This document shows positions 1 to 28,268 of a stretch of DNA of 28,268 bases, piece by piece. Made by a program: the position numbers and the translations under genes. The notes beneath the pieces are model-generated. The model was not told where the DNA came from. It saw only the letters and a list, made by a program, of their open reading frames with translations, and searched no databases. Each line of letters opens with the position of its first letter. Position 1 is the stretch's first letter. The DNA lies in the NCBI GenBank assembly GCA_964457665.1, contig CAYWHQ010000001.1:1-28268 (forward strand), written 5' to 3'. The DNA is from an uncultured Prolixibacteraceae bacterium (lineage in GTDB: Bacteria > Bacteroidota > Bacteroidia > Bacteroidales > FEN-979).

Positions 1-2
1 GG

Positions 3-386
3 ATGTCAAATCTCGGAGGTGTATTGTTTTTTACCCCGTTAAAGGGAGTCATCACCAATGAGTATGATCCTCCATCGGGGCATTTTGGGATTGATGTAGT
101 GGCTAAGCAAAACGAAGCAATCAAATCGGTGCTGGACGGAACGGTTTTATTCAGCAACTGGACGGTTGAAACCGGATACGTCATCGGAATCCAGCACATC
201 CAGAATATTGTGTCCATTTATAAGCACAATGCTGTATTACTGAAGAAAATCGGCGATGTTGTAAGAGCAGGAGAACCCATTGCGATTATTGGAGAGTCAG
301 GGGAGACAGCTACCGGACCACACCTGCATCTCGAACTTTGGAGCAACGGATTACCAGTTAACCCCAGGGAGTATATAGTTTTTTGA
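3..386 (+). CDS. M23 family metallopeptidase, C-terminal part (5' end lies outside the window)
   Basis: HxxxD (HFGID) and HxH (GPHLHLEL) zinc motifs, plus YKHN and a C-terminal VNP typical of M23. The frame is open to the window edge, so the ATG at 3 is probably internal. M23-dxr-rseP is a familiar Bacteroidota arrangement. Confidence 0.88.
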   Translation: MSNLGGVLFFTPLKGVITNEYDPPSGHFGIDVVAKQNEAIKSVLDGTVLFSNWTVETGYVIGIQHIQNIVSIYKHNAVLLKKIGDVVRAGEPIAIIGESGETATGPHLHLELWSNGLPVNPREYIVF

Positions 387-1564
387 ATTCATCCGCTTTG
401 AGAAAACGACTGGCAATACTAGGCTCCACAGGTTCCATTGGCACTCAGGCACTTGAAGTGGTCAGGCAGCATTCGGATCTTTTTGTGCCGGAGGTGCTGA
501 CTGCGGGTAACAACAGCGATCTTCTCATCCGTCAGGCCAGAGAATTTTCACCCAATGCTGTAGTCATAGGAAATACCGGGATGTATCAGGAGGTCAGGGA
601 AGCACTGAAGGATTTTGGGGTCAAAGTCTTTGCGGGGGAGGATGCAATTGAGCAAGTGGTGGAAATGGATTCGGTGGATATGGTGCTCAGCGCTTTGGTG
701 GGATATGCAGGATTAAAACCCACCCTGCGTGCCATTCAGGCAAGAAAAGATATTGCACTGGCCAATAAGGAGGTATTGGTTGTGGCTGGCAGCATCATCA
801 CACGAGAGGCTCTCCGGAACCACGTTTTGCTGCTTCCGGTTGATTCTGAGCACTCTGCTGTTTTTCAGTGCCTTGCCGGAGAGCCTGAGCGATCTGCAGA
901 AAAGCTGATACTGACTGCTTCCGGTGGTCCCTTCAGGGGGATGAGCAGGGATTCTCTTTTGAATGCCAGCAGGAATGAAGCATTGAATCATCCCAACTGG
1001 AGGATGGGAAACAAAATCACTATTGATTCAGCAACATTGATGAACAAAGGGCTTGAGGTGATAGAAGCTTACTGGCTTTTCGGACTTCCACCTGAATCGA
1101 TAGATGTTTTGATTCATCCACAGTCGGTTATCCATTCCATGGTTCAGTTCAGGGATGGATCCGTAAAGGCTCAGCTTGGTGTACCCGATATGAGGATACC
1201 TATTTTATATGCATTGGGATTTCCCGGCAGAATATCTTCTGATTTTCCCCGTTTGGTATTTTCAGATTATCCTGCGCTGACCTTCGAAATGCCTGACCGT
1301 AATCTTTTCAGAGCCCTTGATCTATCCTATTTTGCCCTTGGTAAGGGCGGAAATATGCCCTGTGTCTTGAATGCAGCCAATGAGGTGGCAGTAGATGCCT
1401 TTCTCAGGGAACGGATTAGCTTCCTGGATATTCCGGATATCATTGAAAACGCCTTGCAGCATGCTGCCTTTATTCAAAATCCTTCGATTGAGGAGCTCTT
1501 AGCAACACATGAAGAGACCATGGGAAAAGCAGGAGAGTTGTTGAAAATGTTTGTTATTTCATGA
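383..1564 (+). CDS. dxr: 1-deoxy-D-xylulose-5-phosphate reductoisomerase
   Basis: Motifs ILGSTGSIG, LANKE, LLPVDSEH, LTASGGPF, HPNWRMGNKITIDSATLMNKGLEVIEA and NAANE. The TTG start overlaps the M23 stop (TTGA). Confidence 0.98.
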   Translation: MNSSALRKRLAILGSTGSIGTQALEVVRQHSDLFVPEVLTAGNNSDLLIRQAREFSPNAVVIGNTGMYQEVREALKDFGVKVFAGEDAIEQVVEMDSVDMVLSALVGYAGLKPTLRAIQARKDIALANKEVLVVAGSIITREALRNHVLLLPVDSEHSAVFQCLAGEPERSAEKLILTASGGPFRGMSRDSLLNASRNEALNHPNWRMGNKITIDSATLMNKGLEVIEAYWLFGLPPESIDVLIHPQSVIHSMVQFRDGSVKAQLGVPDMRIPILYALGFPGRISSDFPRLVFSDYPALTFEMPDRNLFRALDLSYFALGKGGNMPCVLNAANEVAVDAFLRERISFLDIPDIIENALQHAAFIQNPSIEELLATHEETMGKAGELLKMFVIS

Positions 1565-1580
1565 TTTAAAACAAGATATA

Positions 1581-2900
1581 ATGGAAATATTGATTAAAAT
1601 TCTTCAATTGTTGTTAAGCCTTTCTATCCTGGTGATTTTTCACGAATTGGGTCACTATTTTGCTGCCCGTGTTTTCCGGACCAGGGTAGAGAAGTTCTAT
1701 CTTTTTTTTAATCCCTGGTTTTCCCTTTTGAAATTCCGGAAAGGTGAAACTGAATACGGGTTGGGCTGGCTGCCCCTGGGCGGATATGTCAAGATCTCGG
1801 GTATGATAGATGAATCAATGGATATGGATCAGATGAAACAACCACCCCAGCCCTGGGAGTTCCGTTCAAAACCTGCCTGGCAGCGTCTGATCATTATGCT
1901 GGGAGGGGTTACGGTCAATGTTATTCTGGCCATTGTCATATATATCTGCATGCTGCTTTTCTGGGGGGAACAATATCTGCCTGCCGGAGCCGTGAAATAT
2001 GGCATCACGGTGGATTCAACCGGATACAGGATGGGATTGAGAAACGGCGATATCATCACCGGGGTGGACGGAAAGCATGTTCCCGATTTCATGGATATTC
2101 CCAAAACCATCATTCTGGAGGAGGCAAGAAGCATCCAGGTAACCCGGAACGGGAGGGATACATCGATCATCATTCCTGACGGAATGATCAGCGTTCTGAT
2201 TCAACAGAAGACGCCGGATTTTATATCCGTCAGAATTCCGTTTGAGATCGCCGATTTTATTGCCGGGAGCCCGGCCCGGAAAGCAGGAATGGAAATTAAC
2301 GACAGAATTATTGGCATCAATGACACCCTCCTGCCGTTTTTTGATCAGTTCAAGTCGACCCTGCAGCACTTTAAGAACCAAACGGTCGATGTAAAAGTGG
2401 TAAGGCAGCAGGATACCCTGGGCATCCCTGTCAGGGTGCCCGAAAGCGGTCTTATAGGGGTGTACCCCAGGTCTCCATCTCATTATCTTGAGTTCAGCGA
2501 GAAGAGCTATAATATTATCACTGCCATACCTGCCGGTTTTATGCGTACCTGGGAAGGTGCCGGAAATTATCTGAAATCCATAAAATTACTCTTCTCGCAA
2601 GAGAAAGCTTATGAATCTGTGGGTGGTTTCATCTCGATTGGCAATATTTTTCCCTCTACGTGGGATTGGCAGGCTTTCTGGTCTCTTACTGCCTTCCTGT
2701 CGATCATGCTGGCCATACTGAACGTTTTACCGATCCCAGCCCTGGATGGCGGTCATGTTATGTTTTTGCTTTATGAAATCATTGCCAGAAGAAAGCCGAG
2801 TGATAAGTTTCTCGAGTACGCCCAGTATGTCGGAATGATCCTGCTTATCGGGTTACTGATTTTTGCCAATGCCAATGATATCATAAAATTATTCCGATGA
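1581..2900 (+). CDS. rseP: RIP metalloprotease RseP (site-2 protease with PDZ domains)
   Basis: HELGH zinc motif, LPLGGYVKI, GGVTVN, two PDZ-like segments and NVLPIPALDGG. The start was moved from 1551 to the ATG at 1581 (MEILIK), just after the dxr stop. Confidence 0.96.
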   Translation: MEILIKILQLLLSLSILVIFHELGHYFAARVFRTRVEKFYLFFNPWFSLLKFRKGETEYGLGWLPLGGYVKISGMIDESMDMDQMKQPPQPWEFRSKPAWQRLIIMLGGVTVNVILAIVIYICMLLFWGEQYLPAGAVKYGITVDSTGYRMGLRNGDIITGVDGKHVPDFMDIPKTIILEEARSIQVTRNGRDTSIIIPDGMISVLIQQKTPDFISVRIPFEIADFIAGSPARKAGMEINDRIIGINDTLLPFFDQFKSTLQHFKNQTVDVKVVRQQDTLGIPVRVPESGLIGVYPRSPSHYLEFSEKSYNIITAIPAGFMRTWEGAGNYLKSIKLLFSQEKAYESVGGFISIGNIFPSTWDWQAFWSLTAFLSIMLAILNVLPIPALDGGHVMFLLYEIIARRKPSDKFLEYAQYVGMILLIGLLIFANANDIIKLFR

Positions 2901-2909
2901 CATCTTCTC

Positions 2910-3809
2910 TCAGGGCGCTTCCACTTTATCCCGGAGCGATTTGAATCCTTCTCCCAGAATTTCAGAGGCATCGATGACGGTCATGAATGCCTGGGGGTCG
3001 ATCTGGTGAATATACTCCTGAAGCATAGATAGTTCCCTTCTGCTGACAACGGTGAATATGATTTTCCGTTCCGCCATGTTATACATGCCTTTCCCGTCGA
3101 TATAAGTTCCGCCACGATTAAGATTTGTGATGATCTTTTCACGGATCTCCTCATGCCGGTCGGAGATGATGAACAGGCTTTTATCATAGCTGATGCCTTC
3201 GAGCACGGCATCTATAACCTTGCCGGTAATGAAAATAACTATCCAGCTGTAGAGGGGGATCTTCCAGTCCTGGAAAACGATCAGTCCGAACAGCACGATT
3301 GTTGAATCTACCAGTATCATTAATTGCCCGAGTGGTAACCGGGTATATTTGGCAATAATCGCCGCCACGATATCGCTTCCGCCCGAGGTTGCCCTCGATT
3401 TGAATATCAGTCCCAGGCCCAGTCCGATAATGACTCCGCCAAAAACCGAGGAGAGCAGGGCATCACCTTCTACCAGCGGTTTGAATCCCCAGATCCAGGT
3501 CAGCAGGTCGGTAAAAACTGCGGTCAGAGAGAACCCGACCACTGTTTTGACGCCAAATCTCGGGCCCAGGAACCTGATTCCAAGTAACGTCAGTGGGATA
3601 TCGAACATCAGTGCGACCATACCAACCGGTGTTCCGAAAAGATAATGCAATACGATGGATATTCCATATACGCCACCCGGAACGATTTTGTAAGGTGTAA
3701 TGAAAAAAACGAATCCGGCGGCAAGAATGAAAGCACCGGTAATGATAAGGCTGTAGGATACAAACCATTTCCTTGTGAAGGGTTTCTCTTTTAAAAGCAT
3801 GAAAGCCAT
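2910..3809 (-). CDS. YitT family membrane protein (DUF161/DUF2179)
   Basis: Motifs IVPGGVYG, GATSGGSD-like RATSGGSDIV and a C-terminal IDPQAF...ILGEGF domain. The start was set at 3809 (or 3800) because a promoter -7 element lies at 3840-3847, inside the longer ORF called from 3863. Confidence 0.92.
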   Translation of the reverse strand: MAFMLLKEKPFTRKWFVSYSLIITGAFILAAGFVFFITPYKIVPGGVYGISIVLHYLFGTPVGMVALMFDIPLTLLGIRFLGPRFGVKTVVGFSLTAVFTDLLTWIWGFKPLVEGDALLSSVFGGVIIGLGLGLIFKSRATSGGSDIVAAIIAKYTRLPLGQLMILVDSTIVLFGLIVFQDWKIPLYSWIVIFITGKVIDAVLEGISYDKSLFIISDRHEEIREKIITNLNRGGTYIDGKGMYNMAERKIIFTVVSRRELSMLQEYIHQIDPQAFMTVIDASEILGEGFKSLRDKVEAP

Positions 3810-3839
3810 GGTTTTGGGAGTTTTCAAAGATTTATTATG

Positions 3840-3847
3840 CAAAGATA
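3840..3847 (-). promoter_or_regulatory. Bacteroidota housekeeping promoter -7 element for yitT
   Basis: The minus strand reads TATCTTTG(CA), an exact TAnnTTTG match about 30 nt upstream of the start. Confidence 0.75.
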
Positions 3848-3875
3848 TTTTTTTGTGGTACAATGCCGGTCAGAT

Positions 3876-3895
3876 TGTTTCGTTTTAACGAAACA
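3876..3895. promoter_or_regulatory. Perfect inverted repeat, candidate operator in the yitT/porP divergent region
   Basis: TGTTTCGTT-TT-AACGAAACA, with 9-bp arms and a 2-nt spacer. Confidence 0.45.
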
Positions 3896-3951
3896 TTATC
3901 CGGTTATCAGGGTATAAGGAATAAAATGGATTCTGAAACTGAAAATTGTTG

Positions 3952-3959
3952 TACTTTTA
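3952..3959 (+). promoter_or_regulatory. Candidate -7 element for porP (variant TAnnTTTA)
   Basis: TACTTTTA has one mismatch to TAnnTTTG and lies about 70 nt before the ATG at 4027. Confidence 0.35.
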
Positions 3960-4026
3960 TCCGCTCTTTTAAGGAACACCAACTGACTTGGGTACTCATA
4001 TAAGTAAAACCGGCAATTACCACCTG

Positions 4027-4965
4027 ATGCTTCCGCGGATCTTCTTTTTGCTGGCCGCCACGATACTGATAATCCCTTCAGGGAATACCCAGCAGGCTCC
4101 CCTGCTGACACAGTATATGTTCAACAATATCGTATATAATCCAGCCTTTACCGGACTGGGGGGAGGTATTTGTGCCAATGGTCTCATCCGTGAGCAATAT
4201 TTCGGATACAAGGATGCAGAAGGGAACAAGGTTTCACCTGAAACCATTTTTCTGACGGTTGATTCACCGATCAAGGCTCTCCACGGAGGGGTCGGAGGCG
4301 CAATCTTTCAGGATAAGCTTGGATTTTTCAGGAACATCGGCGTAAAACTCGGCTATGCTTTTCACACCGGTTGGGGGGAAGGTGATTTCTCGGCCGGGAT
4401 CCATGTTGGTTTACAGAGTGCCAGATGGGATTATTCCAAATTTAAACCGGTGAATGAAGATCCCCTGCTTTCGGAAGCAGAGGAGCCGACAGATATGATT
4501 TTTGACATTTCAGCCGGTGTTTTTTACCGGGTTCCTGATAAATTTTATATAGGTTTGTCAGGGGATCAGTTCATTCAGTCGTATGGAAAGAATACTCATT
4601 ACAGACTGAAACGCCAGTTTTTTCTTACGGGAGGCTATAACTGGCTTTTGCCGAATCATCCGGCTTTTGAACTTCAGCCCTCCGTGCTGTTGATGTACGA
4701 TGGGGCTGCCTTTCAGTTCAATGTCTCCGCACTTTTACAGTATAACAGAAAGTTCTACGGTGGGTTGGGTTACAGGATTCAGGATGCTGTTATGATCCTT
4801 GCCGGGATGACCATTAAGAATTTCAGGATCGGCTTGTCTTATGACATAAGCACCTCTAAACTAAGCAGGTATAATAACGGAAGTTTTGAAGTTATGGTAG
4901 GATATTGCTTCAAGATAGAGACGGATAAATTCAGGAAGACTTACAGAAATACAAGATTTTTATAA
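4027..4965 (+). CDS. porP: PorP/SprF family type IX secretion outer-membrane beta-barrel
   Basis: Signal peptide followed by QQAPLLTQYMFNNIVYNPAFTG, R-x-Q and GLSYDIS..L.RYN.GSFEV motifs. The basic C-terminal tail KTYRNTRFL and the position directly before gldK fit PorP. The ATG at 4027 is preferred over the TTG at 3988. Confidence 0.88.
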   Translation: MLPRIFFLLAATILIIPSGNTQQAPLLTQYMFNNIVYNPAFTGLGGGICANGLIREQYFGYKDAEGNKVSPETIFLTVDSPIKALHGGVGGAIFQDKLGFFRNIGVKLGYAFHTGWGEGDFSAGIHVGLQSARWDYSKFKPVNEDPLLSEAEEPTDMIFDISAGVFYRVPDKFYIGLSGDQFIQSYGKNTHYRLKRQFFLTGGYNWLLPNHPAFELQPSVLLMYDGAAFQFNVSALLQYNRKFYGGLGYRIQDAVMILAGMTIKNFRIGLSYDISTSKLSRYNNGSFEVMVGYCFKIETDKFRKTYRNTRFL

Positions 4966-4973
4966 AAAAATAC

Positions 4974-4981
4974 TACTTTTG
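4974..4981 (+). promoter_or_regulatory. -7 promoter element upstream of gldK
   Basis: TACTTTTG(CAC), an exact TAnnTTTG match in the porP-gldK intergenic region. Confidence 0.7.
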
Positions 4982-5068
4982 CACTTTTATACAATACCAA
5001 TAAAGCATAACATTGCAAAATAATCTTTGAGAAGCAGCGTTACATTTCTACATTTAACCGGCCAAACA

Positions 5069-6436
5069 ATGAAAAATCTGCTCATTTATGTCGCCATTGC
5101 TGTTGTTCTGGGTAGTTGCGGAAACTCAGGCAACGGTGAACTTACCGGGGTCAAGGACCGAAAGAGGTTTTATCAGCCGGATCCTTTTGGAATGGTTTAT
5201 ATCCCCATGGGCAGTTATACCATGGGAGTGAGCGATGAGGATTTGCCTTATACCCAGCTGGCCAATCCCAAAACTGTATCAATTGCCGCCTTTTACATGG
5301 ACCAGACGGAGATTACCAATAATAAGTACCGTCAGTTTGTCTATTGGGTGCGGGACTCGATCGCACGTCGCATACTGGGTGAAATCCAGCCGGATATCTA
5401 TTTTATCTCGGAAAACAAGAAAACCGGAGAGACCTTTGATCCGCCCTTCCTGAACTGGGAGGAAAAGATCGAGTGGAACTCGGAACAGCAGGATGTCAGG
5501 GATGCGCTGGCTCAGATGTATTTGCCGGAAAATGAGAGATATTTCAGAAGGAAGGAGATTGATACGCGCAAGCTCTATTTTGAATACTATTTCGTTGATC
5601 TGAAAGCGGCTGCCATAAAAGATTATGATGCACCGGCTGAGCTCAAGGAGGCCGGTCTTACAAACAGGCCACAAGGGTTGAAAGACCGCTCCGTGTACGT
5701 CAGGAAGGAGGTCATCAATGTTTACCCGGATACGCTTTGCTGGATTCACGACTTCACCTATTCTTTTAATGATCCCATCACTGAGAAATATTTCTGGCAC
5801 CCGGCATATGATAACTACCCGGTTGTCGGGGTGAACTGGAAACAGGCCAATGCATTTTGTATCTGGCGTACCCAATTGAAGAACAGCTATCTTTTTGGAA
5901 AGAAAGGAGAATCTTCGATCAGTGATTTCAGACTGCCTACAGAATCTGAATGGGAATGGGCCGCAAGGGGAGGTTACGACGGAAATCCCTATCCATGGGG
6001 CGGGCCCTACACCCGGAACGACAAGGGATGCTTCCTGGCCAATTTCAAGCCCAACCGGGGTAACTATATCGATGACGGCGGTTTACACACCGTCATTTGC
6101 GGCCATTATCCACCCAATGACTATGGTCTGTACGACATGGCCGGAAATGTGGCTGAATGGACAAGCAGTGCATTTCACCCATCCTCCTATAACTTTTCAT
6201 GGGATCTTAATCCTGACTATAAATATAATGCCAAGGATTCTGATCCTCCCGACCTTAAGCGGAAAGTTACCCGGGGAGGTTCGTGGAAAGATGTGGCCTA
6301 TGTGCTGAGAGTATCCACCCGATCACATGAATATCAGGATACCGCCAAATGCTATGTCGGATTCCGTTGCGTGCAGAATTTCCTGGGAAGACAAAAAAAT
6401 GACAATCCTGCAAGAGCATCACACGTCTATAATTAA
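5069..6436 (+). CDS. gldK: T9SS/gliding ring lipoprotein GldK/PorK (FGE-sulfatase fold)
   Basis: Lipoprotein signal MKNLL...VLGSC then GNGELTGV. Motifs FYMDQTEITN, YPDTLCW, YFWHPAYDNYPVVGV, RLPTESEWEWAARGG, YDMAGNVAEW, RGGSWKD and GFRCV. The start is the ATG at 5069. Confidence 0.95.
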   Translation: MKNLLIYVAIAVVLGSCGNSGNGELTGVKDRKRFYQPDPFGMVYIPMGSYTMGVSDEDLPYTQLANPKTVSIAAFYMDQTEITNNKYRQFVYWVRDSIARRILGEIQPDIYFISENKKTGETFDPPFLNWEEKIEWNSEQQDVRDALAQMYLPENERYFRRKEIDTRKLYFEYYFVDLKAAAIKDYDAPAELKEAGLTNRPQGLKDRSVYVRKEVINVYPDTLCWIHDFTYSFNDPITEKYFWHPAYDNYPVVGVNWKQANAFCIWRTQLKNSYLFGKKGESSISDFRLPTESEWEWAARGGYDGNPYPWGGPYTRNDKGCFLANFKPNRGNYIDDGGLHTVICGHYPPNDYGLYDMAGNVAEWTSSAFHPSSYNFSWDLNPDYKYNAKDSDPPDLKRKVTRGGSWKDVAYVLRVSTRSHEYQDTAKCYVGFRCVQNFLGRQKNDNPARASHVYN

Positions 6437-6491
6437 ACCTGTAAATCATATTTCAGTCTAAACACATTCAACTTTTAAATCTTTTATCACT

Positions 6492-7673
6492 ATGGGTTTA
6501 CTTGCGTTAGTCAGAACCAAACAGTACCGCAATTTCATGGCCAAGCTCTATGGATGGGGAGCATCGGTTGTTATCATTGGCGCGTTGTTTAAGATCAACC
6601 ACTATCCCGGAGCAGATATTATGTTGATTGTGGGACTCGGAACAGAATCCATCATCTTTTTCTTCTCCGCTTTTGAACCACCCCACGTGGAACCCGACTG
6701 GAGCCTTGTCTATCCGCAGCTTGCCGGAATGTATCATGAATCGGAACTGGATTCTGCCAAAGCGCTGGCTACCGGTGAAACCGTTACACAGGAGCTGGAT
6801 AAGATGCTCGAACAGGCCAAAATCGGACCGGATTTGATTGAAAGTCTTGGATCCGGTCTGCGGAATCTTTCTGAAACAACCACCCAGCTTTCCAAAGTAT
6901 CAGATGCCAGCCTTGCCAATGAACAGTTTGTGAGCACTGTGAAGTCGGCCACGGAGTCGGCTTCAGACCTGACCAATTCGTATCGCAAGACCAGCATGGC
7001 ACTTGAGCACAGCGCATCGGCATCCGAAGAACAAATCCAACATATTCAGGCAACATCGAAAAATGCTTCTGCCCTCTCCCATACATTCGCAGAAGTTTCC
7101 GAATCCCTGAAAGCCGACCTTGAGGCCAACAAAGCTTTCTCTGCAAGTCTTACGAACGTAACCAAATCGGCCAACACTTTTGTGGAGAAATACAATGAAT
7201 CGGTGGATGTCCTGTCAAAAACAACGGCTACACTCAGCACCTCGGCTACTGAAGGCCAGCAGTTCAATCAGCAGTTGCAGCGGATTTCCAATAATCTTTC
7301 GGCGCTCAATGCACTCTATGAGCTGCATCTTCAGGGTTCAAACGAACAGATGGAAAATACGAACAAATTCAATACGGTGCTTTCCAGATTTGCGGTTGAC
7401 ATGAATGACACTGTTGCTGCTACTAACCGGTATAAGGAGCAGATGGCCCAGCTTAACAATATTGTGGAGAAGCAGTTACAGACTTCAACCGGTCAGGTAG
7501 ATGCTTCTGCCCGGATGCAGCAGACCATGAGCAGCTTTATGGAGGAATTGCATGCATCCGTCCAGCATACGGCAAAATTTAAAGAGGAGGTTGACAATCT
7601 GGCGAAGAACATCTCTGCCCTCAATAAAGTCTATGGCAATATGTTATCAGCAATGAACATCAATCTCAAGTAA
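6492..7673 (+). CDS. gldL: T9SS/gliding motor subunit GldL/PorL with an unusually long cytoplasmic tail
   Basis: YGWGASVVIIGALFKI, TM2 GTESIIFFFSAFEP (with the conserved protonatable Glu, E52), DWSLVYPQL and a C-terminal ISALNKVYGNMLSAM. Confidence 0.95.
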   Translation: MGLLALVRTKQYRNFMAKLYGWGASVVIIGALFKINHYPGADIMLIVGLGTESIIFFFSAFEPPHVEPDWSLVYPQLAGMYHESELDSAKALATGETVTQELDKMLEQAKIGPDLIESLGSGLRNLSETTTQLSKVSDASLANEQFVSTVKSATESASDLTNSYRKTSMALEHSASASEEQIQHIQATSKNASALSHTFAEVSESLKADLEANKAFSASLTNVTKSANTFVEKYNESVDVLSKTTATLSTSATEGQQFNQQLQRISNNLSALNALYELHLQGSNEQMENTNKFNTVLSRFAVDMNDTVAATNRYKEQMAQLNNIVEKQLQTSTGQVDASARMQQTMSSFMEELHASVQHTAKFKEEVDNLAKNISALNKVYGNMLSAMNINLK

Positions 7674-7721
7674 CTTTTCCTTCGCCACACAATATTAAAT
7701 CATACTAAAACAAAAGACTAA

Positions 7722-9323
7722 ATGGCCGGATATAAAGAGACACCGAGGCAAAAGATGATCGGGATGATGTACCTGGTTCTTACGGCGCTCCTGGCACTCA
7801 ACGTCTCCAAACAGATCCTCGATGCTTTTGTGGTGGTGAATGAAAGTACCGAAACCACCAATGAGAATTTCTCCAAGAAAATCGACAACACATACGATAA
7901 ATTCAAAATTCAGCATCAGCTCAACCAAACAAAGGTAGAACCGTACTGGATTAAGGCACAAAAGGCTCAGTACCTGTCCAACCGGATGACACGGTACATT
8001 GATAGTATCAAGGCCATTGTCATTATGAAAACGGAAAGACTGGATAACCTTGACTCTGCCTGGAACCTGAGCCTTTCGAAAGTGAACAGAAAGGACAATT
8101 ATGATGTCCCGACATCTTATTTTATAGGCAGTTCCAGCGACGGAAGCTCCGGCCCTGCTCACGAACTCAAACTGGCCATTGAGCAGTACAAAAAGGATAT
8201 GCTCGTTCTTGTCGATCCCCAGTACAGAAGCGGAATAAAGATGGGACTCGATACCGAGGGCCCCTTCTACGATGCAAGCGGAAACAAGCAGAACTGGGAG
8301 ATGCATAATTTTTACCATACCATCCTGGCTGCCTGTGTCACAATACTGAATCAGTTGAAAGCAGATGTCTTTAACGCCGAATTCGATGTGGTCAACCACC
8401 TGTTTGCCACCATTACCGCCGAAGACTGGAAATTCGACGAGATTCAGGCCAAGGTAATACCCAAAAGCAGTTATATCTTTCTCGGAGAAGAGTATCAGGC
8501 TGAAATTCTTGTTGCGGCATACGACACAAAATCAAATCCTGACGTAAGATATATTCTGGGTTCCGATACCATGACGCCGGGAAATTTCAGAAATGGTACC
8601 CAGCTGGAGGGAAAGGATGGCGTGGTGAATATCAAGCTCTCCGGGAGTTCAGAAGGTCTTAAGAAATATGCCGGGATTATCAGAATTGTCAGCCCGCTCG
8701 GGGATACCATGACATTTCATTTTCATGACGAGTATATCGTTGCAAAACCAGCTTTGACAATTTCGCCAACTAAAATGAATGTATTCTATATTGGAATTGA
8801 CAACCCGGTCTCAATCACTGTCCCCGGCGGACCTGAGAGGATCGTTCCTGTTATCTCTGCCGGCAAAATCCGCCAGGAAGGGAAGGACTGGATCGTATAT
8901 GATCTTCCCAAAGGTTCAAAAGAAGCCATTATCACAGTAAGCGCCGTGTTTTCGGGGAAATCAAAGAATATGGGAGCATTCCCGTTCCGTCTGAAAAACA
9001 TTCCAAATCCGATTGCCAGAATTGCCGGTAAAAGCGACGGCGTGGTTTCAAAAAGCCTTGTGGAGGCCAGTCCCTATATCATACCCGAAATGCCACCGGG
9101 ATTTGACTTTGACATTAAATTTACCGTTACCTCCTTTACATTCGTAACGGATATACTGGGGGATATTTTTCAGACCAAAGTTCAGGGGAACAGGCTTACA
9201 CCTGAGATTGTCAAAATGATCAACGGAGCCAGAAAAAACAAACGAATCTGGATTGAGGATATCGTGGCAAAAGGTCCTGCAGGAGAACAGTCTGCGCCAA
9301 CAATATCTTTGAAAATCAATTAA
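7722..9323 (+). CDS. gldM: T9SS/gliding motor rotor GldM/PorM
   Basis: N-terminal TPRQKMIGMMYLVLTALLALNVS (R9 and Y17 positions conserved), AEILVAAYD, KMNVFYIGIDNPVSITVPG and a C-terminal IWIEDI.A.GP domain. Confidence 0.96.
   Translation: MAGYKETPRQKMIGMMYLVLTALLALNVSKQILDAFVVVNESTETTNENFSKKIDNTYDKFKIQHQLNQTKVEPYWIKAQKAQYLSNRMTRYIDSIKAIVIMKTERLDNLDSAWNLSLSKVNRKDNYDVPTSYFIGSSSDGSSGPAHELKLAIEQYKKDMLVLVDPQYRSGIKMGLDTEGPFYDASGNKQNWEMHNFYHTILAACVTILNQLKADVFNAEFDVVNHLFATITAEDWKFDEIQAKVIPKSSYIFLGEEYQAEILVAAYDTKSNPDVRYILGSDTMTPGNFRNGTQLEGKDGVVNIKLSGSSEGLKKYAGIIRIVSPLGDTMTFHFHDEYIVAKPALTISPTKMNVFYIGIDNPVSITVPGGPERIVPVISAGKIRQEGKDWIVYDLPKGSKEAIITVSAVFSGKSKNMGAFPFRLKNIPNPIARIAGKSDGVVSKSLVEASPYIIPEMPPGFDFDIKFTVTSFTFVTDILGDIFQTKVQGNRLTPEIVKMINGARKNKRIWIEDIVAKGPAGEQSAPTISLKIN
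9304..9311 (+). promoter_or_regulatory. Candidate internal -7 element for gldN-recG, inside the 3' end of gldM
   Basis: TATCTTTG is an exact TAnnTTTG match 30 nt before the gldN ATG. No clear -33 TTTG was found. Confidence 0.35.
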
Positions 9324-9341
9324 CATAACAACGGAGGAATC

Positions 9342-10196
9342 ATGAAAAAAGCACTCTTCCTGACAATCATAATGATCCTTGCCGCAGGCAGTTATGAGAA
9401 TCTGTCATCACAGGTTCTGGAAGGCCCGCCACGTGATGGCGTGTACGATAAAACTGCTGTCAACGTGATTCAGCCGATAGCCTATCCTTACCTTCGGGAA
9501 GCAGACATCATCTGGACCCGCAGGATCTGGAGAGTCGTGGATATGCGTGAGAAAATGAACCAACCGTTCTATTTTCCCGAACAACCTCAGAACGACTGGA
9601 AAAGCTTCGTTCAGATCCTTGTCGATGGTGTCAGGGAAGGTACCATAACCGCCTATTCCATCATGTCGGACCAGTTTCTTTATCCGATCACGGCAAAAGA
9701 GTTATCAGACCAGCTGGACAAACCCCAGCGTGTTACCCTCAAGCGTCCCGATAATCCTGATGAGGAGTATGATACCATCATTACCAAAAAATTCGAAGCC
9801 AGTGATGTAAAAAAGTTCAGGATCAAGGAAGACTGGTATTTCGACAAGCAGCGCTCTGTGCTGGAGGTCCGTATCCTTGGTATCTGTCCGGTTGGGGATA
9901 ACCTCGATGAGAAAGGTGAATATCGTGGCGACCAGCCTCTTTTCTGGGTATATTTTCCGGAGTGCCGCGAATTGTTTGCCAGGAATGAGATGTTCAATCT
10001 GAAAAACGGTTCTGCTGGCCGGCTGACTTACGATGATGTGTTCATGAAACGGTTATTCGCTTCCTATATTTACAAGGAGGAGAATGTGTATGACCGGAAA
10101 ATTGACGATTACGCCTTGGGAGTCGATGCACTGCTTGAAGCGGAAAAAGCCAAGAACTCCATTTTTGAGTTTGAATCAAGTCTTTGGGAATATTGA
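9342..10196 (+). CDS. gldN: T9SS/gliding ring protein GldN/PorN
   Basis: Signal peptide and motifs YLREADIIWTRRIWRVVD, IKEDWYFDKQRS..RILGICP, LFWVYFP and YDDVF.KR.F.SYIYKEEN. Confidence 0.94.
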   Translation: MKKALFLTIIMILAAGSYENLSSQVLEGPPRDGVYDKTAVNVIQPIAYPYLREADIIWTRRIWRVVDMREKMNQPFYFPEQPQNDWKSFVQILVDGVREGTITAYSIMSDQFLYPITAKELSDQLDKPQRVTLKRPDNPDEEYDTIITKKFEASDVKKFRIKEDWYFDKQRSVLEVRILGICPVGDNLDEKGEYRGDQPLFWVYFPECRELFARNEMFNLKNGSAGRLTYDDVFMKRLFASYIYKEENVYDRKIDDYALGVDALLEAEKAKNSIFEFESSLWEY

Positions 10197-10217
10197 TCCT
10201 TACTTGGTTCATCGAGT

Positions 10218-12335
10218 GTGACCATAGCAGGGAAAGACAGTTTTCTGAATACTCCTGTTGAATTTTTAAAAGGGGTAGGACCCGGAAGGGCCTCGGCATT
10301 GAAAAAAGAGTTGCAGATCTCCACTTTTGGTGATCTGCTTCTTTTTTTTCCTTTCCGGTATGTGGACAGAACAAGGTTTTATACGATTTCGGAAATATCC
10401 GACGACCATACATGGGTTCAGATACGCGGGAGATTGTTGGAGGTCCAGATTACAGGCTCGCTGCAGTCACGGAGGCTCCGGGCCCTGCTAGGGGATGATT
10501 CGGGAACCATTGAGCTGGTCTGGTTCAAAGGGTTGCAATGGATTTCCGATAAACTGGAAAAAGGGCAGGAGTGGATCGTTTTCGGGAAGCCTGTCCTGTT
10601 CAAGGGGAAATGGAATATCCCACATCCGGAACTTGAAATTCCCAGGACTGATCCGTTACCCATCTCTGAAACCATCCGGCCCATCTATTCCTCTACAGAT
10701 ACCTCCAAATCGAAAGGATTGGATTCAAAAGGTATTGCAAGACTGGTGAAGACCCTCTTGCTGCATGACCACTTTTATGTCCCGGAATCGCTTCCGGAAA
10801 AGCTGATAGAGGACCTTCGCCTGATTTCCCGCCAGGATGCATTCCGGCAGATTCATTTTCCCGGAGATCCCGCAGCACTTCAAAAAGCTCAGTCAAGACT
10901 CCGGTTTGAGGAGTTATTCTTCATCCAGCTCAGGCTGATCCATCAACGACATACCAGACTTACTACCAGAGAGGGATTTATATTCTCCAGGGTCGGGGAG
11001 CATCTGAACTCATTCTACCATCACCATTTGACATTTCCATTGACCGGGGCACAGAAAAGGGTAATCCGTGAGATCAGGGGCGACCTTGGTTCAGGGCATC
11101 AGATGAACCGGCTCCTTCAGGGTGATGTGGGCAGCGGAAAAACGATGGTTGCCCTGATGGTGATGCTGATCGCTCTTGATAACGGATACCAGACCTGTTT
11201 GATGGCCCCCACCGAAATTCTTGCCCGCCAGCATTTCAGCAATATCTCACGGATGCTTCAGGGGATGAATGTGACGGTGCATCTGCTTACCGGATCGACC
11301 TCGAAAACCGAACGGGGAAGGATCGACCATGATCTCAGGGAGGGATCGGTAAATATTTTGATTGGCACTCACGCTTTGATCGAGGAGGAGGTAAAGTTCA
11401 GGAATCTGGGGCTTGTAGTGATTGATGAACAACATCGGTTCGGAGTGGTTCAAAGGGCTGCCTTATGGCAGAAAAGTTCTCGTACTCCTCATATACTGGT
11501 CATGACAGCCACACCGATACCACGAACATTGGCCATGACATTTTACGGGGATCTTGAAACCTCGGTGATCGATGAAATGCCGCCGGGACGAAAACCGGTG
11601 GTGACCAGGCACGCCCGGGAGTCAAACCGGCTGCAGGTCATAAGTTTTATCAGGAAAAAGATCAGGGAGGGGACACAGGTTTATATCGTATATCCGCTGA
11701 TTAAGGAGTCGGAAACACTCGATCTGAAAAACCTCACGGAAGGCTTTCGGGCAATTCGGCTGGAGTTTCCCGAACCTCAGTATAACGTTTGCATGGTTCA
11801 CGGAAGGATGAAGCAACAGGAGAAAGAAGCCGCTATGAGCAGCTTCTTACAGGGGACATCCCATATTATGGTTGCGACTACGGTCATTGAAGTAGGGGTG
11901 GATGTTCCTAATGCATCCCTGATGATCGTGGAAAATGCTGAAAGGTTCGGGCTAGCCCAGCTCCACCAGCTCAGGGGAAGGGTCGGCAGAGGGGCGGCAC
12001 AATCCTGGTGTATCCTAATGACTTCCAATGAATTATCGGCCGATGCCATGAAACGGATATCGGCCATGGTCAAAACTACCGATGGTTTTGAAATTGCTGA
12101 AATGGATCTCAGGCTAAGGGGTCCGGGTGATCTTCAGGGTACACAGCAGAGTGGAATTCTGAATCTGAAAATTGCCGATATCGTCCGGGACGAGAAACTG
12201 CTCAAATTTGCACGTAATGTTGCGTCAGAGATCATTACCGAAGATCCTTCCCTTTCGCTTGAGAAAAACAGACCTTTGGCCGATCACCTTAATCACATCA
12301 GGGATTCGGGTCAGAATTGGGGGTTGATCTCTTAG
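10218..12335 (+). CDS. recG: ATP-dependent DNA helicase RecG
   Basis: LKGVGP and wedge domain, MNRLLQGDVGSGKT, DEQHRFGV, MTATPIPRT, ATTVIEVGVDVPNA, QLHQLRGRVGRG and DLRLRGPGD. GTG start. Confidence 0.98.
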   Translation: MTIAGKDSFLNTPVEFLKGVGPGRASALKKELQISTFGDLLLFFPFRYVDRTRFYTISEISDDHTWVQIRGRLLEVQITGSLQSRRLRALLGDDSGTIELVWFKGLQWISDKLEKGQEWIVFGKPVLFKGKWNIPHPELEIPRTDPLPISETIRPIYSSTDTSKSKGLDSKGIARLVKTLLLHDHFYVPESLPEKLIEDLRLISRQDAFRQIHFPGDPAALQKAQSRLRFEELFFIQLRLIHQRHTRLTTREGFIFSRVGEHLNSFYHHHLTFPLTGAQKRVIREIRGDLGSGHQMNRLLQGDVGSGKTMVALMVMLIALDNGYQTCLMAPTEILARQHFSNISRMLQGMNVTVHLLTGSTSKTERGRIDHDLREGSVNILIGTHALIEEEVKFRNLGLVVIDEQHRFGVVQRAALWQKSSRTPHILVMTATPIPRTLAMTFYGDLETSVIDEMPPGRKPVVTRHARESNRLQVISFIRKKIREGTQVYIVYPLIKESETLDLKNLTEGFRAIRLEFPEPQYNVCMVHGRMKQQEKEAAMSSFLQGTSHIMVATTVIEVGVDVPNASLMIVENAERFGLAQLHQLRGRVGRGAAQSWCILMTSNELSADAMKRISAMVKTTDGFEIAEMDLRLRGPGDLQGTQQSGILNLKIADIVRDEKLLKFARNVASEIITEDPSLSLEKNRPLADHLNHIRDSGQNWGLIS

Positions 12336-12354
12336 TTATGTACCGGATTATTAC

Positions 12355-12362
12355 TACTTTTG
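12355..12362 (+). promoter_or_regulatory. -7 promoter element for pheT
   Basis: TACTTTTG, an exact TAnnTTTG match 22 nt upstream of the ATG. Confidence 0.7.
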
Positions 12363-12384
12363 TTCACCTCAATCCAGAGGATCA

Positions 12385-14853
12385 ATGAAAATTTCCTATC
12401 GCTGGCTGATGAACTATACTGCCCTGGAGATCGGGGCCGACCGCATTGCGGAAATGCTTACCGGATGCGGCCTGGAAGTGGAAAGTACTGAAACCTACCG
12501 AAACATAGGAGGAGGCCTTGATCAGGTTGTAATCGGAGAAGTGGTGGAATGTTTTCCGCATCCGGATTCCGATCATCTGAAAATTACACGGGTTAATACT
12601 GGTCAACCGGAACTACTCCAGGTGGTCTGCGGGGCATCGAATGTTGCCAGCGGCCAGAAGGTTGTGGTTGCCATGCCAGGCGCCAGACTCTTCTCCGGAG
12701 ACAAGGAGATCATCATAGGGAAGACCAGGATCAGGGGGGAATTTTCTGAGGGCATGATATGCGCCGAGGATGAGCTGGGCATCAGCGACGACCATTCCGG
12801 AATCATGGTTCTTTCACCTGACGCAGTACCGGGAACTTCGGCAAAAGAGTATTTTGATGTATTTGAAGATATTGTCTTCACTATTGGACTGACGCCCAAC
12901 AGAACCGATGCTACTTCCCATACAGGCGTTGCCCGCGATCTGATTGCCGTGTTCAACAATGCCGGAAAGGATAAATTTTCAGAAGTGAACGATATCCGGC
13001 TGATCATGCCGGACATCAGCACATTTCGTGAAGGCATGGGTGCTTTCGCGACAAGGGTGGTGGTTGAAGATACCATCGCCTGCATAAGATACAGTGGATT
13101 GAATATTACCGGAATTACCGTTACTGAATCCCCCGGGTGGCTGAAGAATTTTCTCCAGGCCGTCGGCATCAGGCCGATTAACAATGTTGTGGATGTCACC
13201 AATTTCATCCTGATGGAATTAGGCCAGCCACTTCATGCTTTTAATACCGACAAAATTGCGGGGAATACTGTAGTGGTCAGGAAAAGTAAAGAGGGTGCCA
13301 GATTTCTTACCCTCGACGGGATTGAAAGAATCCTCTCAGCTGAGGATCTGATGATATGCGATGCGGAGAATCCCATGTGTATCGGAGGCGTTTTCGGAGG
13401 TTGGGCGTCAGGAGTTACCGTGGAAACGAAAAACATCTTTCTGGAGAGCGCTTGTTTCGATCCGCTGCATATCCGCAAAACATCCCGCAGGCATGCCCTC
13501 CAGACCGACGCATCATTCCGTTTTGAAAGGGGAACAGATCCGGAAATGACAATCTTTGCGCTGAAAAGAGCAGCGCTTCTTATCACCATGATTGCAGGGG
13601 GAAGTGTTTCGTCACGGATCACAGATATTTACCCGGTTCCTTTCAAACCGGCCCGGGTGAGGTTATCGTATGATTTCCTCGACAGGATTGCCGGCAAAAT
13701 CCTCGACAGGGAGGTGACCGGAAATATCCTGAAGGATCTTGGTATCGGTATTGAACCATCGGAGAATGGATTGATGGCGAGCGTTCCCGGTTTCAAGGTG
13801 GATGTGAACAGGGAAGCCGACCTGGCAGAAGAGATCCTGAGAATCTATGGATATAATAATATCGGCATACCTGAAGAGGTGCATGCCTCTCTATCCTGGT
13901 CCACATTTCCAGATCGATGGAAACTTCGTTCGATTGTTTCGGAGGTGCTTTGTTCTCAGGGTTTTACCGAAATAATGAACAACTCCCTGACAAGGTCATC
14001 CTATTATGAATCCGGTCAATCCTTTCCCAGGGAGGGGTGCGTAATGATTATGAACCCGCTCAGCAGGGAACTGGATGCCATGCGTCAGACTTTGCTTTTC
14101 GGAGGACTGGAGTCCATAACATATAACCGGAACAGGAAAGTCACGGATCTGAAGTTTTTTGAATTCGGTTCGGTATACATCCGGACAGAAACCCAAAACG
14201 ACACCCCGGTGGAGGGAATTCTGGAGAAAGAGGAACTGGCGGTTTTTTTAACGGGTAGAAAAGAGCCTGATAACTGGAATTCTGCCGGAGGCATGGTCGA
14301 CCATTACGATATAAAAGGAATAGTTACTGCCCTTTTCTGCAGGCTTGGACTGGATCCCGATGGTTTTTCACTACATCCTTTTTCCAGTGATGAGCTTACG
14401 GATGGTACAGAATGGAGGTGGCAGGGAAAACGGGTCGGTGTGACGGGAGAGGTCCGACAGCCGGTATTGAAAGTGACCGATTGTAAGGCAGCGGTTTTTT
14501 ATGCCTGTCTCGACTGGACTGACATACTGAAGATACTTCCGGAAGATGCTACCAGGTTCAGGGAGTTGCCAAAGTATCCGGAAGTACGACGGGATCTTGC
14601 CTTGCTGCTGGATCAGAGCGTAACGTTCGAAACCCTGAAGGAACTTGCCTACCGGAATGGGAAATCCTTGCTGCGGCAGGTCATTCTCTTTGATGTGTAT
14701 GAAGGAGAAAAGATTGAAGCAGGGAAGAAGTCCTATGCGATTGGCTTTATTCTGAGAGATGACAGCATGACACTCACCGACCAGGTAATCGATGGTGTGA
14801 TGGCGCAGATAGTCAAAGCATACACGGAGATATTGCACGCCCAGATAAGATAA
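12385..14853 (+). CDS. pheT: Phenylalanyl-tRNA synthetase beta subunit
   Basis: MKISYRWL, an OB-fold (HPDSDHL...VVCGASNV), TPNR.D..SH.GVARD, RPINNVVDVTNF...GQPLHAF, SFRFERG, READLAEEILRIYGYNNI and an FDX-ACB end (KYPEVRRDLAL). Confidence 0.98.
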   Translation: MKISYRWLMNYTALEIGADRIAEMLTGCGLEVESTETYRNIGGGLDQVVIGEVVECFPHPDSDHLKITRVNTGQPELLQVVCGASNVASGQKVVVAMPGARLFSGDKEIIIGKTRIRGEFSEGMICAEDELGISDDHSGIMVLSPDAVPGTSAKEYFDVFEDIVFTIGLTPNRTDATSHTGVARDLIAVFNNAGKDKFSEVNDIRLIMPDISTFREGMGAFATRVVVEDTIACIRYSGLNITGITVTESPGWLKNFLQAVGIRPINNVVDVTNFILMELGQPLHAFNTDKIAGNTVVVRKSKEGARFLTLDGIERILSAEDLMICDAENPMCIGGVFGGWASGVTVETKNIFLESACFDPLHIRKTSRRHALQTDASFRFERGTDPEMTIFALKRAALLITMIAGGSVSSRITDIYPVPFKPARVRLSYDFLDRIAGKILDREVTGNILKDLGIGIEPSENGLMASVPGFKVDVNREADLAEEILRIYGYNNIGIPEEVHASLSWSTFPDRWKLRSIVSEVLCSQGFTEIMNNSLTRSSYYESGQSFPREGCVMIMNPLSRELDAMRQTLLFGGLESITYNRNRKVTDLKFFEFGSVYIRTETQNDTPVEGILEKEELAVFLTGRKEPDNWNSAGGMVDHYDIKGIVTALFCRLGLDPDGFSLHPFSSDELTDGTEWRWQGKRVGVTGEVRQPVLKVTDCKAAVFYACLDWTDILKILPEDATRFRELPKYPEVRRDLALLLDQSVTFETLKELAYRNGKSLLRQVILFDVYEGEKIEAGKKSYAIGFILRDDSMTLTDQVIDGVMAQIVKAYTEILHAQIR

Positions 14854-14868
14854 TCCAATATTTACATT

Positions 14869-16527
14869 ATGACAGCAAATAATCAGGAACTCAGGTATTC
14901 TATCAGTCCGGCAGGGGAGAAGTACCCGTTGCCTCAGCAAATGGATTACGACAAAGAGATCAAACGAATTGAAAAACTGGTAACCCAGGCCAAAAAGCAG
15001 AACAAGGAGATTGTGGTTGTCATGGGCCTGGGTTTTGTTGGTGCCGTCATGGCAGCCATTGTAGCCGACACACGGGATAAGAAAGGCAGAAATACGAAAC
15101 TTGTGATTGGATGTCAGCGGCCCAGCACCCGCAGTTACTGGAAGATTCCCATGATCAATAACGGTGTTTCACCGGTTAAAGCTGAAGATCCCGAGGTAGA
15201 CATACTGATTGAAAGATGTGTGCTCCAAAACAAGTCTCTCCTTGCCACTTTTCACAGTGAATGTCTACGTTTCGCCGATTGCGTGGTGGTGGATGTTCAG
15301 TGCGATTATTCAAAGAAGGAACTTGGCAATATGAAGAATGGCGAGGCTGATATGGCTGCCCTGGAGGATACAATGCGGACCATCGGTGAAAAAATCCCGC
15401 CGGAATGCCTGGTGCTGATCGAAACCACGGTAGCGCCGGGAACAACAGAGTTTGTAGCATGGCCGATACTGAAGAAGGAGTTCCAGAAAAGAAAGATCAG
15501 TTCAGTTCCTTTGCTGGCTCACAGTTTTGAACGCGTCATGCCGGGTAAGGATTATGTGGCAAGCATTCGTGATTTCTGGAGGGTTTGTTCCGGTTGTGAA
15601 GAAAATGCACGCAGGAGGGTAGAAAAGTTCCTGCATGAGGTGCTGAATACCAAAGATTTTCCTTTGACTGTTATGGACAGGCCTATTGAATCGGAAACCA
15701 CCAAGATCGTTGAAAACTCATACAGGGCGACCATTCTTGCGTTCCTGAATGAATGGAGTCTTTTTGCTGAAAGAAACGGTGTTGACCTTATCAAGGTCAT
15801 TCAGGCCATCAAAATGCGTCCGACCCATAATAATATGATTTTTCCGGGCCCCGGGATCGGAGGTTACTGTTTACCAAAGGACGGAGGACTTGGGTTCTGG
15901 GCATATAAACACATTCTGGGTTTTGAGGATGGCGAAAAGATTTTCCGGATTACCCCTGCTGCCATTGACATCAATGATACCCGGGGATTGCATGTGGCAG
16001 AACTCACGCGCGACGCGCTGAGGAATATGGGACGATACATAGCAGGTGCACAGGTCCTGTTATGCGGAGCAAGTTACCGGCAGGATGTGGGAGATACGAG
16101 ATACAGCGGAAGCGAGATGGTTGTGCGGAAGCTTACCGAGATGAGCGCAGAGATACGTATCCATGATCCTTATGTGGATCACTGGTATGAATTGGAGGAA
16201 CAGGATGTTTATCCGGCTCCGGGACATAGCTGGAAACGGTTTTTCCGGAACCAGGAGGGACTTAGGAACACGCTGGTTCACAAGGATCTGAAAAAAGCCA
16301 TCCGGGGAGTGGAGGCATTGATTCTGGCGGTTCCGCACGCTCAGTATCTGGGACTCGACCCGGATACGATAGTTAAATGGGCAGGTGGTCCTATTGCTGT
16401 AATTGATGCTTTTGGTATTCTTGACGATAAAAGGATTCGCCGTTATTTTGAACTGGGATGTGAAGTCAAAGCCCTCGGCAGGGGACATATCACACGCCTG
16501 AAACAGGAGGTAAGAAAACAAAAATAA
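14869..16527 (+). CDS. Nucleotide-sugar dehydrogenase (UDP-glucose/GDP-mannose dehydrogenase superfamily), long 552-aa form
   Basis: Rossmann GLGFVG, IETTVAPGTT, FERVMPG, TTKIVENSYR, catalytic GPGIGGYCLPKD (Cys334) and C-terminal YRQDVGDTRYS. The substrate cannot be assigned. Confidence 0.88.
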   Translation: MTANNQELRYSISPAGEKYPLPQQMDYDKEIKRIEKLVTQAKKQNKEIVVVMGLGFVGAVMAAIVADTRDKKGRNTKLVIGCQRPSTRSYWKIPMINNGVSPVKAEDPEVDILIERCVLQNKSLLATFHSECLRFADCVVVDVQCDYSKKELGNMKNGEADMAALEDTMRTIGEKIPPECLVLIETTVAPGTTEFVAWPILKKEFQKRKISSVPLLAHSFERVMPGKDYVASIRDFWRVCSGCEENARRRVEKFLHEVLNTKDFPLTVMDRPIESETTKIVENSYRATILAFLNEWSLFAERNGVDLIKVIQAIKMRPTHNNMIFPGPGIGGYCLPKDGGLGFWAYKHILGFEDGEKIFRITPAAIDINDTRGLHVAELTRDALRNMGRYIAGAQVLLCGASYRQDVGDTRYSGSEMVVRKLTEMSAEIRIHDPYVDHWYELEEQDVYPAPGHSWKRFFRNQEGLRNTLVHKDLKKAIRGVEALILAVPHAQYLGLDPDTIVKWAGGPIAVIDAFGILDDKRIRRYFELGCEVKALGRGHITRLKQEVRKQK

Positions 16528-16554
16528 TTGCTAATATTTTCGTAATTTAGGGGG

Positions 16555-17787
16555 ATGGATTTATTATCGGTCAAACAGCGCTTTGGGATCATAGGCAATT
16601 CGCCATTGCTCGACAGGGCTATTGATATTGCACGTCAGGTGGCGGCAACCGATATCACCGTTTTGATCACCGGGGAGAGTGGAACAGGAAAGGAGTTTTT
16701 TCCAAAAATCATTCATCAGCTCAGTGCCCGGAAGCATGGCCCCTATATTGCGGTAAATTGCGGTGCTATCCCGGAAGGGACGATCGACTCGGAATTATTC
16801 GGCCATGAAAAAGGATCTTTCACCGGCGCACATGAAGCCCGGAAAGGATATTTTGAAGTAGTGAATGGCGGTACCATCTTTTTGGATGAAGTGGCTGAAT
16901 TGCCGCTTGGAACACAGGTTCGCCTTCTCAGGGTACTCGAAACGGGAGAGTTTATCAGGGTTGGTTCCTCGAAAGTCCTTAAAACAAATGTCAGAGTTGT
17001 AGGAGCCACCAACGTGGATGTTCCGCAAGCAGTTGCTTCCGGAAAGTTTCGCCAGGACCTATACTACCGGCTGAATACTGTTCCGATTTTCGTACCACCG
17101 CTCAGGGAGAGGAAGGAAGACATTTATCTGCTCTTCAGGAAATTCGCCTCCGATGCCGCCGAACGCTTCAGAATGCCTTCTATTCAGCTGGACGAGAAGG
17201 CACAACAGATGCTGACAGCATACCGGTGGCCAGGGAATATCAGGCAACTTAAAAATCTGACAGAGCAGATATCAATCATTGAGAAAAATCGTTTGATCGA
17301 TGCCGATGTTCTGCTGAAGTATATGCCGCAAGCGCATTCCAGTGATCTTCCGGTACTTTATAAGGGAGATGATGCATCCAGGATCAGCGAAAGAGAGTTA
17401 CTGTATAAGGTGCTATTCGACATGAAGAAGGATATGACCGACCTTAAGCAGCTGGTCATGAACCTTCTCCGAAGTGAAGATGCCATCAGCAATGAAATGG
17501 GGGACAACATGCATCTTATCCGCCGGTTATATCAGGACTTTGAATTGACAAAAGAGCAGCCCACACCTATGGTGGTAGGTCCCGACACCTCTCTTCATGT
17601 TGCTGAACAGGAAACTTTCGAGGAGCCGGAGGAGATCACGGAATCACTTTCGCTGCTTGACCATGAGAAGGGGTTCATCCGGAAAGCACTGACGAAACAT
17701 GACGGTAAACGAAAAGATGCCGCCAGGGAACTGGGCATTTCCGAAAGGACCCTATATCGAAAGATTAAAGAGTATAATCTTGATTGA
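16555..17787 (+). CDS. Sigma54-interacting AAA+ activator (bEBP) with Fis-type HTH and no N-terminal sensor domain
   Basis: Walker [14 protein letters not shown]-like [15 protein letters not shown] loop 1, Walker B IFLDEV, R-finger FRQDLYYRL and WPGNIRQL. C-terminal [19 protein letters not shown]. The AAA domain begins about 10 residues from the start. Confidence 0.93.
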
Positions 17788-17790
17788 GCG

Positions 17791-18324
17791 ATGCTGTACG
17801 CTATGGATAACAGCTTTTCTTTAAGAAATGTTCTTACGGGTATTTTTTTTCTGATACTCATGGCAGGATGCAGTGTTAACTATTCCTTCACAGGTGCATC
17901 CATTTCAGCCAATGTGAAAACTATCTCCGTACCTTACTTCCCGAACAAAAGCACGACTGTAATTCCAACGCTCAGCCGCACCATTACCGATGCCCTCAGA
18001 GATTACTATACTTCACAGACCAATCTGGTGATGGTTGAAAGAAACGGCGATCTTCAGGTGGATGGTGAAATTACAGGATATGTTGTTCAACCGGTTGCCA
18101 TTCAGGGGAATGAAACAGCCGCCATGAACCGCCTTACGATCACCGTTAAGGTCAAGTTCACCAATAAGATCGAGGAGAAGCAGAGTTTTGAGGATGCTAC
18201 TTTTTCAAGATACCTCGATTATCCTGTATCCAGGGATCTTTCAACCATTCAGGAAGAGCTTATCTTAGGGATCACAGAACAGCTGGTACAGGATATCTTT
18301 AATAAAACAGTGGTCAACTGGTGA
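17791..18324 (+). CDS. lptE: LptE family lipoprotein (LPS assembly)
   Basis: Lipobox LMAGC followed by YSFTGASI, F.N, GEITGY, RLTITVKVKFTN and a C-terminal DIFNKTVVNW typical of Bacteroidota LptE-like proteins. The start may instead be the ATG at 17806. Confidence 0.8.
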   Translation: MLYAMDNSFSLRNVLTGIFFLILMAGCSVNYSFTGASISANVKTISVPYFPNKSTTVIPTLSRTITDALRDYYTSQTNLVMVERNGDLQVDGEITGYVVQPVAIQGNETAAMNRLTITVKVKFTNKIEEKQSFEDATFSRYLDYPVSRDLSTIQEELILGITEQLVQDIFNKTVVNW

Positions 18325-18327
18325 AGG

Positions 18328-19212
18328 ATGAATAAACAGGATTTCAATACTTTAGTCACCAATCCCGGTTTAATCAACGAACAGGGGATGTCGCTTATTC
18401 AGACCATCATTGGCAGATTCCCATATTGTCAGTCAGCGCATCTGTTGCAGGCATATTATTTATACAGGAGCAAGGATCCCCGCTTTGAGGAGGTGATGAA
18501 GAAGAGCGCGGTTTATCTTGGTGACAGAAGAAGGCTCAGGTCACTTCAGCAGGAATGGGATCAGGAATTGGAAGTTGTGACAGAACCGCTGTCACAGGAG
18601 GAGGGGACGCAGCAGGGAGAGATATCCGAGACAACGGAGTTTCCCATAACCGAGCAGGATATTGACCTCGGAAAGGTCATGGAGCTACTTTCTGAGGATC
18701 CTGATACCCTTCCGGAAGTCACCGATGTGTCTGACGTCCCGGTTCCAGTTATTTCAGCATCAACCAGACCAGAAACGCCAGCAGTGGATGCGGCCGGGAA
18801 AAATGTTCCTGCAGAAACCGTTCCTCCATCCGCATCAACGTGTTCCAGGGATGATCTGCTTGCCATCGTGAAGAAACGGCTTGCCGAAATTCAATCCGGA
18901 AAAGAGTATGAGCCGGTGTCATTGAAGGAGATCCTTCATCAACCACCGCCTATCTCCAAGGAGGAGCTTATCGACCGTTTTATCATCAATGAACCCCAGA
19001 TTACCAGACCAAAGGTTTCTTTCAATGCACCTTCTGACAATATCCAAAAAGGAAATACTGATGACGGGGAGATCGTTTCTGAAACCCTTGCAAAACTCTA
19101 TGCCAGTCAGGGTAATTCACACAAAGCCATTCAGATTTATCAGAAATTGTCTTTGGTAATTCCGGAAAAAAGTCGTTACTTTGCAGCCCAAATTCAAAAA
19201 CTGAGACATTAA
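18328..19212 (+). CDS. Conserved hypothetical cytoplasmic protein with helical/TPR-like ends and an acidic linker
   Basis: N-terminal FPYCQSAHLL and C-terminal SETLAKLYASQGNSHKAIQIYQKL..PEKSRYFA (one TPR-like motif). The middle is rich in E, D, T and P. No signal peptide. Confidence 0.75.
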   Translation: MNKQDFNTLVTNPGLINEQGMSLIQTIIGRFPYCQSAHLLQAYYLYRSKDPRFEEVMKKSAVYLGDRRRLRSLQQEWDQELEVVTEPLSQEEGTQQGEISETTEFPITEQDIDLGKVMELLSEDPDTLPEVTDVSDVPVPVISASTRPETPAVDAAGKNVPAETVPPSASTCSRDDLLAIVKKRLAEIQSGKEYEPVSLKEILHQPPPISKEELIDRFIINEPQITRPKVSFNAPSDNIQKGNTDDGEIVSETLAKLYASQGNSHKAIQIYQKLSLVIPEKSRYFAAQIQKLRH

Positions 19213-19247
19213 TCATCCGGATCTTTCACGGATAAATCAATCTTATT

Positions 19248-19577
19248 ATGGGACTATATATTCTGATTGCTGTATTAATGCTGATTGCCAGTGTACTGAT
19301 GGTGCTGGTCGTCCTGGTCCAGAACTCGAAAGGGGGAGGACTTGCTTCCAATTTTGCCTCATCTAACCAGTTTATGGGGGTACGAAAAACTGCCGACTTT
19401 CTGGAAAAAGCAACCTGGACGCTTGCAATTGCCATGCTGGTTTTGAGTGTATTCTCAATTTTTGTGATTCCTAAAAGTACAGGCACACAGCAGACCATGG
19501 AGAGTGAGATCCAGAAGCAGATCGATGAGTCGAAGGCAACACCTATTACTGATTATCAGGCCCCTCCGGCGAACTGA
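19248..19577 (+). CDS. secG: Preprotein translocase subunit SecG
   Basis: Two TM segments joined by VLVQNSKGGGLASNF, then FLEKATW. Confidence 0.96.
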   Translation: MGLYILIAVLMLIASVLMVLVVLVQNSKGGGLASNFASSNQFMGVRKTADFLEKATWTLAIAMLVLSVFSIFVIPKSTGTQQTMESEIQKQIDESKATPITDYQAPPAN

Positions 19578-19596
19578 GAACTATTACAACGTATTG

Positions 19597-19621
19597 AAAC
19601 CGCCTTCATGGCGGTTTTTTT
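19597..19621 (+). terminator. Intrinsic terminator after secG
   Basis: AAACCGCC-TTCAT-GGCGGTTT followed by a T run. Confidence 0.88.
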
Positions 19622-19622
19622 A

Positions 19623-19691
19623 TGTCAGTTTGTCATACGGATCCAACAGTTGGCAGAAGATCTTATTGAAATTTCCTGCCAACAGGTGTCA
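19623..19691. promoter_or_regulatory. Repeat array upstream of groES, candidate upstream activator sequences
   Basis: TGTCA at 19623, 19631 and 19687, TGGCA at 19651 and TGCCA at 19677. An 8-bp inverted repeat GTTGGCAG (19649-19656) / CTGCCAAC (19676-19683) is also present. Confidence 0.5.
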
Positions 19692-19711
19692 AAAATGCAT
19701 TTTAAAAACTC

Positions 19712-19726
19712 TGGCATAAAATATGA
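19712..19726 (+). promoter_or_regulatory. Sigma54-like -24/-12 promoter for groESL
   Basis: TGGCATAAAATATGA has GG and G(A) separated by the canonical 10 nt. The -24 TGGCA is exact and the -12 is degenerate (ATGA versus TTGC). Confidence 0.5.
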
Positions 19727-19783
19727 CCATTGCGAACAAAACCATACAGGTCAATATTCATGTATAACTAAAAAAATATCAAA

Positions 19784-20062
19784 ATGACAAAACTGAAGAT
19801 TAAACCCCTTGCCGACCGGGTTGTTGTGGAGCCCGCTCCCGCAGAAGAGAAAACAGCCGGCGGAATTATCATTCCCGATACCGCTAAGGAAAAACCCCAG
19901 AAAGGAACCATCATGGCTGTTGGTCCTGGAAAAAAGGACGAACCTCTTACCGTCAAGGTAGGCGATGTTGTTTTGTATGGAAAATATTCCGGCACAGAAA
20001 TCACCATCGATGGTGAGAACTATCTCATCATGCGTGAATCCGATATTGTTGCAATCATCTGA
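19784..20062 (+). CDS. groES: Co-chaperonin GroES
   Basis: [39 protein letters not shown] and IMRESDI. Confidence 0.99.
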
Positions 20063-20113
20063 GGCAATAATATTTATCAGAATTATTTATAAACATATCA
20101 AAAAATTAAAGAA

Positions 20114-21754
20114 ATGGCAAAAGACATTTATTTCAATATAAAGGCGAGAGAAGCACTGAAAACAGGGGTGGATGCTCTTTCAAACGCAGTGAAAGTAACA
20201 CTGGGGCCCAAAGGCAGGAATGTGATTATCGAGAAATCCTATGGTTCGCCGGTGGTCACAAAAGATGGTGTAACGGTTGCCAAGGAGGTTGAGCTGAAAG
20301 ATCCGGTGGAAAACATGGGAGCACAGATGGTGAAGGAAGTTGCCAGCAAAACCAGTGACATTGCCGGTGACGGAACAACCACGGCCACTGTTCTGGCGCA
20401 ATCGATATTTACTACAGGTCTGAAAAATGTGACCGCCGGAGCCAATCCGATGGACCTCAAACGCGGTATTGACAAGGCTGTGATTGAAGTGATCAAGTCG
20501 CTGAAAAATCAGACCAGGCAGGTTGGCGACAGCATGGAAAAGATTGAACAGGTTGCCTCGGTATCTGCCAACAACGACACCTTCATTGGCAAAATGATCG
20601 CCGAAGCCATGGGGAAGGTTAAGAAGGAAGGCGTCATAACCATCGAAGAGGCCAAAGGCATCGAAACCACTGTGAAAGTTGTGGAAGGAATGCAGTTTGA
20701 CCGCGGGTATATTTCTCCCTACTTTGTAACTGATACGGAGAAAATGGAAGTAGTATATGACAATCCGTATATACTTATTCACGACAAGAAGATCTCAGTC
20801 ATGAAAGACCTTCTTCCTGTGCTTGAAAAAGTCGTTCAGACCGGTCGTCCCATGATCATTATCAGCGAAGATATGGAAGGAGAGGCTTTGGCGACACTCG
20901 TTGTGAACAAGATCCGCGGAACACTCAAGGTTGCCGCAGTAAAGGCTCCCGGTTTCGGCGACCGCCGCAAGGAGATGCTTGAGGATATTGCCGTCCTTAC
21001 TGGTGGTACAGTGATCAGCGAGGAGAAAGGATATAAACTGGAAGATTCTACACTTCAGTATCTCGGTCAGGCTGAAAAGGTGACGATCGACAAGGAAAAT
21101 ACAACGATCATTAACGGACAGGGAAAGAAATCGGACATTAACGGCCGTATTAATCAGATCAAATCCCAGATCGACAAGACCACCAGCGATTATGACCGTG
21201 AAAAACTGCAGGAACGGCTTGCAAAACTGGCAGGCGGTGTAGCCGTGATCTATGTGGGTGCTGCTTCCGAAGTGGAGATGAAGGAAAAGAAAGACCGCTT
21301 CGATGATGCGCTGCATGCTACCCGTGCGGCTATCGAAGAGGGGATCATCCCGGGAGGTGGCGTGGCATTCCTGCGCGCACAGATAGACATTGAAAAAATG
21401 AAAGGCGACAATGAGGATGAGAACACTGGCATTGCCATTGTTAAACGTGCCCTGGAAGAACCACTCCGTCAGATCGTGGAGAATGCAGGAATGGAAGGCT
21501 CAGTAATCATCCAGAAGGTAAAGACCGGTAAAGATGATTACGGCTTCAATGCCCGGACCGAAGAGTATGAAAACCTCTACCAGAGCGGTGTGATCGATCC
21601 GACCAAGGTAGCCCGGGTAGCCCTCGAGAATGCAGCTTCCATTGCAAGCATGCTGCTCACCACAGAGTGTGTGCTGGTTACGCATAAGGAAGAAAAACCG
21701 GCCGGCGGCCCTCCAATGAATCCTGGCATGGGCGGAATGGACGGGATGTATTAA
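20114..21754 (+). CDS. groEL: Chaperonin GroEL
   Basis: [70 protein letters not shown] and a GGM-rich tail. Confidence 0.99.
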
Positions 21755-21774
21755 TAGTTAAAAACCTTGTTTAT

Positions 21775-21803
21775 AAAAAGCCCCGTCACCTCGGGGCTTT
21801 TTT
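21775..21803 (+). terminator. Intrinsic terminator after groEL (bidirectional-type)
   Basis: AAAAAGCCCCG-TCACCT-CGGGGCTTTTT followed by T. Confidence 0.9.
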
Positions 21804-21845
21804 CATTCCTTTTGGGTAATATTGTAACTGATAAAATATCTGATT

Positions 21846-22394
21846 ATGAAGATGATTCTACTTTTGGTCATTGCAGCTACCCTGTTCATCACAGGCACAG
21901 CTGCACAGAATCCCCGGGACGGGATTGTTCCGGTTGACCCTGAGTCGGGGAAAATCATGTACAGGGAGGTAGTGGAACAGAGTGGCACACCGGCATACCT
22001 TTACGACAGAGCCATTGAATGGTTCGGATATTATTATGTGAATGCGCAATCGGTATATTCTGTCCAGGACAAAACCAATGGCAAAATTGAAGGAGTAGGG
22101 AGGATGAAGATTTACCGGCAGGATGAGAATGCAGGGGTGAAAGTGGATGCAGGCCTGATAACCTATACGATCCGGCTTGAACTCAGGGATAATAAATATC
22201 GGTATACGATCACAGATTTCAACCTGAAGAGCAGCTCCAGATTCCCGATAGAAAAATGGCTGAACAAAACCGACCCGGCATACAATCCCAATTGGGATGT
22301 CTATCTTTATCAAATAGATACAACAATGCAAAGGCTTACCTCATCGTTGATTGAAAAGATGAAGCCTGTTGTAAAGAAAACCGATGAGTGGTAG
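21846..22394 (+). CDS. Secreted protein, DUF4468-like (TBP-like fold)
   Basis: Signal peptide and the pattern GKIMYREVV...LYDRAIEW...DKTNGKIEG...ITYTIRLELRDNKYRYTITDF, which resembles DUF4468 proteins. This was recognised by eye and not searched. Confidence 0.65.
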   Translation: MKMILLLVIAATLFITGTAAQNPRDGIVPVDPESGKIMYREVVEQSGTPAYLYDRAIEWFGYYYVNAQSVYSVQDKTNGKIEGVGRMKIYRQDENAGVKVDAGLITYTIRLELRDNKYRYTITDFNLKSSSRFPIEKWLNKTDPAYNPNWDVYLYQIDTTMQRLTSSLIEKMKPVVKKTDEW

Positions 22395-23433
22395 TGAAAT
22401 ACCCGATATCAGGGAATGTGATGCTGCAATATTGGCAGATTTTCTTCAACAGAAGGGAGAACCTGCTTTCCGGCTTCTTCAGATCAACCGATGGATCTGG
22501 GAAAAAGGTTCACGATCTTTTGACACGATGTCGAATCTTCCGTTGCACACCCGTAACCTCCTGCAGCAGCATTTCCGGCTTAACCCTGCCATTGCACGGG
22601 ATCATTTCACCAGTACCGACGGTACAATCAAGATAGTTTTTGGCCTGCACGACGGACTGCAGGTTGAAGGTGTTCTGATCCCATCCTCGGGCAGGACCAC
22701 TGCCTGTATATCTTCGCAGGCCGGGTGCCCTCTGGGATGCAGGTTTTGCGCAACGGGTCGGCTTGGATTCGGAAGAAACCTATCATCCGGTGAAATCTTT
22801 GACCAGGTTTTCTATCTGAATTCCCTTTCCCTGGAACGGTATGGAACATCTCTTTCAAACGTGGTATATATGGGAATGGGAGAACCACTGCTGAACTATC
22901 CGAACGTATTGCGCTCGGTCGAAAAGATCACAGGAGATGATGGGATGGCCATGTCGTCACAGCGGATAACCCTTTCAAGCGTTGGTATTCCGCACATGAT
23001 CAGGAAAATGGCGGATGACAGACTAAAAATTCACCTTGCACTTTCTCTCCATGTTGCATATGACGAAAAACGATCGGAGATAATTCCCATTAACCGTACG
23101 CACCCGCTCGGTGATCTTTCGGATGCATTAAAGTATTACTACACCAAGACACGGAAACGGTTTACCATAGAGTATATCCTTTTCCGTGACGTCAACGACT
23201 CTGTTGAAGATGCCCGGTTGTTGAGTGATTTCTGCCGGCGTTTTCCGGTAAAGATCAATCTTTTGCATTACAATCCGGTTCCCGGGTTACCCTATATGGA
23301 AACAACAGCTGAAAGGATGCAAGCCTTTGCAAAATTCCTGCAGGAGAAGAAGAATATGGTGGTTAACATCCGGCAGAGCAGAGGTTACGATATCATGGCG
23401 GCGTGTGGTCAGCTTGCAGGTATTACCATTTAA
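22384..23433 (+). CDS. rlmN: 23S rRNA A2503 / tRNA A37 C2-methyltransferase RlmN (radical SAM)
   Basis: CISSQAGCPLGCRFCATG (CxxxCxxC), MGMGEPLLN, RITLSS, LALSLH, EYIL..VND, NLLHYNP and the second catalytic Cys in MAACGQL. Confidence 0.96.
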   Translation: MSGSEIPDIRECDAAILADFLQQKGEPAFRLLQINRWIWEKGSRSFDTMSNLPLHTRNLLQQHFRLNPAIARDHFTSTDGTIKIVFGLHDGLQVEGVLIPSSGRTTACISSQAGCPLGCRFCATGRLGFGRNLSSGEIFDQVFYLNSLSLERYGTSLSNVVYMGMGEPLLNYPNVLRSVEKITGDDGMAMSSQRITLSSVGIPHMIRKMADDRLKIHLALSLHVAYDEKRSEIIPINRTHPLGDLSDALKYYYTKTRKRFTIEYILFRDVNDSVEDARLLSDFCRRFPVKINLLHYNPVPGLPYMETTAERMQAFAKFLQEKKNMVVNIRQSRGYDIMAACGQLAGITI

Positions 23434-23452
23434 CTGTTTAAAGAAATATCAT

Positions 23453-25087
23453 ATGATGGATAACTTCAAAATTTCCGGTAACATAGTTGATGTTGTTGCA
23501 GGCAGGATTTTCAAAGGATCCGTTGAGGTGTCGGGGAGTACCATACTGAAGGTGACCGAAGAGGATTGTCCGGAGCAACAGTATATTCTGCCGGGGCTGA
23601 TAGATGCCCACATACATATTGAAAGCTCCATGCTGATCCCGTCGGAATTCGCCCGTCTCGCAGTGGTACACGGAACAACCGGATCCGTGTCGGATCCTCA
23701 TGAGATAGCCAATGTGACGGGGATACCAGGTATTAGGTTCATGATCAGGAATGGCCTGAAAGTTCCTTTCCGGTTTTGTTTCGGCGCCCCGTCCTGCGTA
23801 CCAGCCACCTCATTTGAAACTTCAGGCGCCAGGCTGGGTGTGAAGGAGGTTGCAGAACTGCTGGAGATGAAAGAGATAGGTTATCTGAGTGAAATGATGA
23901 ACTTCCCAGGCGTATTAGTCAGCGATCCTGAGGTTATGGCTAAATTGGATCTTGCCAGAAGTGCTGGTAAATCCGTCGACGGGCACGCACCCGGACTCCG
24001 GCGTGAAGATGTCCGCCGGTATATTGAAGCGGGTATTTCGACCGATCATGAATGTTTCTCCAGGGAAGAAGCGTTGGAAAAAATCGGGTACGGTATGAAG
24101 ATACTGATCCGCGAAGGCAGCGCTGCCAAAAACTTTGAAGCGCTGTACAGCCTGATCGATGAGTACCCGGAGATGGTGATGCTGTGTTCCGATGACAAGC
24201 ATCCTGATGATCTTGTGCAGGGACATATCAATAAGATCGCTGCCCGCGCCATCTCCATGGGAATAGATCCGGTGAAGGTTTTGCGCGCCTGCACATTGAA
24301 TCCGGTAAGGCACTACGGACTGTCTTGCGGACTGCTTCAGCCCGGCGATCCGGCTGATTTTATTACCACATTTGATCTGAAGGAGTTCACGGTCACATCA
24401 ACCTATATCAACGGGATCAAGGTGGCTGACCAGGGCCACTCCCTGATTGCCCCGGTAGCAGAAACACCGTTCAACAATTTTCATGGTAATCCCATTGAGC
24501 CTGCCTCGCTGGCCGTCAGGGCAGGGAAAGGCAGGATAAGAGTGATAGAAGCCTATGACGGACAGCTTATCACCGGGGAGGTTCTGACAGATCCAAAAAT
24601 TGAAAACGGCCTGCTGGTGAGTGATCCGGAAAATGATATTCTGAAAATGGTTGTACTCAACCGATATTCGACTTCCTATCCTGCCGTGGGATTTATCAAA
24701 AGTTTCGGGATAAGGGAGGGCGCGATCGCCTCCTGCGTAGCCCACGACAGCCATAATATCGTGGCAGTGGGGGATGATGATACCATGATTGCCGAAGCGA
24801 TCAATATGATCATCAAGAACAGGGGGGGTATATCAATTGCAGGTAAAAACCAGAAACTGAGTTTGCCGTTACCATTTGCAGGCATCATGTCGGGAGATAA
24901 CGGATACGATGTGGCAACCCTCTACGGTAAGATTGATCAGCATGCGAAGCGGATGGGCAGCCGTTTGCATGCCCCCTTCATGACTTTATCCTTTATGGCC
25001 CTGCTCGTAATTCCTGCGCTTAAATTGAGTGACAAGGGACTTTTCGACGGAAGGTCATTCACCTTCTGTAACATTATGGAATCCTGA
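23453..25087 (+). CDS. ade: Adenine deaminase (amidohydrolase, AdeC type)
   Basis: PGLIDAHIHIESSM, DPHEIANV, LSEMMNFPGV, DGHAPG, TDHE, IREGSAAKNF, CSDDKHP, AHDSHNI and PFMTLSFMALLVIPALKLSDKGLFD. The start was moved from 23327 to the ATG at 23453 or 23456. Confidence 0.95.
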   Translation: MMDNFKISGNIVDVVAGRIFKGSVEVSGSTILKVTEEDCPEQQYILPGLIDAHIHIESSMLIPSEFARLAVVHGTTGSVSDPHEIANVTGIPGIRFMIRNGLKVPFRFCFGAPSCVPATSFETSGARLGVKEVAELLEMKEIGYLSEMMNFPGVLVSDPEVMAKLDLARSAGKSVDGHAPGLRREDVRRYIEAGISTDHECFSREEALEKIGYGMKILIREGSAAKNFEALYSLIDEYPEMVMLCSDDKHPDDLVQGHINKIAARAISMGIDPVKVLRACTLNPVRHYGLSCGLLQPGDPADFITTFDLKEFTVTSTYINGIKVADQGHSLIAPVAETPFNNFHGNPIEPASLAVRAGKGRIRVIEAYDGQLITGEVLTDPKIENGLLVSDPENDILKMVVLNRYSTSYPAVGFIKSFGIREGAIASCVAHDSHNIVAVGDDDTMIAEAINMIIKNRGGISIAGKNQKLSLPLPFAGIMSGDNGYDVATLYGKIDQHAKRMGSRLHAPFMTLSFMALLVIPALKLSDKGLFDGRSFTFCNIMES

Positions 25088-25135
25088 ACTGATAACATTA
25101 TATTTATATATTTATTGGGATATTATATTTTTTAT

Positions 25136-25143
25136 TACTTTTG
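25136..25143 (+). promoter_or_regulatory. -7 promoter element for the ArsR gene
   Basis: TACTTTTG(CA), an exact match. ATTG at 25114-25117 lies 18 nt upstream and is a possible -33 element. Confidence 0.72.
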
Positions 25144-25165
25144 CATCAATTAAATTAACATTTTC

Positions 25166-25468
25166 ATGAAAAAGAAATCACAACTCGACCTTCAGAAGCT
25201 TGAAACAGCTGCCAGCAAACTTCGCGCGATGTCACACCCGATGCGCATTGCCATCATCGACCTGTTGACCGATAACAAAAAGCTCACGGTAACAGAGATT
25301 TATGAACATCTTAATATTGAACAGGCTTCTGCATCCCACCACCTGAATATTCTGAAGAACAAAGGACTTCTTGAATCGAAAAGGGATGGAAAAATGATTT
25401 ATTATTCGCTGAAAACACATGTCCTTTCCAACGTGATTGATTGCATCAATCAATGTGTTCAGCATTGA
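25166..25468 (+). CDS. ArsR/SmtB family transcriptional regulator
   Basis: KLRAMSHPMRIAIIDLL, HTH LTVTEIYEHLNIEQASASHHLNILK and wing GLLESKRDGKMIYYSL. Confidence 0.92.
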   Translation: MKKKSQLDLQKLETAASKLRAMSHPMRIAIIDLLTDNKKLTVTEIYEHLNIEQASASHHLNILKNKGLLESKRDGKMIYYSLKTHVLSNVIDCINQCVQH

Positions 25469-25478
25469 CCCTGAAAAG

Positions 25479-27209
25479 TCACTCTTCGACCGACCAAAAT
25501 TCTTCTACCTCCCAGTTTGCCCTCAGTTCAATGGTTTTCGGGAGGTAGAAGACTTTCTCAGGTTGCAGTTTCAAACCAAGGTTTCCCGTATCCCAGCGGG
25601 AATTTTTATTTATATCAAAAACCGCTTTGATCTTATAGCGTGAAGGCCTCAGGTATTCAAATCGGAGTTGTTCCGGCCTTGTTATATATTTTTCAATTAT
25701 GATATCCTCTTTTTCGGTGAGGAGCTGAATAATTAAAGGTCCGGGAAGTTCCCGGACGGTCAGGATCAGCGAACCGAATTCTTTCTGGAGGCGGGTTTTG
25801 AAATCATGCCTGATGGTGTCGTGTGAACTGCCGTTCAAAGATATAAAGGTGGAGTCGGGAATGATCAGCCGGTAGCTCTTCCCCTCTTTCCATGCGAAGG
25901 GGATAATGATGGTTCTGTTGATGCTGTCGGCCATTGACCCTCCAGGGAAAGTGGTATCTTTTTCCTGGATGAGGAGAATACGGCTGAAGTCCCATGACCT
26001 GAGCGGAAAGCCGCATTCAATGGTGAAGTTTCCTGTGAATTGGTTGAATGTACCTGTTTTTCCTGGGCTGCTTATCTGAAGTACAGGAAGATCATCCTCT
26101 TTTTCTCCCTTTTTCTTTTTTCCAGGAGGGCGAAGTGAGAGTTCCAGGGTGTCGATTATCTGGTCGGGTTCTGTCAGCACAGCTTTGAGTGTATCAGGTA
26201 CCTTGCCTGTAAACCAGAAGGTAAGGGTGTCTTTGCGGGAATTTAATTCGGAGAGTATTCCCTCCGGGATGGAGTCTTCTGTCAGGGGAACGAGCCTGGG
26301 ATTGATGGAAGGGAAACGCAGCAGTATCTTCAGGCATCCGGGGGTGGGAATGGCAGTTTTGGCTATGGCCTGGGCAGAGTCAATCTGTTCAAAGAGGCGT
26401 ATGGTATTGACTTGGAGTGTATCCCTCACAGTGTCGGTAGCCATGACCTCATTTGCTGTGGTATCAGCAATAACCGATGTATCGTTTACGACGGGTTTAA
26501 TATAAACCGGCAGAATAAGGCTGTCGGCAAAACCGATGAGTTCTGATGGCTGATCATAAAAGTTATTTCCATTCAGATCTTTAAGGGCAATCAGTTTCAT
26601 TTTCCGGTTCATCAGATTACGAAACCTGAATTTCCCGTCTTCGCCGGAGCGCGCCAGATAGTAAGGTTTGATCCTGAATGGAAGCGAATCGAAAGGGATG
26701 GTGTCGTTATTGTCCAGATAGAGGAGCAGGGAGATCTCTTTCTGGGGAGTGAGATTGAAGGCACTGATAACCTTACCTTCCAGAGACAGGGAGTCAATAC
26801 TGGTTCCGGTAGAAAAAACATAGGAGAAATCCGCAAGGGGATTACTTTCTGTAAGATCGGAGATGCATTTGCCAAAATTGAAGATATAGGTGGTATTGGC
26901 CCTTAATGAATCGTTCAGTTGCACGATAAGGCTTTTACCTCTGAGGCGAAAGTCGGGTGCTTCAGATAAAGGAGGGGAGATCGTGACTTCTGTCGAGGTA
27001 TTTTTCAGGTTGACGAATTCGTCGAAGATTATCCTGAAAGATTTTTCTCTGAATCCTGTGGAGAAGTTCGGTGGTTCGCATGCAAGGACTTCCGGTGGCC
27101 GGATATCTTTTGGACCTCCGGTTGGAGTGACAGGATTTGCACAACCGAATAAGATCAGGGTAAGTGTAATAAAACAGAGAAGACGAAATTGCAGATTACA
27201 GGGTTCCAC
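25479..27209 (-). CDS. Lipoprotein with an N-terminal bacterial Ig-like (Big_5-type) domain
   Basis: Lipobox LFGC then ANPVTPTGGPKD..PP, FDEFV.L, TTYIFNFGKCISDLTESN and YVFSTG..IDSL. C-terminal W.TGN...QPE...IELRANWEVE as in a common Bacteroidota family. GTG start. Confidence 0.82.
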   Translation of the reverse strand: MEPCNLQFRLLCFITLTLILFGCANPVTPTGGPKDIRPPEVLACEPPNFSTGFREKSFRIIFDEFVNLKNTSTEVTISPPLSEAPDFRLRGKSLIVQLNDSLRANTTYIFNFGKCISDLTESNPLADFSYVFSTGTSIDSLSLEGKVISAFNLTPQKEISLLLYLDNNDTIPFDSLPFRIKPYYLARSGEDGKFRFRNLMNRKMKLIALKDLNGNNFYDQPSELIGFADSLILPVYIKPVVNDTSVIADTTANEVMATDTVRDTLQVNTIRLFEQIDSAQAIAKTAIPTPGCLKILLRFPSINPRLVPLTEDSIPEGILSELNSRKDTLTFWFTGKVPDTLKAVLTEPDQIIDTLELSLRPPGKKKKGEKEDDLPVLQISSPGKTGTFNQFTGNFTIECGFPLRSWDFSRILLIQEKDTTFPGGSMADSINRTIIIPFAWKEGKSYRLIIPDSTFISLNGSSHDTIRHDFKTRLQKEFGSLILTVRELPGPLIIQLLTEKEDIIIEKYITRPEQLRFEYLRPSRYKIKAVFDINKNSRWDTGNLGLKLQPEKVFYLPKTIELRANWEVEEFWSVEE

Positions 27210-27235
27210 CGGTATGCGATCAGTGTTTGAAAGCC

Positions 27236-27243
27236 CAAAATTA
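27236..27243 (-). promoter_or_regulatory. -7 promoter element for the Ig-like lipoprotein gene
   Basis: The minus strand reads TAATTTTG, an exact match. GTTG at 27262-27265 lies 18 nt upstream and is a possible -33 element. Confidence 0.65.
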
Positions 27244-27276
27244 CCAATCGTTTAAATGAAACAACTTTTTTTTTAG

Positions 27277-27284
27277 TATTTTTA
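27277..27284 (+). promoter_or_regulatory. Candidate -7 element for yebC (variant TAnnTTTA)
   Basis: TATTTTTA(CG) has one mismatch and lies 27 nt before the ATG. Confidence 0.35.
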
Positions 27285-27311
27285 CGCTTTATAAGTTATA
27301 AATGTTTATTT

Positions 27312-28052
27312 ATGTCAGGACACAATAAATGGTCAACGATCAAGCGTAAGAAAGGGGCACTTGATGCCAAGCGCAGCAAGATTTTTTCGAAGATAATCAA
27401 AGATATTACCATTGCTGTAAAAGATGGCGGAGCTGATCCTGACGGTAATCCGCGGCTCAGGCTTGCCATTGCAAATGCAAAAGGTGCGAGTATGCCCAAA
27501 GAGAACATTCAGCGGGCAATCAATAAGGGTTCTGATAAGGATGCTGCTGCGTTGATTGAGACCACTTATGAAGGCAAAGGTCCGCACGGGGTGGCCATTT
27601 TTGTGGAATGCACCACGGATAATCTTCAGCGGACGGTCTCCAACATCCGTGCATATTTCAACAAGCATGGCGGCGAGTTGGGCACGAATGGTTCTCTTGC
27701 ATATTTATTTGAAAGAAAAGGGATTTTTGAAGTTCCGAAGGAAGGATTGAATCAGGAGGAGTTTGAGATGGAACTTATCGATGCGGGAGCAGAGGATATC
27801 ACCCTGGAGGATGACACGATTTCCATCACAACCGCCATGGAAGATTTCGGCCTGATGATGAAAAAACTTGAGCAGCTGAAAGTTGAACCCGAAAGTGCTT
27901 CACTTCAGCGAATTCCAAGATCTTCCGTCAATCTTGAGGAAGATGCTGTCCGGAAGGTGCTGAAGCTGATCGATATTCTGGAAGAGGATGATGACGTACA
28001 AAATGTATATCACAATCTGAACATACCCGATGAGATGGCCGAAAGGCTTTAG
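27312..28052 (+). CDS. yebC: YebC/PmpR family protein
   Basis: MSGHNKWSTIKRKKG, GGADPDGNPRLR, YEGKGPHGVAIFVECTTDN..RT, GSLAYLFERKG and EEDDDVQNVYHN. Confidence 0.97.
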   Translation: MSGHNKWSTIKRKKGALDAKRSKIFSKIIKDITIAVKDGGADPDGNPRLRLAIANAKGASMPKENIQRAINKGSDKDAAALIETTYEGKGPHGVAIFVECTTDNLQRTVSNIRAYFNKHGGELGTNGSLAYLFERKGIFEVPKEGLNQEEFEMELIDAGAEDITLEDDTISITTAMEDFGLMMKKLEQLKVEPESASLQRIPRSSVNLEEDAVRKVLKLIDILEEDDDVQNVYHNLNIPDEMAERL

Positions 28053-28268
28053 ACCTCGCAGATAAACTGCGTCAGGTTCGTTCCTTTTCCCAATTGCAGT
28101 TTCTTTCTCAGTCTGATCCGGGATATCTCGGTACTGGGAGCCGTTATTTTAAGGATATGGGAGATCTCTTTCGTATTCAGATTCATTCTGAGCAGGGCGC
28201 ACAATTTATGATCATTGGGGGTAAGTTGCGGAAATTGTTTGCGTAACCTGTCGAAGAAACCCGGGTGA
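28049..28268 (-). CDS. C-terminal LuxR-type HTH of a regulator (5' end outside the window; absent from the ORF track)
   Basis: My translation of the minus strand from 28267 reads HPGFFDRLRKQFPQLTPNDHKLCALLRMNLNTKEISHILKITAPSTEISRIRLRKKLQLGKGTNLTQFICEV*, with TAA at 28051-28049. This is the typical end of Bacteroidota TPR/membrane-anchored LuxR regulators. Confidence 0.88.
   Translation of the reverse strand, partial: HPGFFDRLRKQFPQLTPNDHKLCALLRMNLNTKEISHILKITAPSTEISRIRLRKKLQLGKGTNLTQFICEV

Follow-up and report, generated by a model that had tools for sequence, protein, structure and literature searches.

What switches on the groES and groEL genes in a member of the Bacteroidota? To our knowledge, this phylum as a rule has neither sigma-32 nor HrcA/CIRCE, and the accessible literature names no factor that turns on its heat-shock genes. 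The locus considered here lies in a stretch of 28,268 nucleotides of DNA, the whole of which was analysed (hereafter, the window). The window is attributed to Bacteroidota because it carries, at 3988-10196 and in a single orientation, a type IX secretion and gliding cluster of porP/sprF followed by gldK (FGE-sulfatase family), gldL, gldM and gldN. Downstream of this cluster come recG, pheT and a gene for a nucleotide-sugar dehydrogenase and then, from position 16555, genes for a sigma-54 enhancer-binding protein, lptE, a 294-aa protein, secG, groES, groEL, a DUF4468 protein and rlmN. The co-oriented block that ends with secG is possibly a single transcription unit. The rpoN gene is absent from the window, and no chaperone gene other than groES and groEL occurs in it or in any of the loci that we fetched. 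The features on which the argument turns are listed below in window coordinates.

16555-17787, plus strand: gene for a sigma-54 enhancer-binding protein of 410 aa (Pfam PF00158, PF25601, PF02954), the candidate groESL activator
19248-19577, plus strand: secG (Pfam SecG, TIGR00810), last gene of the co-oriented upstream block
19596-19621, plus strand: intrinsic terminator of secG, a GC-rich hairpin and then a T-run (-18.5 kcal/mol, z = -6.7)
19622-19638, plus strand: distal site ATGTCAGTTTGTCATAC, two direct TGTCA copies offset by 8 nt, their positions relative to the T of TGGCA being -89 and -81
19642-19648, plus strand: TCCAACA, by alignment a degenerate remnant of an inverted third arm, TCTGACA, with which the hairpin of relatives is completed
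19649-19683, no strand assigned: inverted repeat GTTGGCAG-N19-CTGCCAAC, window-specific, absent from the nearest relatives and of weak fold
19675-19691, plus strand: proximal box CCTGCCAACAGGTGTCA, homologue of CCTGAAAAAWTGTCy with a 5-nt insertion, its TGTCA (19687) at -25
19692-19711, no strand assigned: A/T-rich stretch that includes the palindrome AAAATGCATTTT and abuts the -24 element on its upstream side; conservation extends to the A/T richness but not to the palindrome
19709-19730, plus strand: predicted sigma-54 promoter CTCTGGCATAAAATATGACCAT, with GG at 19713-19714, TG at 19724-19725 and a score of 20.2 with a position-specific scoring matrix (PSSM)
19738-19740, plus strand: predicted transcription start, placed by the 26-nt distance from the first G to the start in Flavobacterium psychrophilum groS
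19784-21754, plus strand: groES (19784-20062) and groEL (20114-21754), recognised with Pfam and NCBIfam, the genes under control

An earlier reading of the window, made from its sequence only, had pointed to a cluster of short motifs between the secG stop (19577) and the groES ATG (19784). TG[TGC]CA pentamers are indeed found at all six positions that it gave (19623, 19631, 19651, 19677, 19687 and 19712), as are the 8-bp inverted repeat (GTTGGCAG at 19649 and CTGCCAAC at 19676, separated by a spacer of 19 nt), the two copies of CCAACAG (19643 and 19679), the A-tract palindrome AAAATGCATTTT at 19692 and the -24/-12-like element TGGCATAAAATATGA at 19712-19726. For a pentamer class that was defined post hoc, after inspection of the sequence, this is the densest place in the 28 kb: the background is 0.37 per 94 bp window-wide, and nowhere else are there five or more. 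Two of the six pentamers belong to the conserved distal site, one to the conserved proximal box and one to the -24 element of the promoter; the remaining two (TGGCA and TGCCA) are window-specific and constitute the arms of the single inverted repeat GTTGGCAG/CTGCCAAC.

The same reading had held that familiar control elements are missing here. Our searches agree: TAnnTTTG, which lies around -7 in Bacteroidota housekeeping promoters, is absent from 19578-19783, and the CIRCE operator TTAGCACTC-N9-GAGTGCTAA has no match in the entire window even with up to three mismatches allowed. A scan with a sigma-70-type consensus returned weak minus-strand matches only, and no known RNA family scored above threshold in 19400-19900. 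The terminator that had been proposed behind secG is a hairpin at 19596-19618 followed by a T-run, with the folding energy and z-score given in the list.

The evidence for a sigma-54 promoter comes chiefly from comparison with related loci. We built the PSSM from the groES-upstream sites of syntenic loci and scanned 1.6 Mb of fetched DNA with it on both strands. In the window, the site at 19712 scores 20.2, and nothing else on either strand reaches 9. Over the 1.6 Mb, scores of at least 19 fall before groES, or before groEL where groES is absent, with two exceptions, one inside pheT and one 69 nt before an activator gene. The -24 element is TGGCAT (19712-19717), of which TGGCA is invariant in the orthologous sites, partly by construction of the anchor. 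In the -12 element, the G at 19725 stands at the correct spacing after GG and is preceded by T; the canonical C (TGC) is replaced by A (TGA), and A occupies that position in 63% of 53 orthologues.

Taken as a bare pattern, TGGCAY-N6-TGM has a single occurrence in the window where chance would give 1.3, and the match alone is therefore not significant; position and conservation carry the weight. The element TGGCAT-N5-ATGA (19712-19726) is orthologous to a block, cTTTGGCAyAAAtTaTGAca, that more than 130 Bacteroidota loci have at 46-100 nt before groES, and TGGCA[CT]-N5-n[TC]Gn lies 46-100 nt before the groES ATG in 52 of the 53 syntenic loci having groES. Conservation extends to positions that the anchor did not force, i.e., TT before TGG, A after TGGCAy and ACA after TG. 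Within the intergenic region of the window, exact matches in relatives are confined to 19712-19727, where several relatives are identical at 16 of 16 bases. Of 135 non-redundant loci, by comparison, 10 have TAnnTTTG before groES, a frequency at background level.

These data bear on the simplest alternative, that the -24/-12 match is fortuitous and groESL transcripts come from secG read-through or from a housekeeping promoter that has escaped recognition. The non-canonical -12 element and the chance-level pattern count speak for it; conservation of the block, with its constant spacing to groES, in more than 130 loci, the strong terminator after secG, the lack of a conserved TAnnTTTG and a mapped start site that uses the same block (see below) all speak against it, and we regard it as very improbable.

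Two variations were seen among the fetched loci. In L017 (9510), L024 (9544) and L134, groES is missing and the same sigma-54 promoter stands directly before groEL. In L126, L146, L181, L185 and L199, a variant promoter, TTTGGAATGATTTTTGAT (GGAAT for GGCAC), precedes groES; it resembles the mapped clpB promoter of F. psychrophilum, TTGGAATAACAATTGA.

The sequence-only reading had referred to a flavobacterial transcriptome in which sigma-54 motifs were noted at chaperone genes. That study exists: in a start-site map of F. psychrophilum obtained by 5'-end RNA-seq, a sigma-54 motif (SM4) was reported at groES-groEL, lon, dnaK, grpE-dnaJ, htpG, clpB and skp (Guerin et al. 2021, PMC9723704). The groS promoter there is AAAaaatgtcagttttaaatccTTGGCATAATTTCTGAAAAGacaataac, with a sigma-54 motif posterior of 1, and transcription from it starts 26 nt beyond the first G of TTGGCATAATTTCTGA (PMC9723704, Table S2); the lon, clpB and skp promoters likewise have a TGA at -12, within TTGA (PMC9723704). 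Transferred to the window, the groS spacing puts the start at about 19739 and gives a 5' untranslated region of about 45 nt. This estimate, itself a prediction, agrees with the start formerly predicted at 19737-19739. The claim that groESL is under a sigma-54 promoter, and not under CIRCE/HrcA or housekeeping control, is strongly supported by the phylogenetic footprint and by the F. psychrophilum map.

The likeness between the two loci is close. In F. psychrophilum, the gene order is activator (THC0290_0733), lptE, a gene of unknown function, secG, groS and groL, and this order is shared with the window, together with the TTGGCAT-N5-nTGA block and, preceding the -24 element, a TGTC box rich in A. 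The species differ in their order within the phylum, the window being Bacteroidales-like, and in the position of the proximal box, which is at -17 in F. psychrophilum and at -25 here. In the published promoter strings, the sequence just upstream of -24 is AAAAAATGTCAG for groS, TTTTGTCC for clpB and ATATGCCAAAA for lon; groS and clpB have a AAAATGTC-type box that is similar to the proximal box of the window. A TGTC-type box may be common to the groS, clpB and lon promoters, a pattern that is suggestive but thin, with three promoters compared.

Furthermore, a computational survey of 2025 (PLoS One, PMC12316311) predicted sigma-54 promoters at groES, groEL, dnaK, dnaJ, grpE and protease genes, and found such predicted chaperone promoters enriched in Bacteroidota and Planctomycetota. 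It works at the promoter level only, whereas the present analysis also concerns an enhancer site, its phasing and the assignment of an activator; the F. psychrophilum study likewise assigns neither an activator nor a distal site (PMC9723704). With these two publications, the core idea, sigma-54 at chaperone genes of Bacteroidota, has already been published, and the window is a further instance of sigma-54 control of groESL, in another order of the phylum. Compared with regulation by CIRCE/HrcA and by sigma-32, the target genes and the physiological role are the same; the difference is that those systems use repression or an alternative factor of the sigma-70 family, as opposed to the activation of a sigma-54 promoter proposed here. 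A phased TGTCA enhancer, its double role as the terminator of secG and a sensor-less activator were not found in the accessible literature.

We turn now to the sequences upstream of the promoter, in which TGTCA/TGACA is enriched 17- to 30-fold across the related loci, as part of longer words at fixed positions. There are two principal arrangements. In one (class A, 44 loci), the element has the form AAAATGTCAGAWTGTCA-loop-WTCTGACATTTTTTTTT, with TGTCA at -87 and -79 and TGACA at -66, and is followed by a proximal box, CCTGAAAAAWTGTCy, with its TGTC at -28. In the other (class B, 33 loci), the same three-part element is found at -46, -38 and -25. The distal tandem of the window belongs to the position class of the 44 class A loci: ATGTCAGTTTGTCA (19622-19635) aligns with the invariant ATGTCAGATTGTCA of the nearest relatives, and its spacing of -89/-81 is that of the main phase class. 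The window departs from this layout in that the third arm is missing and the proximal box is interrupted by 5 inserted nt. We consider the distal tandem (19622-19638) a probable binding site of an activator.

The association of the tandem with groES is also seen when the loci are collected by other means. In 933 kb of DNA from loci chosen via the activator protein, and hence unbiased regarding the site, we counted 38 copies of TGTCA-N3-TGTCA where 1.5 would be expected; of these, 33 lie within 400 nt upstream of groES or groEL. Scanning metagenomes with the three-part pattern yielded 120 loci, some 105 of which have the promoter and groES directly downstream; the others are truncated or apparent chance matches. 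None of these loci has the three-part site at another chaperone gene, for a pattern that favoured groES, and the element appears specific to groES in the loci sampled.

Only some of the motifs to which enhancer function had been ascribed are conserved. The tandem TGTCA (19623 and 19631) and the proximal TGTCA (19687) are conserved; the inverted repeat, the CCAACAG repeat and the palindrome are particular to the window. None of the relatives aligned, the nearest of which has a GroEL just 92% identical, shows GTTGGCAG/CTGCCAAC, the CCAACAG pair or the exact AAAATGCATTTT; the exact GroES sequence of the window is not on record. Two relatives fetched in order to test the window-specific repeats, L201 and L202, are of the L001/L006 type. 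The inverted repeat is structurally weak (RNA fold z = -1.96): GTTGGCAG stands where relatives have a T-run, and it creates the repeat together with the insertion in the proximal box.

The T-run in the relatives leads to a second function of the distal element. In most loci, the TGTCA element takes the form of a hairpin and then a T-run just after secG, and it therefore serves as the secG terminator there (L003: -15.7 kcal/mol, z = -5.9). Compensatory changes, TGCCAGA...TCTGGCA in L039 and TGTCATA...TATGACA in L012, keep the stem, so that part of the conservation of the distal site reflects terminator function. In the window and in Sphingobacteriales, the terminator is a separate GC-rich one, yet tandem TGTCA or TGACA repeats are retained behind it; decay of the hairpin in the window fits with the new terminator directly upstream.

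Across the loci, the distance between tandem and promoter falls into classes of 35, 46, 56.5, 66, 77.5, 87.6, 98, ... 158.6, 169, 180.5 and 189 nt, i.e., distances that differ by whole helical turns (Rayleigh 0.70 at a period of 10.25 bp, p = 0.003, with each class counted once and a null of random positions for which the period was likewise optimised). Sigma-54 enhancers classically occupy one helix face with respect to their promoter, and helically phased distances fit a site for an activator. Conserved, repeated upstream sites on a fixed helix face, as looked for in an enhancer, were thus found across the loci.

Might the promoter be real, and TGTCA no more than the secG terminator or a remnant of it, with the enhancer elsewhere or another activator at work and the neighbouring protein regulating, e.g., envelope genes linked to lptE and secG? 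The hairpin and T-run with compensatory stem changes in most loci, the L003 fold included, are what this explanation predicts, and both stem length and loop of the distal element vary, which is unusual for the binding site of a dimer. The stem sequences of terminators are, on the other hand, normally not conserved across orders, the repeats are kept beside a separate terminator in the window and in Sphingobacteriales, a terminator does not need helical phasing to a promoter, and a further TGTC box lies near the promoter. Given its conservation of sequence across orders, its retention beside a separate terminator and its phasing, the TGTCA element is more than a terminator. We return to this alternative, which we think unlikely, with the activator.

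According to another explanation, the TGTCA repeats bind a separate regulator (for instance, a heat-shock repressor of the HrcA or CtsR kind) that modulates the promoter, with an activator supplied from elsewhere or acting from solution. Tandem direct repeats near a promoter are operator-like; in one large class of loci, a mere 20 nt or so separate the end of the site from the -24 element, less than is typical of enhancers, and the TGTCA tandem may loosely resemble the tandem CtsR box. Sigma-54 promoters, however, stay silent unless activated and rarely require a repressor, the locus has no linked gene for a candidate repressor, and phasing over 35-190 nt fits looping to the polymerase better than occlusion. 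This we judge improbable, more so than the preceding alternative.

A small resemblance within the intergenic region may be recorded here: TTTTATGTCAG, the start of the distal site (19618-19628), is the reverse complement of CTGGCATAAAA in the -24 element (19711-19721) at 10 of 11 positions, and the upstream pentamers and the -24 element have the common form TGNCA.

The protein encoded at 16555-17787 has the make-up of a sigma-54 activator. Its AAA+ sigma-54 interaction domain (PF00158, E = 1.4e-66) begins at residue 12 and contains a Walker A motif (GESGTGKE), the GSFTGA loop and a Walker B motif (TIFLDEV); a linker of about 100 residues and a Fis-type helix-turn-helix (HTH) at residues 370-407 (PF02954) complete it. 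In comparisons with PDB structures, residue 12 stands opposite the start of isolated central domains and of PspF. With the AAA+ domain starting there, the protein has no receiver, GAF or PAS sensor domain. An N-terminal regulatory domain of the receiver, GAF, PAS or V4R type is common, although not obligatory, in the family of enhancer-binding proteins, and members without it form a PspF-like subgroup. The HTH is invariant in 78 orthologues, across orders, in line with the conserved DNA motif.

The closest known layout is that of PspF and pspA of Escherichia coli, where an AAA+ domain and an HTH without an N-terminal sensor serve a stress-response sigma-54 promoter with upstream sites. PspF differs in being held in check by PspA, no PspA-like partner being evident here, and in its DNA sites and regulon; the resemblance is one of layout and not of orthology. 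The locus can also be likened to lonD of Myxococcus xanthus, a heat-shock gene controlled by the sigma-54 activator HsfA (of HsfA/HsfB). Unlike the protein of the window, HsfA has a receiver domain, being a response regulator of a two-component system.

Synteny links this protein with groESL. Using it as query, we fetched 80 loci from Bacteroidales, Sphingobacteriales, Cytophagales and Flavobacteriales with activators of 57-79% identity, and the order activator, lptE, unknown gene, secG, groES, groEL is found in about 55 of them, as it is in F. psychrophilum. Conversely, among 38 loci picked by the upstream DNA site alone, 33 have the activator gene upstream in the same orientation, no more than 5 kb away; five have none nearby. 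The earlier proposal that the activator 2 kb upstream is the natural candidate agrees with this synteny, which is the sole line of evidence behind it, and on such circumstantial evidence the neighbouring activator can be called a likely but unproven partner of groESL. The five loci without it are a point for the alternative in which TGTCA is a terminator and another activator is at work; so are the three such activators of F. psychrophilum, none of which has been assigned (PMC9723704). The sequence-only reading had also named no assigned cognate activator or binding site, and none came to light in the accessible literature, most of it outside subscription journals.

Upstream of the activator gene itself, tandem TGTCA copies are found at 90-170 nt in three loci. 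Autoregulation as a general feature was considered and rejected, since there is no overall enrichment of TGWCA upstream of the gene and few loci have tandems. Tandem TGTCA/TGACA at this distance was recorded in L030 (~5833), L032 (~5914), L068 (~5901) and L044, and L034 has a sigma-54-like promoter at 5928 (PSSM 19.1), 69 nt upstream of its activator gene. These are hints that the activator may regulate its own gene in some lineages only.

The reading that we favour, with a probability of roughly 0.7, is that a sigma-54 promoter, upstream TGTCA sites and the neighbouring activator drive groES-groEL; it combines the observed motifs, their conservation and helical phasing with synteny and domain layout. 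Transcription of groES-groEL would start near 19739 from the -24/-12-type promoter at 19712-19726, with neither CIRCE/HrcA control nor a housekeeping promoter of the TAnnTTTG type. The tandem TGTCA at 19623/19631, some 115 and 107 nt before the predicted start, would serve this promoter, as would the proximal TGTCA at 19687, with the A/T-rich stretch between the latter and the promoter. The most likely activator would be the protein of 16555-17787, with its AAA+ domain for contact with sigma-54 and its C-terminal HTH in the layout of PspF. We infer that the sigma-54 holoenzyme uses the 19712-19726 promoter in this organism, that the TGTCA sites act as its enhancer and that the 16555-17787 activator binds them. 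As the activator has no sensor domain, its activity is probably set in trans, in the way that PspA controls PspF.

A bolder version can be entertained only tentatively, and it is more doubtful than the reading just given: the sensor-less protein would be the phylum-wide master activator of Bacteroidota heat-shock genes, acting via phased AAAATGTCAG-type sites, one of which doubles as the secG terminator in most lineages, with its activity set in trans, e.g., through titration of chaperones by unfolded proteins, as for sigma-32, HrcA and HspR. Control of the activator by chaperone titration is an attractive but wholly speculative idea.

The window and more than 130 related loci present a sigma-54-type groESL promoter that is conserved across orders. 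To this, the analysis adds two predictions that can be put to the test, one of a defined upstream site and the other of a particular gene as the candidate for the activator. If they hold, a heat-shock regulator would have been identified for a phylum with major gut, oral, soil and fish-pathogenic bacteria, and groESL would provide the unusual case of an essential and highly expressed operon that depends on an enhancer-dependent sigma factor.

Three observations concern the neighbouring genes. The 294-aa protein (18328-19212) is the constant occupant between lptE and secG; it belongs to no Pfam family and has conserved ends, an acidic proline-rich middle and one TPR-like motif at the C-terminus. 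It is conceivable as a partner of the sensor-less activator, a role that nothing supports as yet. The nucleotide-sugar dehydrogenase gene (14869-16527) separates pheT from the activator gene in the window and in a minority of relatives (L007, L008, L011, L014, L015 and L022); in the other relatives, the activator gene directly follows pheT. Moreover, a second tandem, TGACAGCATGACAC, is located at 14760-14773, inside the 3' end of pheT and about 100 nt before the block of dehydrogenase, activator, lptE and secG. About 0.05 such tandems are expected in the window, and the same 14 nt form the core of the site before groES in the Sphingobacteriales loci L042, L055 and L065; in pheT, it may be a by-product of the coding sequence (DSMT).
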